From: an uncultured Chloroflexia bacterium
GTDB taxonomy: Bacteria > Chloroflexota > Limnocylindria > Limnocylindrales > CSP1-4
Assembly (NCBI GenBank): GCA_963749705.1
Contig: CAVVNQ010000003.1
Coordinates: 256,001 to 320,000 of the forward strand
Length of the DNA stretch: 64,000 nucleotides
Reading direction: 5' to 3'
Shown: piece after piece, positions 1-64,000 of the stretch
Layout: each line of letters starts with the position of its first letter
Numbering within the stretch: the first letter of the stretch is position 1
Position numbers and translations under genes: made by a program
The notes under the pieces: generated by a model
What the model was told of the DNA's origin: nothing
The model's input: the letters and a program-made list of their open reading frames with translations, nothing else
Databases searched by the model: none

Positions 1-2
1 CG

Positions 3-104
3 CAGGACGTTGCCAGGGCAATCCTCGCGTTGTCGGGCGATGGGACGGAGTTCATCAACGGCGAGGTCATCGGCGTCGACGGCGGCGAGTTCGTCACCGG
101 GTAG
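3..104 (+). CDS. C-terminal fragment of an SDR-family oxidoreductase (partial, runs off the window)
   Basis: Manual translation QDVARAILALSGDGTEFINGEVIGVDGGEFVTG* matches the typical SDR C-terminus (D-VA..FI-G..I-VDGG). Confidence 0.75.
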   Translation, partial: QDVARAILALSGDGTEFINGEVIGVDGGEFVTG

Positions 105-142
105 CACGGCGTAGGGCGCCGCACGGAGAGGGAGACGGGCCC

Positions 143-1201
143 ATGAGTGGCAGGGTCCTCATCGTCGGATCGGTGAACGTGGACCTGGTGGTCCAGGGCG
201 AGCGGCTGCCGCTGCCCGGGGAAACGGTCGTGGGCGGTACCTTCACGCGGTTTCACGGCGGCAAGGGTGGCAACCAGGCGGTCGCGGCCGCGCGTCTCGG
301 CGTCCCGGTGATGCTCGTGGCGGCCCTCGGCGACGATGCGTTCGGATCGGAGGCGCGAGCGGCGCTTGCGCGCGAGGGTATCGGCACCGACGTGCTGGTC
401 ACGCTCGACGAGACGGCGACCGGCGTCGCCCTGATCCTGGTCGACGCCAAGGCGGAGAACCAGATCGCGGTTGCGCCCGGCGCGAACGCGGGATTGACGG
501 CCGCCCATGTCCGCGAGGCGCTCAGGCGCCTGGCACCCCACACGGGCGATGTCGTGATCGTCACCCACGAGATCACGACGGCCGCCGCCCGTGAGGCGCT
601 CCGGCTCGGCCGCGAGGGCGGGGCGTGGACCGTCCTCAACCCGGCCCCCGCGGACGGCCTCGATCGGTCCGTGCTGTCGCTGGCCGACGTCCTGACGCCG
701 AACCGCGGCGAGCTGGCCCGTCTCGCCGCCGACGACGCGCGAAGGTCCGGGCGCCCGACCGCCGTCCCCGACGAGCCGGTCCGTGCCGCCAGGATGCTGC
801 TCGAGGCGACAGCCGAAGGCCCCGGGGCGGGCGAGGCAATCCTCGTGTCGTTGGGACCCCGAGGCGCCGTCCTGGTCCGTCGGGACGGACCGCCGGTGGA
901 CATCAAGGCGCCACGGGTCAAGGCCGTCGATGCCACCGGGGCCGGGGATGCGCTCAACGGCGCCCTCGCAGCAGCGCTGGCCACCGGTGTCGGCCTCGAG
1001 GGCGCCGCGCGGCGAGCGGTGATGGCGGCAAGCATCTCAGTCACGCGTGCGGGCGCTCGCGAGGGGATGCCGACGCTGGCCGAGCTCGAGGCTGCGCTGG
1101 GCCAGGCCAGCCCGCGGACCGCCGCTGCGCCGGGACCGGACGACGGTGACGTCGCGGACACCGCCTCAGCGCCGGGCCCGAACGGGGACACGGCTGCCTG
1201 A
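143..1201 (+). CDS. rbsK: Ribokinase (PfkB family)
   Basis: GSVNVDLV, GGKGGNQAVAAARLG, NPAPA, TPNRGE, DATGAGD motifs; GGAG RBS upstream. Confidence 0.9.
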   Translation: MSGRVLIVGSVNVDLVVQGERLPLPGETVVGGTFTRFHGGKGGNQAVAAARLGVPVMLVAALGDDAFGSEARAALAREGIGTDVLVTLDETATGVALILVDAKAENQIAVAPGANAGLTAAHVREALRRLAPHTGDVVIVTHEITTAAAREALRLGREGGAWTVLNPAPADGLDRSVLSLADVLTPNRGELARLAADDARRSGRPTAVPDEPVRAARMLLEATAEGPGAGEAILVSLGPRGAVLVRRDGPPVDIKAPRVKAVDATGAGDALNGALAAALATGVGLEGAARRAVMAASISVTRAGAREGMPTLAELEAALGQASPRTAAAPGPDDGDVADTASAPGPNGDTAA

Positions 1202-1285
1202 CGCCCGGCTGGCGACGCGCCCGGCATCGGGGCCCGCACCCGGCCCTGCGCCTTCCGCCCGATCGCCGGCGGCCGACCTCCGACG

Positions 1286-2266
1286 CTACCCGAGTCGATC
1301 CTCGGCCACCCAGGCGCTGCGCACCCGAGCCTCGGGCGTCATGCCCAGGTGGCCCGCGTCGTCGACCCACCAGGCGGCGATCCCGCGCGCGCGCGCTTCG
1401 TCGCCGATCGCGCCGCGGCCGGCCAGGAACAGGGCCTTGGTCCACACCTCGGACCAGGCGGGGTCGGCGCCAGCGACCGTGACCGCGACGAGCCCGGTCC
1501 GCGCCGGCTCGCCGGTCCGGGGGTCGACGAGGTGATGAACCGGCCGGCCATCGGGCCCGATCCAGTTCCGGACCCTGATCGATGACGTCGCGATCGCCCC
1601 GTCATGGAGCGCGGCAACCGCGATCGGCGCCGCATGCGGACCCGGGTCCGCGACGGGATCCTCGATCCCGACCAGCCAGCCCGGCCCGGGCGGGATCCCC
1701 GCCGCGACGACGTCTCCACCAGCCTCGAGCATCACGCCGGCACCGTCGGGCAGGGCCGCGATCGCAGCTGCGGCCGCCCAGCGAAGCGCGAGTCCCTTGC
1801 CCACGCCGCCCATGTCCAGCGGGGCCTCCGGGACCACCACCGGGAACCGCGCATCGGGGTTCGCCACCGCCACCGACGGAGCCGCTCCCGGCGGATCGAG
1901 GGCTGCGCCGCGCTCGCCGATCCGCTCGAGCGTCGTGAGGACCCGGGCATCGAAGCGGCCGCCGGTCAAGCGGCCGGCGCGGTGCACCATGGCCAGTGCC
2001 GTGCGCAGGCGCCCCGACACGCGGACCACCTGGCGCGTTCCCGCGACCCGGTTGAGCGCCGTGAGCTCGCTGTCGGCCCGAAACCGCGACAGTGCGATGT
2101 CGACGGCATCGAACTCCGACCACACCCGGTCCCAGGCGACCCCGGCCAGCGCGTCGGCGTCACGCCCGGGGCGTTCTTCCATGCGGACCTGGAGGCGCAG
2201 GGCCGACCCCAGCGAGCGCGCGGCAAACCGCATGAGGCGGTCCGAATGCACCCCCACCGCCGCCAC
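1286..2266 (-). CDS. apbE: FAD:protein FMN transferase
   Basis: LSRFRADSEL, LDMGGVGKG, EAGGD, ATSS, HHLVDPRTG motifs. Confidence 0.9.
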   Translation of the reverse strand: MAAVGVHSDRLMRFAARSLGSALRLQVRMEERPGRDADALAGVAWDRVWSEFDAVDIALSRFRADSELTALNRVAGTRQVVRVSGRLRTALAMVHRAGRLTGGRFDARVLTTLERIGERGAALDPPGAAPSVAVANPDARFPVVVPEAPLDMGGVGKGLALRWAAAAAIAALPDGAGVMLEAGGDVVAAGIPPGPGWLVGIEDPVADPGPHAAPIAVAALHDGAIATSSIRVRNWIGPDGRPVHHLVDPRTGEPARTGLVAVTVAGADPAWSEVWTKALFLAGRGAIGDEARARGIAAWWVDDAGHLGMTPEARVRSAWVAEDRLG

Positions 2267-2283
2267 GTTCGGCGCTCCCTGGA

Positions 2284-2871
2284 TCAGGGCACGCCCGAGG
2301 CGCCGGTGGTGGTGCTCGTCCTCGGGGGGCGGCTGCCGGACGAGCTGACCGTCACCTTGGGCAGGCTGATCCGCGTTGGCAGCGCCGCCGCCGATCCCTG
2401 GACCTCGGCGACCAGCGCCGCCAGGGCATCGAGCCTTGCCTCGTACGCCGTCACGGCCTCGCCCGTGCCGGCATACGACGTGCCGATGGTCTGCAGGTCG
2501 GCATCGGTCCGGTCGAGCGCCGCGGCGAGCGCGTCGTTCGCAGCCCGGGCGCGGGCCAGCGCCTCGACGTATGGCTGGTGGCGCGCGACGAGCTCGGCGT
2601 CGCTCTGCGCCTGGAGCCCGGCGACCCCGGCCAGCGCCACGGCATAGATTGCGGCCGAGGTCCCGAGCAGCATCCCGGCTCGCGCCGGCGTCGTGAGCCA
2701 GGCCTCCTTGCGTGCGGTCGCCGTACGCGCATGCGCTCCCGGTCGCGCATTCGTTCCGGATCGCCCGGGCGCCTCCCGTGCGGGCGCGTCATCGCGGATG
2801 GCACCGCCGCCCGGCCGCAGCCGCGTGGGGACGGGCAGGGCGATCGCGGGCAGGATTCGCTCAGTCGTCAT
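2284..2871 (-). CDS. Membrane-anchored coiled-coil protein with C-terminal TGAS flavinylation-like motif
   Basis: ATG at 2871 overlaps the end of the upstream gene; one hydrophobic helix, Ala-rich heptads, ends TSTTTGASGVP. Confidence 0.7.
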   Translation of the reverse strand: MTTERILPAIALPVPTRLRPGGGAIRDDAPAREAPGRSGTNARPGAHARTATARKEAWLTTPARAGMLLGTSAAIYAVALAGVAGLQAQSDAELVARHQPYVEALARARAANDALAAALDRTDADLQTIGTSYAGTGEAVTAYEARLDALAALVAEVQGSAAALPTRISLPKVTVSSSGSRPPRTSTTTGASGVP

Positions 2872-3343
2872 CGTGCTCACCGCCCGTGTAGCCACCCGAC
2901 GTGGCGGGGGCTGGCGCCGCGTTGGCCGCCGCCTGGCGCGCAGCTGCCTTGTTGAGCTCGGCGAGTCGCGCCTGGGCCGCCTTGAGCTGGCCCTGGAGGG
3001 TCTGCAGCTTGGACGTCGCGGCCGCGAGCTGATCCCGCAGCGTGGCGGCGGTCTGCGCGTCGGTGGTGATGTGATCGCCTGCCTCGGCCAGCGCCGCCTT
3101 GAGCGAGGCGATCTGGTCGGCCGCGGAGCCGACCTGGTCTGACAGGGCACCTGCACGGTCGGACTCGGCGACCAGCTGGGCGTTGATCGTATCCATCGCG
3201 ACCGGCGCCACGTCCAACGGTGCCGATTCCGCGCGCCAGTCGGCGGCGACCTTGACGGTGCCGATCGCGATCCCGATGACCGCGATGGTGGCCGCCAGGA
3301 CGACGGCTCGTCGCAGCAGGCGACGCAGGAGATCCCCGGACAT
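2861..3343 (-). CDS. Exported/membrane-anchored coiled-coil protein
   Basis: MSGDLLRRLLRRAVVLAATIAVIGIAIG start coupled (TAATG) to the upstream stop; long heptad coiled coil; acidic tail GEHDDD. Confidence 0.7.
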   Translation of the reverse strand: MSGDLLRRLLRRAVVLAATIAVIGIAIGTVKVAADWRAESAPLDVAPVAMDTINAQLVAESDRAGALSDQVGSAADQIASLKAALAEAGDHITTDAQTAATLRDQLAAATSKLQTLQGQLKAAQARLAELNKAAARQAAANAAPAPATSGGYTGGEHDDD

Positions 3344-4056
3344 TACTGCTCCTCCATGGTGGCGTGGACCGGCACGGGCCGGCTGATCGGTGCGGTCGTT
3401 GGCGAGGTCGGGATCTGGGCCGGGCGCTGCGGCCGCGCCTTGGCGGTCCACCAGCGGTGGGCCACGCCCGCGAGGATGGGCAGGCCGGTGGCCAGGTACA
3501 GGGGGGTCAGCGCGCCGCCGTCGGTGCCGGCGAGGACCGCATGGACCCAGGCCAGCAGGAACGCGGCTGCGGCCACGCGGTGGATCCGGAGCCACCAGCC
3601 CGACGGCAGGAGGCGGGTCCACTTGGCGGTCACGGCGGTCACGATCAGGGCGTACAGCGCGATCGATCCGATGGCAACCGCTGGCGGCCGGTACTCGGAG
3701 AAGCCGGGCACCAGCGCACCGATCACGCCGACCCTTGCAAACGGGTCCACCGCGAGCAGGGCGACGTGGAGCGCGAGGAAGGCCCCGGTGAACACCGAGA
3801 TCATCTCGTGCCACGGAAACGTGGGCTTGGTCAGGCGCCAGGTCGAGGTGTTCCTGGGGTGGCTGAGCAGCAGGCCCGAGGCCACCTCGAGCGCCAGGAG
3901 CAGGTACGCCGTGACGCCCATCGCGCGCGCGGCGATCCATGGCCGGACCTGCACGAGGTGAGGATCGGCGGCCGGCAGGACCTGGTCGGTCACGCCGAGC
4001 GCGATGAGCGCGGCGATCGCACCCAGGGAGACGAGCGTGGCCGCGCCTACGCGCAT
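3343..4056 (-). CDS. Ferric reductase-like transmembrane (MsrQ-like, heme b) protein
   Basis: About 6 TM helices, ARAMG..AY.LL, His pairs WHE..LH and IHR..VH; alternative start at 4068. Confidence 0.8.
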   Translation of the reverse strand: MRVGAATLVSLGAIAALIALGVTDQVLPAADPHLVQVRPWIAARAMGVTAYLLLALEVASGLLLSHPRNTSTWRLTKPTFPWHEMISVFTGAFLALHVALLAVDPFARVGVIGALVPGFSEYRPPAVAIGSIALYALIVTAVTAKWTRLLPSGWWLRIHRVAAAAFLLAWVHAVLAGTDGGALTPLYLATGLPILAGVAHRWWTAKARPQRPAQIPTSPTTAPISRPVPVHATMEEQ

Positions 4057-4244
4057 GGAGGAACCCACGCGGATGCAGCGGACGGTCGGCGTGCGGGACG
4101 AGCGAGACGGTGCGGCATGACGGCTCCCAGCGATGGTCCGGTGCCGTTCTGAGGCGCGTCATCGGCCCGAGGTTTCACGCCCGGTGCGGCCGATGGTCCC
4201 GGCCGTGGCCAGTACGAGCGGCCCGCCTGCCTCCGGGCGGCCGG

Positions 4245-5204
4245 TCAGCCGGGCTTCAGCGCAGCCAGGATGCGGTCGAGGTCGAACCGCATCATCCCGA
4301 CGTACGTGTCCGCCGGCGGATCCCCGAGCGTGTCCGTATACAGGTCCGTCACGACGGTGGCCCCGGTCTCGCCGGCGATCGTGTCGGCCAGCTCCGGGCT
4401 GAACTGCGCCTCGGCGAAGATCGCGCGGGCGCCGCTCGAGCGGATCTTCAGGACGAGGTCGGCGAGCTCGCCCGCGCTCGGATCCTGCCCCGGCGCATCG
4501 ACGATGGAGCCGACCACGGTCAACCCGTAGGCCGCCGCGAAGTACGGGAACGCCTCGTGGAACGAGACGACCACCCGGCTCGCAGCCGGCAGCGCCTGGA
4601 TGCGATCGCGGATCTCGGTATCGAGGGCGTCGAGGGTCGCGTGGTACGCATCCGCGTTTGCCCGGAACTCGGACGCATGCGCCGGATCGGCGTCCGACAG
4701 CGCCGTCTCGATCCGGTCGACGTACTTCGACACGTAGGCGACGTTGAGCCACAGGTGCGGGTTGGGGCCCGCGCTCCCGCTGGCGGCGAGGTAGGTCACC
4801 CCCGGCTGGTCCTCGCCCAGGCGCACGATCGGCGCCGCCGTCCCGGCGTCCGAGGCAAGGCTCGTCAGCCAGTCGTCAAGCCCGAGCCCGTTGGCGACGA
4901 TGAGCTCCGCCGCACCGATCTGCTTCACGTCGGCGGGGGTCGGGTCGAAGGTGTGGACCTCGCCGCCCCTGGGGACGAGGCTCTGGACGTTCACGGCGGT
5001 GCCGCCGACCTGCCGCACGAGGTCGGCGAAGATCGTCGTCGTCGTGACCACGCGGAGGGCGTCCGGCGCCGGTGAAGGATCCCCGGCGGTCGCCTGATCG
5101 CCACCCGACGACGCACCGCAGGCGGAGATGACGAGGGCGCTCGCCAGCAGCAGGATCGCCCGGACAGGCGACCGGCGGCTGCCCGGCACCAGGGGACTCG
5201 ACAT
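4245..5204 (-). CDS. znuA: Zn/Mn ABC transporter substrate-binding lipoprotein
   Basis: Lipobox ISAC, EVHTFDPTP, NPHLWL, HEAFPYFA motifs. Confidence 0.9.
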   Translation of the reverse strand: MSSPLVPGSRRSPVRAILLLASALVISACGASSGGDQATAGDPSPAPDALRVVTTTTIFADLVRQVGGTAVNVQSLVPRGGEVHTFDPTPADVKQIGAAELIVANGLGLDDWLTSLASDAGTAAPIVRLGEDQPGVTYLAASGSAGPNPHLWLNVAYVSKYVDRIETALSDADPAHASEFRANADAYHATLDALDTEIRDRIQALPAASRVVVSFHEAFPYFAAAYGLTVVGSIVDAPGQDPSAGELADLVLKIRSSGARAIFAEAQFSPELADTIAGETGATVVTDLYTDTLGDPPADTYVGMMRFDLDRILAALKPG

Positions 5205-5207
5205 CGG

Positions 5208-5699
5208 TCACGCCCCCCCGGCACGGGCGCGGCACGCCCGGCACCGCCCGAACACCTCGAGCCGGTGCGCGGTCACCTCGAAGCCGGATCGCTCCCCGAT
5301 CACGGCCAGCACGTCGGTCAGGCCCACGTCCTCGATGTCGAACGACAGGCCACATTCGGTGCAGATCGCATGATGGTGATGCGACGGCTCGCAGGCGACA
5401 TAGGCATGGTCGCCCGCGGGCAGGTCGACCCGCTCGACCAGCCGCAGCGTCGAGAACAGGTCGAGCGTGCGGAACACCGTCGCCCGGCCGATCCCGGGCG
5501 CGACCTGTCGTGCGTCGGCGACGAGGTCGGCTGCCGTGAAGTGCCCGGACCTGGCCGCGATCAGGCCGGCGACGACCCGCCGCGGCTCCGTCACCCGGAC
5601 CCCGGCGGGGCCCAGGGCGTCGATCAGAGCCTGCGTGGAGCGGGGCGCGCTCGGGGCGACCTTCCCGTGGGTGACGTCGCCCATCGCGGCGCCGGACAT
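5208..5699 (-). CDS. zur: Fur-family regulator (Zur-like)
   Basis: RVTEPRR, IGRATVFRTL, HHHHAICTEC and CRAC motifs; located inside a Zn ABC operon. Confidence 0.85.
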   Translation of the reverse strand: MSGAAMGDVTHGKVAPSAPRSTQALIDALGPAGVRVTEPRRVVAGLIAARSGHFTAADLVADARQVAPGIGRATVFRTLDLFSTLRLVERVDLPAGDHAYVACEPSHHHHAICTECGLSFDIEDVGLTDVLAVIGERSGFEVTAHRLEVFGRCRACRARAGGA

Positions 5700-5704
5700 C
5701 CCGC

Positions 5705-6562
5705 TCACGCCGGCGCCTCTGCCGCCGCCGCGGCCGCACGCCGAGTCGCCACCAGCCCGCGCGGGCCGGCGACCAGCGCGACCAGGAACAGGGCGGTCTG
5801 GACGAGGACGATGGTGGCGCCGCTTGCGACGTGCAGCCAGTACGACAGGTAGAGCCCGATCACGGCGCTGGCAATGCCGACGACGGCCGCAAGCAGCATC
5901 AGCCGCATGAACCGGACCGTGAGCATCTGGGCCGTCGCCGCCGGGGTGATCAGCATCGCGACCACCAGGATGATCCCGACGGCCTGGAGGCTGACCACGA
6001 TCGTCAGCGCGACCAGGGCGAGGAACAGGTACTCGAGCCCGTCCACCCGGATCCCCGACGCCGCCGCACCCAGCGGATCGAACGTGGCGTACAGGAGCTC
6101 CTTCCACATCAGCGCCACGATCCCGATCACGCCGAGCCCGAGGATGACCAGGGCCGTGAGATCCGTGGGGCTGATGGCGAGGACGTTCCCGAACAGGAAG
6201 CTGAACAGGTCGGCGACGTAGCCCTTGATCGTGCTGAACAGGAAGATGCCGAACGCGAACGTCCCGGCGAACATCACCCCGATCACCGTGTCCTGCCGGA
6301 TCCCCGCCCGCTTGGTCACCACGCCGATGGCAAGGGCCGTGCCCACCGCGGCCACGGCGGCGCCGAAGTAGGTCGGGACACCGAGCATGTACGCCGCGAC
6401 CACGCCCGGGAAGCCGGCATGTGCGATCGCGTCACCGATGAACGCCACGCCCCGGAGGACGACGTAGGTCCCGACCACCGCGCACACCACGCCGACCAGC
6501 GCGGACGCGATCAGGGCCCGGACGAAGAAGCCGAACGCCAGCGGCTCGAGCAGGGCGTCCAT
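5705..6562 (-). CDS. znuB: Zn/Mn ABC transporter permease
   Basis: GDAIAHAGFPG, FLFGNVLAI, VGIILVVAMLITPAATA motifs. Confidence 0.9.
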   Translation of the reverse strand: MDALLEPLAFGFFVRALIASALVGVVCAVVGTYVVLRGVAFIGDAIAHAGFPGVVAAYMLGVPTYFGAAVAAVGTALAIGVVTKRAGIRQDTVIGVMFAGTFAFGIFLFSTIKGYVADLFSFLFGNVLAISPTDLTALVILGLGVIGIVALMWKELLYATFDPLGAAASGIRVDGLEYLFLALVALTIVVSLQAVGIILVVAMLITPAATAQMLTVRFMRLMLLAAVVGIASAVIGLYLSYWLHVASGATIVLVQTALFLVALVAGPRGLVATRRAAAAAAEAPA

Positions 6563-7461
6563 CAGCGCCCATCCCGATCATGGAAGTGGCGCTCGCCGGG
6601 CGCGGCATCGTCGTGGTGGTGCGCATCGTCGATGACGACCGCACCGCCCTTGAGCATCAGCAGGTGACCGCCGTACGCGCGCGCCAGCACATCCGCGTCG
6701 AGCACGATGTTCGCCGGGCCGTAGGCCACGACGGTCCGGTTGACCGCGAGCACCTGCTGGAACCGCTGCGCGGCGCAGGCGAGGTCGTGCGTCGTGGCGA
6801 CCACGGTCTTGCCGCGAGCGGCCTGCGCCTCGAGCAGGTCCATGAGCAGCTCCTGCGTCGTGGCGTCGATGCCGGTCACCGGTTCGTCGAGCAGGAACAG
6901 GTCGGGCTCCGCGGCCAGCGCCCGGGCGAGGAACACCCGCCGCCGCTGCCCGCCCGAGAGCCGGCCGATCTGGGTCGAGCGGTGGTCCCCCATGTTGACC
7001 TGGTCGAGGGCACCGGCCACGGCGCGACGATCGTCGCCGCCCGGCCGGTGGAGCCGTCCGAGCCGCGGATAGCGGCCCATCATCACGACCTCCTCGACGG
7101 TCACCGGGAATGCCCAGTCGACGAGCTCCGCCTGCGGCACGTAGGCAACGCGTCGGGCCTCGCGCCCGGCCGGTGCGCCGAGGATCTCGATCCTGCCCGA
7201 CCACGGCTGGAGCAGGCCGGCCATCAGCTTGAGCATGGTGCTCTTGCCGGCGCCGTTGGGGCCGACCACGGCGAGCAGGCTGCCGGGCTCGACGGCGACG
7301 GTGATGTGGTCGAGCGCCGTGCGCGCGCCGTAGCCCGCGGATACGTCGCTCAGCCAGACGTCCGCATGGGCATGGGCGTGCGCCGGCTGGAGCGCGTGCT
7401 CCGGGGACGCGGACAGGTGGTCATGGATCGGCGTTGATGCGGGTGGTGTCGGCGGCTGCAT
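6562..7461 (-). CDS. znuC: Zn/Mn ABC transporter ATPase with His-rich termini
   Basis: GPNGAGKST, YVPQ, LSGGQRRRV, LLDEP; ATG at 7461 lies 7 nt after a -10 box. Confidence 0.9.
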   Translation of the reverse strand: MQPPTPPASTPIHDHLSASPEHALQPAHAHAHADVWLSDVSAGYGARTALDHITVAVEPGSLLAVVGPNGAGKSTMLKLMAGLLQPWSGRIEILGAPAGREARRVAYVPQAELVDWAFPVTVEEVVMMGRYPRLGRLHRPGGDDRRAVAGALDQVNMGDHRSTQIGRLSGGQRRRVFLARALAAEPDLFLLDEPVTGIDATTQELLMDLLEAQAARGKTVVATTHDLACAAQRFQQVLAVNRTVVAYGPANIVLDADVLARAYGGHLLMLKGGAVVIDDAHHHDDAAPGERHFHDRDGR

Positions 7462-7497
7462 ATGAGACACAGTATCAACTACGGCGAATCCATGCAA
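7462..7497 (-). promoter_or_regulatory. Sigma70-type promoter with overlapping Zur/Fur-like box (leaderless znuC)
   Basis: Minus strand TTGCAT-17nt-TACTGT-7nt-ATG with extended -10 TG; imperfect palindrome TGAGACACAGTATCA at 7463-7477. Confidence 0.7.
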
Positions 7498-7566
7498 GGG
7501 CGTGCGGCTCGGGGAAGGCGGGCGACCGCGATGCGGTACGACCCGGGCCGCACGGACCCACCGGCC

Positions 7567-7580
7567 GGGACCAAGGTCCC
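7567..7580. promoter_or_regulatory. Palindrome GGGACC-AA-GGTCCC (DosR/NarL-like operator candidate)
   Basis: Perfect 6-bp inverted repeat in the divergent intergenic region upstream of dsbA. Confidence 0.4.
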
Positions 7581-7673
7581 TTCCGCCGACCCCCGGGCAG
7601 CCGCGAGGCTGTCCGCGCAGATCTGCGCGACAATCGACAGGCCCCGACGATCGACCACGACTGGAGGACTCCC

Positions 7674-8558
7674 CTGAGCCCCAAGCAGAAGCCGACCCAA
7701 TCCACCCGCCGCGAGCGCCGCGCCGCGGAGCGCCGCGACCGGTTCGAGGTCGCCCGCGATGAGCGGCGCGCGCGCGCGTCCACCCGCGGGGGAAGCGGAT
7801 CGACCCTGATGACGACCCGCAACATCACGATCGCTGCCGTGATCGTGGGCGTGCTGATCGTCGCGTTCGTCGCGACCCAGCAGCTGGGCGGGAAGGTGTC
7901 GGGCACGTTCAACGATCCCGCGATGGCGTACCCGGCGGCGCTCCTCGACGGGCATGCGATCGGCAAGGCCGACGCACCGGTGACGCTCGACGTCTACGAG
8001 GACTTCCAGTGCCCCATCTGCGCCCAGTATTCGCTGAGCATCGAGCCGGTCCTGGTCAACCAGTACGTCCAGCCCGGCACGCTGCGGATCGTCCACCACG
8101 ACATCGCGATCCTCGGTCGCGGCGGCGCCGACGATGAATCGAAGCTGGCCGCGTCGGGGGCGACCTGTGCCAACGACCACGGCGTGTACTGGACGTACGC
8201 ACACTGGGTCTACGACAACCAGGACGGCGAGAACGCCGGCGAGTTCACGCGAGACCGGCTGACCGCGATCGTCGAGGCGGCCGGCCTCGACTCGGCGGGC
8301 CTCGATGCTGCGACGTTCAGGGCCTGCCTCGACGACCAGGCCACGATCCAGGCCGTGGCCGACACCACGTCCCAGGCCGTGGCCCTGCAGATCAACTCGA
8401 CGCCCACCATGTTCATCGGTGACCAGCGGATCGTGGGCCTCAAGTCTGCCACCGAGCTCGGCGCCCTGATCGAGGCGGCTGCGGCCTCTCCCGCGGCGTC
8501 CTCGGCGGCATCGCCCGGCGCCTCGAGCCCGGACGCAACGGCGAGCAGCGCACCCTGA
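7674..8558 (+). CDS. dsbA: Membrane-anchored DsbA/thioredoxin-fold protein
   Basis: EDFQCPIC active site, INSTPT cis-Pro loop, one TM; probable CTG start after GGAGG (alternative ATG at 7809). Confidence 0.85.
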   Translation: MSPKQKPTQSTRRERRAAERRDRFEVARDERRARASTRGGSGSTLMTTRNITIAAVIVGVLIVAFVATQQLGGKVSGTFNDPAMAYPAALLDGHAIGKADAPVTLDVYEDFQCPICAQYSLSIEPVLVNQYVQPGTLRIVHHDIAILGRGGADDESKLAASGATCANDHGVYWTYAHWVYDNQDGENAGEFTRDRLTAIVEAAGLDSAGLDAATFRACLDDQATIQAVADTTSQAVALQINSTPTMFIGDQRIVGLKSATELGALIEAAAASPAASSAASPGASSPDATASSAP

Positions 8559-8560
8559 CG

Positions 8561-8995
8561 GTGTCCCACTCCGAGACCGCACCGCGCGGTCCGCTCGGCC
8601 TGCCGCTGCTGATCGTGACCCTGGTGGGTCTCGCCGTGTCCGGCTACCTGGTCGCCGTCCGACTGCTCGGCGAGGCGCCGACGTGCGGGCCGGTGCGAGG
8701 CTGCGAGACGGTCACGACGTCGGAGTACTCGACGATCGCGGGCGTTCCCGTTGCCGTCCTCGGCCTGCTCCTGTCCGTGTGCCTGGTCGCCTGCGCGGCC
8801 TGGTGGTGGCGGCGTGCGGACCGGCGGGTCCTGTTGCTGGCCTATGGCCTGCTGCTGCTCGCGACGCTCGCCGTCGCGTACCTCACCTACCTCGAGCTGT
8901 TCGTGATCCATGCGATCTGCGTGTGGTGCGTCAGCTATGCCATCACGGTGCTGGTGTCGCTGGGCGTGACGGGTCTCGCGCTGCGATCGGGCTGA
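8561..8995 (+). CDS. Vitamin K epoxide reductase (VKOR) family protein
   Basis: C..GC..V..S.YS loop, GVPVA, ICVWC CxxC; adjacent to DsbA. Confidence 0.9.
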   Translation: MSHSETAPRGPLGLPLLIVTLVGLAVSGYLVAVRLLGEAPTCGPVRGCETVTTSEYSTIAGVPVAVLGLLLSVCLVACAAWWWRRADRRVLLLAYGLLLLATLAVAYLTYLELFVIHAICVWCVSYAITVLVSLGVTGLALRSG

Positions 8996-9130
8996 GCGAG
9001 CGGTACCGGCGGGCCCGGGACCTTCGTCGGGGAGTCCCGCCTTGCCGCGGGACGTACGATGCCCGAGCCGCCGGGAGCATGCCGGGCGGTCCGTCGCGGC
9101 CGGTGACCAGCCGCGGACAGGAGGGAGCGA

Positions 9131-10225
9131 ATGGCGCTCCGGGGCCTCCGATCCGCATTCAACCGCGGTGATACCAAGGGCACGGCAGGTGAGGGATCGG
9201 CCGACGGTGGGTCAGGCGTCCAGTGGGGCCCGCCCGCGGGCACGCTCGACACGCTCGCCGCAAAGTCCGGGACCACGCACGCGCCGGCGAACGAGCTCCC
9301 GGCATGGCTGCCGCAGCCGGCCGGTCAGCCGGCGGCCGGGCGATGGGCCCGCGGGGCCACCCGCGCTCCCGCGCCCGAGCTCGATCCGCCGACCGATGAG
9401 GACCGACGGCCCCTTGCCGCCGCCCGTGGATTCGGGCCCCAACCGAACGAGCTCGAGCCGCGCGAGGTTGCGGCGGCGCCCGGCGCGAACAGCCGCTTCG
9501 GCTTCCGATCCGACTCCCTCTCGGGTGCGCCCGCCGGCACGGGGGCACGCGCCGCCGGGCTTGCCGCCCACTGTCCCGGCTGCGGCGAGCCGATCGCGAA
9601 GGGAGCCCGCAGGTGCGCGTCGTGCGGACGACGGTTCATGCTCGGTGTGCCTGCCGGCAGGGCGTCGCTCCTGGTCGGCGCAGGCATGCTCGCCGGGCTC
9701 GTGGTCGGCGGGCTCGTGGTCGGGATCGCGTTGCCGCGCGACGCCGCCACGGCCGGTGTCGGGCCGGCGGCCAGCAATGCCGCACCGTCGTTCGTGCCGG
9801 TCTCCGCGAACGCGGCCGCGGCGCTGCGGGGGACGACCGCGCTCAATGGTCGGCTCGCGTCGGAGGCGGAACCGCTGAGCGCGGCGCTCGCCGAGACGTC
9901 GTTCCCGGTCCAGGACGTGGTCAAGGTGCTCCGCCGGATGAGCAGCGATGCCCGTGCGGCGACCGCGATGGTCGGGTCGCTCGCCGACTGGCCACAGGCC
10001 ACCAGCCACCAGACCCAGCTGCAGGCGTTCTACGATCAGCTGACCGGCGAGATCAACACCGGCCTGGGCGCGTCCGTGACGAGCGCGGACGCGTACAAGG
10101 GCTCGGCGCGAGCCATCCTCGCCACGCTCCGCAGCATCGTGGGCCTCGATGCGACGGCGCGCGAGCTCGCGGCGCAATCCGGGATCACCCTTCCCGAGGT
10201 CGCCATCCCGGCTGCCCTTCGCTGA
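9131..10225 (+). CDS. Hypothetical zinc-ribbon/TM protein
   Basis: GAGGGAG RBS; CPGC...CASC zinc ribbon, one TM, helical C-terminal domain. Confidence 0.7.
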   Translation: MALRGLRSAFNRGDTKGTAGEGSADGGSGVQWGPPAGTLDTLAAKSGTTHAPANELPAWLPQPAGQPAAGRWARGATRAPAPELDPPTDEDRRPLAAARGFGPQPNELEPREVAAAPGANSRFGFRSDSLSGAPAGTGARAAGLAAHCPGCGEPIAKGARRCASCGRRFMLGVPAGRASLLVGAGMLAGLVVGGLVVGIALPRDAATAGVGPAASNAAPSFVPVSANAAAALRGTTALNGRLASEAEPLSAALAETSFPVQDVVKVLRRMSSDARAATAMVGSLADWPQATSHQTQLQAFYDQLTGEINTGLGASVTSADAYKGSARAILATLRSIVGLDATARELAAQSGITLPEVAIPAALR

Positions 10226-10246
10226 CCGGGCAGCGACGTCCCCCGA

Positions 10247-11452
10247 TCACGGGCCGCCCATGTAGCCGGTCAGCTCCACGTAGGCCTGACCGCCGACCGG
10301 CTGGCCCGCCCGGCTCGCGGTGATCCGCTGGGATCCCTCCCAGTAGACGACCCCCGTCGTCGCCCGGGTGTCCAGCTCCTGGTCCGCTACCGTCGGCGCC
10401 AGGTCGACCCGGAGCCCGTGGTTCGGGATCGAGATCGACCAGCCCGCCGGGTACCTCGTCCCCGTGTGCGGGCTGGTCCAGGTGTTCGTGACGGCCACCG
10501 AGAAGTCGGATGCGGCAAGGTGCTCGGCTGACCCGGTCGCCGGCAGGTAGGTGCCATAGACCAGGGGGTACGTCCCGTCCGTGGCCCGCACGAGCGACAG
10601 CATGATGTCGGTCCCGTCGGCGAGGTTGATCGCGAACCAGTCCCATCCACCGGCCCCGACGGCGATGAAGTCGCCCCACTGGTGGTCGAACCACGCAGAG
10701 CCGCTGACCCGCAGCGTGCGATCGCCCACGGCGATCGTCCCGCTCGCGGCCATCGCCGTTCGGGACACGTAGTACGACCCGCCCGCCGCGCCGAAGTCGA
10801 TGTACCCATCGCCATCGTGGAGCGTCGGCGGGCGCGACGCCGTCAGCGACAGCGCCAGCCCGAACCCGGCTGCGGGATCGCCCTCGACCTCGTCGGGATC
10901 CGCAGCGGCCGTGAGCGCATCGACGCCGTCCCGGCCGGACATCACCCACGGCTCGCGTGCGACCGTCGATGAGCCGAGCGGGTCGACGCCACGGATCCGG
11001 AGGTCGAACCCCGGCTGCCCGCCCAAGCCACCAGCGGCATCCCCGTCCGCCTGGTCCACGTTGACCTGCGGCCCGACCTCCGCGCGTTGCGCGTAATGGA
11101 ACTCGCCCCCGCGCTCATCGGTCAGCGCCAGGTGCGACGCCCACGACACCGGAAAGCCGCCCCGCTCGGCCCGGAACACCACGAGCTCGAAGCCCCAGCT
11201 GCCGCCGGTGTCGTCGCGCAGGTGGCCGGTGTAGTACCACCACTCGGTCAGCCGATGGTGCGGCGCGTCGTCGGTGGGCAGGACGACGGGACGCGGGTCC
11301 GGCGGACCGGGCGTGGCGGTGGGTGACGGCGTCACCACCGGGTGGGCGGCCGGTGGGTTGGCCGCGATCGGACCGCCGCATCCGACGAGCGCTCCGAGGA
11401 TCACCACCACCGCCAACGGGCGAAGCCGGCCCATGCGATCCCGGCCGCTCAC
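10247..11452 (-). CDS. AttH/CrtC-like lipocalin-domain lipoprotein (hydroxyneurosporene synthase family)
   Basis: TEWWYYTGHL, SYYVS, AWFDHQW, GWDWFAINL, YWEG, YVELTGY; lipobox LVGC; GTGA overlap with the MMPL stop. Confidence 0.85.
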   Translation of the reverse strand: MSGRDRMGRLRPLAVVVILGALVGCGGPIAANPPAAHPVVTPSPTATPGPPDPRPVVLPTDDAPHHRLTEWWYYTGHLRDDTGGSWGFELVVFRAERGGFPVSWASHLALTDERGGEFHYAQRAEVGPQVNVDQADGDAAGGLGGQPGFDLRIRGVDPLGSSTVAREPWVMSGRDGVDALTAAADPDEVEGDPAAGFGLALSLTASRPPTLHDGDGYIDFGAAGGSYYVSRTAMAASGTIAVGDRTLRVSGSAWFDHQWGDFIAVGAGGWDWFAINLADGTDIMLSLVRATDGTYPLVYGTYLPATGSAEHLAASDFSVAVTNTWTSPHTGTRYPAGWSISIPNHGLRVDLAPTVADQELDTRATTGVVYWEGSQRITASRAGQPVGGQAYVELTGYMGGP

Positions 11453-13716
11453 CGGGCGCTCGCCTCGGCCTCGGCCTCGCTCGGCGGGAGCACGCCGCGC
11501 AGCGCCTCCTCGAGGCGTCGCGGCATCCACCAGTTCCAGCGGCCGAGCAGGCGCATCGTGGCCGGGACGAGGAGCGCCCGGACCACCGTGGCATCGAGCG
11601 CGACGGCGATCGCCACGCCCAGTCCGAGCGCCTTGATCAGCACCATGTCGGCGAACGCGAACGAACCGGCGACGACCACCACGACCAGCGCGGCCGAGCT
11701 CACGATCCGACCGCTGCGCTCGAGGCCGCTGGCGACGGCCTCGGTGTTATCGCCGGTCCGGACCCAGGCCTCCTTCATCCGGGTGAGCAGGAACACCTCA
11801 TAGTCCATCGACAGCCCGAACAGGACGCAGAACAGGATCACCGGCTGGGTGGTCTCGACGAAGCCGAGCGGCTGGAAGCCCAGGATCGCAGACAGGTTCC
11901 CGTCCTGGAAGATCCAGACCAGCGCGCCGAAGCTGGCCACGATCGAGAGCGTGTTCATCACCAGCGCCTTGATCGGCAGAACGATCGAGCGCAGCAGGAC
12001 GAACAGCACCAGGAACGTGCTGATGACGATGAACGCGGCCGTGCGCGGGAAGTCGCTCCACACCCGGGACACCACGTCGTCGACCTCGGCCGCCCCGCCG
12101 CCCACCAGGACCGACATTCCCGCCGGCGGGGCCAGGACGCTGGTCGGGTCGCGCAGCTCACGGACCAGGGCGCGGCCCTCCTCGCGATTGGGGCCGAACG
12201 GCGTGTACACGGTGAGCGCCGTGAGGTCGCCCGACGTCGTCGCCTGGAGCGTGGCGGCGACGAACCGGTCCGGCGGACCCGAGGGGGCCGAATACATGAG
12301 CTGGTACTGGGCGAGCGTCAGCCGTGGATCGACGTCGACCATGCCCGCCACGCGCGTGACCCGCGGGTCGGCGGCCAGGCGCCGCGAGTAGTCGAACAGC
12401 CGGGCGACGTTGGCCGGGCTCGTCGCGTCACCGGTGGTCCTCACGGCGATCACGAGCGGCGCGAACTCGCCCTCGCCGAACGTGCCGGCCAGGATGTCGT
12501 AGGCCTCGCGCGACGGCACGGACGGCGGCAGGATCGTCGCGTCGGGGGCGTTGAACCGGACGTGGAGGAACGGGACGCCGAGCACCACCAGGACGGCGAG
12601 CGTGGGGAGCAGGACCCGGACGGGCTGGCGCATCACGCGTCGTGCGAGGCGAGACCACGGGCCAGTGGCGCCGGGCTGGACCGTGACGCGTCGGACGGCG
12701 AGGAGGTCGATCCTCGGCCCGACGATGGCGAGGATCGCCGGCAGCAGGGTGAGCGCCGCCGCAACCGCCAGCCCGACCACGATCGCGCCGGCGATGCCGA
12801 CCGAGCGCAGGATCATGAACTCGAACAGCACCAGGCCCAGGAGGCCCAGCAGGACGGTGAGCCCCGAGAAGAACACCGCGCGGCCGGCCGTGGCGACGGT
12901 CACCCGGACCGCCTCGGCCACCCGATCGGGGCCGGTCCGACGCGCCAGCTCCTCGCGGAACCTGCTGGTCATCAGCAGCGAGTAGTCCACGCCCAGCCCC
13001 AGGCCGAGGAGCGTCGCCAGGTTGAGCACGAAGATGCTCATCGGCGTCAGCGAGGCGACGACGAAGATGCCGGCCAGCGCGACGAGCACGGCCGCACCGC
13101 CCACGGCGAGGGGGATGGCGGCGGCGATCACGGAGCCGAACACGAGCAGCAGCGCCAGCGCGGCCAGGGGCAGGCTGATGTACTCGCTGCGTCGGAGGTC
13201 GGTCTCGGTCACCGACTGGACGTCGCCATAGAATGCCGGGCCGCCCCCGATCCTGACGGTGAGGCCCGGGACCTGGTGCAGGCGCGCCTCGACGGGTGGG
13301 ATGGCGTCAGGCGAGTCGTCGGGCGGGAGGTCCAGGAACACGACGTCGTACGCGGTATGCCCGTCCGCTGAGACCTGGCCGGGCGTCAGCACGTGGCTCA
13401 GGATCCGGGTCACGTGCGGCGCCGTTGCGACATCGCGCGTCGCGGCCGCGACCGCGGCCGTCCAGCCGGGCGTGCCGGCGGTCAGGGTGTCCGACGTGTA
13501 CACGAGCACGAACGCCGATGGGTCGGTGCCGAGCTCTTCCTGGAGCACCTGTCGCGCACGCGCCGATTCGAGGTCATCGAGCGTGAACCCGCCGGCCGAC
13601 AGCACGCCCGGAGCCCGAGGGGCGAACGGCACGGCGAGCAGGATCAGCGCCGCCCACGCCGCGACGATCCACCAGCGGCGGCGGACCGCGAAGCGGCCGA
13701 GGCGATCAAAGGTCAT
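11449..13716 (-). CDS. MMPL/RND family transporter
   Basis: GLGVDYSLL..SRFREEL, FGLSMDYEVFLL.R, two 6-TM halves. Confidence 0.93.
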   Translation of the reverse strand: MTFDRLGRFAVRRRWWIVAAWAALILLAVPFAPRAPGVLSAGGFTLDDLESARARQVLQEELGTDPSAFVLVYTSDTLTAGTPGWTAAVAAATRDVATAPHVTRILSHVLTPGQVSADGHTAYDVVFLDLPPDDSPDAIPPVEARLHQVPGLTVRIGGGPAFYGDVQSVTETDLRRSEYISLPLAALALLLVFGSVIAAAIPLAVGGAAVLVALAGIFVVASLTPMSIFVLNLATLLGLGLGVDYSLLMTSRFREELARRTGPDRVAEAVRVTVATAGRAVFFSGLTVLLGLLGLVLFEFMILRSVGIAGAIVVGLAVAAALTLLPAILAIVGPRIDLLAVRRVTVQPGATGPWSRLARRVMRQPVRVLLPTLAVLVVLGVPFLHVRFNAPDATILPPSVPSREAYDILAGTFGEGEFAPLVIAVRTTGDATSPANVARLFDYSRRLAADPRVTRVAGMVDVDPRLTLAQYQLMYSAPSGPPDRFVAATLQATTSGDLTALTVYTPFGPNREEGRALVRELRDPTSVLAPPAGMSVLVGGGAAEVDDVVSRVWSDFPRTAAFIVISTFLVLFVLLRSIVLPIKALVMNTLSIVASFGALVWIFQDGNLSAILGFQPLGFVETTQPVILFCVLFGLSMDYEVFLLTRMKEAWVRTGDNTEAVASGLERSGRIVSSAALVVVVVAGSFAFADMVLIKALGLGVAIAVALDATVVRALLVPATMRLLGRWNWWMPRRLEEALRGVLPPSEAEAEASAR

Positions 13717-13936
13717 CGGTGGTCCCGTGCGGCGTGGGCACCCGGCGGGTCAGGGGTTCATGGCGGTGCAGACAACATGCGTTTGCCGGGTAGCATGTTA
13801 TCCCGTGACCGTCCGGCGTGCGCGATGCCACTCCCGGTGACACGATGCCTCCCGCGCGGCGCGTTCTGCTAGCATCCAGAAACCGCCATCCCGTCCCCCG
13901 TGACGCCAATTCGTTCTCCCGTCCGAGGACCTCCGC

Positions 13937-14272
13937 GTGACGATCTTCACGATCTGGTTCCAGAACTTCCCCAACAACCTGGTCATCCTCGTGGCCGCGA
14001 CGACCATCGCCGCCGGGTTCGTGTTCGTGTTCGCCCGTTCCGCCATGGTCGCCGAAGGGGGCCGGCAGGGATGGGTTCGCCGGATCACGGGTCCCAACGC
14101 CAAGCTGCTGTTCGCGACCCTGTTCGTCCTGTGGGCCGTGGTGTTCGGCGTCGGGCTGCAGCTGGTGCCGCACGAGGGCGCGAGCTCGCCGTACGGCGGC
14201 CTCGGGCTGATCGCGCTGTTCAGCGGCTTCTTCATCATGATGGGCCTGATCTGGAGCGTGATCGGCGACTAG
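13937..14272 (+). CDS. Small 3-TM hypothetical membrane protein
   Basis: GAGGA RBS, GTG start, strong GC3 codon bias, three hydrophobic helices. Confidence 0.7.
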   Translation: MTIFTIWFQNFPNNLVILVAATTIAAGFVFVFARSAMVAEGGRQGWVRRITGPNAKLLFATLFVLWAVVFGVGLQLVPHEGASSPYGGLGLIALFSGFFIMMGLIWSVIGD

Positions 14273-14298
14273 GCCACCTCGGCGGCAACGACACGGCA

Positions 14299-14322
14299 GA
14301 GGCCCGGCTTGCGCCGGGCCTC
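14299..14322. terminator. Hairpin between convergent genes
   Basis: GAGGCCCGGC-TTGC-GCCGGGCCTC perfect 10-bp stem. Confidence 0.6.
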
Positions 14323-14345
14323 GTGATTCCGGGCCGAGGGGGCCG

Positions 14346-15005
14346 TCAGGGAAGGGCTGCCACGATCGCCTCGAGCGTGGCCTGGTTGGCCAGGATCACC
14401 TCGAACGCGACATCGCCCTTGGTGTAGAGCACGCCGCCGCCCATGTCGGATCCGAGCGACAGCACCTGCTTGCCGGCCACCGTCGTCGGCGTGAGGTCCG
14501 AAGCTGATCCCCCGGCGAGCAGGTCGAGCGTCTTCGAGGCGTCCAGGCCCCGGATCTGGAGCGCGACCACGATCGCGGGCGAGGTCGGGCTCATCGCCGT
14601 GGCGATGGCCATCCGGACGTCGGCGAGCGTCTTGCCGTTGGCCGAGAGGATCGGGTCGAGGTCACCGGTATCGATGGGCACGCCGACGGCCGACGCGATG
14701 CTCGCCCCGTCGAACGACTGCTTGGTGAACGTCAGGCCGGCGACGGAGCTCGGCAGCATCGCCTCGAGGTCTCCCGCGGCGCCCGGCTGGAAGCTGACCT
14801 CGGGCCCGGACGGTGCCTCGGTTGCCGCCTCCTCGCTGGCGGCGGGCTCGCTCTGGCCGGCGTCCGCGGATGCTGCCGGCGCAGCGGAGGAGCCGGGCGT
14901 CGCGGTCGGTGAGGCGGCGGTCGGTGAGGCGGCCGACGAGCCGCAGGCGCCGACCACCAGCACCAGCCCGACGAGGCCTGCGAGCAGGCGTCGATCGATC
15001 GACAT
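14346..15005 (-). CDS. Hypothetical lipoprotein
   Basis: AGGAG RBS, MSIDRRLL signal, lipobox VGAC, Ser/Ala/Pro linker, DLEAMLP-led domain. Confidence 0.75.
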   Translation of the reverse strand: MSIDRRLLAGLVGLVLVVGACGSSAASPTAASPTATPGSSAAPAASADAGQSEPAASEEAATEAPSGPEVSFQPGAAGDLEAMLPSSVAGLTFTKQSFDGASIASAVGVPIDTGDLDPILSANGKTLADVRMAIATAMSPTSPAIVVALQIRGLDASKTLDLLAGGSASDLTPTTVAGKQVLSLGSDMGGGVLYTKGDVAFEVILANQATLEAIVAALP

Positions 15006-15200
15006 GGCATCACTCCTGCACGACATCGGGGAGAGATGGGTGACGACCGCGCGAGCCCCCGTACCCGGCGTGGCGGACGCCATCCTACCCCGTGGCCGCG
15101 CGGCCGCCCATGGACTCGCGCCGAGGTCTTCGCTATGATCGAACGCCATGCACTATGAATAGGTTCTATGCATTGCGGCGGGCGACGATGGAGGTGTTCG

Positions 15201-16772
15201 ATGGAGACTGAGGCGCGGGCGCAGCGGCCTGTCGGGCACCTGGCGGTGGGCGATGACGCCGCACCGTACGTCAACCACCGGGACCCCGCTCGACGGCTCG
15301 GACCCGACGGCAAGCTCGCGGTCAGCCGCCGGGCGCCGCGCTGGGAGGACGTGCCCGACGAGAAGTGGAACGACTGGCGCTGGCAGCTGTCGAACCGCGT
15401 CAACGACCTGGCCGACGTCGAGCAGATCCTGGAGCTGACGGACGAGGAGCGTGAGGGCCTGTCCGCGCCCGACAAGTTCCGGGTGGACGTCACGCCCTAC
15501 TTCATCAGCCTGATCGACCCCAGGGACCCGAACGACCCCATTCGCCGGCAGATCATCCCGCTTGGTCGCGAGGTGCGCTCGTTCACCGGGATGATGGAGG
15601 ACAGCCTCGCCGAGGACCGCCACTCGCCGGTCCCGGGCCTGGTCCACCGATATCCGGACCGTGTCCTGATGCTGATCACGACGCAGTGCGCGAGCTACTG
15701 CCGGTACTGCACGCGGAGCCGGATCGTCGGCGACCCGACGCAGAACTTCAACCGCAAGGAGCACGAGGCGCAGCTGGACTACATCCGGCGCACGCCGCAG
15801 ATCCGCGATGTCCTCATCTCGGGCGGGGATGGCCTCACGCTGGCGCCGAAGCTGCTCGAGTCCGCGATCCGCGGCCTGCGCGACATCCCGCACGTCGAGA
15901 TCATCCGGATCGGTTCCCGGGTCCCGGTGTTCCTGCCCCAGCGGATCGACGACGAGCTGTGTGAGATGCTCGCGCAGTACCACCCGCTGTGGCTGAACAT
16001 CCACGTCAACCACCCCAACGAGATCACGCCCGAGGTCGCCCGCGCCTGCGACAAGCTGAGCCGGGCCGGGATCCCGCTGGGCAACCAGTCCGTGCTGCTG
16101 GCGGGCATCAACGACTGCGTCCACATCCAGCGCGACCTCGTCCAGCGCCTCGTCGAGAACCGGGTTCGTCCGTACTACATCTACCAGTGCGACCTGGTCG
16201 AGGGCGCCGGGCACTTCCGGACGCCGGTCGGCAAGGGCCTGGAGATCATGGAGGGGCTTCGGGGCCACACGTCGGGCTACGCGGTGCCCCAGTACATCAT
16301 CGACGCGCCCGGCGGCGGCGGGAAGATCCCGGTCATGCCCAACTACATGGTCAGCTACTCGGACCACAAGGTGATCCTTCGCAACTACGAGGGGTACATC
16401 ACCACGTACGAGGAACCTGCCGAGTACACCCCCCACGACAGCTCGACGTGCAGCTTCTGCCAGAACCCCCGCCCGGAGCCGGGCCAGGAGGGGATCACAG
16501 CGTTGCTGGACGGCAAGCGGATGTGGATCGAGCCGGCGGGCTTCGAGCAGGTGCACGACCGGGGAGCGACCGAGACCCACCGCCTCAAGGACCCGTCGAA
16601 ATGGGTTCCCTACGGCGTCGGGGCGATCGAGGGCAGGCCTGCCGATGGCGGCCAGCTGCCGGTGCTCGAGTCGCTGGCCGGGGAGTCCGCGACGCGCGAG
16701 TTCGGTCCCGGCGAGGAGCCCCGCCCCGCTGACGGCCAGCCGTCGGCAACCGCGAACCACGAGCTGCTCTGA
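15201..16772 (+). CDS. kamA: Lysine 2,3-aminomutase (KamA/AblA radical SAM)
   Basis: WNDWRWQL, HRYPDRVL, CASYCRYC, ISGGD, GNQSVLL, DAPGGGGKIP; GGAGG RBS before ATG 15201. Confidence 0.92.
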   Translation: METEARAQRPVGHLAVGDDAAPYVNHRDPARRLGPDGKLAVSRRAPRWEDVPDEKWNDWRWQLSNRVNDLADVEQILELTDEEREGLSAPDKFRVDVTPYFISLIDPRDPNDPIRRQIIPLGREVRSFTGMMEDSLAEDRHSPVPGLVHRYPDRVLMLITTQCASYCRYCTRSRIVGDPTQNFNRKEHEAQLDYIRRTPQIRDVLISGGDGLTLAPKLLESAIRGLRDIPHVEIIRIGSRVPVFLPQRIDDELCEMLAQYHPLWLNIHVNHPNEITPEVARACDKLSRAGIPLGNQSVLLAGINDCVHIQRDLVQRLVENRVRPYYIYQCDLVEGAGHFRTPVGKGLEIMEGLRGHTSGYAVPQYIIDAPGGGGKIPVMPNYMVSYSDHKVILRNYEGYITTYEEPAEYTPHDSSTCSFCQNPRPEPGQEGITALLDGKRMWIEPAGFEQVHDRGATETHRLKDPSKWVPYGVGAIEGRPADGGQLPVLESLAGESATREFGPGEEPRPADGQPSATANHELL

Positions 16773-16826
16773 GGGTCCCCGACTCGACGGCGCCGCGCCG
16801 GGCCGGTCGCGCGACGCCTGGCGTGC

Positions 16827-17459
16827 CTAGAGGAGCTGGCGCCTGAGGGTGTCCGCCACCCAGTCGCGGAACGCCGCCGGCGTCCACCCGCGCTCCGTGA
16901 CCAGCCGCACGTACAGGCTCGGGTCGTTGAGCAGCCACACGACATCGGCCGCCGCCTCCGGATCCAGGCCCTCGCGGATCCCGCCACGTTCGATCGCGAA
17001 CCGGACGATGTTGGCGGCACCGACGCGTCGCTCGTCCTGGATCTTGTTCCACACCTGACGCACGTCGGCATCGGCGCCGGCGGCGCCACGGATGGCGTCC
17101 GTGATGGCACCGAGCCGGCCGGCCACGATGGCCACCAGGTCCGCGTACGCATCGAGCATCCCCTCCGCGGTGGTCGCGCGACGCACGGCCTGGGCCCAGG
17201 GTCGCTGCGGCATCGGCACCGGCTCGTCATCACCGACCAGGGCGACGTCGTAGGCGGTCTTGAGGAGCGTCGGCTTCCCGCCGACCGAGGTGAACACGGT
17301 GGCGCGGCTGACCCCGGCCGCCTGCGCGATCTCGTCGATCGAGGTCGCCACGAAGCCCTTCTCGACGAACAGCCGCGTGGCGGCGTCGATCACCTCGCGC
17401 CGTGTGGCCGCCGCCTGTGCGCGACGCAGCGGAGAGTCGTAGGCGCGGGTGCTTGACAT
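16827..17459 (-). CDS. TetR-family regulator
   Basis: RAYDSPLRR, LFVEKGFVATSIDEIAQAAGVSRATVF HTH. Confidence 0.9.
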   Translation of the reverse strand: MSSTRAYDSPLRRAQAAATRREVIDAATRLFVEKGFVATSIDEIAQAAGVSRATVFTSVGGKPTLLKTAYDVALVGDDEPVPMPQRPWAQAVRRATTAEGMLDAYADLVAIVAGRLGAITDAIRGAAGADADVRQVWNKIQDERRVGAANIVRFAIERGGIREGLDPEAAADVVWLLNDPSLYVRLVTERGWTPAAFRDWVADTLRRQLL

Positions 17460-17484
17460 CATCGCTAGAGTAGCAGTCAAACGA

Positions 17485-17501
17485 TCAGACTAACAGTCTG
17501 A
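17485..17501. promoter_or_regulatory. Candidate TetR operator TCAGACT-AAC-AGTCTGA
   Basis: Perfect 7-bp inverted repeat between divergent tetR and its presumed target operon. Confidence 0.7.
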
Positions 17502-17519
17502 CGAATATGCGAGGAGGCG

Positions 17520-17969
17520 ATGACCGCCATGACGTCCCCCGAAGCGCCGCTCGCCGCGATCGAGCGGCTCCGCTCGGCCATGAACGCGCACGATCTCGAG
17601 GCCCTGGTCGCCTGCTTCGCGGATGACTGCGTGAGCGAGCATCCCTGCCATCCCGACCGAAGCTTCGCGGGTGCCGACCAGGTCCGCCGAAACTGGACCC
17701 AGATCCTGGGAGGCGTCCCGGATCTCAAGGCCGCCCTCGTGTCGAGCCGCACCGACGACGATCGCGTGTGGTGCGAGTGGGAGTGGTCGGGAACCCGGCG
17801 AGACGGCGTGCCGCACCTCATGCGCGGAACGACGATCACCACCGTCGACGAGCGGGGATTGATCGCCAACACCCGCTTCTACATGGAACCGGTCATCCGC
17901 GACGGTGTCGACGTCGATTCGCAGATCCAGCGGGCCATGCAGGGCGGTGCGGCAGGGCCGGCGCGATGA
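17520..17969 (+). CDS. SnoaL/NTF2-like protein
   Basis: AMNAHDLEALVACFADD, HPDRSF.G..QVRRNW, WCEWEWSG, RFYMEPV. Confidence 0.85.
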   Translation: MTAMTSPEAPLAAIERLRSAMNAHDLEALVACFADDCVSEHPCHPDRSFAGADQVRRNWTQILGGVPDLKAALVSSRTDDDRVWCEWEWSGTRRDGVPHLMRGTTITTVDERGLIANTRFYMEPVIRDGVDVDSQIQRAMQGGAAGPAR

Positions 17970-18883
17970 TCGCGATCGCCGGTGGCACCGGCCGCCTGGG
18001 CGCCGAGCTTGCCGCGCGTCTGGTCGAACGTGGACTCCAGGTGCGCATCCTCGCCCGCGATCCGTCTCGCGTTCCGGAGCCGCTCCGCGGCCGGACCGAG
18101 GTCGTGCGCGCAGACGTTCGAGATCCGGCAACGCTGGCCGTGGCGCTCGAGGGCGCCGACACCGTGGTCTCGGCGATCACCGGCTTCGGGGGTCCGGGCG
18201 CCGCCGGAGCCCGGGCCGTCGACGGCGACGGAAACATCGCCCTGATCGATGCAGCGGAGGCCGCGGGCGCACGGCACTTCGTCCTGCTGTCCGTCCGGAG
18301 CGCGGCGCCCGACGCTCCGGTGCGGCTGTTCCGCGAGAAGCACCGGGCCGAGCAGCGGCTCGGTGCGTCCCGCATGACCGGGACCATCATCCGGCCGACG
18401 GCGTACATGGAGACGTGGCTCGACCTCATGGGCCTGCCGCTGGTCACCACCGGCAGGACGCGGATCTTCGGCCGCGGACGCAACCCCATGAACTTCGTGT
18501 CGGCGTCGGACGTCGCCGCCATCGCCGAGCTCGCGCTGACGGATCCCTCGCTGCAGGGAACCGTGATCGACGCGATCGGCCCCGAGAACCTGACCATGAA
18601 CGAGCTCGTCGAGACCGTCCGGCGCGTCACCGGTGCCGCCGGCCGCGTCGATCACGCAAGCCCGGGCATGATGCGCGTCCTGGCGGCGGTGCTGCGGTTC
18701 GCGAAGCCGATCCTCGCCGACCAGGTACGGGCGGGTCTGCTGATGGACACCGCGGACATGCGCGTCGATCCCCGGGACGGTCGCTCGCGGTTCCCGTCGG
18801 TCCCGATGACGACGCTCGAAGCCGTCGCGCGGCGCCGGCTCCCGCAGGCCGCCGGAGCCGCAACCGCTCCGACCCCCGGTTGA
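17966..18883 (+). CDS. NAD(P)H-binding NmrA/SDR-like oxidoreductase
   Basis: IAGGTGRLG Rossmann motif, IIRPTAYME; ATGA overlap. Confidence 0.85.
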   Translation: MIAIAGGTGRLGAELAARLVERGLQVRILARDPSRVPEPLRGRTEVVRADVRDPATLAVALEGADTVVSAITGFGGPGAAGARAVDGDGNIALIDAAEAAGARHFVLLSVRSAAPDAPVRLFREKHRAEQRLGASRMTGTIIRPTAYMETWLDLMGLPLVTTGRTRIFGRGRNPMNFVSASDVAAIAELALTDPSLQGTVIDAIGPENLTMNELVETVRRVTGAAGRVDHASPGMMRVLAAVLRFAKPILADQVRAGLLMDTADMRVDPRDGRSRFPSVPMTTLEAVARRRLPQAAGAATAPTPG

Positions 18884-18996
18884 CCGCAGGGAGGGACTCT
18901 CGCGGCACACAGGGATTCTCACGGGCGGCCCGCGTATGCTAGCCTTCCAATCCCGACCAATCCACTCGGATATGCGATGCCCACCCACCAGACCGC

Positions 18997-19455
18997 ATGG
19001 CCAACCCGCTGACCGCCGAGCCCGGCGTGATCGGCAACCGTCCGGCGCCGGACGGGATGCCCGATCCCGGCATCCAGCCGCCGTCGATCGCCGAGGCCGG
19101 TGACCCGTTCAGCGCGCTGCGCATCGTCGACCTCGTCGCCCGGATCGATCGCGGTCACCCGGTGCGCATCGACGACCTGGTGGACAGGCTCAATGCAACG
19201 TACCTCGACTGGCTGTTCACGCGATCGGTGGTGGTCGACACGCTGATCGCCCTCCAGGCGAACTGGATGGCCGACTATCGCAACGCCTCCGGGATCGTGC
19301 TCGAGGACGGCGGCCCGTACGGCGCCACCGTCACCATCGAGGACTCCAGCCGCGTTGACCCGTGGATCGTCCGCCAGGCGAACCGCGAGGCGACCGAGTG
19401 CCGGGCCCGCCTGGCCGAGTTCGCCCGGCGCGACCGCCCGTCAGGCGGTGGCTGA
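18997..19455 (+). CDS. Conserved-looking hypothetical protein (possible winged helix)
   Basis: Strong GC3 bias, globular composition, no recognised motif. Confidence 0.7.
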   Translation: MANPLTAEPGVIGNRPAPDGMPDPGIQPPSIAEAGDPFSALRIVDLVARIDRGHPVRIDDLVDRLNATYLDWLFTRSVVVDTLIALQANWMADYRNASGIVLEDGGPYGATVTIEDSSRVDPWIVRQANREATECRARLAEFARRDRPSGGG

Positions 19456-19456
19456 G

Positions 19457-19531
19457 ATGCACGTCCGTGGACATCGCTGCGCGTGTCCGAGGCGGGCCCG
19501 GTCCCGACCGGCCGTTCGCCCGCCGACCTGA
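19457..19531 (+). CDS. Putative Cys-containing leader peptide MHVRGHRCACPRRARSRPAVRPPT
   Basis: ATG 1 nt after the upstream TGA; RCAC core identical at DNA level to the sORF at 50076; precedes rhodanese. Confidence 0.55.
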   Translation: MHVRGHRCACPRRARSRPAVRPPT

Positions 19532-19634
19532 TCCCGCCGCTCCGGACCGGCTCCGCGGCCCCGGTCCCGAGCATCGCCGGCGCTCGTGCGCCGCGGCGCC
19601 GCGTCCCAACGCCAGCACCCAGGAGCTTCACCGC

Positions 19635-20498
19635 ATGTCCGTTCCCGGCTACGCCAAGGACGTCCTCGTCTCCGCCGAGTGGGCGAGGGCCCACCTGGAC
19701 GATCCCGCCGTCCGGTTCGTCGAGGTCGACGTCGACACCACCGCCTACGACCAGAGCCATATTCCCGGCGCCGTCGCCTGGAGCTGGACCAGCCAGCTGT
19801 CCGACGGTGTCCGGCGCGACATCGCCACGCCCGACGAGTTCAGCGCCCTGCTGAGCGCGAGCGGCATCGGACCCGATACCACGGTGGTCCTGTACGGCGA
19901 CAACAACAACTGGTTCGCCGCCTGGGCGTACTGGCAGCTCAAGCTCTACGGACACGACCGGGCGCGGCTGCTCAACGGTGGTCGCCGGTACTGGCTGGAC
20001 CAGAACCTCCCGCTGTCCACCGAGGTTCCCTCGTACCCCGCGACCGGCTACCGGCTGGGCTCGCTCGACCTCTCGATCCGGGCGTTCCGTGACGACATCC
20101 TGCCCCGCCTCGGCGACCCGCAGCTGGCCCTCGTCGACGTCCGCTCACCCGCCGAGTACAACGGCGAGGTCATCGCCCCGCCGGGCATGACCGAGACGGC
20201 CCAGCGCGGCGGCCACATCCCGGGTGCCGCCTCGATCCCGTGGGCGCAGACCGTGCGCGAGGACGGCACCTTCAAGAGCACCGACGAGCTCGAGGCGCTG
20301 TACGGCGCCAAGGGGGTGACCAGGGATCGCGACGTGATCGCGTACTGCCGGATCGGTGAGCGGTCCTCGCACACGTGGTTCGTGCTCCGTGAGCTGCTCG
20401 GGTTCGAACGGGTGCGCAACTACGACGGATCGTGGACCGAGTGGGGCTCGATGGTCGGCGTGCCGATCGAGAAGGGCGCCGCCGGGGCGACCGGCTAG
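19635..20498 (+). CDS. Thiosulfate sulfurtransferase (tandem rhodanese, CysA/SseA-like)
   Basis: HIPGAV, LYGDNNNWFAA, DVRSPAEY, YCRIGERSS, NYDGSWTEW; AGGAG RBS. Confidence 0.93.
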   Translation: MSVPGYAKDVLVSAEWARAHLDDPAVRFVEVDVDTTAYDQSHIPGAVAWSWTSQLSDGVRRDIATPDEFSALLSASGIGPDTTVVLYGDNNNWFAAWAYWQLKLYGHDRARLLNGGRRYWLDQNLPLSTEVPSYPATGYRLGSLDLSIRAFRDDILPRLGDPQLALVDVRSPAEYNGEVIAPPGMTETAQRGGHIPGAASIPWAQTVREDGTFKSTDELEALYGAKGVTRDRDVIAYCRIGERSSHTWFVLRELLGFERVRNYDGSWTEWGSMVGVPIEKGAAGATG

Positions 20499-20519
20499 CG
20501 CGTCGGGGGCGACCTCGCC

Positions 20520-21368
20520 CTAGAGCATCCCGGGGTTGGGCATCAGCCGGGCAGGATCCACGAGCCCGCCCTCGCTCGCCATGTACTGGTCGCGATCGTG
20601 GACCAGGAAGCCCAGGTCGAGGAGGACGCGAAGCAGGGGGCTGGGTCCCAGGACGACGCACTGGACGGAACCCCCGCGGGCCGCCATCCGGAGCGCGGCC
20701 AGGGCCGGCGCAACCGGGTCGACTCCCGGCCGGACGAGGAGCCGGTCCACGACGCGGACCCGGGTGGCCTGCCGGGTCCGCGCGTGGACGATGGCTGCCG
20801 GCTCGCCGCCGTCGGCCACGACGGCCGAGGCCGCCTCGCCCTGCGAGGCCCAGAACTCGTGGTCGACCGAGCGGTCGACGCCCGTCCATTCCAGCTCGAG
20901 CCGGGCGAGCCTCGTGGCGTCGGCGCGCTCGACATCGATCGACCGCGGCGGCGCCGGCAGGACCGCCCCCGCACCCTCGAGGTAGAGGCTCGCCCACAGC
21001 GGCGCCATCCCCGCCCGGACGTACAGCGGCAGGGCGCGCGGATCGTCCGAGGCAAAGGTGGTCCGGCGGCTCGCCCCGGCGAACAGGGCCGACAACAGCG
21101 GCCGGCCGATGCCGCGTCCGAGGAGGCCGGGCCGCACGAACAGGTCCGCGAGGTGCGCCGAGATCCCGGTGTCCACGATGGCCCCGAACGCCACGACCTC
21201 GTCCACGACGCTCACCATGGCCCGGTGATGGCGGACCAGGTGGGCAACGTAGGGCCCGACGATGTCGGCGGTCACGATCGGGCCGTCGTTGCCGTGATCG
21301 GCCAGGATCGACCGGATCGCACCGATGTCGTCGGGCCGGGCGGAGCGGATCTCCGGCGCGGGTGTCAC
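20520..21368 (-). CDS. GNAT-family acetyltransferase
   Basis: LADLFVRPGLLGRGIGRPLL, ASDDPRALPLYVRAGM. Confidence 0.8.
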   Translation of the reverse strand: MTPAPEIRSARPDDIGAIRSILADHGNDGPIVTADIVGPYVAHLVRHHRAMVSVVDEVVAFGAIVDTGISAHLADLFVRPGLLGRGIGRPLLSALFAGASRRTTFASDDPRALPLYVRAGMAPLWASLYLEGAGAVLPAPPRSIDVERADATRLARLELEWTGVDRSVDHEFWASQGEAASAVVADGGEPAAIVHARTRQATRVRVVDRLLVRPGVDPVAPALAALRMAARGGSVQCVVLGPSPLLRVLLDLGFLVHDRDQYMASEGGLVDPARLMPNPGML

Positions 21369-21399
21369 GTATCTCTCCGCCGGCCGCCCACGCGCGCGC

Positions 21400-22587
21400 T
21401 CAGCTCCGACGTGCTCGCGGACCGCGGCCGTACCTGGCCATGACGTCCAGCAGCCGCTCGTGGTCCAGGGCGTGCGCCGTGATCCCGTCGCGCCCGGTCA
21501 TGGTGCGCGCGGCCAGCAGCGCGTTGACGACCGCTGCCTCGGTTGCCTCGACGACTGCCTCGAACAGCGGCGTGATCGCGCGATCAACGACCATCTCCAC
21601 GCCGACGGTGCTGCGGGCATCGCGCTCCCCCGCCGTGCGGGACAATCCGCGGTTGCCGGTCGCGAACGCGATGAACAGGTCGCCGGAACCGTGCGAGGCG
21701 ATGCCGCCCATTCGCGCGATGCCGAGGCCGGCCCGCTGCGCTAGGCGCTCGCACTGGTGCGGGAGCAGCGGGGCATCGGTCGCAACGACCGCGATGATCG
21801 AGCCGCCGCCGGCTCCCGACCTTGACGAGGCGCCAGGCGCCTCGCCGGCGGCGTCCGCCTCGCGGCGCTCGACCTCGTCCCAGGCGCTCGGCACGTCCGA
21901 GGTCGGGATCTCCTGGCCCACGGGCACGCCGTCGATCCGCAGCAGCTCGCGTGACCCGTAGTTCGTCTGGACCAGCGCCCCGACGACCCAGCCGCCATCG
22001 GACTCGGGGATGCGTCGTGAAGCGGTCCCGATCCCCCCCTTGAGGTCGTGGCAGATCATGCCGGTGCCGCCCCCGACGTTGCCCTCGGCCACTGGCCCGC
22101 GGGACGCGGCCGAGATGGCAGCGTCGACGTGCTCGGGACGAACGTGGAAGCCGTTGATGTCATTGAGTGCGCCGTCGTACGTTTCGCCGACAACGGGCAG
22201 CGACCAGAAGACCGACTCGGGCGCGCGCTCGCGAGCGGCGTGGCGGATCAGCGCGTCCCGGACGACGCCGACGCTGTGGGTGTTGGTGATCGCGATCACG
22301 CCGCCCAGGAACCCGGACTCCCTGACCCACTCGAGACCGGTGAGCTCACCGTTCCCATTGAGCCGGTGGCAGCCCGCGAACACGGGCTCGGTCCAGACAT
22401 CGTCCTCGTGGGGGATGACGACCGTGACCCCGGTTCGGACGGGCCCCCGACCCACCACGAGCGGGCCGTCACCTTCGATCAGCGTCGTGTGGCCGACGCG
22501 AACGCCCGGGACATCGGTGATCGCATCCCGTTCCCCGGGGCTGAGACGTCCGATCCGAATGCCCAGCTCGAGCGCGCCCACGGGCAC
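21400..22587 (-). CDS. dmpA: DmpA/P1 (S58) family aminopeptidase
   Basis: DAITDVPGVRVGH, NGNGELTG, NTHSVG, EGNVGGGTGM, GSIIAVVATDAP, SHGSGD. Confidence 0.9.
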   Translation of the reverse strand: MPVGALELGIRIGRLSPGERDAITDVPGVRVGHTTLIEGDGPLVVGRGPVRTGVTVVIPHEDDVWTEPVFAGCHRLNGNGELTGLEWVRESGFLGGVIAITNTHSVGVVRDALIRHAARERAPESVFWSLPVVGETYDGALNDINGFHVRPEHVDAAISAASRGPVAEGNVGGGTGMICHDLKGGIGTASRRIPESDGGWVVGALVQTNYGSRELLRIDGVPVGQEIPTSDVPSAWDEVERREADAAGEAPGASSRSGAGGGSIIAVVATDAPLLPHQCERLAQRAGLGIARMGGIASHGSGDLFIAFATGNRGLSRTAGERDARSTVGVEMVVDRAITPLFEAVVEATEAAVVNALLAARTMTGRDGITAHALDHERLLDVMARYGRGPRARRS

Positions 22588-22636
22588 CTCCGACTCCGGT
22601 CCGACCGCCAACCTGCGGTCACCCTATCATCGCCCG

Positions 22637-24160
22637 GTGCGCACGCCTTCGGAGACCGGTCCTGCAACGGTGTCGGGGCGACCACGCCTCGCGCCGACGA
22701 TCGTGCGCGTCCCGTGGCTCGACGCCGTCCCGCCCCTGGATGCCGCCGAGGCGTTCCGGGATCTCCCCGGTCTCGCGCTGCTGGAGAGCGCCCGACCCGG
22801 CCGGACCGGGCGGTGGAGCTTCCTGACCGCCGATCCGCTGGTCGTCCTCGATGCGCCGGCGGAGGGGCCCGACCCGTTCGCCGAGGCGCGCGCGCTGCTG
22901 GGCCGGATGGCGCCCGACGCGCCGGCATCGCCCGACGCGCCGGCATCGCCCGACACGCCCGGATCGCCCGACGCGCCGGATCCGCGCGATGCCCGGGCAT
23001 CGACCGCCGCGCCGCCGTTCGCCGGCGGTCTTGTCGGGTACCTCTCGTACGACCTGGGACGGCGGTTCGAGCGCGTGCCATCGATCGCCGTGGCAGACCA
23101 GCACCTGCCGCTGCTCCGGCTCGCCCTCCATGACTGGGTCCTTGCGTGGGATCGGCGCTCGGGAACGGCCTGGCTCGCGGCCCGGGTCGTCGACGGGGAC
23201 CGGGCACGCCTCGGCCGCCGGGTGGGCGATGTCCTCGCCCGGGTCGACCGGCTGCGGCGCGGCGAGGTGGTGGCGTCCGGCCATCCGCCCGCCGTGCTCC
23301 CGGCCTCGCTCTCCTCGGGGACGGACCGCTCGACGTGGATGGCGGGCGTGGACGCCGTGCGCGCCGCGATCGGTCGTGGCGAGATCTACCAGGCGAACGT
23401 CGCGCGCCGGCTCACGGCGCCGTTCGACGGCGATCCGTGGCCCGTGTTCCGGCGGTTGCGCACCGGCGATCCCGCGCTGTTCGCCGGATACCTCGACCTC
23501 GGCCCGTCGCCGGCCACGGGCGCACCGCGGGCGATCCTGTCCGCGTCGCCCGAGCCGTTCCTGGCGATCGACGAGCGCGGCCGCGTCGCCACCGACCCGA
23601 TCAAGGGCACGCGGCCACGGGGCAGGACACGCGCGGAGGACCGCGCGCTCGCCCGCGAGCTGCTGGCCAGCGCCAAGGACCAGGCCGAGAACGTGATGAT
23701 CGTGGACGTGCTGCGCAACGATCTCGGCCGGGTGTGCGTGCCGGGAACCGTCCGCGTGCCGCGGCTGCTGCGACTCGAGCGCACCGCGGCGGTCCAGCAC
23801 CTCGTGACCACCGTGACGGGCCGCCTGCGGCCCGGCCTCGGCCCGTTCGACCTGCTGGCCGCCGCCTTTCCCGGGGGCAGCATCACGGGCGCTCCCAAGA
23901 TCCGCGCGATGGAGGTCATCGAGCGCCTCGAGCCCGTCCGCCGCGGTCCGTACTGCGGGACCCTGGCCTGGATCGGACCCGACGGCCGGATGGGGTCGAG
24001 CATCCTGATCCGGACCTTCGTGGCGGACGGCGAGCGGTTGACGCTCCACGTCGGGGGCGGCATCACGTGGCGCAGCGACCCCGCGGCGGAGTGGGACGAG
24101 ACGGTGGCCAAGGCGAGCGGCCCGCTGTCGTCCATCGGCGCGGTCGAGGGTTCCCCATGA
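22637..24160 (+). CDS. pabB: Aminodeoxychorismate/anthranilate synthase component I
   Basis: LLESA, GEIYQAN, SASPEPF, PIKGTRPR, KDQAENVMIVD.LRND, FPGGSITGAPK; start approximate. Confidence 0.85.
   Translation: MRTPSETGPATVSGRPRLAPTIVRVPWLDAVPPLDAAEAFRDLPGLALLESARPGRTGRWSFLTADPLVVLDAPAEGPDPFAEARALLGRMAPDAPASPDAPASPDTPGSPDAPDPRDARASTAAPPFAGGLVGYLSYDLGRRFERVPSIAVADQHLPLLRLALHDWVLAWDRRSGTAWLAARVVDGDRARLGRRVGDVLARVDRLRRGEVVASGHPPAVLPASLSSGTDRSTWMAGVDAVRAAIGRGEIYQANVARRLTAPFDGDPWPVFRRLRTGDPALFAGYLDLGPSPATGAPRAILSASPEPFLAIDERGRVATDPIKGTRPRGRTRAEDRALARELLASAKDQAENVMIVDVLRNDLGRVCVPGTVRVPRLLRLERTAAVQHLVTTVTGRLRPGLGPFDLLAAAFPGGSITGAPKIRAMEVIERLEPVRRGPYCGTLAWIGPDGRMGSSILIRTFVADGERLTLHVGGGITWRSDPAAEWDETVAKASGPLSSIGAVEGSP
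22911..23002 (+). repeat. In-frame 18-bp tandem repeat (PDAPAS) inside pabB
   Basis: CGCCCGACGCGCCGGCAT about 4-5 copies, progressively degenerate. Confidence 0.8.
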
Positions 24161-25101
24161 CCGGCCACACGGGCGCGACCCGCGAGCCGAGCGTGCCGGA
24201 CGCCGGTCCCCGGTTCGTGTGGGTCGACGGCGAGCTGCAACCGGCCGGGGCGCGCCACCTGTCCGTGTCCGACCGCGGATTCCAGCTGGGCGACGGGATC
24301 TTCGAGACGCTCCGCGCCCGCGGCGGGCACGTGACCGAGCTGGCCGAGCACGTGGCGCGGCTGCGGGAGTCCGCCGACGGCCTCGCGATCGAGCTCCCGG
24401 CCGATATCGAATCGCGCCTGGCCGGCGGGATCGACGCGCTGCTCGCCGCCGAGGGGCTGGACGCGGTCGCGGCCGATGCCTCGATCCGGGTCACCGTATC
24501 CCGCGGCACGTGGTCGTCGCGGGGCCTGCTGCCGCCCGCGTCCGAGCATCTGTCGGCGACGATCGTGATCCAGGCCTGGCCCGTGTCACCGCCGCCCGCC
24601 GGGCACCTGGATCGAGGGCTGTCGCTGGCCGTGAGCACGATCCGCCGCGACCCGCTCAACCCGATCTCGACGCTCAAGACCACATCGCGCGCGGACTACA
24701 TCTACGCGCGGATCGAGGCCCGCCGCGCCGGCGCCGAGGATGCGGTGTTCCTGACCACCCAGGGATACCTGTCGGAATCGACGACCGCCAACGTGTTCCT
24801 CGTCCGGCGCGGGGTCGACGGCCGGCTGGAGCTCGCGACGCCGGCGCTCGACTGCGCGATCCTGCCCGGGACGACGCGGTCGTGGCTGCTCCGGTGGGCG
24901 GCGACCGCCGGGCTGGTGCCGATCGAGGGCAGGCTGACACCGGACGAGCTGGCTGCCGCCGACGAGGCGTTCCTGTGCTCGTCCGTCGCCGGGATCCTGC
25001 CGGTCACCAGGTTCAACGGGCACTCGATCGGGACGGGGCTGCCCGGGCCATGGACGCTCCGGGCGCGGGCAGATCGCGAGGCGTTCATCCGCCAGGGCTG
25101 A
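24157..25101 (+). CDS. Class IV aminotransferase (PabC/IlvE-like)
   Basis: DRGFQLGDGIFET, LKTTSR, ESTTANVF, ILPGTTR, DEAFLCSS; ATGA overlap with pabB. Confidence 0.88.
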   Translation: MTGHTGATREPSVPDAGPRFVWVDGELQPAGARHLSVSDRGFQLGDGIFETLRARGGHVTELAEHVARLRESADGLAIELPADIESRLAGGIDALLAAEGLDAVAADASIRVTVSRGTWSSRGLLPPASEHLSATIVIQAWPVSPPPAGHLDRGLSLAVSTIRRDPLNPISTLKTTSRADYIYARIEARRAGAEDAVFLTTQGYLSESTTANVFLVRRGVDGRLELATPALDCAILPGTTRSWLLRWAATAGLVPIEGRLTPDELAAADEAFLCSSVAGILPVTRFNGHSIGTGLPGPWTLRARADREAFIRQG

Positions 25102-25164
25102 TGCGGGACGGATGACGGCGTGGTGCCGGCACCCTTCGAGCGCGGCCCGGCCTAGACTCAGCGG

Positions 25165-25731
25165 GTGACACGTGACGAGCTGATCCTCCGGACCCGCCAG
25201 CTGATCGACGAGGGCGAGCGCCTCGACCAGCAGCCCTCGCTCAACGCGCTCCAGACCTGGCTCCAGCTGTCGGATGACCTGCTGTCGACCGCGTGGGGCA
25301 CGATGGACCGCTACCACCTCGCCTGGCTCATGGTCGGCAAGCCCAAGGGGATCATCCGCGGACGCGGGCTGACCGAGGCCGAGGAGGCCGCGTACGTCCG
25401 GGAGGTCGCCGCCCAGAAGACGGCCGCGCTCCGGATGAGCCTCGACGCCGTCGACCGCCAGGGCATGCCGTTCCGCGGCGAGACGGGGGGTGTCGGCGCA
25501 GGTCAGGGGATGGGCGAGGTTCCGGCATCGGAGCCCGGAGGCCCGGCGGGCGCCGAAGCCACGGCGGCTCCGGGACCCGTTGCGCCCACCCCCACCCCGG
25601 GTGCCGGCGGCAGGGTGATCCCGCTCGACCCCGAGATGCAACGCCGGCTCGACGAGGTGCGGCGCGCCGCGGCGGGGCACGATGAGCATGCAACCCGGCG
25701 GGCGCCCCGGCCGGAGCGGCTCCAGCGATGA
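25165..25731 (+). CDS. Hypothetical protein
   Basis: GC3 bias; TAGACT -10 six nt before GTG; overlaps the next gene by ATGA. Confidence 0.7.
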   Translation: MTRDELILRTRQLIDEGERLDQQPSLNALQTWLQLSDDLLSTAWGTMDRYHLAWLMVGKPKGIIRGRGLTEAEEAAYVREVAAQKTAALRMSLDAVDRQGMPFRGETGGVGAGQGMGEVPASEPGGPAGAEATAAPGPVAPTPTPGAGGRVIPLDPEMQRRLDEVRRAAAGHDEHATRRAPRPERLQR

Positions 25732-27011
25732 CGTCGACAAGAGTCACCGCGTCCGGCGGGGAGCGGACGGTGCCCGAGCCGGATCCGGTCGCGCGCGACT
25801 ACCTGCTGCTCGCGCTCCGCCTCGACCATCACGCGCCGGGCATGGTCGACGGGTACTTCGGACCGGCCGACGTCAAGGCGCAGGTCGACATGGAGCAGCT
25901 GCGCAGCCCGGCGCGCCTTGCCGATGACGCTGCCGCCCTTCGCGCCCGCCTCGACGCCGAGGTCGCCGAACCCGATCGACGGCACTGGCTCGACGTCCAG
26001 CTGGTCGCGCTGGAGACGCTGGCGCTGGCCCTGGCGGGCACGACGCTCCCATACCTCGAGCACGTGACCCGCAGCTTCGCGTTCCGGCCCGCGCGCCGCC
26101 CGGAGTCCGTGTTCGGCACCGCCGCGCGGGAGATGGACGATGCGCTGCCGGGGCCCGGCACGCTCAGCGAACGCCTCGCGGCGGACGACGCGGCGTGGAC
26201 CGTCCCGCAGGACCGGGTCCCGATCGTCGTGGAGCACCTCGTGGGCCGGTTCCGGGACGTTGCCGCGCGGCTGTTTCCCCTGCCACCCGGCGAGGACCTC
26301 CTGGTGTCGCTCGTCAGGAACCAGCCGTGGTCCGGCTACAACTGGTACGACGGCGGGTACCGTTCACGTGTCGACCTCAACCTCGACCTGCCGATCCGGC
26401 TGCCGGGCCTGGTCGGGACGATCGCCCACGAGACATATCCCGGGCACCATCTGGAGCACGCGATCAAGGAGCATGAGCTCGTGGAGCGGCTGGGGCGGCT
26501 CGAGGCGAGCGCCCTGCTGATCAACACCCCCGAATGCCTGATCTCCGAGGGGCTGGCCAACCTCGGCCGCCGGTTCGCGGCTCCGCCGGACACGCAGGCA
26601 GCGCTGCTCGCGGACCTGGCACCGATGGCGGGTCTCGGGCTCGCCGATGACCGCGATGCCCTGCGCGAGGCGGCGGACCGGCGACAGCGGATCACCGGGC
26701 CGCGGGCCGTCCTGGATGGGACCCGGATCAACGCCGCGCTGATGCGCCACGCGGACGGGCGACCGCACGACGAGGTCCTGGACTACCTGGTCGAGGTCGG
26801 GCGGTTCGCCCCCGAGGCCGCCGCCAAGCGCCTCGAGTTCATCGAGCATCCGTTGTGGAGGACGTACATCTTCGTGTACGACGAGGGCGAGGCGCTGCTT
26901 GGGCGCTGGCTCGAGCTGGTCCCCGAGGACGCGCGCGCGGCCCGATTCGGTCGGTTGCTGCGCGAGCCGCTCACCCCGCCGGCGATCGAGGCGGAGATCG
27001 CCGCGGGCTGA
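25728..27011 (+). CDS. DUF885-like putative zinc metallopeptidase
   Basis: HETYPGHH motif and downstream ISEGLA (gluzincin-like). Confidence 0.75.
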   Translation: MTSTRVTASGGERTVPEPDPVARDYLLLALRLDHHAPGMVDGYFGPADVKAQVDMEQLRSPARLADDAAALRARLDAEVAEPDRRHWLDVQLVALETLALALAGTTLPYLEHVTRSFAFRPARRPESVFGTAAREMDDALPGPGTLSERLAADDAAWTVPQDRVPIVVEHLVGRFRDVAARLFPLPPGEDLLVSLVRNQPWSGYNWYDGGYRSRVDLNLDLPIRLPGLVGTIAHETYPGHHLEHAIKEHELVERLGRLEASALLINTPECLISEGLANLGRRFAAPPDTQAALLADLAPMAGLGLADDRDALREAADRRQRITGPRAVLDGTRINAALMRHADGRPHDEVLDYLVEVGRFAPEAAAKRLEFIEHPLWRTYIFVYDEGEALLGRWLELVPEDARAARFGRLLREPLTPPAIEAEIAAG

Positions 27012-27094
27012 TCGTCAGCTGCCCGCTGCGCGACACGACGCCCTGACAATGCCGCCCGAGGTCGGGGTCAGGTAGCAGGTCTGGTCCGCGGGGA

Positions 27095-27607
27095 TCAGCG
27101 GGCTCGCAGCGCCGCCACGACCAGCGCGGCGGCGGCGATCAGGATCGCCAGCGGACCGTACCGCTGCTCGATGTAGGCGGCGGGATCCAGCACGCCGCCT
27201 TCGACGCGCGCCCATGCCCAGTCGACAACGAAGCCGGCCACCACCGCAGCAGCGGCGAGCGAGGTCGCGGCGGCCATCCGGGTGGTGCGCCGGGCGATGA
27301 GCGTTCGGCCGCCGCCCCACAGCAGCGCCAGCGTCACCGCCCATCCGACACCCGCTCCCACCGCGATCAGGCCGGCGCCAATGTCCAGCAGGCCGAGCCC
27401 GAAGATCAGCAGTGCGCCGATCGCGCCGGTCAGCACCGCGGCGGCCAGCCCCCGCAGGCGCGCGGCCGGAGCCCGGCCCGGCAGCGTGGCCGGGCCCGCC
27501 GGCCCGCCGTCATCCCGGTCCCGTTCGTACCGCGCCCCCGGCGCACGATCGAGGCGTGCCGATCCGCCGCGCGGCTGGGGGCCGGATGTTCCTGCAGGGT
27601 CGTCCAT
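27095..27607 (-). CDS. Hypothetical membrane protein
   Basis: 4 hydrophobic helices; TACGAT -10 seven nt before ATG. Confidence 0.7.
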   Translation of the reverse strand: MDDPAGTSGPQPRGGSARLDRAPGARYERDRDDGGPAGPATLPGRAPAARLRGLAAAVLTGAIGALLIFGLGLLDIGAGLIAVGAGVGWAVTLALLWGGGRTLIARRTTRMAAATSLAAAAVVAGFVVDWAWARVEGGVLDPAAYIEQRYGPLAILIAAAALVVAALRAR

Positions 27608-27656
27608 GAGCCAGATCGTACGCGCTCGCCCGGTGGGGACGGTATCCTTCGAATCC

Positions 27657-28139
27657 GTGAGCCATCCCAGTCTCGGCCTGCCGCCCCGGAGCCTTGTCAC
27701 CGGGTACCCCGACGCCGCCGCGCGGCTTCGGGCGGATCGCGCGCGCATCGCCGCTCGTGCGCTCGAGGTGGCCGTCGCCGATGACCCGTCGTTCGGCCAG
27801 CGGCACGACGAGGCCGGGCTGCGAAACCTGCTGCGTGATGCGGAGGTCCTCGTCGATCGCCTGGCGGTGTGCGTCGCGGGCAATGACTCGAGCTGGCTCA
27901 AGGAGTTTGCGGACCAGACCGCCCCGGTGTTCCGACGGCGAAAGGTCGCCATGGACGACGTCGTCAGGATCTGCGAAGGGCTGCGGTCCGGCGCCCGCGG
28001 CGTGCTGGCCGAGGACGAGATGGTCCCGGCCGACCACGCGCTGGACGAGGCCATCGAGGTGTTCCGGTGGTACCGGCGCCTGGCCGGCGATGCCCGCAAG
28101 CGGAACCGGATCGTGACCGCCATCTACCGGGGCGCGTAG
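27657..28139 (+). CDS. Hypothetical all-helical protein, phycobiliprotein/globin-like pattern
   Basis: LLRD..VLVDRLAVCVAGND pattern resembling the allophycocyanin CLRD region; -10 TATCCT before GTG. Confidence 0.65.
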   Translation: MSHPSLGLPPRSLVTGYPDAAARLRADRARIAARALEVAVADDPSFGQRHDEAGLRNLLRDAEVLVDRLAVCVAGNDSSWLKEFADQTAPVFRRRKVAMDDVVRICEGLRSGARGVLAEDEMVPADHALDEAIEVFRWYRRLAGDARKRNRIVTAIYRGA

Positions 28140-28149
28140 GATCCCGACG

Positions 28150-28470
28150 ATGACGATCAAGTGGGTCAAGGTGGACCGCCTGGTGATGAACGGGGAGCCG
28201 TTCTGCTACGGCAGCCGCCTCACCGTGCGCCAGGTCCTCGAGCAGCGGGCCGCCGGTCGGACGGTCGTGGATCTGCTCAAGGACCACCCGGAGCTGCGGG
28301 TGGTGGGGATCGCCGAGGCGTTCGCCTATGCCGCCGGCCATCGCGAGCGGTACGCGGACTTTTTCGACGGCGACGGCTCGCTCATGGGGCCGGGTCTCAC
28401 CGATGCGGAGGCGGCCGTGCTCCCCGAACGGCTGCGGATCCCCGGCATCGTGGTCGGAGCGCCCGCCTGA
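28150..28470 (+). CDS. DUF433-domain protein
   Basis: VMNGEP..YGSRLTVRQVLE..AAGRTV.DLLKDHPEL..IAEAFAYA. Confidence 0.8.
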   Translation: MTIKWVKVDRLVMNGEPFCYGSRLTVRQVLEQRAAGRTVVDLLKDHPELRVVGIAEAFAYAAGHRERYADFFDGDGSLMGPGLTDAEAAVLPERLRIPGIVVGAPA

Positions 28471-28586
28471 CGCCGGTCAGGCTCGCCGGGCGTCGGTCGG
28501 GCACGCGGGGCGCCTGACCTGATCGCCTTTGACGCTCGGACGGTGCGGCCGGTCATTTCCGAGCGTGGTGGTAGGATTTCCCCACG

Positions 28587-28925
28587 ATGAACGAGACGCA
28601 ACCCGCCGCCGCCCCTGACGCCGGCCTCGACCCGGCGTTCGATGCCCAGCGTCGCGCCACCGAGCTCGCGATCCTCGACGCGTTGCGCGCCGTCGTTGAT
28701 CCCGAGATCGGGATGAACGTCGTGGAGCTCGCGCTGATCCGCCAGATCATCCTCGGCCCGGACTCGACCGAGGTGAAGATGATCCTCACCACCCCGTTCT
28801 GTCCCTACGCCGGCGCGATGATCCAGCAGGTCAAGGAGCAGGCGGAGAGCGTGGTCGATCACCCCGTCAAGGTGACCCTGCTGGCCGAGCGCTGGGATCC
28901 GCGCGACGCCGGCCTGATGTGGTGA
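28587..28925 (+). CDS. sufT: Fe-S cluster assembly factor SufT (DUF59/PaaD-like)
   Basis: LRAVVDPEIGMNVVELALI, MILTTPFCP. Confidence 0.88.
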   Translation: MNETQPAAAPDAGLDPAFDAQRRATELAILDALRAVVDPEIGMNVVELALIRQIILGPDSTEVKMILTTPFCPYAGAMIQQVKEQAESVVDHPVKVTLLAERWDPRDAGLMW

Positions 28926-28952
28926 CCGGCGCCATATCCCGAGCCTGATCCG

Positions 28953-29621
28953 ATGACATCGCGCCGTATCTCGTTCGACTCCGCCGTGGCGACCGGCCGC
29001 GGCGATGACGGCACCACCGGGCTGCTGTTCGGCGGTGACCGTGTTCGCAAGGACGACCCGCGCACGGAGGCCTACGGCACCCTCGACGAGGCGGTGGCGG
29101 CGCTCGGCCTCGCGCGCGCCGAGCTCCGGATGAAGGCCGACTACGGGGTGCTGTCGCCCAGGTTCGGGGGGCTTGCCGACCTGATCCTGCGCTTCCAGCG
29201 CGAGCTGTTCGTCGCCGGCGCGGAGCTGGCCACCAACCCTGCCGCCCGGGCGAAGCAGCGTGACGGCGAGACCCGCGTGACCGCGGCGATGGTCGACGCG
29301 CTCGATGCCACGCTGCGCGAGACGGAGGCCGCGATCGAGCTGCCGCGCGAGTTCGTGGTCCCCGGGGAGACGCGCGTGAGCGCCGCGCTGGAGCTGGCGC
29401 GGACCATGATCCGGCGAGCCGAGCGGCGAACCGTGACGCTTGCCGCGGACGACCCCGAGATCGCCGCCAGCCCGCTCATGCCGTACCTCAACCGGCTCGC
29501 CGACCTGCTCTGGATCCTCGCGCGCGCGGCCGAGCAGGCCGAGGCCAGGGACGCAATCGCGGCCCGTCCCGCGGGACGTGGCGCGGACGCCCGAACGGCG
29601 TCACCCGAAAGGAGCGAATGA
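28953..29621 (+). CDS. pduO: ATP:cob(I)alamin adenosyltransferase (PduO type)
   Basis: TGRGDDGTTGL, EAYGTLDE, EFVVPG, RRAER, YLNRLADLL. Confidence 0.9.
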   Translation: MTSRRISFDSAVATGRGDDGTTGLLFGGDRVRKDDPRTEAYGTLDEAVAALGLARAELRMKADYGVLSPRFGGLADLILRFQRELFVAGAELATNPAARAKQRDGETRVTAAMVDALDATLRETEAAIELPREFVVPGETRVSAALELARTMIRRAERRTVTLAADDPEIAASPLMPYLNRLADLLWILARAAEQAEARDAIAARPAGRGADARTASPERSE

Positions 29622-30319
29622 TGCTTGGAACCCGGTACAGCCCCACGCAGCTCGGTGTCCGGCCGGCGCCGGAGCTCGTCCAGCGGCTGCTGATCGGCGC
29701 CTTCGGCTGGATGTTCGCCGGCCTGCTGATCAGCGCCGGCGTCGCCTTCGTGACCATGAGCAGCGATACGCTCATCAGCGCCGTCGCCGACATCTGGTTC
29801 CTGATTGCCATCGGGCAGTTCGCGCTCGCGATCGGCATCCAGGCGACGATCAACCGGCTGTCGCCGACCGCCAGCCTCGGGTTGTTCTTCGTCTTCGCGG
29901 CCTCGATGGGCCTCACGATCGGGGTCGTCGTCAGCGCCTACAACGGCCCGTCCGTTGCCGGCGCCTTCCTGTCGGCGAGCGCCATGTTCGGCGCGGCGGC
30001 GCTCTACGGCGCCACCACCCGGCGCGAGCTGGCCGGGATGGGCGGCATCCTGTTCATGGGCCTGATCGGGATCGTTGTCGCGTCGTTCGTGAACCTGGTG
30101 CTGGGCTCGGGCCTGGTCGGGTGGTTGCTCGCCCTTGGCGGCGTCGCCCTGTTCACGGTCCTCACCGCGTACGACGTGCAGCGGATCACCCGTGGCGACT
30201 ACGCCGCGTTCGCGGGCAGCCAGGAGAAGGCGTCGATCATGGCGGCGCTCCACCTGTACCTGGACTTCATCAACCTGTTCCTGTTCTTGCTTCGCCTGAT
30301 GGGCGGCACGCGCAACTAG
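29618..30319 (+). CDS. Bax inhibitor-1/YccA family membrane protein
   Basis: 7 TM, LTAYDVQRI, AALHLYLDFINLF. Confidence 0.92.
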   Translation: MMLGTRYSPTQLGVRPAPELVQRLLIGAFGWMFAGLLISAGVAFVTMSSDTLISAVADIWFLIAIGQFALAIGIQATINRLSPTASLGLFFVFAASMGLTIGVVVSAYNGPSVAGAFLSASAMFGAAALYGATTRRELAGMGGILFMGLIGIVVASFVNLVLGSGLVGWLLALGGVALFTVLTAYDVQRITRGDYAAFAGSQEKASIMAALHLYLDFINLFLFLLRLMGGTRN

Positions 30320-30364
30320 CGCAGGTCGCGCTGCGGGTGTCGCGCACGCCGCGGCCGCCGCAGC

Positions 30365-33300
30365 TCAGCCGGCGAGGGCCGGCAGCACGACCTGATCGCC
30401 CGGGCTCGCCGCGAGCAGGGCCTCCAGCTCCGCGGCGGGCAGCGGGCGAGCGTACAGGTATCCCTGGCCGCGATCGCAGGCCAGCTGGCGCAGCCAGGCG
30501 AGCTGCTCGGCCGTCTCGATCCCCTCGGCGACGACGTCGATGCCCAGGCCATGGGCCAGCCCGATGATCGCCTGGACGATGGGCAGGTTCGCGTCGTCCG
30601 ATCCCAGGCCGGCCACGAACGACTGGTCGATCTTGATCGTGTCGAGCGGCAGCCGCCGCAGATACGACAGCGACGAGTAGCCGGTCCCGAAGTCGTCCAG
30701 GACCAGCCGGACGCCGAGAGCGCGCAACCCGCGGAGACGCTCCACCGACGCCTCCGACTGGTCCATGACCACGCTCTCGGTGATCTCCAGCTCGAGCGTG
30801 GCGGGATCCAGCCCGGTCGCATCGAGGATCGCCGCGACGTCCTGCACGAGATCCGCCTGGGCGAACTCGCGAGCCGACAGGTTGACGCTGACGAACAGCG
30901 GTCCGGCGGATGGATGGCGCCGTTGCCAGTCACGCACCTGATCGCAGGCCGTGCGCAGGACCCAGCGACCGATGGGCAGGATCAGGCCCGTCTCCTCGGC
31001 CAGCGGAATGAACGACAGCGGGGGCACGATGCCGCGCTCGGGGTGCTGCCAGCGGAGCAGCGCCTCCACGCCCACGATGGCGCCGCACCGGAGGTCCACG
31101 AGCGGCTGGTAGTACAGCCGAAGCTCCGATCGCTCGAGCGCCCGCCGCAGGTCGTGCTCCAGGATGGCCCGGTCCATGGTCTCCGCGCTCATCTCGGGGT
31201 CGTAGCTGACCATCGATTGCACGGGGTCGGCCTTGGCGCGGTGGAGGGCGATCTCTGCCTGCTTGAGCACGTCGGCCGCCTGCATTCCGCGGATCCTGCC
31301 CACAGCCAGCCCGAGGCTTGCCCCGACCGCGACCTCCCGCCCGTCAAGGTCGAACGGCTTGGCGAACACGCGCTCGATCCGCGCCGCCACGCGCTCCGCC
31401 TCGCGAGCGCTGCGCAACGGGGCGAGCAGGATCCCGAACTCGTCGCTGCCCAGTCGGGCGACCGTGTCCGACCGACGTGCGGCGCGTGCCAGGCGGCGTG
31501 CGACCTGGACCAGGAGCGCGTCGCCGGCGGCATGGCCGAGGCTCTCGTTGACCATCTTGAACCGGTCGATGTCGAGCAGGATCATCCCGATCCGGCCGCC
31601 GCCGCCACGTGCCGCGACCGGGCCGGGGGTCCCGCGTCCGTCGCGCGTCCGTTCGCCGTCCGGGAATGGGGCATCGGCTGAGGCGTCGGACGATGCCTCG
31701 ACGAGCTCCGTCAGCCGATTGAGGAGGAGCGTGCGGTTCGGGAGCCCGGTGAGCACGTCGTGGAGCGCGGCGTGCGCGCGCTGCCGGACCTCGGTCTGGG
31801 CCCGCTCGAACAGGCGAGCGTTGTCGAGGGCGACGGACGCGAGCTGTGCGAACCGTGCGACGGCGGCGGTCTCGCGGTTCGAGAACGGGCGCGCGGGGAT
31901 GCCGGACGCCAGCCCGATGACGCCCAGCACCTCGTCGCCCGAGGTGAGTGGCACGGCGCATACCGCCCCGAACGATCCGATCTCCAGGTCCGGTGCCCGC
32001 TCGGCGTACCTGTCGTAGTCGTCGACGACCTGGGGCGACCCGCTGTGGACGACCGCCCAACCGAGGCCGGTCCCGGGTGGCAGGCGGTACCCGACGTGGG
32101 CTTCGAATGCGCCGATGCCGACCCGCGCCACGAGCTCCGACGATCCGCGGCCGTCGTCCTCGAGCAGGTACAGATAGCCGTGCTCGACGCCAACCATCCC
32201 GGCCGCGCGCTCGACGATCGCGTGCAGCAGCTGGGACGCTTCCAGCCGCTCGAGGAGCCGGAACGTGGTCTCATCGACCGCGGCCAGGAACAGGTCGCGG
32301 GTCGGATCGTTCGACGGCCCACGACCGACGTCGGTGGGCTTGGCCAGGTACAGGGCACGGTCCGCAGCCGCCACCACGTCGTCCTTGGTGGCGCCGTCGT
32401 CGGGGAAGCGCGCCAGCCCGACCGTGACCGTGACCAGCGGTCCATCGCTGGTCGTCAGGAGGGCGACAGCGGCGCGGACGCGCTCTGCGACCTCGCGCGC
32501 CTGGGCGATGGGCGTGCCCGTGAGGAGGATCGCGAACTCGTCGCCCCCGTACCGGTAGACGCGGTCGTCGGCGCGGATCGTGTCTCGCATCGCCATCCCG
32601 ATGCGCGACAGCAGCGCGTCTCCCGCCGGGTGGCCGTGGGCGTCGTTGTACGACTTGAACGAGTCCAGGTCGAGCATGAGCAGCACGAACGGGTCGCCCG
32701 CCTGGACCCACTCGCCGATCTCGCGCTGGAAGGCGCCGTGATTGCGGAGACCGGTCAACGCGTCACGCTCGGCGCGCGTCACGACCGCTCCGTGCGCCTC
32801 CGCGTTGCGAAGGGCGATCGACGCCTGGCCCGCGAACAGCTGGACGAGCTCGAACTCGTCCTGGTTGAAGTGCGCATCGTCCTCGCCCATCCGCGACAGG
32901 TTCAGCGTCCCGATGACCTCACCCGCGACCACCAGCGGGCACACGATCATCGACTCCGGCTCCTCGGTGGTGCCGGGGATGTGCATGGATCGCGGATCCA
33001 GGTGGGCGTCGTTGGCCAGCACCGCCTCGCGGTTGTGGACGACCCATCCGGTGATCCCGGCGTCGAGCGGGCCCTCGTGCGACAGGATCACCTCGGCGAA
33101 GCTGTCGCGCGCGACGACCGCCCGCCTGACCGCGGCGACGTGATCCACCCGGTAGATCGTGAGCGCGTCGTAGGACACGACGGTCTTGAGCGAGTCGGCG
33201 ATCATCTCGAGCACGCCGCCGGGATCGAGCGTCGCCATCAGCCGCTCGTTGACCTCGAGCAGGCGCCGCTGGCTCTCGAGCCGTCGGTGGAGCTCCTGCC

Positions 33301-34399
33301 GCTGACGGTGAACCTGGGCAAACGCCTCGGCATTCACGAGCGCCTGGGCCGCGTAGCCGGCGAAGATCTCCAGGGTCCGCTGATCGTCCTCGGAGTATCG
33401 GTCGTACCCGGACTTGGACACCACGATCACGCCCAGGACCCGTTCCTCGTATGACATCGGGACCAGCATCATGGACATCGAACCGCGCGACTCGCCGATG
33501 TGCCGCGCCCGGGGATCCGCGTACGCGTCGCCCAGGCGGATCGTGAGGTTGTGGAGCGCCACCCATCCGGTCAGGCCTTCACCGACGGCCAGCCTGAGCA
33601 TCTCGGGCGACGGATTGTCGGTCCCCGCGAACTCGCCCTGGAACGCCACCGGCTCGCACATCCGGGTGCCGTGGTCCACCCGGTAGACGCGGATGCTGTC
33701 GTGCTCGATGAGCTGGTCCGCCTCGGCGACGATCGCCTCGCCGATCCCCTCGACATCCTGGATCCGGCTGAGCCGCGACGACAGCTCCTGGATCGCACGG
33801 AGCCTTGCCGCGCCGTCCTGGACGGAGCTGTACAGCCGGCCGTTGACGACCGCCGAGGCGATCTGGTGGACGAACGCTCCGAGGAGTGCGACCTCGTCCG
33901 GGGTCCAGTCATACGCGTCCCGGTGGGCGACGACGAGCATGCCGACCGGATCCTCGCGGAACCGGAGCGGGGCGATGGCCACGTTGTGGAGCTTCTCGCT
34001 TCGGAAGACCGCGAGCAGCTCCGGGCCAAGGTCGTGCTGGTCCAGGATGATCGGCCGCCGCTCGCGCATCGCGCGCTCGCCGAGGATGGGCAGGTCGGCC
34101 GCTGCCCGGGTCGCCTCGTCGACCACGCCGAGGTCCGCGCCCCGCAGCGCCACCAGCCGGAACGGATGGGATCCGGGCTCGAGGAGCCACAGCCCCGCGA
34201 CGTCGGCGCCGAACAGTGCCTGGGATGCGTCGAGCACATCCTCGAACACCGCTCCAAGCTCGAGGTTCGCGTTGACACCGGCCACGATCCGGTCCAGCGC
34301 CGAAGCCCGGTCGTCCGGCTTTCGGACCCCGGATCCCGGTGTGGCTGTCGGTCGCGGGCCGCGTCCGATCGTGTTGCCCCTTTCGAGCGCAGTCGCCAT
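30365..34399 (-). CDS. Multi-sensor c-di-GMP enzyme: GAF x3-GGDEF-GAF-GGDEF(degenerate)-EAL
   Basis: [14 protein letters not shown]; second [17 protein letters not shown]; [17 protein letters not shown]; start codon approximate. Confidence 0.88.
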
Positions 34400-34715
34400 T
34401 TGGGGGTCGTGGCTGCCCCATGGTCCTCGCAGAGCGCCCTTGCCAGACGTTCCTGATCGAGGTGTCAACTGGCACCGTAACGATCCGTTCGCCGCCGGAC
34501 GATAGGCCGGTGGTACTCCCGCGGGCGGCCCGCCGGGTCCACGTTCGCGACCGGAACGCATCCCATTCGGCCCGGGCCGCGGCGCCGTCGGCGGCTCCCG
34601 GTTCGCCCATCCGGCTCTCCAGTCCGACGGTCGCGAGCCGGACACTGGTCGGGCGACAGGGATCCGCCGACGCTGGGCTTGTGCCGGTGGACGCGGAACG
34701 CTCGCCAGGAGACGG

Positions 34716-35231
34716 ATGATGAAGGTGCTCGTCAGTGCGGCCTCACGGCATGGCGCCACGACCGAGGTGGCCGATGCGATTGCCGCTGCGCTCACCGCCG
34801 CGGGCGTGGATGCGGTCCTGACCCCGCCGGGCGAGGTGACGACCGTCGAAGGCTTCGATGGCGCCGTCATCGGGTCGGCGGTGTACGTCGGGCGTTGGCT
34901 CGAGCCGGCGAGGGAGCTCGTCGAGCGACATCGGGACGCGCTGACCGCGATCCCCGTCTGGCTGTTCTCGAGTGGGCCCATCGGCGATCCGCCCAAGCCG
35001 ATCGACGATCCCATCGACGCGCCCACCATGCGCGCCCTCGTCGGAGCCCGCGAGCACCGCCTGATCCCGGGGCAGATCGACAAGAAGCGGCTCGGCCTGG
35101 GCGAGCGCGCGATCCTCGCGGCGGTGCGCGCACCCGAGGGCGACTTCCGTCCGTGGGCGGAGATCGAGGCCTGGGCGCTCGAGATCGCGGCGGCGCTGCG
35201 CGAGGTCAGGCGACCCGTCGCGGCGCGCTGA
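34716..35231 (+). CDS. Flavodoxin-domain protein (HemG-like)
   Basis: [39 protein letters not shown]. Confidence 0.85.
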
Positions 35232-35374
35232 CCGCGCCGCTCGGCGACTCCAGAAGGGCGGGGATCCGGTCACCCGCTCGGCGGCTGCCCGCTCCGGGTT
35301 CCACCGCGCCCATTCCCAACGGGTTGAGAATGGACGCCGGGCGCGGCTGGCGCGCCGCCAACGGAGGCTGCACG

Positions 35375-35977
35375 ATGCGGATTGCGATCCTGGGAGCGGG
35401 CAACGTGGGCGGAGGGCTCGGCAAGGCGTTCGCGGCGGTCGGGCACGAGGTGGCGTTCGGGGTTCGCGATCCCGAGAGCACCAAGACCATGGCGGCATTG
35501 GCCGACATCCCGGACGCGACCGCGACCTCGCCCGAGGATGCGGTCAACGGCGCGGACGTGATCGTGTTCGCCGTGCGCCCGGTCGCGATGCACGCGATGA
35601 CCCAGGACCTGCCGCCGCTCGACGGGCGGATCGTCATCGACGCCATGAACCGCTTCGACGGCGACCCCGGACGATCGACGGTCGACGACCTGGCGCAGCT
35701 CATCCCCGGCGCCCGGCTGGTCAAGGCGTTCAACACGATCGGGTTCGAGAACTACGCGACGGCTCGCGAGCGCCGCACGCAGGCCGCCATGTTCGTGGCC
35801 GGTGACGACCCGGATGCCAAGGGGGTGGCGCTCGGCCTGGCTGCCGAGATCGGGTTCGCGGCGGAGGACGCGGGCGGCCTGGCCAACGCCCGCTCGCTCG
35901 AGGAGATGGTCAAGGTCTGGCTGGTGCTGTCGCAGACGCACGGGCGCAACGTGGGCTTCGCGATCTCACTTGGCTGA
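35375..35977 (+). CDS. NADPH-dependent F420 reductase-like dinucleotide-binding oxidoreductase
   Basis: IAILGAGNVG, IVIDAMN, LVKAFNT, AGDD; GGAGG RBS. Confidence 0.85.
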   Translation: MRIAILGAGNVGGGLGKAFAAVGHEVAFGVRDPESTKTMAALADIPDATATSPEDAVNGADVIVFAVRPVAMHAMTQDLPPLDGRIVIDAMNRFDGDPGRSTVDDLAQLIPGARLVKAFNTIGFENYATARERRTQAAMFVAGDDPDAKGVALGLAAEIGFAAEDAGGLANARSLEEMVKVWLVLSQTHGRNVGFAISLG

Positions 35978-36030
35978 CGTGCCTGCGTTGGCGCGGTCGG
36001 AGCTCGCGCAGGATCACGGCATCGGTTACG

Positions 36031-36570
36031 TCAGCCTGTTGGCACCCAGAACCGCAGCTTGCCGGCGCGCTCGTCCTCGAGCCGGCCGCCGTTGCGCTCG
36101 ATGACCGTGCGGGAGCCGACGTTGTCGACATCGCAGGTGACGAGAGCACGCTCGATGCCGAGACCCGCAGCGATCGCCAGGCCCTCGTGCAGCATCGCCG
36201 TCGCGTGCCCGCGCCGCCGCGCCGACGGCCGCACGTCGTAGCCGATATGGCCCCCCGCCTCGAGCAGGAACGGCGTCAGGCGGTGGCGGATCCCGATCCG
36301 TCCCAGGAACTCGTCCTCGCCGACCCACCACAGCTCGGTGGCCGGCACCCAGCCATCGGGGCGCGGCGTCTCCTCGAGTCGTTCCGCCCGGACCGCGGCG
36401 CAGAACGCCGCGAATGCCCGGTCGGTCGACCACGCATCGGCGCGATCGCGAACATAGCCGCCGATGACCGTGCGGTCGTCCGGCGCGCCCCGCCCTTCGG
36501 CCGCGAACTCGGCCATCGCCGCAGCGAACGAGGCGCGAAGACGGTGGTTCGGCGCGGACAGCTCAGCCAT
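36031..36570 (-). CDS. GNAT acetyltransferase
   Basis: GWVPAT, GRIGIRHRL, GGHIGYDVRPSARRRGHAT, LVTCDVDNVGS. Confidence 0.88.
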   Translation of the reverse strand: MAELSAPNHRLRASFAAAMAEFAAEGRGAPDDRTVIGGYVRDRADAWSTDRAFAAFCAAVRAERLEETPRPDGWVPATELWWVGEDEFLGRIGIRHRLTPFLLEAGGHIGYDVRPSARRRGHATAMLHEGLAIAAGLGIERALVTCDVDNVGSRTVIERNGGRLEDERAGKLRFWVPTG

Positions 36571-36919
36571 GATCGGATTGTTGCGGACTGCGGCGCCTCT
36601 TATCACGACGCAGCGTGAACCGACGCCGGTAGCCAGATCCTTTCCTGGCAAATGCCCGCGGGGCGAGCATTGGCCAGCGTCCCGAGCCCGAGCATTCCCC
36701 CCAGCCGCTCGCCAGCCCACCGCTCGAGCACGGTTGGCCGCGCTGCTCGGGTGGTCGACCGTCACCTGCGCTCCGAAATGCCCGTTGCCGCCCGGGCACG
36801 CTGGCGAACGCCCATCGCCTGGTCATGTGTCATGCCCGGACGGGTTCCCGACGTCGGGCAACACCTCGCATCGCGCCGGCTGAGTGCGAGGCGGCCGACC
36901 GAGGCGGAGGGCCGGGTGC

Positions 36920-36949
36920 TTGACATGTGACTATCTGGTCACGTATTGT
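36920..36949 (+). promoter_or_regulatory. Promoter TTGACA-18-TATTGT with GTGAC-N6-GTCAC operator (ArsR autoregulation)
   Basis: Palindrome at 36927-36942 lies in the spacer; ATG 7 nt after the -10. Confidence 0.75.
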
Positions 36950-36956
36950 GCCGGCC

Positions 36957-37709
36957 ATGGACGAGGTGTTCCGAGCCCTGGCCGACCCCACCCGGCGGCG
37001 CCTGCTCGACGAGCTGTTCCGCGAGGACGGCCAGTCGCTGACAGCGCTCGAATCGCGGTTCGGGATGTCGCGCTTCGGGGTCATGAAGCACCTGAGGATC
37101 CTGGAGGACGCCGGCCTGGTCGTCACCCGACGGCGCGGCCGCGAGAAGCTCCATTTCCTCAACCCCGTCCCCATCCGGCTCGTCCACGATCGGTGGGTGA
37201 GCAAGTACGCAGCGCCCTGGGCGGCAGCGCTCAGCGGCCTCAAGCAGGAGCTGGAGCGTCCCATGGAGAAGGTGTTCGAGATCTACATCAAGACGACCCC
37301 GGAGCGGCTGTGGGAGGCGATCACCGACCCGGAGATCCGGGCGAAGTACAACTTCGGCGCCCGCCAGATGTCGGACTTCACGCCGGGATCGACCTACCAG
37401 ATGGGGGCACCGGGGGCACCGGGACCGCTGGGCGAAGGCGTCAACCTCGAGGTCGATCCGCCGCGCCGGCTCGTCCAGAGCATGGTCGCGTTGTGGGGCG
37501 AGGACGTGAAGGCCGAGGGCACGTCGCGGGTGACCTGGGAGATCGAGCCCGTCGGCGACTCGTGCCACCTCACGGTCACCCATGACCAGCTCCGCGAAGG
37601 TGCCAACGAGCAGCTGTACGGCGGCTGGCCGATGATCCTGTCCGGGCTCAAGACCTGGCTCGAGACCGGTGAGCTGCTCACCACGCCCGGCTCGCTGATG
37701 TACACCTGA
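36957..37709 (+). CDS. ArsR HTH-SRPBCC (AHSA1) fusion regulator
   Basis: VFRALADPTRR, SRFGVMKHL, GREKLHFLN; then YIKTTPERLWEAITDP, GGWPMILSGLKT. Confidence 0.9.
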   Translation: MDEVFRALADPTRRRLLDELFREDGQSLTALESRFGMSRFGVMKHLRILEDAGLVVTRRRGREKLHFLNPVPIRLVHDRWVSKYAAPWAAALSGLKQELERPMEKVFEIYIKTTPERLWEAITDPEIRAKYNFGARQMSDFTPGSTYQMGAPGAPGPLGEGVNLEVDPPRRLVQSMVALWGEDVKAEGTSRVTWEIEPVGDSCHLTVTHDQLREGANEQLYGGWPMILSGLKTWLETGELLTTPGSLMYT

Positions 37710-37957
37710 GCCGCGCCCTCGGCGCGACGTCGGGCGTCGGCAGCACGTCTGTTCGGGCCTCGGAACGGAGGTACTGACGACCCCGTACTTCCGGCCAATT
37801 CTCCCGACGACCAAATCGCGGTTGTCTTGTGCAGTCAGGTACGGACCGACCCCGTACGAACAGGGCAGTCGGTACTGGGACAGACCAGGCGTCTGGGACG
37901 TCAGCGTGTCCCCAATGGCGGCCTAAGCGCTCTCACATTTCCGCAGGAGTGCCCCCG

Positions 37958-39346
37958 GTGGAATGGAGCCAAGCGTCACCGTCCCTACTCGTTGCTGCCG
38001 CCGCACCGCGGCGCCGGCCTGATCCCGTCCTCCGAGCGAGACCGCTCGCGCGCCTGAGACGGATACGCCTCGAATCGCGCGAGCGCCTTGCCATCTGGGT
38101 TTCGTTTCAGGTGCTCGCCGCGACCGGCATGTTCGCGATCGTGCTCGCCAACATCTCCCTCAGGGCCGAGATCGCGCTGCCCTGGCCGGGACTCGCTCCC
38201 GACACCGCCCTCCTGGCGGGGATCGTGTTCTGGCTGGTGTTCGGCCTGCTCGGCGGCGTGCGGGCGCACGCGAGGCCCGGTGGTGGCGTCATGACCTTCA
38301 GCATGCCGTTCATCGTCGCCGGGACGATCCTCGGCGGACCGCTCGTGGGTGGCCTGATGGCCCTCGTTTCGGAGCTCGAGGCTCGCGAGCTGCGGACGCA
38401 GCCGTGGTACGGGATCCTCGCCAACCACTCCGTGTCGATCATTGCCGCGATCGCCGCTGCCTGGGCCGCCGACCTCGCGCGGTCCGTGTTCACGCCGGCG
38501 CTGCCCGCGCAGCAGCCGCTCCAATTCTTCGTGGTTGCGATGGTGACGGCGACCGTGTTCGGCGTGGTCAGCTTCGTCCTCGTCGTCCCGACCCTCGCCC
38601 TGCGGGGCGAGCTCAGCCTGGCGGAAGCCAGTCGTTCGGCGGACGCCACGTTTCGAGCCACATCGGTCGGCGAGGGCATCCTGGCCTGGCTGATGGCCGC
38701 GACCTACCCCCTGATCGGCTGGTGGGCGCCGATTGCCTGCATCGTCCTCGTCCTGATCACGTGGCAGGCGCACGATCGATCGGAGGCGCTTCGCCACGAC
38801 GAGAAGACCGGGCTGTTCAATGACGCCGGGTTCAATCCCCGACTCATCGCAGCGGTCGAAACGGCCCGCAAGGGCCATCGCTCCGCGGCGTTCGTGCTGC
38901 TCGATCTCGACCGGTTCAAGGCGGTCAACGACATCTGGTTCTACGAGGCCGGCGACGAGGTCCTGCGGGCGACGGCGCTCCGGATGCTCGCGGCCGTCCG
39001 CGCGACCGACTGCGTCGCGCGCATGAACCGCGCCGGCGACGAGTTCGCGGTCCTGCTTGACGACATCCGCGACGTCGCGATGGCCCAGCGGCTCGCCGAG
39101 CGCCTGCAGTCCAGGATCCGCGAACCGATCCGGCTGCGGAGTCGCGACGGCATCGTCGACGTCGACGCGTCGATCGGTGTCGTGCTCCTCGAGCGCGGGA
39201 CGTCCTTCACGGCGGCCGATGTCGTGCGGATCGCCGACGCGCGGATGCAGCGAGGCAAGGCACTCGGCTCGGGGATCGTCACCGATGGCGACGACGACGA
39301 AGCCGCGTTCGAGGAGCGCCGCGCGCGAGTGCCGTCCCGCGTCTGA
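37958..39346 (+). CDS. Membrane-bound GGDEF-domain protein (AGDEF variant)
   Basis: About 7 TM helices, DEKTGLFN, DLDRFKAVND, RAGDEF, ASIG; GTG start after AGGAG (approximate). Confidence 0.8.
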   Translation: MEWSQASPSLLVAAAAPRRRPDPVLRARPLARLRRIRLESRERLAIWVSFQVLAATGMFAIVLANISLRAEIALPWPGLAPDTALLAGIVFWLVFGLLGGVRAHARPGGGVMTFSMPFIVAGTILGGPLVGGLMALVSELEARELRTQPWYGILANHSVSIIAAIAAAWAADLARSVFTPALPAQQPLQFFVVAMVTATVFGVVSFVLVVPTLALRGELSLAEASRSADATFRATSVGEGILAWLMAATYPLIGWWAPIACIVLVLITWQAHDRSEALRHDEKTGLFNDAGFNPRLIAAVETARKGHRSAAFVLLDLDRFKAVNDIWFYEAGDEVLRATALRMLAAVRATDCVARMNRAGDEFAVLLDDIRDVAMAQRLAERLQSRIREPIRLRSRDGIVDVDASIGVVLLERGTSFTAADVVRIADARMQRGKALGSGIVTDGDDDEAAFEERRARVPSRV

Positions 39347-39398
39347 GCGCCCATTTCCTGCAGCCAGTGCTCCGAACACATCCTGGGAGGTTCATCCA

Positions 39399-40514
39399 AT
39401 GCCGTTCGTGAGGGTCGGGCCCAGCCAGTACCTGCTGGTCGGCCGTGGGGGAAAGGTCGAGAACCGAGGGTCGGCGGTGCAGGCGTTCCTGCTTCCAGGG
39501 GCCGTCTACGTCGTGGTTCCTGCATCCAAGCAGGAGGCGGCGTTCGAGTTCACGCAGGAGACCAGGGACGGGATCCCGCTCCGGTTCAAGGGGATCATCA
39601 TCTACCGGATCACGGACCCGGTCGCCGCTGCGCGCCTGTTCGACTTCAGCGATCGCTCGGGCATCTCCCAGATCACGACGCTGCTCACGGATGTCTGCCT
39701 CGGGGAGCTTCGCCACGCGGTCTCGCACATGAACATGGTGGACTGCATCGAGCAGCGGAAGACGACGCTCAGTGCGGTCGCCGAGTCTGCTTTGCAGGCG
39801 ACGATCCACGGGGAGCATGGCCAGGCGGACGATTGGGGCATCACCCTGGAGGTCGCCCAGCTGGCGCAGGTGTTCATCGTTGACAAGGAGCTCCGCCAGC
39901 AGCTCGAAGCGGAGGTCCGCAACGAGATCAAGCTCAGGAGCGAGCAGTCCAACCTCCGGACGCAGGAGGAGAACCGGCTCGCGGAGATGGCCTCCGACGG
40001 TCGTGTGCAGGAACGAAAGCTGGCCAGCGACCAGGAGAGCCTCCGCCGCGAGGAGGAGCTGGAGATGGCGCAGCTGGCTCGCCAGCGCCGGATGCAGGCC
40101 GAGGCCGTTGCCACCGAGCGCCGGGCGTTCGAGCTCGAGCAGGAGCGGTTCGAGGCCGAGATGGCACGGGACCAGGCCGCCGTGGAGATCGAGGCTCCGG
40201 TCCGTCTCCTGCGTGTCGCACGCGAGGCGGAGGTGCTCCGCGAGGAGCTGAAGATGCGCAGGCTCCAGAACCAGGTGAAGGCGCTCGACGTCGAGCACGA
40301 GCTGCTCCTCCCGCGTGCCCAGCAGGAGCTGCGGCTCGAGATGCTGCCCGTCGAACAGGCGCCGCAGATCGTCGAGGCGGCGTCACGGGTGCTGCACGGC
40401 ACGAACCTGTCGATCTACGGCGAGAACGCCCAGCTCGTCGGCCAGCTCGCGCCGGTGTTCGAGATCCTGGCCCGTGGCATCAAGGAGGCGATCCCCGGCC
40501 ATCCATCGGCATGA
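39399..40514 (+). CDS. SPFH/band-7 (flotillin-like) protein
   Basis: TQETRDGIPLRFKG..YRITDP, WGITLE, long coiled coil; GGAGG RBS. Confidence 0.8.
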   Translation: MPFVRVGPSQYLLVGRGGKVENRGSAVQAFLLPGAVYVVVPASKQEAAFEFTQETRDGIPLRFKGIIIYRITDPVAAARLFDFSDRSGISQITTLLTDVCLGELRHAVSHMNMVDCIEQRKTTLSAVAESALQATIHGEHGQADDWGITLEVAQLAQVFIVDKELRQQLEAEVRNEIKLRSEQSNLRTQEENRLAEMASDGRVQERKLASDQESLRREEELEMAQLARQRRMQAEAVATERRAFELEQERFEAEMARDQAAVEIEAPVRLLRVAREAEVLREELKMRRLQNQVKALDVEHELLLPRAQQELRLEMLPVEQAPQIVEAASRVLHGTNLSIYGENAQLVGQLAPVFEILARGIKEAIPGHPSA

Positions 40515-40555
40515 GGGGGTCAGGTGGGGCCCCGGCCCGGCCGGACTCCGCGGCG

Positions 40556-41317
40556 CTATGGACTGGGGATGGACGGGATCGGGCTGGCTTCGCAGTCGCG
40601 GGCGAGACGCTCCAGCGCCCTTCGCTCCGCTGCGTCGATGGCGAGCTGCCAGCGGGTCTTCACCGCGACCCAGTCCACGGCGTACGCACACCGGGCTGAT
40701 GCGAGCGGCGGCAGCCAGTGGGCGGGGTCCTGGTCGCCCTTGCTGCGATTGGACGACGCGCTGACCGCCAGCAGCGCCCACGGCACCCCGAGGTCGTTGG
40801 CAAACGCCTCCCGGCGCTGCGGCGTCCAGCCGTAGGCCCCGGAGTCCCATGCCTCGGCGAGCGCGACGACATGGTCGATGTCGAGCTCGGATGCATCGGT
40901 GACGTCGAGGCCGTCGTAGAGGCTGATCCACTCACCCCCTGAAAGCGAGCATCCGGGCCCGACCTCCGGGGCCACGATCGCCTCGGCGATCAGCACCTCC
41001 CGGCGCGTGTCGCAGCCGTCGCCATCCGCATCGATCCAGTGGACGAACAGGTCCCGGGAGTAGCCGCGGCGATGCTCCGGCGCGACCACGAGCTGATCGA
41101 TGAGCATCGTCAGGCTGCCGGGTCCAGGTTGCGATCCCGCGACCGATGGCGCCGGGGCTTCCGTGTGCCTCGCCGTCCCGGACGAGACTGCCGCGGTGGG
41201 CGTCGCGCGTGCTGCGGCCGGTTCCGACGGCGCTTCGCCGCGCAGGCCGATGGCGATGATGACGAGCAGGATCACGACAGCCGCGACTGCGAGGAGGAGA
41301 CGGCTGCGTGGCGACAT
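40556..41317 (-). CDS. Secreted HNH endonuclease (DUF1524 family)
   Basis: Signal anchor; YSRDLF.HW, CDTRREVL, DIDHVVALAEAWDSGA, NRSKGDQDP. Confidence 0.88.
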   Translation of the reverse strand: MSPRSRLLLAVAAVVILLVIIAIGLRGEAPSEPAAARATPTAAVSSGTARHTEAPAPSVAGSQPGPGSLTMLIDQLVVAPEHRRGYSRDLFVHWIDADGDGCDTRREVLIAEAIVAPEVGPGCSLSGGEWISLYDGLDVTDASELDIDHVVALAEAWDSGAYGWTPQRREAFANDLGVPWALLAVSASSNRSKGDQDPAHWLPPLASARCAYAVDWVAVKTRWQLAIDAAERRALERLARDCEASPIPSIPSP

Positions 41318-41435
41318 GCGATGCACTCTGGCTGGGTAGATCCCTGGCAAGCCGGGTGGGGCGCCAGGTCGCCGGCTCGCCCACCGCTCCGCGACCCCGA
41401 TGCTACCCGGTCATCGGCCGCATAGACTCGCGATC

Positions 41436-43508
41436 ATGAACGATCGTCCCGAGCTCCCCCCGACCCCGCGCCGCCCCGTCGTGGACACCTATCACGGCGT
41501 CGAGGTGGTCGATGACTACCGGTGGCTCGAGGATCGCTCCGACCCCGAGGTCCGGGCGTGGAGCGATGCCCAGAACCGGGCGTCGCGCGCGCACCTCGAT
41601 GCGCTGCCCTCGCACCCGATCCTCCGCGAGCGGGTCGCCGAGCTCCTCGGGACGTCCGTCCGCTACGGGCCCATCGGCTGGCGCGACGGTCGCCTGTTCG
41701 CCCTCAAGCTCCAGCCACCGCTCCAGCAGGTGCTCCTCGTCGCGATCGCCGATCTGGACGACCTGTCGAGCGAGCAGGTCGTCGTCGACCCGAACGCCCT
41801 GGACCCGACCGGGGCCACCGCGATCGACTGGGCCGTCCCCTCGCTCGACGGCGCGCTCGTCGCCGTCTCGCTGTCGGTGGGCGGCAGCGAGGACGGCACG
41901 CTCCATGTGTTCGACACCCGGACCGCGCAGGAGGTCGGCGAGCGGATCCCGAGGGTCCAGTACGGAACGGCGAGCGGCAGCGTCGCGTGGCTGGAGGGAT
42001 CGCGATCCCTGCTCTACACACGCTATCCGAGCAAGGGCGAGCGGGACGCGGCCGACCTCAACTTCTACCAGCAGGTCTGGCGCCACGAGCTCGGCTCGTC
42101 GGTGGCGTCGGATTCGTACGAGGTGGGCGGCGACTTCCCGCGGATCGCCGAGGTGTCGATGACGTCCTCGGAGGACGGGCGGCGCGTGTTCGCCCGGGTC
42201 GCCAACGGCGACGGTGGTGACGCCGAGATATGGCTGCGCGACCCGGACGGCCGTTGGCGTGGCCTGTTCACGTTCGAGGACCGGGTCGTGGGCGGGGCGT
42301 TCGGGCCCGATGCGCTGTGGCTCCGCAGCCTCGCCGATGCGCCGAACGGGAAGCTCCTCCGCCTGTCCCTGGACGGCGACCTCGCGTCCGCGACGACCGT
42401 CATCGCCGAGACGGGCGGGTCGATCGGCGCGTGGGCGGTCACCCGCAACCGCATCTATGTGGTTCGCCGCGAGGGCGGCCCGTCGCGGCTCGAGGCGTTC
42501 GACATGGATGGGCGGCTGGTCGGGACGGCGCCGGGTCCCGAGGTGTCCGCGGTCCGGTCGCTCGTGCGACTCGACGGCGACGAGGTGCTGTTCAGCCGCG
42601 TCAGCTACACCGAGCCCGAGGCGTTCTTCCGCTGGTCGGGTGAGGGCGAGCCGCGGCCGACCGCTCTGCGGGTCACCTCGAACGCCGATTTCTCGGGCGT
42701 GGAGGTCGTCCGCGATGAGGCGGTGGCGAAGGACGGGACGAGGATCCCGATCAGCATCCTCCGTCCGCGCGGGATCGCGCTCGACGGCGCCATTCCCACG
42801 CTCCTGTACGGGTACGGCGGATACGGTGTCAGCCTGGATCCCGTGTTCGATCCGGTCCTCCTCGCGTGGCTCGAGCAGGGCGCGGTCTACGCGGTCGCCC
42901 ACATCCGCGGCGGCGGCGAGTTCGGCGATGCGTGGCATCGGGCGGGCAACCTGGCCCGCAAGCAGACGGTGTTCGACGACTTCATCACGTGCGCCGAGCG
43001 GCTCATCGAGCTCGGCTACACGACCACGGAGCGGCTGGCGATCATGGGTGCGTCAAACGGCGGCCTCCTGATGGGCGCCGTGCTGACCCAGCGACCGGAC
43101 CTGTTCCGGGCGGTCGCCGCGAACGTCGGCGTGCTGGATGCGATCCGGGTCGAGAACGACGACAACGGCGCGTTCAACGTCACCGAGTTCGGCACCGTCA
43201 CCGACCCTGACCAGTTCCGGGCGATCCTCGCGTACTCGCCCACCGCGAACGTGCGCGACGGCGTGGCGTACCCGGCCGTGCTCCTGTCGACGGGGGCGAA
43301 CGACCCGCGCGTCGACCCCTACCACTCCCGGAAGATGGCGGCTCGCCTCCAGGCTGCGACGTCCTCGGGTCACCCGATCCTGCTGCGGACCACGGACAAG
43401 GCCGGCCACGGGATGGGGTCCGGCCTCGACGAGACCATCGCGCTCCGGTCAGACCAGCTCGCGTTCCTGCTCGATCAGCTCGGCGCGGAGGTCAGCACAC
43501 GGGGGTGA
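41436..43508 (+). CDS. Prolyl oligopeptidase (S9A)
   Basis: DDYRWLED, YGYGGY, RGGGEFG, GASNGGLL, NDPRVDP, AGHG. Confidence 0.93.
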   Translation: MNDRPELPPTPRRPVVDTYHGVEVVDDYRWLEDRSDPEVRAWSDAQNRASRAHLDALPSHPILRERVAELLGTSVRYGPIGWRDGRLFALKLQPPLQQVLLVAIADLDDLSSEQVVVDPNALDPTGATAIDWAVPSLDGALVAVSLSVGGSEDGTLHVFDTRTAQEVGERIPRVQYGTASGSVAWLEGSRSLLYTRYPSKGERDAADLNFYQQVWRHELGSSVASDSYEVGGDFPRIAEVSMTSSEDGRRVFARVANGDGGDAEIWLRDPDGRWRGLFTFEDRVVGGAFGPDALWLRSLADAPNGKLLRLSLDGDLASATTVIAETGGSIGAWAVTRNRIYVVRREGGPSRLEAFDMDGRLVGTAPGPEVSAVRSLVRLDGDEVLFSRVSYTEPEAFFRWSGEGEPRPTALRVTSNADFSGVEVVRDEAVAKDGTRIPISILRPRGIALDGAIPTLLYGYGGYGVSLDPVFDPVLLAWLEQGAVYAVAHIRGGGEFGDAWHRAGNLARKQTVFDDFITCAERLIELGYTTTERLAIMGASNGGLLMGAVLTQRPDLFRAVAANVGVLDAIRVENDDNGAFNVTEFGTVTDPDQFRAILAYSPTANVRDGVAYPAVLLSTGANDPRVDPYHSRKMAARLQAATSSGHPILLRTTDKAGHGMGSGLDETIALRSDQLAFLLDQLGAEVSTRG

Positions 43509-43554
43509 GGACCGGTCCGCGTCGCAGGCTGCAGGCGCCGGGCGTCAGCGCGAT

Positions 43555-44487
43555 ATGCAGGTGACGAGGATCCGGAGGCTCGCGCTGTTCGCCGGCGTTG
43601 CGGGCGCCGTTGCGATCGCAGCAGGTGTCGCGATCGTCGATCCGTCCCTCTGGCCCCGGCTGCTCGCCCGCCTCCGCCAGCCGGCACCGGTGACAGCGCT
43701 TGCGTCGCAGCCCGCCGTCGACGCGACCTCGATCCCCAGCGCGGTGCTCGGACGGTCGATGGCGATCGAGCGGTGGATCCCGGCCGGGACTGCGCCCCGC
43801 GACCGGCTCCCCGTCCTGTACCTGTTCCATGGCGTCGGCGGCAATGCCTCGTCGTGGTTCTCCGGGTCTGGCGGCGACGGCGTGGGTGTGGCGGGGGTCG
43901 CCCGCGACCTCGTCGCGGCCGGGCGGATCCGGCCGGTGGTGATCGTCTCGGCCGACATCGACAACAGCTATGGCGTCGATTCATCGCCGGCGCCCGATGG
44001 CTATGACCACGGCGCGTACGAGACCTACCTGCGCGACGAGCTGATCGCGGCCGTCGAGTCCCAGCACCCCGTGTCCCGGGTCGCCGCGGACCGCTACGTC
44101 GGCGGGCTCTCGATGGGGGCGTTCGCCGCGGCCCACCTCGCGCTCCGGGATCCCGGAGCGTTCGCCGGCATCGGCCTGCTGAGCCCGGCGATCTTCCAGG
44201 AGCTTCCGGCGGATCGCTCCTGGGAGTACGGCTCCAATCCCGCCGCCAACGACCCGCTCCGTTTGGCCGAAGGCGCGGACGTGCGAGCCTGGCGGGCCTT
44301 TGTTGGGGTTGGGAACGACGACTACGACTGGATCCGGGCGTCGGCCCCCGTCCTGGCGCAGCGGCTGCGCGACGGCGGTGCCGCGACGGAAGAGCAGGCG
44401 GTTCTCGGGGGACACGAAGTCACCACCTGGCGGGCGCTGGCGGCGCCGATGCTCGAGTGGCTGTTTGGGACCGACGGCGCGCCGTAG
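43555..44487 (+). CDS. Membrane-anchored alpha/beta-hydrolase esterase
   Basis: PVLYLFHG, GLSMG nucleophile elbow, GGHEV..W. Confidence 0.85.
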   Translation: MQVTRIRRLALFAGVAGAVAIAAGVAIVDPSLWPRLLARLRQPAPVTALASQPAVDATSIPSAVLGRSMAIERWIPAGTAPRDRLPVLYLFHGVGGNASSWFSGSGGDGVGVAGVARDLVAAGRIRPVVIVSADIDNSYGVDSSPAPDGYDHGAYETYLRDELIAAVESQHPVSRVAADRYVGGLSMGAFAAAHLALRDPGAFAGIGLLSPAIFQELPADRSWEYGSNPAANDPLRLAEGADVRAWRAFVGVGNDDYDWIRASAPVLAQRLRDGGAATEEQAVLGGHEVTTWRALAAPMLEWLFGTDGAP

Positions 44488-44717
44488 CCGCGCTCCCCGG
44501 GTTCGGCTGCGGATGTACTCCCCGACGAGCGCGTCTCTCGCATGCTCGCGATGCCGACGAACGTCGAGTCCCGACCGGGCGGCGTGGCATGAGCCACAGG
44601 GCCGAGGGCGATGATGAATAGCGCAGAGACGGCGACGATCAGCGCCGCGCTCCATAGCAGCCGCTCTTCCGCCCAATCCAGCGTCCCGTTCGACGCCCGT
44701 ACGAAGAAACGCCGCCG

Positions 44718-45284
44718 TCACTCGATCGGGGGAGGCCGCTGCATCACGAACCCTGAACCTGACATTACTGCGTGGACGTCCCCGGGAAGAAGGAGCCGCC
44801 AAGCCTCACCGGCCGAGAGCGGATCCGGCGGCTCGATCTCCAGTGAGAATGGGCCACGGAACCGGAGATGGAGGCCACCACCCTCGGTGACGGTCGCCTC
44901 CTCGACCGTCCGCTCATCAACGGCTGTATTCGCCAAGTAACGTCCGAGGAGCTCGTCACGTAATGTCCGCGACCCCAGATCGGGGTCAAACGGAGCATCA
45001 GGATCCTGCGTCGTGGGCTTGAGGATGTCGTCGTACGTGACGAGCGGGACCTCGGCGTCGATGAGTCTCCACCAACTCTGAATGTGAAGCCGGTACTCGC
45101 CGATCGCGCGATGATGACCGTGGCGATCAACAATCGGTGTCTCGATGCCGAAGTCGAAGATCTGCATGTCCGCGGCCCGGCGTGCGCCGAACATCGGCTT
45201 CCCGACCAGCACTTGGATCACCTCGGCCGGCGGCGGTTCGCCGGCTGACTCTCCGCGGAGCGCTTGATCACGCATGTCGAACAA
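44718..45284 (-). CDS. Hypothetical protein (lower GC3)
   Basis: RRAADMQIFDFG, GEYRLHIQSWWRL, EAWRLL pattern; start uncertain. Confidence 0.6.
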   Translation of the reverse strand: MFDMRDQALRGESAGEPPPAEVIQVLVGKPMFGARRAADMQIFDFGIETPIVDRHGHHRAIGEYRLHIQSWWRLIDAEVPLVTYDDILKPTTQDPDAPFDPDLGSRTLRDELLGRYLANTAVDERTVEEATVTEGGGLHLRFRGPFSLEIEPPDPLSAGEAWRLLLPGDVHAVMSGSGFVMQRPPPIE

Positions 45285-45355
45285 CGATAGGACGATCGTG
45301 CGCGCGGCCGGGGATCGTGACGCCGCGGGCGAGTGATCGTCGCGACGTCCCTCGA

Positions 45356-45844
45356 CTAGCCTTCCGACTCCCCCTCCGGGCTGTCCTGGATCCGGTGGAG
45401 CAGGCCGATGTAGGCGCGCAGCTCGTCGTCGGCGAGCACGCTCATCCAGGTCTTCTCATTGCGGTGGACGAGGGTCCGAACCGCCTGCAGCACCTCGAGC
45501 CCCTGGGGCGTGATGTCGACCAGGATGCTGCGACGGTCAGCGGGGTTCGCCGTCCGGCGCACGAAGCCGCGTCGCTCGAGCGAGTCGAGCAGCCCCGTCA
45601 CCGTCGCCCGGGTGACGATCAGGCGCTCCCCGAGCTCGGACGGCGACATCCGTCCGTGGTCGCGGAGCATCCCGAGCACCAGACCACCCGCGGCGCTGAC
45701 GCCCAGCGGCCGGAGCAGGCGACCGATCCGCTCGAACAGCAGGTCGGCCGTCCGCATCGTGTTCATGACCGCCTCGGTCGCGAGGATGTTCCCGTCGGGC
45801 GTCTGGTCATAGAAGTCGTCGGGCATCCGGATCTTTGCACCCAT
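45356..45844 (-). CDS. MarR-family regulator
   Basis: PSELGERLIVTRATVTGLLDSLERRGFVRR..NPADRRS..ITPQG. Confidence 0.9.
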   Translation of the reverse strand: MGAKIRMPDDFYDQTPDGNILATEAVMNTMRTADLLFERIGRLLRPLGVSAAGGLVLGMLRDHGRMSPSELGERLIVTRATVTGLLDSLERRGFVRRTANPADRRSILVDITPQGLEVLQAVRTLVHRNEKTWMSVLADDELRAYIGLLHRIQDSPEGESEG

Positions 45845-45850
45845 ATGCCC

Positions 45851-45901
45851 ATCATACGGGTGTTGACAATACGGCGGCTAACTATATACTTAGGGGCCTA
45901 A
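45851..45901. promoter_or_regulatory. Divergent promoters with MarR-type operator
   Basis: TTGACA(45863)-16-TATACT(45885) on plus; TATGAT -10 on minus; palindrome TTAGG-GG-CCTAA at 45890-45901. Confidence 0.65.
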
Positions 45902-45958
45902 CGACCGATGACGGCGTCGTCACCGGTCACCCGAGCAACGAGCACAGGGAGCGTCCCC

Positions 45959-46243
45959 ATGGCCAAGGTCATCGTCCAGCACCACGTCGCCGACTACGAC
46001 CGCTGGTTCCCCGTCTACACCGAGCACGAGGCCGTCCGGCGGCAGCACGGGGGCACCGGCCACGTCATCACGCGCGAGGCATCTGATCCGAACTCGCTGG
46101 TCGTCGTCAACGAGTTCGCGACGCTCGACGGCGCCCGCGCGTTCTCCACCGACCCTTCGCTTCCCGAGGCCATGCAGCGGGCGGGGGTCGACAGCGCGCC
46201 CCTGGTCTGGATCGTCGACGACGCGGAAGCCCGCGCGTACTGA
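45959..46243 (+). CDS. Small ferredoxin-like/ABM-type ('cyclase') protein
   Basis: HHVADYDRW..Y, DPNSLVV, AMQRAGV..P; GGGAG RBS. Confidence 0.8.
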   Translation: MAKVIVQHHVADYDRWFPVYTEHEAVRRQHGGTGHVITREASDPNSLVVVNEFATLDGARAFSTDPSLPEAMQRAGVDSAPLVWIVDDAEARAY

Positions 46244-46791
46244 GCCTCGAGCCGCGCCCGCCGGGGAATCCGATCACCGGTCGGGCGCGGCAACCTCACC
46301 GGACCCCACGCTGGCAGACGACGCCCTTGGCACGGCGCGACCTTCGTCTGCGCGCCCGCCACCCCGATCGGCTCTTGCGCGCAGATCCGCGGCCTTGCGG
46401 GCCTTGGCTGACAGGATCTCGCCCGGACGCAGTTGCGTGCATCCTGGAAGCCGATGACTAGGATGTACTCGTGTGCTCCGAGAACGCATTCACCCCCCTG
46501 AGCTTGAGTGTCTGACCCGCCATATACCGTGACCTCAGAACCCCGGAGGTCGCGGGGGCCTGCGTCCGGGCCCAGAGCGATGTCTGGACCATCTTCCAAG
46601 AAGCGCCATGGAGCCACCGCCACTGCCGGCTCCCATGAATGGGGTGGGATCCGGCGATCCCCGCATGGTAGGAAGTGTCCGAGTTCCATCTTCGGGAGCG
46701 AGCGAATCCATCAGATCTCCAGCGTAGCGGTCTCGAGGCTCCGGCCGTGACCGGCAACTTCAGATCTGCCTTCTACTACCCCGGCCCACCG

Positions 46792-46845
46792 TTGACGCTC
46801 TGCGAGCGGCGGTCTAGACTCAATCCCGACGAAATCGGTCGGATT
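46792..46845 (+). promoter_or_regulatory. Promoter TTGACG-17-TAGACT followed by an IscR type-1-like operator
   Basis: AATCCCGAC-GAAATCG-GTCGGATT at 46822-46845 covers the presumed +1 of the rrf2-suf operon. Confidence 0.75.
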
Positions 46846-46919
46846 TCCCCGGCGCGGCGGCCTCCTCGCCGCGGGCGTCCCCCCGGGGAACCTCCGACCG
46901 GACCCGAGAGGACCGAACC

Positions 46920-47465
46920 CTGACCACCCGCGCGACCTTCCACGGATCCGGCGCCGTCGCCTTCAGCACGAAGGGCGAGTACGGCGTGCGGCTGATGGTC
47001 CAGCTGGGCCGCCGGTATGGCACCGGCCCCGCCAGCCTGGCCGAGATCGCGCTGGACGAGGACCTGCCGCGCGCCTACCTGGAGCAGCTCGTCACGAGCC
47101 TCCGGGACGCCGGCCTGGTCGTGTCCACGCGCGGCGCGCGCGGCGGCTACGAGCTTGGCTCCCCGCCCGACAGCATCCGGATGAGCGACGTCCTGCGCGC
47201 GCTGGAAGGCCCGATCGCCCCGATGATCTGCGCGTCGGACGAGCACGAGCACACCACCTGCGACCGCTCGGCCCGATGCACGGTCAACGTCCTGTGGGTG
47301 GCGGTCCGCGACGCGATCTCGGGCACGCTCGACGCCATGACGCTGGCGGACCTCGTCCCCGCCCGGCACATCACCCTCGACCCCCGCGACCCGGCCGCGT
47401 CCCCGGCCGTGGTCGCGCCGGGGTCGGCCCCCAGTACCGCAACCCTCCAGGGAGCCTCTTCGTGA
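46920..47465 (+). CDS. Rrf2-family regulator (IscR/SufR-like)
   Basis: [33 protein letters not shown], three Cys; CTG start inferred. Confidence 0.88.
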
Positions 47466-48343
47466 CCGATACCAACGACCGCGAGCTCGTCATCTCGGAC
47501 CTTCGGGTCGCGCCGATCGCGCACCCGGAGACGGAGATCCTCCAGGGGATCAACCTCACGATCCGCAAGGGCGAGACCCACGCGATCATGGGTCCCAACG
47601 GCTCCGGCAAGACGACCCTCGCCTACGCGCTCATGGGTCACCCCGCCTACGTCGTCAAGAGCGGCGAGGTCACCTGGAAGGGCCGCAACCTGCTGGCGCT
47701 GTCCCCGGACAAGCGGTCCCGCCTCGGGCTGTTCCTCGCCTTCCAGTACCCGACCGCGATCCCCGGGCTGAGCGTGGCGAGCTTCGTCCGCAGCGCGCTC
47801 AACGCCAAGCTCCAGGGCATCGACAAGGACCCCGACATCGATCCCACCGACAGCATCAAGGGCGGGGTCTCGATGCTCGAGTTCCGGCGCAAGATGCGGG
47901 AGAAGATGGCGCTCCTCAAGATGGAGGACAGCTTCGCCAGCCGGTACGTCAACGATGGCTTCTCGGGCGGTGAGAAGAAGCGGCTGGAGATGCTCCAGAT
48001 GGCGATGCTCGAGCCCGAGTTCGCGGTGCTCGACGAGACAGACTCGGGGCTGGACATCGACGCCCTGCGCATCGTGGCCGAGGGCGTCAACGCGATGCTC
48101 AACCCGGAGATGGGCGTTCTCCTGATCACGCACTACCAGCGGCTGCTCAACTACATCACGCCCGATTACGTCCACGTGCTGGCGGCCGGCCGGATCGTGA
48201 CCTCCGGTGGCAAGGAGCTCGCGATCCGACTCGAGGACGAGGGCTACGGCCCGATCCTGCGCGAGAACGGCCTGGCGACCGACGTTCCCGACGAGGCGCT
48301 CGCCATCCCCCTGGAGCCCGAGGTCGCCGGCGCGAGCCGGTAG
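47462..48343 (+). CDS. sufC: Fe-S assembly ATPase SufC
   Basis: [50 protein letters not shown]. Confidence 0.95.
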
Positions 48344-48349
48344 CGCGCG

Positions 48350-49673
48350 ATGACCACCGAGGCACGCCCGCTCGCGGCCGCCGCTGTCGGGGACGCGACC
48401 CCGTCCCCGTCAATCGGCGCGCACCACTGCGGCACTGGACGCCGCGCGGATCCGACGCGACTTTCCGATCCTCGACCAGCAGGTCCACGGCCACCGGTTC
48501 GCCTACCTGGACTCCGCGGCGACCTCGCAGAAGCCGCTCGCGGTGATCGAGGCGGTGGATGCCTACTACCGGGAGTACAACGCCAACGTCCATCGCGGGA
48601 TCTACACCATCGGCGAGCGGGCGACGGCCGCCTACGAGGCGGCGCGCGTCAAGGTCGCGACGCTGATCGGGGCGCCGGACGCGCACGAGGTCGTGAACGT
48701 CCGCAACGCGACCGAGGCGATCAACCTCGTGGCGTACTCGTGGGGGCGCAAGAACATCGGCCGCGGCGACGTGATCGTGCTGACCGAGATGGAGCACCAC
48801 GCCAACCTCGTCCCGTGGCAGCTGCTCGCCCAGGAGAAGGACGCGGACCTCGAGTTCATCCCGATCACCGACGACGGCGTCCTCCGCCAGGACGTGTTCG
48901 AGGTGCTGTTGCGGCTCAAGCCCAAGCTGGTCGCGTTCGCGCACGTGTCGAACACGCTGGGCACGATCAACCCCGTCGAGGACATGACCCGCCGGGCGCA
49001 CGAGGCCGGCGCGCTGGTCCTGATCGACGGCGCCCAGGCGGTGCCGCACCTGCCCGTCGACGTGGCCGCGATCGGCTGCGACTTCTACGTGTTCAGCGGA
49101 CACAAGGCGCTCGCGCCCATGGGCTCCGGCGCGCTGTGGGCCCGCCGCGAGCTGCTCGAGGCGATGCCGCCGTTCCTGGGCGGCGGGGAGATGATCCGCG
49201 AGGTCCACCTGCGCCGATCGGAATGGAACACCGTCCCGCACAAGTTCGAGGCCGGCACGCCGGACGTGTCCGCCGCCATCGGTCTCGGCGTCGCCGCCGA
49301 CTACCTGCTCGAGCTGGGCATGGACAAGGTGTTCGCGCACGAGCAGGCGCTCGCGGCGTACGCCCTCGATGTCCTGGCGCGCGAGGTCCCGGGGATCGAG
49401 CTGTACGGGCCGCCCGCAGCGCAGCGGGTCGGCGTCGTGTCGTTCAACCTGCCGGGTGTCCACCCGCATGACGTGGCGCAGGTGCTGGACCGCTTCGGGG
49501 TGGCCGTCCGCGCCGGGCACCACTGCACGATGCCGCTCCACGAGCGGCTGGATCTCACGGCGACGGCGCGGGCCTCGTTCCAGGTGTACACGACGCGGGA
49601 CGACATCGACGCGCTCGTCAACGGCCTTCGCGAGGTGGTCAAGCTCTTCGGCGCTCCACCGTCGCTATCCTGA
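48350..49673 (+). CDS. sufS: Cysteine desulfurase SufS (frame break between ATG 48350 and the conserved frame starting about 48435)
   Basis: IRRDFPIL, YLDSAATSQKP, NVHRG, FSGHK, RAGHHC; the conserved frame has no ATG/GTG/TTG upstream of LDAARIRRDFP. Confidence 0.9.
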
Positions 49674-49680
49674 GCACGGC

Positions 49681-50076
49681 ATGGACGACCTGTACCGCGA
49701 CTACATCCTCGAGCACTATCGGCGACCCCACAACTTCGGGGTCCTCGACGAGCCGTCCGCGACCCATGAGGGCGCGAACCCGTTGTGCGGCGACCGGATC
49801 ACGATGCAGCTGACGATCCGCGACGGCGTCGTCGAGGACATCGGGTTCACCGGCCGCGGCTGCGCGATCAGCCAGGCCTCGGCCTCCCTGCTGACCGACG
49901 AGATCAAGGGCAAGCCCGTGGCCGACGCGGCCGACTTCGGTGCGGCCGACCTGCTCGACCTGCTCGGGATCGACATCAGTCCGGCCAGGCTCAAGTGCGC
50001 GATGCTCAGCTTCGACTCCCTGCAACACCTGCTCGACGAGGTCGGCGCGAAGCCGCTCGTGAAGGAGCAGGGCTGA
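49681..50076 (+). CDS. sufU: SufU/NifU-like sulfur-transfer protein
   Basis: LYRDYILEHYRRPHNFG, NPLCGD, GCAISQASAS, RLKCAML. Confidence 0.93.
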   Translation: MDDLYRDYILEHYRRPHNFGVLDEPSATHEGANPLCGDRITMQLTIRDGVVEDIGFTGRGCAISQASASLLTDEIKGKPVADAADFGAADLLDLLGIDISPARLKCAMLSFDSLQHLLDEVGAKPLVKEQG

Positions 50077-50108
50077 TGCGCCGCTGCGCGTGTCGCCGGC
50101 CGGCCTGA
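50076..50108 (+). CDS. Putative Cys-containing leader peptide MRRCACRRPA
   Basis: TGATG overlap with the sufU stop; RCAC core shared with the sORF at 19457; precedes moeZ-cysO-cysM-mec. Confidence 0.6.
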   Translation: MRRCACRRPA

Positions 50109-50220
50109 CGCCGGCACGTCCCCGGCATCCGTCGGCGCGAACCACGCGCACCCGACCGGGAGCCCCCGACCCATCGTCCCCGCCCCGCCGTTCCACCGGC
50201 GGCCCGTCGTCCATCGGAGC

Positions 50221-51426
50221 ATGAACTCTCCAATGCCCAAGACCTATGCCGAGCTCCTCCGCGAGGCCCGCAGCGAGATCCGTGAGGTCACGCCGGCCGA
50301 GACGGATGCGCTGCGCCAGCGCGGCGGCATCGCGCTGATCGACGTCCGCGAGACGTCCGAGTGGGAGCAGGGCCACCTGCCCGGCGCGACCCACGTGTCC
50401 AAGAGCTACCTCGAGCAGGAGATCGAGGCCGCGGTCCCGAAGCGGGACACGCCCGTGGTCCTGTACTGCGCAGGTGGCATTCGCTCGCTGTTCGCCGGCC
50501 AGACGCTGGCGGCGATGGGCTACACGGATGTCGCCTCGATGACCGGCGGCTTCCAGGCCTGGAAGGGGCAGGGTCTCGACTGGACCCAGCCGGTCGTGCT
50601 CAGCGACCAGCAGAAGCTGCGCTACAGCCGTCACCTGCTGATCCCCGAGGTGGGGTCGGCCGGCCAGGCGAGGCTGCTGGGCTCGAAGGCGCTGCTGATC
50701 GGCGCCGGCGGGCTCGGGTCGCCGGCCTCGCTGTACCTCGCGGCCGCGGGCGTGGGCACGATCGGGATCGTCGACTTCGACGTCGTCGACCTGTCGAACC
50801 TCCAGCGCCAGGTCGTCCACACCAGCGACCGCGTGGGGGAGAAGAAGGTCGAGTCCGCACGCAGGACGCTGACCGCGCTCAATCCCGACGTGACCGTGGT
50901 CGCCCACGAGGAGATGCTGGTCGCGGACAACGTGGAGCGGATCATCGCCGGCTACGACGTCATCCTCGACGGCACCGACACGTTCGAGACGCGGTACATC
51001 CTCAACGACGCCGCGGTGGCGGCCGGGATCCCCGTCGTCCACGCGTCGGTGTTCCGGTTCGAGGGCCAGCTCACGACCTTCGTCCCGTACGAGGGCCCGT
51101 GCTACCGCTGCCTGTACCCGACGCCGCCGCCGCCCGAGCTCGCCCCCGGCTGCTCGGTGGCCGGGGTGCTGGGCGTGGTACCCGGGATCATGGGACTCCT
51201 CCAGGCGAACGAGGTGCTCAAGCTGCTGCTGGGGATCGGCGAGACGCTGGCCGGCCGGCTGCTGCTGTTCGACGCCCTCGAGACCGAGTTCACGGAGCTC
51301 AAGCTGCGGCGCGATCCGCACTGCCCGGTCTGCTCGGACGAGGCCCGGGCCGCGCGGGACGCGGGGACGCCGATCGCGGCTCCGGCCTACGGCGAGGGCG
51401 TGTTCACGCTCGGAGGATCGAGGTGA
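50221..51426 (+). CDS. moeZ: Rhodanese-ThiF/MoeB fusion (MoeZ-like sulfur-carrier activating enzyme)
   Basis: N-terminal DVRE..EW..GHLPG/YCAGGIRS; RYSRHLL, GAGGLGSP, SNLQRQ, CYRC, CPVC. Confidence 0.92.
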   Translation: MNSPMPKTYAELLREARSEIREVTPAETDALRQRGGIALIDVRETSEWEQGHLPGATHVSKSYLEQEIEAAVPKRDTPVVLYCAGGIRSLFAGQTLAAMGYTDVASMTGGFQAWKGQGLDWTQPVVLSDQQKLRYSRHLLIPEVGSAGQARLLGSKALLIGAGGLGSPASLYLAAAGVGTIGIVDFDVVDLSNLQRQVVHTSDRVGEKKVESARRTLTALNPDVTVVAHEEMLVADNVERIIAGYDVILDGTDTFETRYILNDAAVAAGIPVVHASVFRFEGQLTTFVPYEGPCYRCLYPTPPPPELAPGCSVAGVLGVVPGIMGLLQANEVLKLLLGIGETLAGRLLLFDALETEFTELKLRRDPHCPVCSDEARAARDAGTPIAAPAYGEGVFTLGGSR

Positions 51427-51710
51427 GCACGGTCAAGTTTCCCGCCGTGCTCCGCGCGAACGTCGGCGGCGCGCGCGAGGTTGACGCCGCCGGGTCCACG
51501 ATCGGCGAGGTGCTCGACACGCTCGTGTCGACCTATCCGTCATTGCGCGACCAGCTGTTCACCGACGACGGCGAGCTCAACCGGTTCGTCAACGTGTACG
51601 TGAACGGGCAGGACGTGCGCTACCTCGACGGTCGCAGGACGGCGGTCGCCGAGTCGGACGAGGTCCGGCTGCTGCCCGCGATGGCCGGTGGAGCCGGCGA
51701 GGCGAGGTGA
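51423..51710 (+). CDS. cysO: Ubiquitin-like sulfur carrier (MoaD/ThiS/CysO) with GG masked by an AGEAR tail
   Basis: RFVNVYVNGQDVRYL, LPAMAGG-AGEAR*; GTGA overlap. Confidence 0.85.
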   Translation: MSTVKFPAVLRANVGGAREVDAAGSTIGEVLDTLVSTYPSLRDQLFTDDGELNRFVNVYVNGQDVRYLDGRRTAVAESDEVRLLPAMAGGAGEAR

Positions 51711-51726
51711 CGCCGGGCGCGGCGGG

Positions 51727-52722
51727 GTGACCGCCGCCGACCACATCCACGCGCAGGCGCATGACGCCGTCGAGCGCCACGGCGGACGGTACGAGTCGAT
51801 CCTCGACGCCGTCGGTCATACGCCGCTGGTCGCGATCCCGCGGATGAGCCCCAACCCGCGCGTGGCGATCTACGCAAAGCTCGAGATGTACAACCCGACG
51901 GGGTCCGTCAAGGACCGCGCCGCGAAGTACCTCGTCGAGGACCTCGAGCGGCGCGGGCTGCTCCAGCCGGACTCGATCATCCTCGAGCCGACGTCGGGGA
52001 ACACCGGGATCGCGCTGGCCATGATCGGGCGGCGCAAGGGATACCGGGTGGCGCTGGTCATGCCCGACAACGTGACGATGGAGCGCCGCCAGGTGGCCGC
52101 CCTGTTCGGCGCCGAGATCATCGACTCGCCCGGGCGCCTCGGGTCCAACGGGGCGATTGCGATGGCCAAGGAGCTGTGCGCGAGCGATCCCCGGTTCGTG
52201 ATGCCCTACCAGTACGGCAACCCGGCCAACCCGCTGGCGCACTACGAGACGACCGGGCCGGAGATCCTGGCCGACTGCCCGGAGATCGACGTGTTCGTGG
52301 CGGGGCTGGGGACGTCGGGGACGCTGATGGGCACCGGGCGGTATCTGCGCGAGCACAAGCCGGGGGTAAGGATCGTCGCCGCGGAGCCGCTCCCCGGGGA
52401 AAACGTGCAGGGCCTGCGGTCGCTCGAGGAAGGCTTCGTGCCCGAGATCCTCGACCCCGAGATGCTCGATGCGAAGTACCTCGTGTCGAACCGGGATGCG
52501 GTCGCAGCCCTGCGGGACCTGGTGTTCCGGGAGGGCGTGTTCGCGGGCCCGTCCTGCGGCGCGGTGCTGGTCGCCGCGGCGCGCGAGGCCCGCACGATGG
52601 AGTCCGGCACGATCGTGGCGCTCCTGCCCGACGGCGGCTGGAAGTACCTCTCGGCCGGCACGTTCGAGCGCGCCCTGGACGAGATGGAGGACGATTTCGA
52701 GGGCGGGGTCAACTGGTGGTGA
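51727..52722 (+). CDS. cysM: PLP-dependent cysteine synthase (CysM-like)
   Basis: NPTGSVKDR, EPTSGNTGI, GLGTSGT, PDGGWKYLS; context with cysO and mec. Confidence 0.9.
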   Translation: MTAADHIHAQAHDAVERHGGRYESILDAVGHTPLVAIPRMSPNPRVAIYAKLEMYNPTGSVKDRAAKYLVEDLERRGLLQPDSIILEPTSGNTGIALAMIGRRKGYRVALVMPDNVTMERRQVAALFGAEIIDSPGRLGSNGAIAMAKELCASDPRFVMPYQYGNPANPLAHYETTGPEILADCPEIDVFVAGLGTSGTLMGTGRYLREHKPGVRIVAAEPLPGENVQGLRSLEEGFVPEILDPEMLDAKYLVSNRDAVAALRDLVFREGVFAGPSCGAVLVAAAREARTMESGTIVALLPDGGWKYLSAGTFERALDEMEDDFEGGVNWW

Positions 52723-53183
52723 GCCCGTCGTCTTCGCCTCAGGGTCCCTCGTCTGTCCGCCTGCCCCGCCGGATCGCGAATGCGATCGTGGACCAGGCGC
52801 GAGCCGAGTACCCGAACGAGGCGTGCGGGCTGGTGGTTGGGACCGCGCCGGCGGCCGACAACGGGACTCCGGTCCGCTACGAACCGTGCCGGAACAAGGC
52901 TGCGTCGCCGTATCGCTACGAGATCCACCCCGACGACCTGCTCCGGATCACCGTTGCGACGGACGATGCGGATGAGGTGTTCTGGGCGATCGTCCACTCG
53001 CACGTGAAGTCGCCGGCGGTGCCGTCCCCGACCGACATCGGGCTCGCGTTCTATCCCGACGCGCTGTACATCCTCGTGTCGCTCAGCGCGATCGAGGCCG
53101 AACCCGCCACGGGTGCCCCGTCCCTGCGTGCGTGGCGGATCGTGAACGGCGAGACGCACGAGGTCGGCCTGGAGGTCGTATGA
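52719..53183 (+). CDS. mec: JAMM/MPN+ (M67) peptidase Mec
   Basis: YPNEACGL, HSH...A.PS.TD JAMM motif. Confidence 0.9.
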   Translation: MSPSSSPQGPSSVRLPRRIANAIVDQARAEYPNEACGLVVGTAPAADNGTPVRYEPCRNKAASPYRYEIHPDDLLRITVATDDADEVFWAIVHSHVKSPAVPSPTDIGLAFYPDALYILVSLSAIEAEPATGAPSLRAWRIVNGETHEVGLEVV

Positions 53184-53741
53184 GCGTCGACCGGGACGCG
53201 TCCCACCCCGACCTGCCCGAGGGCGTCGCGGCGCTGACCGGGGCCCGTGTGCGACTTGTCCCGGCGACCGACGAGCACATCCCGGCGTTCACCAAGCTGT
53301 TCTCCGACCCGACCGTTCGACGCTGGTGGCCGGCACCCGATCCCGCCGCCGAAGCGCGCGAGCACGTGGCACCGGAGGCCAAGCGCGCCGTATGGGCGAT
53401 CGAGGCCGATTCCCAGGTCGTCGGCCTCATCCAGGCGTGGGAGGAGACCGAGCCTGGCTACCGGCACGCGGGGATCGACCTCTCGCTGCTCGGATCGGCG
53501 CAGGGGCTTGGGCTCGGCCCCGATGCCGTCCGAACGGTCGCCCGTTGGCTGTTCGAGCGTCCGACGGCATCACCGGATCACCATCGATCCCAGCGCGACC
53601 AACGACCACGCGATCCGGGCCTACGACAAGGTCGGGTTCCGGCCCGTCGGCGTGATGCGTCGCTATGAGCGCGGCCCGGACGGCACCTGGCACGACGGCC
53701 TCCTGATGGACCTGCTCCCCGAGGACCTGGCTGATGACTGA
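53180..53741 (+). pseudogene. AAC(6')-like GNAT acetyltransferase with an apparent frameshift near 53557
   Basis: Frame 1 to YRHAGIDL..WLFE; continues in another frame RRHHRITIDP..NDHAIRAYDKVGF..WHDGLLMDLL. Confidence 0.75.
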
Positions 53742-54198
53742 GCCGCTCGATCGCGCCCGTGAACGCATCGACCTCGGCCGCAAACCGGTCGACCGCGGCC
53801 GTCTCGGATGGCTCGCGTTCGGGCTCCTGGCGTTCGGGGGCGGAAGCCTGCTCGGCTGGAACGGCTCGCTGCTCGAGGCGCTGGCGACACCGCCCGCCCT
53901 CGTCCGGGCGGGCCTCGTGGGCGCCGCGGTCGTCGTCGGGCTCGCCCTGGTCGCACGCGCCGTGCAATCGCTCGAGACCGGTCGCGGCCGGGCGACCGGC
54001 GAGCTCGGCGCCCGGGACCTGGCCGCCCTCGTCCGTGGCGCGCGATACGTCTTCCTCGCGGTCGCGGCCTTCGCCGCAGCCATCGGCTGGCTCGTCGGCC
54101 ACCCGCTTCCGTTCGTCGTTGCGCTCGTCATCGCCGGTGTCGACGTGCTCGAGACGTCCTTCCTGATGCTCGTGGTCACCCTGCGTCGCGATCTCTAG
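53734..54198 (+). CDS. Hypothetical 4-TM membrane protein
   Basis: Hydrophobic helices; overlaps the previous gene's end; GC3 bias. Confidence 0.7.
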   Translation: MTEPLDRARERIDLGRKPVDRGRLGWLAFGLLAFGGGSLLGWNGSLLEALATPPALVRAGLVGAAVVVGLALVARAVQSLETGRGRATGELGARDLAALVRGARYVFLAVAAFAAAIGWLVGHPLPFVVALVIAGVDVLETSFLMLVVTLRRDL

Positions 54199-54230
54199 GC
54201 CGGCGCGCGGCGAAAACCACCCCGGTTCCT

Positions 54231-54939
54231 GATGAGCGTCGCCGCATCACCCGGGGGCGGCGGCGGGGCGGGTGAGGCTCGGCCCGACATGGCGTCCCGA
54301 CCGCCGACGCAGTCCCGAACCAATCACTCCCACCTGCGATGAGCGTCGCCGCATCACCCCGAGGTGCCGCCCGCCCGCTGGAAGGACGGCCGCTGATCCG
54401 AGCGCGCCCCTCGAGGTCGGCAAGTGAGATCTCACCTTGGTTCACGTGCGTCGGCAGCCACATCACGCGGGAGACGCAAGATCACCGGTGGCGGCGGCAT
54501 CGGCCCCATCGAACCCCGGTCGGAGAGCTCGTCGAGCACGAGCACGAGCCGCGCCAGGCGATGCGATCCGAGCCCTTCCAGGCCGCGCTCGGCCCGCGAC
54601 AGCCCACCCTGATCGACGCCCGCCTGGGACGCCAGTGACCGCTGGGATACGCCTGCCTGGCGTCGCCAGCGCGCGATCCATGCCCCCAATACGATCCTGG
54701 CCGCGGCATCGTCGAGGTCCCACATCGGCGAATCACAGCACGCGTCTCTTACCCGCGACTTCCGAGCTGCCCACTCGCACGACGTGATGCGCGGACGCTC
54801 ATCGCGGACGGCAGTGACTTGGCCAGCGCCTGATCACATGCCGTCGCCGGCGCCAGCCTGACCTCCACCTGCAATGGCCTTGAGGCCATCCTCCCACCCG
54901 AGGTGATGCGCCGACGCTCATCGAGGACGGCAGTGAGTT
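54231..54939. repeat. Four copies of a GATGAGCGTCnnCGCATCAC motif: two direct (54231, 54338) and two inverted (54784, 54902)
   Basis: Read directly; similarity extends to about 37 bp including an upstream AAnTCACTnCC segment. Confidence 0.85.
54432..54725 (-). CDS. Small XRE-family HTH protein
   Basis: LGAWIARWRRQAGVSQRSLASQAGVDQGGLSRAERG. Confidence 0.75.
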   Translation of the reverse strand: MWDLDDAAARIVLGAWIARWRRQAGVSQRSLASQAGVDQGGLSRAERGLEGLGSHRLARLVLVLDELSDRGSMGPMPPPPVILRLPRDVAADAREPR

Positions 54940-55045
54940 CCCGACCGACGAGAGCCGCGCGACCGACGGGGATCCGGAACGGTCGCGACCAAACCCATCC
55001 CGGAGGTAGGCTTGGCCGTGGACCCCATCGAACCGGAGGAGACGC

Positions 55046-57443
55046 ATGAGCGCCGGTGACACCCGCCCGACATCGACCCCTGCGGGACCACTTTCCGAGG
55101 ACGAGCTGCGCCGGATCGACGCCTACTGGCGCGCCGCCAACTACCTCTCCGTCGGTCAGATCTACCTGCTGGACAACCCGCTGCTTCGCGAACCCCTGGG
55201 ACCCCGGCACGTGAAGCCCAGGCTGCTGGGCCACTGGGGGACGACACCGGGCCTGAACTTCATCTACGCCCACATGAACCGGGTGATCCGGAACTGGGAC
55301 CTGGACGCGATCTACATCACCGGGCCCGGGCACGGCGGCCCCGCGATCGTGGCCAATGCCTATCTCGAGGGCACGTACAGCGAGGTCTACCCCAGCATCA
55401 CCCGGGACGAGGACGGAATGCGGCGGCTGTTCCGCCAGTTCTCGTTCCCGGGCGGGATCCCGAGCCACGTCGCGCCCGAGACGCCGGGATCGATCCACGA
55501 GGGGGGCGAGCTCGGGTACGCGCTGTCGCACGCCTACGGCGCCGCGTTCGACAACCCGGACCTCGTCGTGTGCGCGGTGGTCGGCGACGGGGAGGCGGAG
55601 ACGGGGCCGCTGGCCACGAGCTGGCACTCCAACAAGTTCGTGAACCCGGTCCGCGACGGAGCGGTCCTGCCCATCCTCCACCTGAACGGCTACAAGATCG
55701 CCAACCCGACGGTGCTCGCGCGCATCCCGCAGGCGGAGCTCCAGGCCCTCATGGAGGGCTACGGCCACAAGCCGTACTTCGTCGAGGGCGACGACCCGGC
55801 CAGCGTCCACCAGCAGCTCGCGGCGACGATGGACACGGTGATCGAGGAGATCCAGGCGATCCAGAAGGCGGCCCGCGAGGGTGGCGTCACGGAGCGCCCG
55901 CGGTGGCCGATGATCGTGTTCAAGACGCCCAAGGGCTGGACGGGCCCGAAGGAGGTCGACGGCAAGCCGGTCGAGGGGACGTGGCGGTCGCACCAGGTCC
56001 CGATGGCCGAGGTTCGGACGAACGAGGACCACCGCGCCATCCTCGAGGCGTGGCTGCGGAGCTACCACCCCGAGGAGCTGTTCGACGAAACCGGCGCGCT
56101 GATCCCCGAGCTCGCATCGCTGCCGCCCAAGAGCTACCGGCGGATGAGCGCCAACCCCGTCGCCAACGGCGGCGAGCTGCTCCGCGACCTGGTCCTGCCG
56201 GACTTCCGCGACTACGCCGTCGACGTGCCGTCACCCGGCGCGACGACCTCCGAGGCGACCCGGGTCCTCGGCACCTACCTGCGCGACGTGATCGACCACA
56301 ACCGTGAGACGTTCCGCGTGTTCGGACCCGACGAGACGCAGTCGAACCGGCTGGGAGCCGTGTTCGAGGCGACCGACCGCCAGTTCGACGCCGAGATCCT
56401 GCCCACCGACGAGTCCCAGGCGCCGGAAGGCCGGGTGATGGAGGTCCTCTCGGAGCACCAGTGCCAGGGCTGGCTCGAGGGCTACCTGCTCACCGGCCGA
56501 CACGGCCTGTTCAACTGCTACGAGGCGTTCATCCACATCGTCGACTCGATGTTCAACCAGCATGCGAAGTGGCTCAAGGTGACCCGGGACATCCCGTGGC
56601 GGCGCCCGATCGCCTCGCTCAACTACGTGCTCAGCTCGCTCGTCTGGCGGCAGGACCACAACGGGTTCTCGCACCAGGACCCGGGCTTCATCGATCACGT
56701 GGTCAACAAGAAGGCCGACGTCATCCGCGTCTACCTGCCGCCGGACGCGAACACGCTCCTGTCGGTCGGGGATCACTGCCTGCGCAGCCGCCACTACGTC
56801 AACGTGATCGTCGCCGGCAAGCAGCCGGCCCCGAACTGGCTGGCCGATGGACCAGGCGATCCTCCACTGCACCCGCGGGATCGGGATCTGGGACTGGGCG
56901 AGCAACGACCAGGGCGGCGAGCCGGACGTCGTCATCGCATGCGCCGGGGACATCCCGACCCTCGAGGCGCTGGCCGCCGTCGACCTGATCCGCACCCACC
57001 TGCCGGAGCTCAAGGTCCGGTTCATCAACGTCGTGGACCTGATGCGGCTCCAGGACGAGAAGGAGCACCCGCACGGGCTGTCCAACGCCGAGTTCGATGC
57101 GCTGTTCACGACGGACAAGCCGATCGTGTTCGCCTATCACGGCTACCCGTGGCTGATCCACCGCCTCACCTACCGCCGGACGAACCATGCCAACCTGCAC
57201 GTCCGCGGCTACAAGGAGGAAGGGACGACGACCACGCCGTTCGACATGGTGATGCTCAACGACCTCGACCGGTTCCACCTCGTGATCGACGCGATCGACC
57301 GGGTTCCGGGTCTCGGACCAAGGGCCGGCCACGTGCGCCAGCTGATGGTCGACAAGCGGATCGAGGCCCGGGCGTACACCCGGCTCGAGGGCGAGGACGC
57401 GCCCGAGATCGCGAACTGGGCCTGGCCGCAGCCGGCCGGCTGA
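55046..57443 (+). CDS. xfp: Xylulose-5P/fructose-6P phosphoketolase (apparent 1-nt frameshift near 56845)
   Basis: [41 protein letters not shown]; C-terminus ([15 protein letters not shown]) lies in ORF 56847-57443. Confidence 0.92.
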
Positions 57444-58571
57444 ATGACGCGATCAGCCCTTCCCGGCGGCGGGCGGATCCTCGTCGTCAACGCGGGATCG
57501 AGCAGCCTCAAGCTGCGGGTCCTCGACGATGGCGACGAGCTCGTGGGGTCCGCGGACCTGCCCGCGCCGAGGGGATCGACCGACGCGGCGGAGGTCGAGG
57601 CTGCGATCCGCGGCTTCGGTGCGGTCGCGGCGGTGGGCCATCGGATCGTGCACGGTGGGACGGTGTTCTCGAGCCCGGTCCGGATCGATGCCCGGGTGAT
57701 CGCCCGCCTCGAGGCCCTCACGGACCTCGCGCCGCTCCACCAGCCAAAGTCGCTCGCGGCCCTCGCGGCGGTCAGCGCGGTCATCCCCGACGTGCCCGCC
57801 GTCGCGTGCTTCGACACCGCGTTCCACGCCACGCTGCCGGCGGCCGCGTCCACGTACGCCCTGCCGCCCGAATGGCGCAAGCGCTGGGACCTGCGGCGAT
57901 ACGGGTTCCACGGTCTGTCGCACGCCTATGCGACGCGTCGCGCCGCACAGCTCCTCGGACGACCGGTCGCGGACCTCCGCCTGGTCACCTGCCACCTCGG
58001 CGCGGGTGCCTCGCTGGCCGCGGTCGCGGGCGGGCGCTCGGTCGACACGACGATGGGCTTCACACCGCTCGAGGGCCTGGTGATGGCGACCCGGTCCGGG
58101 AGCGTCGATCCGGGCCTCGTGCTGTGGCTTGCCGAGCACGTCGGGATGCCGCCGGCCGAGCTCGCCGCGACGCTCGAGCGCCGGTCGGGGCTGCTGGGGC
58201 TGGCCGGGACCTCGGACATGCGGGTGATCCTCGCCGGCGCCGCCGCCGGAACGCCAGATGCGGCCCTCGCGCTCGACGTCTACGTCCACCGGCTGCGGGG
58301 GTCGATCGCGGCGATGACCGCAGCGTTGGGCGGGCTCGATGCGCTCGTGTTCACCGGCGGCGTCGGCGAGCGGGCGCCGCGGGTCCGCGCGATGGCGGCC
58401 GACGGGCTCGGCTTCCTCGGCGTCACCCTCGATCCATCACGCAACGACGAAGGCTCCGCCGATCGCGAGATCTCGCCCGACGGCGCGGGCGTCCGGGTGC
58501 TCGTCCTCGAGGCGCGCGAGGACCTCGAGATCGCGCACGAGGTGCGCGACGTGCTCGGCGGGCAGGGTTAG
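57444..58571 (+). CDS. ackA: Acetate kinase
   Basis: [55 protein letters not shown]. Confidence 0.93.
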
Positions 58572-58611
58572 CCGGGGATCGGCGCCGGGAGGAGCGTTCA
58601 GCGGTGGTCGA

Positions 58612-59517
58612 TCAGCCCTTCCGCTCGCGAACCACCAGCACCGAGCACGGAGCATGGAGCAGCACGTTGCGGGCCACGCTGCCCAGCAACAGCCTCGCGA
58701 GCCCGGTATGGCCGCGGGTGCCCATCACGATCGTGCCGATCCCGCGCTCGCCGGCAAACCGCACGATCTCGCCCGCGGCGTCACCCTCGAGCACGACCGG
58801 CTGCGCGTCCATGCCCAGGCCGCCCAGGCGTCCGGCCGCGGTGTCGGCCTCGATCCTGGTCTCCTCGCGAGCCTCGTCGACCGACCGCGTGTAGGAGGCG
58901 AGCACCTGGTCGTACAGCCCGGGCGTGAACCCGGCCGCGACGGGCACGGCGGTCTCGGCCACGGTCAGCACCGTCAGCGCGCGATGCTCGAAGATCGGCC
59001 ACGTGGCCAGCACTTCCTCGGCCGCGCGCGCTGAGCTCGAGCCGTCGTCGGCGAACGCGATCGGCCCCAGCGTCGCGCCGCGAGCGACGAGCACCGGGCA
59101 CGGGCCGTGATCGACGACCTCGGACGCCGTGCTGCCAAGGACCATCGTCGCGATCGTGCTGTGCCCCCGGCTGCCGACGACGATGAGGTCGGCCTCCATC
59201 CCCCGCCCCTCATCGACGATCGCGCTGGCGGGGCGGCCGCGAAGCAGGAACCCCTCCACCTTCGCGCCCGTTCGTTCGAGCGTCCGCTCGGCCCGGTCGA
59301 TCGCCTCGCGATGGTGGCGGGCCTCGACCTCCTCCTCGGTCTCGTGGGAGCGCGGTCCGGGCCCCGAGGACGCCCACGCGAGCGCCAGGACGTCGGCATA
59401 CGGCTGCTGGACGGAGACCACGCGGACGAGCGAGCCCGCGGGGAGCATGAAGCTGGCGACGAGCTCGGTCGCCCGGTCGCTGGAGACCGAGCCATCGACG
59501 GCAAGCAGGATTCGCAT
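58612..59517 (-). CDS. Tandem universal stress protein
   Basis: [21 protein letters not shown], second [16 protein letters not shown]. Confidence 0.92.
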
Positions 59518-59677
59518 CGGGAACCTCCGATCTCCACCAATCGTCGTGCGGCCGCCGGCTGCCCGGATCGGCCGAACGGCCCGATCACCGAGCCCGTTAT
59601 GCCCGCTCCACGGCGGGCCTCCGGGACGGGCCGGCCGACCGGCGCGGTCGACTCGATGGTACGGCCCGCGGCCAGGC

Positions 59678-60484
59678 TCAGGCTCGCTCGAGCGCCGCGA
59701 GCAGGGCCAATTCGGTCGGGGTCGCCCCGAGCCCCAGCCGCTCGCCGAGCCGCGCCGCGAGCGGAGGCTCGAGGAACGTCGACGCGAGCGCCTCGGCGTG
59801 CTCCCCGGCGAACACGGACGCGGGTGGCCCGTCGAGGATCACCCGTCCCGACCGCATGACCACCACCCGCTCGAACGACTCGGCGACGAACCGCATGTCG
59901 TGGCTGATCGTGATCACGGTCCGGCCGCTCGACGCCAGGTCGCCGACGATGCGCTGGATCTGGGCCACGCCGCGCGCATCCTGGCCGGTCGTCGGCTCGT
60001 CGAGGATGACGACGGGCGTCTCCATGGCCAGGATCGACGCCAGCGCGAGCAGCTTGCGCCGCGAGTGGCCCAGGTCGTAGGGGTTGGTCCCGGCCTCGCC
60101 GGTCAGCCCGACCGCCTCGATCGCGGCGCCGACCGCGCGATCGAGATCCGCGCCGCGGCGGCCGAGGTTTCGCGCCCCGAACGAGACCTCGGCGCGAACC
60201 GAGCCGGCGAAGATCTGGCGATCGGGGTCCTGGAACACGAGGCCCGCCGTCGCGGCGAGGTGGGCGACCCGCCGATCGTGGATGTCCTCGCCGTCGTGGA
60301 GGACCTGTCCCTCGGTGGGCCGGAGCAGCCCGTTGAGATGGCGCACGAGCGTCGACTTGCCGCTGCCGTTGCGCCCGACGATCGCGACACGCTGTCCGTC
60401 GGGAATGTCCAGGTCGACGCCGTCGAGGGCTCGCGTGGTCCCCTCGTACACGTGGACCAGCCCGACGGTCGAGATCCGGGTCAC
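59678..60484 (-). CDS. ECF transporter ATPase
   Basis: GRNGSGKST, VFQDPDRQIF, NPYDL, LDEPTTGQD. Confidence 0.9.
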   Translation of the reverse strand: MTRISTVGLVHVYEGTTRALDGVDLDIPDGQRVAIVGRNGSGKSTLVRHLNGLLRPTEGQVLHDGEDIHDRRVAHLAATAGLVFQDPDRQIFAGSVRAEVSFGARNLGRRGADLDRAVGAAIEAVGLTGEAGTNPYDLGHSRRKLLALASILAMETPVVILDEPTTGQDARGVAQIQRIVGDLASSGRTVITISHDMRFVAESFERVVVMRSGRVILDGPPASVFAGEHAEALASTFLEPPLAARLGERLGLGATPTELALLAALERA

Positions 60485-61419
60485 GACGCGTCCACCGTGG
60501 CATCGCGCCGTCCGGCGCGACCCGTGTCATCGGCGACCAGCGCTGCCAGCGCCCGGAGCACCCGCGGGTCACCCGTCGTGGGTCCCGCGGCGCCGCCGCC
60601 CTCCGCGACTCCGCCGGCGCGACCAGGACCACCGGGACCACCGGCACCACCGGCACCCGCGAGCGCGCGTTCCAGCCGGACCCGGGACGGCGGCTCCACG
60701 CCCAGCTCGGGCAGATCGGGCATCGCGAGCACCTCGCCCGCCGCCCCGTCTCGGACGATCCGTCCGGCATCCAGCACGACGACCCGGTCGCACAGCCCGT
60801 CGAGGAGGTCCGTCTTGTGCTCGGCGATCAGGAGCGCCGTGCCGCTCGCGGCCAGGCGCACCAGCGCCTCGCCCACGAGCCTCGTCCCCTCCGGATCCAG
60901 CTGTGCGGTCGGCTCGTCGAGCACGAGGTGGCGCGGCCGCATCGCGAGGATCGACGCGATCGCCACCAGCTGGGCCTGGCCACCGGACAGCCGCCCGGGG
61001 TCGCGCCTGGCGAGGTCCTCGATCCGGAGCGCCATGAGCGCCTCGCGGGTCCGGTCGAGGCTCTCGGCGACGTCCAGGCCCAGGTTGACCGGGCCCATGG
61101 CGACCTCCTCGAACACGGTGGCGGTGGTGCCCGAGCGCTGCGTGTTCGGGTTCTGGAACACGAGGCCGACGAGGGTCGCCAGCTCGTGCGTCCTGCGTCC
61201 CGTCGTCGGCTCGCCGTCGATCCGCACCTCGCCCCGCAGCGTTCCGCCGATCGAGGCCGGCGCGAGGCCGGACGCGACCAGGCACACGGTGGACTTGCCC
61301 GCCTCGTTGGGTCCGACCAGGCCCACGATCTCGCCGGCGTCGATGCGCAGGTCGACGTCCTGGAGCACCTGGCGGGCATAGCCCGGGTAGCGGTACCCGA
61401 CCGCGATCAGCTCGAGCAT
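60481..61419 (-). CDS. ECF transporter ATPase
   Basis: GPNEAGKST, VFQNPNTQ, LSGGQ, LDEPTAQLDP. Confidence 0.9.
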   Translation of the reverse strand: MLELIAVGYRYPGYARQVLQDVDLRIDAGEIVGLVGPNEAGKSTVCLVASGLAPASIGGTLRGEVRIDGEPTTGRRTHELATLVGLVFQNPNTQRSGTTATVFEEVAMGPVNLGLDVAESLDRTREALMALRIEDLARRDPGRLSGGQAQLVAIASILAMRPRHLVLDEPTAQLDPEGTRLVGEALVRLAASGTALLIAEHKTDLLDGLCDRVVVLDAGRIVRDGAAGEVLAMPDLPELGVEPPSRVRLERALAGAGGAGGPGGPGRAGGVAEGGGAAGPTTGDPRVLRALAALVADDTGRAGRRDATVDAS

Positions 61420-62261
61420 CAGCGAATCGGGGGCACGAGGCCGGCCACCCGGCCGACCATGAACAGCAGAAAGGCGATGCCCAGCACCCACCGGATCACC
61501 TGCTGGCGGGGGCTGTCGGGCAGCGACCACAGCAGCTGCCGGCGCCCGGGGCGCCCGAATGCCCGCACCTCGAGCGCCAGGCTGCGCTCCTCGACCTCGG
61601 TCAGCGAGGACAGGATCACCGGACCGACCAGCGGCATCACGCCGCGCAGCCGGGCACGGATGCTGCCCTCCGTGTCCAGGCCGCGGGCGCGCTGCGCCGC
61701 CTGGATCGCGGCGGCGCGCTCGATCAGCAGCGGGATCGTCTCCAGCGTCGCGGCGGCAGCGAACGCCAGCCGCGGCGGCAGCCCGCGGCGCTCGATGTCG
61801 GTGACCAGGGCCCGGGGATCCGTGGTCAGGCCGAACAGGCCGAGAGCCATGGCGGCGACGAACAGCCGGACCAGGATCTGGCCCGCGAAGTCCACGCCCT
61901 CCGCCGTGGCATCGAACGGCCCGATGGTCAGCAGGACGGTCTGGCCCGCCCGCGTGAAGATCGAGACCAGGGCGACCGAGATCGCGATCGGCAGGCTCAC
62001 GGCCACGGCCACCCGCAGCAGGCGCAGCAGCAGGCGGGCGGCGAGCGCGCTGGGGACGACGATCCCCAGCAGCAGGGCCAGGGGCAGCAGGTAGCCGCCG
62101 GCGAAGAACGCCGTGAGCGTGACCGTGGCCGCCGCGACGGCCTTGGTCAGCGGGTTCAGCCGGTGGTACGCCGTGGGCATCGGCGGCACCAGCGACGCGA
62201 GGAACGCCCGGTCCTCGGAGGTCAGGCTCCGCGTCCCGGGCGTCCCGGCATCGGCTACCAC
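61419..62261 (-). CDS. ECF transporter T component (CbiQ-like)
   Basis: HRLNPLTK, AQRARG and LEVRAF coupling motifs. Confidence 0.88.
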   Translation of the reverse strand: MVADAGTPGTRSLTSEDRAFLASLVPPMPTAYHRLNPLTKAVAAATVTLTAFFAGGYLLPLALLLGIVVPSALAARLLLRLLRVAVAVSLPIAISVALVSIFTRAGQTVLLTIGPFDATAEGVDFAGQILVRLFVAAMALGLFGLTTDPRALVTDIERRGLPPRLAFAAAATLETIPLLIERAAAIQAAQRARGLDTEGSIRARLRGVMPLVGPVILSSLTEVEERSLALEVRAFGRPGRRQLLWSLPDSPRQQVIRWVLGIAFLLFMVGRVAGLVPPIR

Positions 62262-62280
62262 GTCGCCCGGGGCGATCGGG

Positions 62281-63348
62281 TCAGTCCTCGATGGTGCCGA
62301 TCGCGCGCTCGCCCTGCGGGAAGCGCGCCACGAAGCGGCGCGACAGCGACTGGAGCAGCACGAACACGATGATGTACGTGATGGTCTTGTCGATCGGGTC
62401 CGAGATCAGGCCCTGCTGGAGCACCAATTCGGTGAGCGACGAGCCGGCCTGCTGGAACGCGGCCACCAGCACGTCCGTGCCGCCGCCGGTCACCCCGCCG
62501 AAGCCGTAGGCGGAGATCGGCGCCGACAGGATCGCGGAGATGACCCCGCAGATGGCGCCGCCGACCACGATGTACGCCACCCCCAGGTTGCGGCGCAGGA
62601 ACAGCTGGAGCAGGAGCGCGATGATCGCCACCACCAGGATCGCCGCGATCAGCCACGCGACCACGATGAAGATCGGGTCCACGTTGCTCAGGTCGCCGAA
62701 GAACGTCACGCCATTGGTGTAGGCGGGCAGGATGCCCCAGATCGCGAGCGCGGCGAGCACCCCGATCGCGACCACGGCGCCGATCACGAGCTCGCGCGTG
62801 GGCGTGTTGGGACGGCTTCGGAAGAACCCGAGGTAGCCGAACACGCCGGCCAGCAGGCCGATCTCGGCCGCGACGATGGCGTACGGCCACGCGTACGGGC
62901 TGCCAAACGGCGTCCCGGCGAGCACGAACGTCCAGATCAGGTTGGCGAACAGCCCGGTCAGCAGCCCCGGGATCGGGCCCGCGAGCGCGCCGACCAGGAT
63001 GGTGCCGATCGAATCGAGGTAGATCGGCACCTTGAGCGCCTGCCCGACCGTCTGGCCGAGCACGATGTTGATCGCGATCGCGATCGGGATCAACACGATG
63101 GTGCGCGTGTCGAACTGGCGCGCGATCGACTCGATGCCGCCGGTCTGCGCATATTCAGCGACGGCGTAGACGACGAGCCCGATGAGCAGGGCGATGGCGA
63201 TCACGAGGGCGATCGTGTTGGCGCCCGCGACCAGGCCCGTGTCGGGGTCCGCGGTGACGTCGAGGTTGCCGGTGATGCTGACGCCGATCACGACCGCCAC
63301 GATCGCGGCGATGACCCCCGCGAGCACCCGGATCCAGAACTTGGACAT
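62281..63348 (-). CDS. ECF transporter S component, extended
   Basis: IPIAIAINI.LG..LKVPIYLDSIGT..GALAGP, FGGVTG.G, DPIDK; GGAGG RBS. Confidence 0.82.
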   Translation of the reverse strand: MSKFWIRVLAGVIAAIVAVVIGVSITGNLDVTADPDTGLVAGANTIALVIAIALLIGLVVYAVAEYAQTGGIESIARQFDTRTIVLIPIAIAINIVLGQTVGQALKVPIYLDSIGTILVGALAGPIPGLLTGLFANLIWTFVLAGTPFGSPYAWPYAIVAAEIGLLAGVFGYLGFFRSRPNTPTRELVIGAVVAIGVLAALAIWGILPAYTNGVTFFGDLSNVDPIFIVVAWLIAAILVVAIIALLLQLFLRRNLGVAYIVVGGAICGVISAILSAPISAYGFGGVTGGGTDVLVAAFQQAGSSLTELVLQQGLISDPIDKTITYIIVFVLLQSLSRRFVARFPQGERAIGTIED

Positions 63349-63388
63349 GCCTGCCTCCATCCTCCGCCCGGGCGAGCTCCGGACCCGT

Positions 63389-64000
63389 CTAGCGTGCCAC
63401 GTCCGCGCGCCCTTGGGCCAGCATTCCGACACGTTCCACCCACCGGCGCAGGAACTCGGCCGCGTCGACCTCGACGGCAACGTCCGCGTTTGCGGTCCGC
63501 TGCCACAGGCCCCGCCAGTCGGCGACCGTCAGGCCGTCGGCAACGCCGCCCGACGCATCGACGTCCACCGCCACCGCCCTCGTGCTCGTGAGGCGTTCGT
63601 CGAGCGCGGTCGCCACGACCAGCGCGTCGTGGACGAAGGCGCCGTAGAAGCCGTCGTACTTCGCGTGGAACTCCATGTAGAAGCGGAGCGCGTCGGCGAC
63701 GTACCGGACGACCCGGTTGCTGGCCACGGACCGCCGCTCCGGCTCGCCGGGCTCGCGGCCCGGATCGAGCGTGTCGTCCGGGGTGCTGCCGGCGCGGCGC
63801 GCAAGCTCGACCACGTGATCCGGCGTCATCCGGGCGGTCTCCGTCACGTCGAGGCCCATCGCAAGCACCCGTGGGATCGCCGGATCGTCGTCGATCGCCG
63901 ACTGCCAGGCCGCGAACGCGATCCGTGCCGCCTCCGGGTCGCAGTGGATGTTCCACTCGGTCGTGGGCGTGGTGTTGCCCGGCACGCGGTAGCTCCCGCC
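63389..64000 (-). CDS. Nucleoside hydrolase (IU-NH family), C-terminal part
   Basis: GNTTPTTEWNIHCDPEAA, GLDVT, VHDAL, G.TVADWR motifs; truncated by the window edge. Confidence 0.88.
   Translation of the reverse strand, partial: GGSYRVPGNTTPTTEWNIHCDPEAARIAFAAWQSAIDDDPAIPRVLAMGLDVTETARMTPDHVVELARRAGSTPDDTLDPGREPGEPERRSVASNRVVRYVADALRFYMEFHAKYDGFYGAFVHDALVVATALDERLTSTRAVAVDVDASGGVADGLTVADWRGLWQRTANADVAVEVDAAEFLRRWVERVGMLAQGRADVAR

Follow-up and report, generated by a model that had tools for sequence, protein, structure and literature searches.

The 64,000-nt stretch of DNA that we analyzed (the window) carries two micro-ORFs, one ahead of a rhodanese gene and one ahead of a moeZ operon. Both micro-ORFs probably belong to one family of translated leader peptides in which C-x-C Cys codons sense cysteine supply, as judged from the sequences and their relatives. 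The parts of this proposal do not stand equally firm. The sensing part, namely a translated ORF with selected Cys codons ahead of cysteine and sulfur genes, is well supported, and the comparisons described below also support the view that the two would be members of one lineage-restricted family of Cys-codon short ORFs that precede sulfur and cysteine genes. The attenuation itself, including an output that is possibly Rho-dependent, is what we infer from these features.

The first short ORF lies on the plus strand behind an ORF of 152 aa without a known family (18997..19455 in the ORF list; GC3 0.92), for which neither Pfam nor NCBIfam gave a match. As the first-pass annotation of this DNA had stated, the ATG of the short ORF (19457-19459) is located one base past the TGA (19453-19455) of the 152-aa ORF; the end of the region had also been placed correctly at 19634, the rhodanese ATG following at 19635. 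Short ORF 1 (type A; 19457..19531, plus strand) encodes MHVRGHRCACPRRARSRPAVRPPT* and contains the Cys-Ala-Cys codons TGC GCG TGT (19478..19486), which we propose as the sensing codons. Hairpin H1 of this type (19491..19524, plus strand) begins 4 nt past the TGT and is made of an outer stem, GGCGGGC/GCCCGCC, and an inner stem, CGGTC/GGCCG. The stop TGA (19529-19531) of the window copy is 4 nt beyond H1, while in most relatives the stop falls inside the loop. An untranslated, C-rich and G-poor spacer of rut-like composition follows (19532..19620, plus strand), and the earlier report of a C-rich spacer before the sulfurtransferase was borne out by 51% C and 32% G over 19532-19622. The Shine-Dalgarno sequence AGGAG (19621-19625) and the rhodanese ATG (19635-19637) complete the leader (19621..19637, plus strand), and CAGGAGC was kept in orthologous leaders. 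The downstream gene (19635..20498, plus strand) encodes a two-domain rhodanese-type sulfurtransferase (SseA/CysA-like; Pfam Rhodanese in two stretches, E 2e-34), whose top NCBIfam match was 3-mercaptopyruvate sulfurtransferase at 127.7 bits, under the cut-off.

The second short ORF is found behind a group of suf genes, upstream of which lies a gene for an Rrf2-family (CymR/IscR-like) regulator (46986-47465). The gene immediately ahead encodes a SufU-type sulfur-transfer protein (49657..50076, plus strand; TIGR01994, 113.5 bits against a cut-off of 92.5), and the stop of this gene (TGA) and the start of short ORF 2 (ATG) share bases as cTGATG. Short ORF 2 (type B; 50076..50108, plus strand) encodes MRRCACRRPA*, with the Cys codons at 50085-50093. 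Its hairpin H1, GCCGGC-CTGAC-GCCGGC (50099..50115, plus strand), holds the stop TGA (50106-50108) in the loop. The C-rich spacer (50116..50215, plus strand; 53% C and 28% G measured over 50109-50208) includes a further hairpin, H3, CCGCCG...CGGCGG (50185-50202, plus strand), directly ahead of the SD of moeZ. The SD GGAG (50216-50219) and the gene for a MoeB/MoeZ-type rhodanese plus ThiF adenylyl/sulfur-transferase, with its ATG at 50233, occupy 50216..51426 of the plus strand (Pfam ThiF and Rhodanese; NF006444, 553.9 bits against a cut-off of 449). The GTG of the next gene overlaps the moeZ stop, reading GTGA, and this gene (51423..51710, plus strand) encodes a CysO-like sulfur carrier of the ThiS family that ends in ...AMAGG plus 5 residues (Pfam ThiS, E 7.4e-15). 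A cysteine synthase of the CysM/CysK type follows (51688..52722, plus strand; TIGR01136 at 329.5 bits with a cut-off of 344, TIGR01138 cysM at 282.8 bits, and Pfam PALP). Short ORF 2 is upstream of moeZ, the CysO-like carrier and the CysM-like cysteine synthase, a functional setting that speaks for the cysteine-sensing reading.

We then compared both elements across related genomes. The type-A element was present in 11 out of 11 orthologous rhodanese loci (78-100% identity), which had been collected without use of the motif, and the FARRDR block at the C-terminus of the 152-aa ORF, together with its stop, was kept beside the short ORF start in 21/21 type-A loci. The motif occurred in 26 of the 70 same-genus genomes, while the reversed-pattern control gave 0 matches in all 70; 21 of the 23 distinct type-A matches were located 100-180 nt ahead of a rhodanese ATG and all 9 type-B matches preceded MoeZ. 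A MoeZ sample blind to the motif was drawn from 46 genomes of 32 genera, of which 41 genomes matched, 30 loci were taken and 27 had a resolved start. A C-x-C short ORF (C-x-C-x-x-P-A*) was found in 24 of these 27 loci, a single Cys in 1 and none in 2. The short-ORF family was kept across many genera within one family-level group, and the tight motif was not found in 263 genomes of four other families in the same class. A whole-genome scan identified two family members in the genome under study, and scans on crude gene calls, which looked for CC/CxC short ORFs as well as TGC..GTGT, gave no further member that combined a start with a short tail and a strong hairpin. When all species genomes were scanned, at least 120 stretches were returned, mostly chance matches in unrelated high-GC bacteria; the true copies among the matches listed were L130, L190, L192, L202, L208 and L213. 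The related loci on named records belong to Chloroflexota, and the organism is no actinobacterium-like case. The degenerate pattern TGYGCNTGYNNNNGGCSGGC was as frequent as its reversed control across the family, and its matches served solely as a source of candidates. Three motif matches (L042, L051 and L089) were dropped because the usual context was missing, with no gene on the same strand.

The short ORFs look translated from the way in which their starts are arranged. In 18/21 type-A loci and 18/18 type-B loci, the start overlaps the upstream cistron's stop or directly adjoins it, with junctions of the form ATGA, GTGA or TGATG, or with the stop up to 6 nt ahead of the start. The distance from the start to the Cys codons ranged from 0 to 75 nt across copies, and the frame was maintained throughout. 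Homologous loci without start codons or a conserved frame had been named by the first-pass annotation as evidence that would speak against it; instead, when the ATG triplets past the upstream stop and ahead of the Cys codons were counted by frame, the 21 type-A loci gave 17/0/1 and the 18 type-B loci gave 18/0/0, and extra Cys made up 13/436 residues of the variable N-termini relative to 0.675% of codons genome-wide, although both statistics overstate the case because the related genomes are non-independent. In orthologous type-A ORFs the N-terminus is variable and leads into (G)R-C-A-C-x-x-R-A-R-S. TGC followed by TGT was invariant in every true copy, while the codon between them varied (AGG in 12, GCG in 3, GAG, ACG and GGG in 1 each, and ATG in L250). 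TGT accounts for 10.7% of Cys codons in the genome and Cys for 0.675% of all codons. Both window copies read C-A-C, with only two Cys codons that are not side by side, which counts against a sensing role, and a few relatives also carry CC, for example MMPGCCRCLPPA and MTVRSSCLGCCRCSEPA. The invariance of TGC and TGT, without synonymous change, also fits a constraint at the nucleotide level, and conservation of the RARS and PA tails could not be assigned to the peptide because these C-terminal residues overlap H1.

The conserved hairpin of the family lies downstream of the Cys codons. H1 begins 4-6 nt past the second Cys codon, and the short ORF stop is found in its loop, in its 3' arm or directly behind it. 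An earlier proposal had placed the Cys codons within a GGACA...TGTCC hairpin. Both words are indeed present in short ORF 1 (19469-19473 and 19484-19488) but only two (L001 and L002) of the 33 type-A leaders retain them. When sequences were folded one by one, type-A H1 formed in 33/33 leaders at -19 to -29.5 kcal/mol, and on alignment A4 90.1% of its cells were paired, as compared to 34-45% when it was slid. In the covariation analysis that had been suggested, type-A H1 showed one compensated pair, G-C to A-U in 5 sequences, and its G.U cells (6 and 11) pair only as plus-strand RNA. The 4 core pairs of type-B H1 were kept in 29-30 of 30 sequences (RNAalifold on MAFFT alignments) and give no covariation support because they are invariant; L257 carries the variant CCGGATC-GCT-GATCCG. 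The sequence of H1 differs between the two types. The stems of H3 vary among genera with pairing kept (CTGCCG/CGGCAG, CTGTCG/CGACAG and CTGACGTC/GGCGTCAG), and H3 with its flanks CGCCCUG...CAGCCCGUCG is retained across genera ahead of the MoeZ SD. However, the fold energy of H3 was no better than that of shuffles (-13.5 vs -12.8), and RNAalifold, which picked up the 4 invariant core pairs of type-B H1 and no others, recovered nothing for H3.

We also looked for features that might carry the output step. The spacers contain 48-51% C and 26% G, with C exceeding G in 54/54 leaders (33/33 for type A), and a C-G excess of at least 0.20 was reached by only 1% of 286 comparator gaps; this evidence for Rho concerns composition, not function. 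A Rho gene is encoded in the genome (608.5 bits against a cut-off of 509). No terminator-like site was detected in 18850-19700 or 49900-50300, and H1, H2 and H3 each precede C-rich, not U-rich, sequence. A scan for the sigma-70-type consensus found no promoter-like site in either leader, and nothing in the entire window reached the gathering score of an Rfam family; the best E-values of the two leaders were 0.58 and 9, with scores far short of that threshold. For 54 leaders, partition-function folds were calculated with and without a ribosome footprint, and the unpaired probabilities of SD/start were 0.47/0.52 in the free state and 0.51/0.54 when the footprint was masked. Masking made the SD and start more accessible in 11/33 type-A and 3/21 type-B leaders and less accessible in 3 and 5, respectively. 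Since no consistent change was seen, unmasking of the RBS of the mycobacterial type is not supported. MFE folds shifted under masking, for example H3 formed only in masked L090, and no alternative was consistent across leaders. Public RNA runs contained at most 0.05 of the sampled words, and the contigs that aligned came from relatives 80-90% alike. One 399-nt RNA-library contig covers 50088-50490 and runs from the leader into moeZ; it is no proof of a transcript because DNA can occur in such libraries. Of the cysteine attenuation peptide family first suggested for these loci, the lineage-specific family and the frame-specific starts held up, and attenuation is a step that we infer, with neither a terminator nor consistent RBS unmasking seen in the leaders.

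The two loci had been linked by the 13-mer CGCTGCGCGTGTC, which is identical at 19475-19487 and 50082-50094 as reported and is in frame at both places, encoding R-C-A-C. The first-pass annotation considered two independent sulfur-transfer loci of like architecture unlikely by chance. By itself the shared 13-mer is unremarkable, since 641 distinct 13-mers recur in the 71.5%-GC window (345-402 in Markov resamples). For the pre-specified pair of segments (178 and 157 nt) the chance of a match was 95/20000, and the pattern with at most one mismatch was seen 3 times in the window where 0.9 was expected. A 13-mer common genome-wide and without a link to sulfur genes had been named as counter-evidence; the exact sequence has 3 copies in the 3.6-Mb genome. 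A 21-mer common to the window and G000:C4:145267-145286 (minus strand) was ordinary coding sequence (..LRVSEAGIREG..) and was taken as a codon-usage coincidence. What raises the finding above chance is the conservation of both elements at orthologous sites in relatives. The recurrence of 641 13-mers and the 3 matches for 0.9 expected would suit a 13-mer shared by chance between two unrelated GC-rich intergenic regions, but this reading is barely conceivable and already refuted by the comparative data, since dozens of genomes keep both elements at orthologous sites, with no match for the reversed-pattern control. Identity of the 13-mer at both loci could also reflect an operator in the DNA, made up of TGCNNGTGT and GC-rich inverted repeats and recognized by a transcription factor such as the Rrf2 regulator encoded at 46986-47465, the open frame being a coincidence. 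An Rrf2-family gene does lie upstream of the suf genes and there are inverted repeats within the elements. However, the elements are intercistronic rather than at promoters, no sigma-70-type promoter-like site was found nearby, the G.U cells of H1 (6 and 11) pair only in plus-strand RNA, the inverted repeats of the two types are unlike in sequence, and frame-specific ATGs and stop overlaps are left unexplained. The feature conserved in relatives is C-x-C, with AGG, ATG, ACG, GAG or GGG as the middle codon, which disfavors the in-frame 13-bp operator that had been offered as the alternative; we regard an operator as very unlikely.

Two further readings keep the elements at the level of RNA or peptide. 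The elements might form a structured cis-regulatory RNA, consisting of the 5' motif GCUGCNNGUGU and H1, plus H3 in type B, that binds a protein or small ligand or serves intercistronic processing or stability, with translation incidental. The lack of any synonymous change of TGC or TGT in true copies, the strength and conservation of H1, the four variable nucleotides past TGT in type A that ignore codon borders (NNN N-GG), and the retention of H3 and its flanks CGCCCUG...CAGCCCGUCG across genera before the MoeZ SD are all in line with it. An untranslated RNA, on the other hand, needs neither frame-specific ATGs (17/0/1 and 18/0/0) nor start/stop overlaps, nor a frame maintained over N-terminal length changes of 0-75 nt, nor an enrichment of extra Cys codons. 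Moreover, H1 is unlike in sequence between the types, so that a common ligand or protein site would be reduced to the short Cys motif alone, and no Rfam family matched. We judge this explanation unlikely. It is also quite improbable that the products are functional micropeptides whose C-x-C thiols help to handle sulfur or metals, for instance as persulfide acceptors beside SufU, rhodanese or MoeZ, rather than acting as sensors. The neighbors do encode sulfur-transfer proteins, the (G)R-C-x-C pattern and the basic tails RARS or RRPA are kept, and some tail changes are synonymous (GCC/GCA/GCT/GCG, TCC/TCT/TCG and CGG/CGA). Yet these synonymous sites fall on the H1 bulge or on compensated positions and so give no sign of peptide selection. 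The peptides are between 10 and about 35 residues long, their N-termini are unrelated and their tails differ by type, any of A, R, M, T, E and G can stand in the middle, and the sequence is too short to define a homologous protein family.

The reading as cysteine-sensing leader peptides was compared with known systems. In classical attenuators (such as trpL, hisL and pheL) the leader ORF is rich in codons of the amino acid made downstream and overlaps RNA structure. The ORFs described here likewise carry codons of the regulating amino acid over RNA structure, but we detected no hairpin followed by a U tract as in a terminator, and the element is intergenic instead of standing at the head of an operon. 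The tna leader of Escherichia coli (TnaC) shows Rho-dependent attenuation that is lifted when a ribosome stalls at the leader ORF's end, where free tryptophan is sensed via the nascent peptide at the stop codon. A short leader ORF followed by a rut-like region without an intrinsic terminator is common to both cases, and in both the ribosome position near the ORF end would decide Rho action; here, unlike TnaC, the proposed signal is the decoding of Cys codons 4-8 codons before the stop, and a boxA or rut site is undefined. The closest likeness is with mycobacteria, in which Cys-codon leader ORFs control the cysA2 sulfurtransferase operon (Canestrari et al., bioRxiv 10.1101/834739). As in the 'Cys ribulon' of Ms5788A/Rv0815A, an unannotated short ORF with Cys codons precedes cysteine-related genes, which there include the thiosulfate sulfurtransferase cysA2, and as with the polycysteine sORFs of that report, there are several loci per genome and the ribosome is the proposed cysteine sensor (bioRxiv 10.1101/834739). 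The mycobacterial criterion was at least two consecutive Cys codons (bioRxiv 10.1101/834739), while here the two Cys codons are separated as C-x-C. The mycobacterial sORFs described there are leaderless (bioRxiv 10.1101/834739), whereas ours start on or beside the stop of an upstream cistron within an operon, with no promoter-like site found; an RBS-sequestering helix is not supported, the stop is in or just past a conserved GC hairpin, and the host is a Chloroflexota lineage. Terminator-less Cys leader peptides were predicted earlier, with Rho proposed (Seliverstov et al. 2005, PMC1262725). Those leaders share with ours Cys codons near the stop, the lack of a recognizable terminator and a pyrimidine-rich stretch before the first gene, but they are Cys runs at operon 5' ends in Actinobacteria, while ours are intercistronic C-x-C ORFs with a conserved hairpin; their pyrimidine motifs were not conserved (PMC1262725), whereas the C excess was seen in 54/54 of our leaders. 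The best reading is that the family is a form of Cys attenuator related to the mycobacterial ones, but operon-internal, translationally coupled and in Chloroflexota.

On this reading, ribosomes that finish the 152-aa gene or sufU would be handed over to the short ORF, in keeping with the overlap that is observed. With cysteine plentiful, the ribosome would pass through, melt H1, terminate and depart. The next 70-150 nt would then be untranslated, and the rhodanese gene, or moeZ with the CysO-like and CysM-like genes, would be kept low, most plausibly through Rho loading on the C-rich spacer. When cysteine is scarce, little charged tRNA-Cys would be available and the ribosome would stall on reaching the Cys codons. 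If TGT then occupies the A site, the ribosome footprint would cover the 5' arm of H1, which may lead to another fold of the leader or put transcription and translation out of step, and the stalled state would give more transcript or more translation into the downstream gene. We assign this direction of response, up when cysteine is scarce, because of the function of the downstream genes. The output logic is incomplete, as a ribosome stalled upstream of a rut site is not obviously a block to Rho.

A search of the literature found no cysteine-sensing leader peptide described for Chloroflexota, and to our knowledge such peptides have been shown experimentally in mycobacteria only. It is possible, although on balance doubtful, that the two loci represent an undescribed sensing architecture: an intercistronic TGC-x-TGT ORF loaded by termination-reinitiation, with its stop in or just past a GC hairpin and Rho-dependent polarity as the output, without a terminator or an RBS-masking helix, which would link the CysO/CysM thiocarboxylate route and a sulfurtransferase in one ribosome-sensed regulon of one soil Chloroflexota family-level lineage. 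If the device works as proposed, sensing of cysteine by the ribosome either arose in an uncultured soil phylum or spread there, a pair of separated Cys codons that includes a rare one can suffice, and the device can be housed within an operon, where translational coupling feeds it. As a guide to annotation, a short C-x-C ORF that overlaps the sufU stop marks the start of a moeZ/cysO-like/cysM-like unit that is apparently separately regulated. The family provides a compact, testable case of terminator-free attenuation.

The short ORF ahead of the rhodanese gene (short ORF 1, encoding MHVRGHRCACPRRARSRPAVRPPT and a stop) runs on the plus strand from an ATG at 19457 to 19531, as read directly from the sequence, and its start lies one base past the stop (TGA, 19453-19455) of the plus-strand ORF at 18997-19455, as the first-pass annotation had claimed. 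The rhodanese gene starts at 19635 on the same strand, with AGGAG ahead of it at 19621-19625. Short ORF 2, MRRCACRRPA followed by a stop (plus strand, 50076-50108), precedes moeZ, and its start codon shares bases with the stop (TGA) of the preceding gene in the sequence cTGATG. The 13-mer CGCTGCGCGTGTC was present on the plus strand at 19475-19487 and 50082-50094 and read R-C-A-C in the short-ORF frame at both sites, again as annotated. By itself the repeat is weak evidence, because 641 distinct 13-mers recur at least twice on the plus strand of the window, compared with 345-402 in Markov resamples. For two segments of these lengths chosen in advance, sharing of a 13-mer by chance occurs in 95 of 20000 cases. 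The genome-wide check proposed earlier found three exact copies of the 13-mer in the 3.6-Mb genome (71.5% GC), and whole-genome scans for short ORFs with Cys codons found no third family member beyond the two sulfur-gene loci. A 21-mer of short ORF 1, CTGCGCGTGTCCGAGGCGGGC, recurs outside the window on the minus strand of the same genome (G000:C4:145267-145286) in apparent coding sequence (..DRLRVSEAGIREGAIL..), probably a coincidence of preferred codons.

We searched 41 related genomes for the rhodanese protein and 35 matched. Ten other genomes of the genus had high-identity orthologs (78-96%), and the block GGGCCGCTGCGCGTGT-NNNN-GGCGGGC lay upstream of the gene in these and in the window (11/11). 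Within the genus, the pattern TGCGCGTGTNNNNGGCSGGC matched 26 of 70 genomes and its reversed control none. The matches fell into two types, A (..GGCGGGC), as in short ORF 1, and B (TGCGCGTGTCGCCGGCCGGC), as in short ORF 2; in the genus search 21 of 23 distinct type-A matches sat 100-180 nt ahead of a rhodanese ATG and all nine type-B matches sat between SufU-like and MoeZ-like genes. The two types were 23-35 kb apart on one contig in at least 8 genomes, the arrangement seen in the window, and both were also present in other genera of the family. One tally behind this included the unpublished genomes G219 and G270, on which nothing claimed here depends. Applied class-wide, a tighter pattern was present in the window's family (15 of 137 genomes) and in none of four other families (0/16, 0/92, 0/153 and 0/2), with the control at zero everywhere, in line with the proposed lineage-specific family of Cys-codon short ORFs. 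Two loci, L042 (genome G009) and L051 (genome G080), had type-A-like motif copies that lack both a start codon and a rhodanese gene after them and may be remnants; G009 encodes a 22-residue rhodanese C-terminal fragment elsewhere. In a second genus of the order (loci L012-L020), where the rhodanese is 51% identical, another conserved short ORF, M-T-S-(T/M/S)-Q-L-R-A-L-E-G-E-P-S-I-C-stop, lies ~60-200 nt ahead of where that gene starts, with one Cys codon immediately before the stop of the ORF. It would be leaderless, since a -10-like TGGTATCGT is only 6-7 nt ahead of its ATG, and may be a variant of the same regulatory scheme.

MoeZ-like orthologs were also searched without use of the motif in 46 genomes of 32 genera, all at least 90% complete; 41 genomes matched, 30 loci were taken, and 27 of these had an assignable start. 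A short ORF reading ...(G)R-C-x-C-x-x-P-A and a stop, in which C-x-C denotes TGC and TGT parted by one codon, was found 100-210 nt upstream of MoeZ in 24 of the 27, the exceptions having a single Cys (L266) or none (L253 and L261). Locus L265, whose start was not placeable in the first sampling, was later found to have a C-x-C ORF. From other families we took eight MoeZ loci and examined seven upstream regions, L274 being excluded as it matched only from residue 104. The Cys ORF was absent from the locus' own upstream region in three of the seven, and SufU abutted MoeZ in two. In L277 (second genus) the upstream region offered no more than a frame of 44 codons, three of them Cys and scattered, which we read as chance. 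In L275, from another family of the class, a 28-codon ORF (MSRSFAGRPVSCLQSTGRCTPPTCRIGA and a stop) with three Cys codons lay ~210 nt upstream of MoeZ and overlapped the SufU stop (GGATGA); it is possibly related, at a distance, to type B.

Since open frames as short as these arise by chance at 71% GC, we asked in which frame the start codons lie. Among type-A loci (n=21), the ATGs from the upstream stop to the first Cys codon numbered 17/0/1 by frame; an in-frame ATG was present in 13 loci and an in-frame ATG, GTG or TTG in 18, while two of the other three showed CTG at the corresponding site of the alignment. For type B (18 loci), the ATGs within 75 nt upstream of the Cys codons numbered 18/0/0 and stop triplets 1/1/20, the latter because the upstream TGA overlaps the start as ATGA, GTGA or TGATG. 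Type-A starts lay on the upstream stop or 0-6 nt past it. The start-to-Cys distance ranged from 0 nt (L086, MCACLRRARSR and a stop) to 75 nt (L004) and the frame was preserved in all. Such a pattern would be hard to account for unless ribosomes read the short ORF, and the start/stop overlap indicates probable loading through translational coupling rather than a leaderless start. We consider it very likely that the short ORFs are translated.

Both Cys codons were invariant in the short ORFs compared; the codon between them in 18 loci was AGG (12), GCG (3), GAG, ACG or GGG (1 each), and it was ATG in L250. The first-pass alternative, a 13-bp operator that happens to fall in frame, was not borne out because this middle codon varies among relatives, and the identity of the two window copies is better read as kinship of the two leaders plus a shared middle codon. 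By crude gene calls TGT is rare in the window's genome (10.7% of Cys codons, with Cys at 0.675% of all codons), yet it was the second Cys codon in every true copy. The variable N-termini held 13 Cys in 436 residues (3.0%; binomial p 1.2e-5, related genomes not being independent), and that of L011 had a duplicated C-A-C. The tail that follows C-x-C, x-x-R-A-R-S for type A and x-x-P-A for type B, is encoded by sequence overlapping a hairpin, H1. Seemingly synonymous changes there (GCC/GCA/GCT/GCG, CGG/CGA, TCN) fall on a bulge, loop or compensated pair of H1, and they cannot be counted as selection on the peptide.

Each leader comprises the short ORF, H1, a spacer and the Shine-Dalgarno (SD) of the downstream gene. 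Type-A H1 started 3-5 nt past TGT in all 33 leaders, with fold energies of -19 to -29.5 kcal/mol. Covariation analysis of 27 aligned sequences found 90.1% of cells paired, relative to 34-45% with the partner slid; one pair changed from G-C to A-U in five sequences, and G.U cells (6 and 11) pair on this strand only. The type-A stop codon was in the H1 loop in most relatives and 4 nt past the hairpin in the window copy. The GGACA and TGTCC arms annotated earlier do exist in the window (plus strand, 19469-19473 and 19484-19488) but only two of the 33 type-A leaders retain them. Type-B H1, GCCGGC-CUGA(C)-GCCGGC with UGA in the loop, yielded no covariation information since its core is invariant; variant stems occurred in L243 and L257. 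A further type-B hairpin, H3, lay 8-15 nt ahead of the SD, with stems that vary among genera yet remain paired. Its motif (CGCCCUG, a stem-loop with compensatory changes, CAGCCCGUCG, 3-6 nt, CGGAGC) was kept across genera just before the MoeZ SD, at 50185-50215 in the window and the homologous place in L242-L267; the H3 fold energy was no better than shuffles and MAFFT with RNAalifold did not recover the motif. The stop-to-SD spacer measured 70-150 nt, with 26% G and a C content of 48% in type A (n=33) and 51% in type B (n=21). In 54/54 leaders C exceeded G, bearing out the C-rich spacer noted before the sulfurtransferase, and in 286 other co-directional gaps of the genome the means were 39% C and 35% G, with 1% reaching a C-G difference of 0.20. 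Neither window leader had a detectable sigma-70-like promoter, intrinsic terminator or Rfam family match.

The short-ORF finding is real and conserved as judged across the genomes compared. The comparison indicates that the short ORF is translated, with its start coupled to the stop of the gene ahead of it, and that its two Cys codons are selected; a hairpin begins a few nt downstream, with the ORF's own stop within or just past it, and then come a C-rich, G-poor spacer and an SD belonging to the downstream gene itself. When charged tRNA-Cys runs low, the ribosome would stall at these two codons; judged from the geometry, its footprint would extend over the H1 5' arm if TGT occupies the A site and would leave that arm uncovered if it is held at the first Cys codon. 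Classical terminator attenuation was set aside, the leaders having no terminator. The mycobacterial mechanism, in which the ribosome-binding site is unmasked, was not supported: in folds, SD/start accessibility was 0.47/0.52 free and 0.51/0.54 with the ribosome footprint masked, rising in 11/33 type-A and 3/21 type-B leaders and falling in 3 and 5, with no consistent gain. Given the spacer composition and an encoded Rho (608.5 bits), the likeliest output would be Rho-dependent polarity over the spacer. Since a ribosome stalled upstream of the Rho-loading region (rut) alone does not block Rho, this model would require something more, for instance pausing at H1 or a different pairing partner for the freed H1 3' arm, and we regard a Rho-dependent output as somewhat doubtful. 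Seliverstov et al. (PMC1262725) proposed such an output for actinobacterial Cys leaders.

Among experimentally studied systems, the closest is a set of leaderless polycysteine short ORFs in mycobacteria, including one that controls an operon with the sulfurtransferase cysA2 (Canestrari et al., bioRxiv 10.1101/834739). The regulatory logic appears common to both, whereas the leaderless start and consecutive Cys codons described there are absent here; unlike classical attenuators, the present family is placed between cistrons and has no terminator. In the main texts searched, Cys leaders of this kind were not described for Chloroflexota. As for the proposed cysteine attenuation peptide family, the sensing half is well supported by the comparative evidence, while the output half is hypothetical. 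The short ORFs are rather probably cis-acting sensors of cysteine supply.

At locus 1 a 152-aa gene, short ORF 1 and a two-domain rhodanese follow one another, and the next gene is on the opposite strand. The 152-aa protein (18997-19455), with a conserved C-terminal ..EFARRDR.. block, was always directly upstream of the type-A short ORF and had no match in Pfam or NCBIfam. At locus 2 the row sufC (47276-48343), sufS (48543-49673) and sufU (49657-50076) is followed by genes for a MoeB/MoeZ-type rhodanese + ThiF enzyme (50233-51426), a ThiS-family carrier (51423-51710, its GTG overlapping the moeZ stop) and a CysM/CysK-type cysteine synthase (51688-52722). Set against the CysO-CysM pathway of Mycobacterium tuberculosis, these genes resemble a thiocarboxylate-dependent cysteine route. 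With CysO and Mec of mycobacteria the carrier undergoes C-terminal processing before use, and the five residues (AGEAR) past the AMAGG end of the present carrier suggest, by analogy, the same. A cysteine-sensing leader ahead of these genes makes biological sense, and the Rrf2-family regulator gene at the head of the row (46986-47465; best matches CymR and IscR, both below cut-offs) would add a second, protein-based layer of control on the same cluster.

Follow-up and report, generated by a model that had tools for sequence, protein, structure and literature searches.

The junction between sufU and moeZ in the 64,000-nt stretch of DNA analyzed here (the window) carries a 33-nt reading frame that we consider, with a probability of roughly 55%, to be a real, translated regulatory micro-ORF, which would act as an intra-operonic ribosome sensor of Cys-tRNA charging and tune the genes downstream. 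The micro-ORF (50076..50108; like every feature given with coordinates below, on the + strand) encodes MRRCACRRPA in ten codons and ends with TGA at 50106-50108. As the initial annotation had described, it starts within the sufU stop codon (TGATG, with the sufU TGA at 50074-50076 and the ATG at 50076-50078) and encodes R-C-A-C; the Cys-x-Cys stretch TGC GCG TGT occupies 50085..50093, with TGC at 50085-50087 and TGT at 50091-50093. The expectation that TGT would be rare at this G+C content was borne out, as it makes up 8.9% of the 3322 Cys codons in 1188 long ORFs of the genome. Cys accounts for 22% of the micro-ORF sense codons (2/9) versus 0.60% genome-wide, and the genome has one tRNA-Cys(GCA) gene. 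A Shine-Dalgarno-like AGGAG (50063..50067) lies within the final sufU codons, 8 nt 5′ of the micro-ORF ATG. At the genomic G+C content of 71%, a lone short ORF is uninformative (the same reading frame is already open from 49785), and the case beyond chance therefore rests on comparison with relatives. The region is single-copy in the genome with up to three mismatches allowed, which rules out a repeat or mobile element. A 44-aa + strand ORF (50090-50224) and three minus-strand ORFs overlap it; a Pfam search with these ORFs gave zero matches, and the 44-aa frame was rejected as a gene because indels after the micro-ORF stop break it in relatives.

The genes around the micro-ORF encode, in order, an Rrf2-family regulator (46986..47465; best NCBIfam match CymR, below the cut-off), the SufC ATPase (47276..48343 for the ORF as listed, the true start being probably later; TIGR01978, 316 bits versus a cut-off of 213), the cysteine desulfurase SufS (48543..49673, with a start that may be further upstream; TIGR01979, 512 bits versus a cut-off of 475), the sulfur-transfer protein SufU (NifU_N/SufU; 49681..50076 from an inferred MDDLY start; TIGR01994, 114 bits versus a cut-off of 92.5), a MoeZ/MoeB-type adenylyltransferase with an N-terminal rhodanese domain (50233..51426; PRK08762, 554 bits versus a cut-off of 449), a CysO-like small sulfur carrier of the ThiS/MoaD type (51429..51710, start approximate), a CysK/CysM-family cysteine synthase (51688..52722 for the ORF as listed; TIGR01136, 329.5 bits, just below the cut-off of 344), and a JAB/Mec-type metalloprotease (52719..53183, start approximate). 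The span originally assigned to the element implied a moeZ start at 50221; relatives lack that ATG and all align from the later one, so the ATG at 50233 (MPKTY...) is most likely the start, with GGAG at 50216..50219, 13 nt upstream, as its Shine-Dalgarno sequence. A sigma-70-like promoter match (TTGACG-17-TAGACT, 46792..46820) upstream of the Rrf2 gene is the sole one in 46500-53800 (1 versus 0.2 expected) and is likely the operon promoter. The scan of the same interval found no promoter-like site in or near the sufU-moeZ spacer and 0 terminator-like sites. The lack of a promoter-like site in the spacer and the AGGAG 8 nt upstream agree with the earlier view that the element is intra-operonic and stop-coupled rather than leaderless, and the stop/start overlap, the embedded Shine-Dalgarno sequence and the operon context likewise fit the proposed re-initiation after sufU.

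In the 88%-complete assembly, moeZ-cysO-cysM-mec are the sole cysteine-synthesis genes found; CysE gave no match above the cut-off, and neither PAPS reductase nor sulfite reductase was found. A rho gene is present (Rho_RNA_bind match of 102.6 bits in a 609-aa open frame). A SufU-MoeZ read-through fusion was also considered, as the frame is open in the window; the spacer is a multiple of three in just 7 of 17 relatives, which argues that this open frame arose by chance, and the fusion was rejected. Six RNA runs contain merely 6-8% of the sampled words. Four of the runs yielded short contigs, mostly of other organisms' ThiF domains, with 50104-50304 almost uncovered, and are uninformative on transcription here. 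A single low-depth, 158-nt RNA-library contig from a relative spans 49969-50115 and has a 6-nt insertion after 50076 that keeps the micro-ORF frame.

Related records come from metagenome-assembled genomes (MAGs) labelled Chloroflexota or Ca. Limnocylindrales. Among 29 sufU-moeZ junctions fetched by flanking similarity alone, with the micro-ORF sequence left unused, 18 contain the micro-ORF, and in these 18 pattern-independent loci it is the best-conserved stretch of the junction, its mean pairwise identity being 0.93, compared with 0.80 at the start of moeZ and 0.62 over the final 45 nt of sufU. A genus census found it in 32 of 70 genomes (31 free-standing, 1 fused; five matches with two mismatches and no assigned locus were left out), and six genera carry it among 401 family genomes sampled. 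In a global pattern scan, 43 of 57 matches lay between sufU and moeZ and the other 14 outside that context. The consensus reads M-x-R-C-x-C-x-x-P-A-stop. Across 32 distinct micro-ORF DNA sequences, R3, C4, C6, P9 and A10 are nearly invariant, whereas codon 5 takes seven forms (A, S, V, L, T and R) and codons 2, 7 and 8 take nine, nine and six forms. The start codon is ATG in 31 forms and GTG in one, and 30 forms end in TGA and two in TAG; in both of the latter, GCC-TGA has become GCA-TAG, so that Ala and stop are kept. All 52 aligned ORFs are 33 nt long, and indels begin directly past the stop codon. The conservation check called for in the initial annotation thus came out in favor of the ORF, with frame, start, stop and both Cys codons kept across six genera.

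The Cys codons themselves behave unusually. All 32 distinct sequences have TGC at codon 4 and TGT at codon 6, and mismatch-tolerant scans of genus and family genomes turned up no change in either codon. Because TGC, TGT and CCGGCC were fixed in the pattern used to retrieve most of the sequences, part of the invariance in the full set is built in; the loci obtained without the pattern number 18. Synonymous variation, anticipated for a conserved CxC ORF, is therefore seen elsewhere in the ORF (codons 2, 3, 5, 7 and 10) but not in the Cys codons, where the absence of third-position variation hints at a nucleotide-level constraint of unexplained cause. A third Cys has been gained at codon 2, 3 or 7, depending on the lineage, giving MRCCSC, MRRCACC and MCRCAC; the first two of these have adjacent Cys, and 29 of the 32 distinct forms do not.

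The coupling to sufU is also widespread. TGATG overlaps occur in 47 of 52 aligned loci and an ATGA overlap in one, and a GGAG or GAGG at 7-13 nt upstream is present in 38 of the 47 micro-ORF loci versus 2 of the 11 that lack the ORF. In two genomes of another genus the ORF lies 17 or 29 nt past the sufU stop and has its own start, and a 60%-complete MAG has a sufU frame that continues into ...GRCACRQPA-TAG, although this fusion may reflect misassembly. sufU invariably precedes the module, also in the one genome (G418) where a peroxiredoxin gene takes the place of moeZ, an observation that is a counterpoint to cysteine genes being the target. In relatives without the module the sufU-moeZ distance is -43 to +62 nt, so the module inserts an untranslated gap, which would give a sensor something to gate.

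This gap begins in a hairpin, H1 (GCCGGC, loop CTGAC, GCCGGC; 50099..50115, -14.1 kcal/mol), whose loop holds the micro-ORF stop codon and which extends to 50097-50118 in the window. Its cells are 99.3% paired over 51 distinct sequences, with one compensatory change from C-G to U-A (L129), and its distance from UGU is identical in 52 of 52 relatives. The loop varies from 3 to 7 nt, an arm spacing that suits an RNA loop, unlike a fixed protein site, and we rejected on these grounds the idea that the H1 palindrome is a DNA operator bound by the Rrf2 protein. A Pro-to-Leu variant of codon 9 carries a compensatory change in the 3′ arm of H1, so conservation of Pro-Ala looks like a hairpin constraint, and these codons may be conserved solely as the 5′ arm. 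The untranslated spacer that follows (50109..50232) is C-rich and G-poor, as had been noted (61 C versus 33 G over 124 nt; C/G 1.82). Among 119,792 genome windows it ranks within the top 0.16% for C-richness, and a comparison with 162 co-directional intergenic regions, crudely called, puts it at the 99th percentile or higher; C/G is 1.3-2.3 in 47 of 47 relatives, where sequence identity is merely 0.32-0.40. With a folding z score of -0.92 versus shuffles, the spacer as a whole is not unusually structured. Near its 3′ end lies a second hairpin, H2 (CCGCCG, TTCCAC, CGGCGG; 50185..50202, -12.8 kcal/mol, z -2.8), which a conserved box, CCCGTCGTCC (50203..50212), abuts on the 3′ side. A stem of at least 5 bp adjoins the box in 44 of 52 relatives, and its arms covary by clade (CCGCCG/CGGCGG, CUGGC/GCCAG, CUGACGG/UCGUCAG and CCGUCGG/CCGACGG). 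H2 and the box occur without the micro-ORF in some relatives, the box being found in such loci as L019, L025 and L029. Rfam covariance models gave just two chance-level matches in 49000-51500 (E values of 4.6 and 5.7), both within moeZ.

We then consider RNA pairing as the means by which the micro-ORF could act. The initial annotation had pointed to the exact complementarity of TGCGCGTG (50085-50092), in the Cys-Ala-Cys stretch, and CACGCGCA (50143-50150); both are present in the window, and their pairing is part of the window's own MFE fold. However, a functional role for this pairing did not survive comparison: a complement of at least 8 nt to the Cys stretch occurs in 1 of 52 relatives and one of at least 7 nt in 3 of 52, the mean longest downstream complement is 4.73 nt versus 4.84 nt in shuffles, and the middle hairpin that contains CACGCGCA (50129..50160) is conserved neither in sequence nor in form. 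The antisense pairing is thus at chance level across relatives and specific to the window, and was rejected as a mechanism. Folding with and without the ribosome footprint, a check proposed with the original idea, gave no consistent sign of a switch: the moeZ Shine-Dalgarno sequence is unpaired with a probability of 0.30 in the free RNA versus 0.32 and 0.30 with a stalled ribosome. Sequestration of this Shine-Dalgarno sequence, as in Ms5788A, is rejected on present evidence, since complementarity is no better than chance and the modeled accessibility is unchanged by masking.

Other helices fared no better as switches. An extension of H1 into the Cys codons is 55-68% paired with zero covariation and was rejected family-wide; no consistent partner for a freed 3′ arm of H1 was found across relatives, nor any conserved pair of alternative helices at the junction. 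A long-range helix, P0 (50074-50086 with 50197-50209), joins the sufU stop and micro-ORF start to the 3′ arm of H2 and the box. It is 83.5% paired alone and 88.8% over P0 plus H1, and is register-specific, with at most 55% pairing when slid. Its covariation does not exceed that of shuffles, and it forms in 20 of 52 MFE folds versus 22% with a shuffled 5′ segment (a weak enrichment); we retain it only as a modeled lead.

In the mechanism that we propose, ribosomes leaving sufU, or recruited by GGAG in the final sufU codons, would start at the overlapping AUG and decode UGC and then the rare UGU with the single tRNA-Cys of the cell. When charged tRNA-Cys is ample, the ribosome would reach the UGA in the H1 loop and depart, H1 would refold, and about 125 nt of C-rich RNA would lie bare 5′ of moeZ. 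When charged tRNA-Cys is scarce, the ribosome would wait at the Cys codons. With a footprint of 26 nt (PMC13236596) centered on the codon, a wait at UGC would leave H1 almost intact and a wait at UGU would cover its entire 5′ arm. The level of moeZ-cysO-cysM-mec expression would then follow from how far the micro-ORF is occupied and from the state of H1, separately from that of the upstream suf genes. The observations behind this scheme are the conservation pattern of the ORF, H1 and H2, the composition of the spacer and the presence of Rho; translation of the micro-ORF, stalling at its Cys codons, and both the direction of the output and its route are inferred. Among the routes, relief of Rho-dependent polarity across the C-rich spacer appears most likely, while an effect on moeZ initiation or on mRNA stability is possible. 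As a counterpoint to a Cys sensor, there are just two Cys codons and they are not adjacent. As a counterpoint to the Rho route, a ribosome stalled 15 nt 5′ of the stop codon does not obviously hide the C-rich spacer. As stalling generally promotes Rho polarity, it is uncertain in which direction expression would respond.

Given the near-invariance of R3, C4, C6, P9 and A10, and the UGA (30 of 32 forms) placed in a hairpin loop just before the C-rich spacer, the micro-ORF could instead encode a nascent-peptide sensor, in which R-C-x-C ... P-A, on sensing a ligand or a metal or thiol state, would halt the ribosome at UGA or close to it; as for TnaC or CruR, a ribosome arrested over H1 and the start of the spacer would block Rho, whose gene the genome has. 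We regard this as unlikely. Two forms end in UAG, Leu is tolerated in place of P9 when the hairpin is compensated, a RAPP-like arrest motif is absent, and positions 2, 5, 7 and 8 vary freely; moreover, the independent acquisition of an extra Cys on three occasions, at codons 2, 3 and 7, is a better fit to a codon counter than to a peptide of defined shape. The invariance of C-x-C would also suit a peptide that functions in its own right, such as a CxC peptide with a thiol or metal-binding role alongside SufU or MoeZ, and one MAG has these residues as a C-terminal extension of SufU. However, the product would be only ten residues long, with four of them varying freely between charge classes, and the fusion rests on one 60%-complete MAG, so we consider a functional peptide very improbable.

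The zero third-position variation in the Cys codons invites a reading in which the RNA alone matters: H1, as an intercistronic hairpin, and the sequence next to it would stabilize, process or end the sufCSU part of the transcript, and the ORF would be a by-product. H1 is the best-supported structure at the junction and has a compensatory change, the last three ORF codons form its 5′ arm, and some relatives have H2 and the box without the ORF. Conservation nevertheless reaches 23 nt upstream of H1, in codon phase, with a hypervariable triplet flanked by invariant triplets. A start codon (ATG or GTG) and a stop codon (TGA or TAG, the latter with a synonymous Ala change) are preserved, and 33 nt remain free of indels while the H1 loop past the stop varies from 3 to 7 nt. 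The extension of H1 into the Cys codons is unsupported (55-68% paired) and Rfam gave no match, and we consider an RNA-only element unlikely. Much the same low probability attaches to an action directed mainly upstream, in which a ribosome waiting for Cys-tRNA covers the sufU stop, ribosomes in consequence queue on sufU, and, when cysteine is short, SufS/SufU output falls or the mRNA is cut there. SufS destroys cysteine, and the module always follows sufU, even with a peroxiredoxin gene next; the stop/start overlap also places the sufU stop inside the 26-nt footprint at codon 4. However, the two genomes with the ORF 17-29 nt past the sufU stop weaken the queueing geometry, and the conserved C-rich spacer would be left unexplained. 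We also speculated that one waiting ribosome could do both, covering the sufU stop and so restraining SufS/SufU while opening H1 and licensing MoeZ-CysO-CysM-Mec over Rho polarity. Such dual action is doubtful; if true, it would constitute a stop-start-coupled amino-acid sensor inside an operon that shifts the ratio of the transcript halves.

The micro-ORF read as a Cys-tRNA sensor has its nearest precedent in the leaderless polycysteine short ORFs of mycobacteria, such as Ms5788A and Rv0815A. According to Canestrari et al. 2020 (bioRxiv 10.1101/834739), these are likewise unannotated Cys-codon ORFs located 5′ of cysteine-metabolism genes on the same transcript in a high-G+C bacterial host, and waiting at their Cys codons is proposed to report charged tRNA-Cys. 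The same source describes them as leaderless and first in their transcript, with at least two and up to eight consecutive Cys, whereas the micro-ORF is intra-operonic, overlaps a stop codon, has a Shine-Dalgarno sequence, and carries C-x-C, with consecutive Cys in two variant forms only. In Ms5788A, as presented there, the Cys tract pairs with a downstream Shine-Dalgarno sequence; we did not find such pairing here, so this part of the suggested parallel does not hold. A word search found no mention of moeZ, cysO or cysM in the text of Canestrari et al. 2020. The micro-ORF therefore resembles this class in its location 5′ of cysteine-metabolism genes (MoeZ-type, ThiS/MoaD, CysK/M and JAB) but not in leaderless start, consecutive Cys or Shine-Dalgarno pairing. 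The parallel also fails as to the host, which belongs, with the relatives, to a lineage of Chloroflexota MAGs rather than to mycobacteria. Overall, the interpretation offered in the initial annotation is partly supported.

Upstream ORFs that gate Rho offer a second comparison. In the E. coli tnaC-tnaA operon, a leader ORF at the 5′ end of the transcript ends beside a C-rich Rho-loading region that a long untranslated spacer follows, and the position of the ribosome decides Rho access; TnaC senses free tryptophan through its nascent peptide and stalls at its own stop codon. The sufU-moeZ junction shares the short ORF next to a C-rich region and the long spacer, with a putative Rho dependence, and differs from tnaC in lying away from the transcript 5′ end and in the nascent-peptide sensing of tryptophan by the latter. 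The copper-responsive upstream ORF CruR (Bp2923) is a DUF2946 protein that uses CXXC to sense copper and RAPP for arrest (Roy et al. 2022, PMC9426467). It shares with the micro-ORF a Cys-pair motif encoded in an upstream frame, but the micro-ORF is a 10-mer that lacks RAPP and DUF2946. As in tnaC and CruR, C-rich, G-poor RNA follows the ORF and Rho is present, yet no known arrest motif (RAPP or the TnaC residues) is found, the peptide ending in R-R-P-A with a P9 that can be Leu. Classical amino-acid attenuators, such as trpL, hisL and the ilvB1 uORF of Mycobacterium tuberculosis, share a leader rich in codons for the amino acid made downstream and a sensor based on the ribosome footprint relative to the first hairpin (PMC13236596). 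The enrichment in regulatory codons is found here as well (2/9 sense codons are Cys), but the U-tract terminator and competing antiterminator of the trp and his type are both missing at the micro-ORF locus (0 terminator-like sites), and the element lies inside an operon. Translational coupling by overlapping stop and start codons (UGAUG, AUGA) is familiar from the E. coli trp genes; the overlap is shared, whereas the coupled frame here is a 10-codon, sensor-like ORF and not the next enzyme.

Leader-peptide sensing of amino acids is textbook biology. To our knowledge, however, known leader-peptide sensors sit at the 5′ end of the transcript, cysteine leader sensing is known solely from the mycobacterial leaderless polycysteine ORFs, and no leader-peptide control has been described in Chloroflexota; among the open-access papers searched, we found no description of a micro-ORF at the sufU-moeZ junction or in this phylum. 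The element described here differs from known cases in lying inside an operon, in being coupled to the preceding stop codon, and in having two non-adjacent Cys codons, and its host group consists of uncultured soil Chloroflexota (Ca. Limnocylindrales). Its small size (33 nt plus a single hairpin and a single C-rich spacer) makes it easy to mutate and well suited to asking how the position of a ribosome is communicated to Rho or to initiation downstream. If confirmed, it would mean that ribosome-based cysteine sensing arose independently beyond Actinomycetota, and that such sensors can split control of the halves of a transcript, here iron-sulfur-cluster assembly and cysteine synthesis.

The + strand junction between sufU and moeZ was read over 49800-50500, which places the sufU (NifU_N/SufU) stop codon TGA at 50074-50076 and the micro-ORF, ATG CGC CGC TGC GCG TGT CGC CGG CCG GCC TGA (MRRCACRRPA*), at 50076-50108, its ATG (50076-50078) sharing an A with the sufU stop (TGATG). 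On this re-reading the sequence features described in the initial annotation were present in the window. We assigned the moeZ start to the conserved ATG at 50233 (MPKTY...) rather than that at 50221, since the earlier ATG is absent from relatives; the gene (50233-51426, +; best NCBIfam match PRK08762) encodes a MoeZ-type enzyme with an N-terminal rhodanese and a C-terminal ThiF domain. Pfam and NCBIfam give the + strand order Rrf2 regulator, SufC, SufS, SufU, micro-ORF, MoeB/MoeZ-type adenylyltransferase with N-terminal rhodanese domain, ThiS/MoaD-type carrier, CysK/M-family synthase, JAB protease, and GNAT acetyltransferase. SufC, SufS, and SufU each exceed their own NCBIfam cut-off, and the best NCBIfam match of the Rrf2 regulator, CymR, falls under its cut-off. 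The sole promoter-like match in 46500-53800 lies ahead of the Rrf2 gene, and no terminator-like site was found in that interval. An Rfam search gave no match within the sufU-moeZ spacer, and Pfam gave none for the other ORFs spanning it on both strands. Elsewhere in the window, an ORF at 55046-58894, listed as 1282 aa, carries XFP_N and XFP phosphoketolase domains (residues 16-581), and its second half has no Pfam match.

A lone 10-codon ORF in a genome of 71% G+C is no evidence in itself, and the micro-ORF frame is already open from 49785; comparison with relatives carries the case. The sufU frame is likewise open past its TGA and in frame into moeZ (50074-50250), which looks like chance, the spacer length being a multiple of three in just 7 of 17 relatives. 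The 52 aligned junctions that we pooled hold 32 different versions of the micro-ORF at the DNA level, encoding 27 different peptides. Codon 4 is TGC and codon 6 is TGT in all 32 sequences, whereas codon 5 between them takes seven forms (GCG, GCC, TCG, GTG, CTG, ACG, and AGG) and codons 2, 7, and 8 take 9, 9, and 6 forms, respectively. The start is ATG in 31/32 and GTG in 1/32. Codon 3 is CGC in 30 sequences, with CGG and TGC once each; codon 9 is CCG in 31, with a single CTG; GCC fills codon 10 in 30 sequences and GCA in the other 2; and TGA ends 30 of the frames, TAG the other 2. Both TAG forms change GCC-TGA to GCA-TAG, three base changes that keep both the alanine and the stop. A third Cys occurs at codon 2, 3, or 7 in different lineages. 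The length is 33 nt in 52/52 junctions, and alignment gaps start in the column after the stop.

Most of the 52 junctions were fetched with a pattern fixing TGC, TGT, and CCGGCC, so that their invariance carries an ascertainment caveat. However, the Cys codons are equally invariant in 18 loci fetched by DNA similarity of the flanks, with the micro-ORF sequence unused, and scans allowing two mismatches or one returned variants in the start, stop, Pro, and other codons and none in either Cys codon; we therefore consider the Cys codons truly invariant. Among these 18 loci, mean pairwise identity is 0.93 in the micro-ORF, 0.62 in the last 45 nt of sufU, 0.80 in the first 45 nt of moeZ, and 0.43 in the 33 nt after the micro-ORF stop; across the first pooled set (47 unique loci) it is 0.88 for the micro-ORF and 0.50 for the sufU end. 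A GGAG/GAGG core stands 7 to 13 nt ahead of the start in 38/47 loci, as against 2/11 at the equivalent place in loci without the micro-ORF, which mostly have AAGGAC; given the relatedness of these genomes, this Shine-Dalgarno contrast is suggestive only. With a hypervariable triplet between invariant ones, start and stop kept through different codons, and a frame that is never broken, the pattern is, at the level of sequence, that of a translated frame in which the Cys codons are important. We put the probability that the micro-ORF is a selected, translated element at about 0.85.

When the genome of the window (G000) and those of 60 relatives were searched with the DNA of 49650-50650, 30 loci were recovered, 29 of which hold both sufU and moeZ. 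TGATG followed by a 10-codon ORF occurs in 17/29 of these junctions, an 18th (L018) being recognized on inspection; the remaining 11/29 have no such ORF, with the moeZ start -43 to +62 nt from the sufU stop. Within the genus, 32/70 genomes carry the micro-ORF after sufU, free-standing in 31 and fused in one (G081), in which sufU continues in frame through ...SGRCACRQPA-TAG. A family scan allowing one mismatch found the motif in 32/401 sampled genomes, after sufU in six genera (g1, g10, g16, g21, g25, and g50); another two genera gave matches of an unrelated kind. In the genome G332 the micro-ORF has a GTG start 17 nt past sufU and is followed by a split rhodanese and ThiF (L136, 3587-4794; separate genes of 96 and 306 aa, joined in the MoeZ of the window), a PALP enzyme, and a JAB protease. 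In G418 it lies 29 nt past sufU, and the next gene, at the contig end, encodes an AhpC/TSA peroxiredoxin; a ThiF-type MoeZ was not found in this 83% complete assembly, in which sufS and sufU are also separated by the insertion of a pair encoding a MazE-like antitoxin and a PIN-domain protein (L137, 3342-4033). Scanning all species genomes with TGATG-N6-TGC-N3-TGT-N6-CCGGCCTRR yielded 57 loci, 43 between sufU and moeZ homologs and 14 elsewhere (L072, L116, L124, L111, L104, and others). Several of the latter come from unrelated phyla (Nitrospinales, Chitinophagales, Myxococcales), where they encode M-V-P-C-T-C-S/R-x-P-A, and probably represent a motif internal to a protein. One genome, G085, has two near-identical sufU/micro-ORF/moeZ junctions on contigs C17 and C21 (L062, L063), which could be a strain mixture or a duplication. 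A single, low-depth 158-nt metatranscriptome contig of a relative, over 49969-50115, carries 6 additional nt immediately downstream of 50076, which would give the micro-ORF two extra in-frame codons.

Downstream, the micro-ORF stop sits in the loop of a predicted hairpin, H1 (GCCGGC/CTGAC/GCCGGC, 50099-50115, +; -14.1 kcal/mol), in which 99.3% of cells are paired among 51 distinct sequences. The locus L129 has changed on both sides of H1, the ORF codon CCG to CTG (Pro to Leu) and the 3' arm G to A, and the Pro-Ala codons may be conserved for the hairpin, not for the peptide. The H1 loop varies from 3 to 7 nt among relatives, which excludes a protein operator of fixed spacing; we found no support for pairing that would extend H1 as far as the Cys codons. 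The untranslated spacer (50109-50232, +) contains 61 C and 33 G. Its sequence is poorly conserved (identity 0.32-0.40) and its stability unremarkable (z = -0.92); the C excess is kept in 47/47 relatives (C/G 1.3-2.3), is in the top 0.16% of 119,792 windows of the G000 genome, and reaches at least the 99th percentile among 162 crudely called co-directional intergenic regions. Constrained composition with free sequence is the pattern expected of a Rho-loading region, and G000 encodes Rho in a long open frame.

A second predicted hairpin, H2 (50185-50202, +; -12.8 kcal/mol, z = -2.8), has a stem of at least 5 bp in 44/52 loci, with arm pairs that differ in a compensatory way from clade to clade. 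A conserved box, CCCGTCG(T/A)CC, follows 3' of H2, with GGAG some bases on. The moeZ GGAG-to-ATG spacing is 12 to 14 nt in all 52 aligned loci (window 50216-50233), long and oddly constant. In many loci of the window's clade, a mid-spacer CCGG(G)AGCC motif (50155-50166) resembles the moeZ Shine-Dalgarno region CCGGAGCAC and has no start codon after it. Three relatives without the micro-ORF (L019, L025, and L029) share H2, the box, and the Shine-Dalgarno sequence; this junction therefore looks older, with the micro-ORF, H1, and the C-rich spacer as a module placed ahead of it later.

Comparison with relatives thus gives good support to the core of the initial annotation, namely that a regulatory micro-ORF bearing Cys codons is translated and coupled to sufU; its proposed antisense pairing of TGCGCGTG (50085-50092) with the reverse complement CACGCGCA (50143-50150), both present in the window, proved window-specific and is refuted. 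We lean towards the view that the micro-ORF senses Cys-tRNA to regulate neighboring genes. The ribosome footprint is given as 26 nt centered on the decoded codon in one report (PMC13236596). A ribosome waiting at UGC would then cover about 50073-50099, including the sufU stop, and leave H1 nearly whole; at UGU it would cover about 50079-50105, including the entire 5' arm of H1, and at the stop it would span H1 completely. TGT stands 6 nt from the H1 arm in 52/52 sequences, and from this constancy and the modeled geometry we infer that ribosome position on the two Cys codons would map onto closed and open states of H1. The freed 3' arm of H1 had no consistent predicted partner. Masking the micro-ORF left the modeled accessibility of the moeZ Shine-Dalgarno sequence unchanged over 47 sequences (0.298 free, 0.319 at Cys4, 0.304 at Cys6, and 0.294 at the stop).

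How such a state would be read out is less certain. Rho polarity on the spacer is our favored, if doubtful, route, as C-richness is the sole feature of the spacer that all relatives retain: by default, Rho acting on the bare spacer would separate expression of the downstream genes from that of the suf genes, and ribosomes on the micro-ORF would modify this. Two alternatives have precedents. A stalled ribosome may hold the moeZ start region open through P0, a candidate long-range helix of UGAUG(N)GCCGCUG (50074-50086) with CGGCGGCCCGUCG (50197-50209); P0 is register-specific but only weakly enriched in MFE folds, and its covariation does not exceed that of shuffles. A stalled ribosome may otherwise protect the downstream RNA against 5'-to-3' decay. 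Since the module always follows sufU, a rival reading is that the micro-ORF acts on the upstream genes. The sign of the response, cysteine genes up at low Cys-tRNA, is assumed from physiology.

tnaC is a uORF-gated Rho attenuator whose stop adjoins C-rich RNA. The present layout resembles attenuators of this kind, including CruR (PMC9426467). The micro-ORF nevertheless lacks the arrest motifs of tnaC or CruR. The closest known system is the mycobacterial polycysteine leaderless sORF (bioRxiv 10.1101/834739), which shares Cys codons in an unannotated sORF ahead of cysteine genes and the ribosome as sensor. However, three defining traits of that family were tested and are absent here: a start without a leader, Cys codons in direct succession, and base-pairing between the Cys tract and the Shine-Dalgarno sequence. 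The micro-ORF would therefore work like this family without belonging to it. The mycobacterial comparison in the initial annotation is one of analogy, not kinship, the relatives being MAGs labeled uncultured Chloroflexia, Chloroflexota, or Candidatus Limnocylindrales, the last an order within Chloroflexota in the NCBI taxonomy. A search of open-access papers found no micro-ORF described at a sufU-moeZ junction or in Chloroflexota.

The micro-ORF sits at a seam between cysteine consumer and producer, with SufS, which consumes cysteine, upstream. As no CysE above cut-off, PAPS reductase, or sulfite reductase (NIR_SIR) was found in the 88% complete G000 assembly, the carrier-dependent CysO/CysM-type route of this operon may be the sole cysteine synthesis present.
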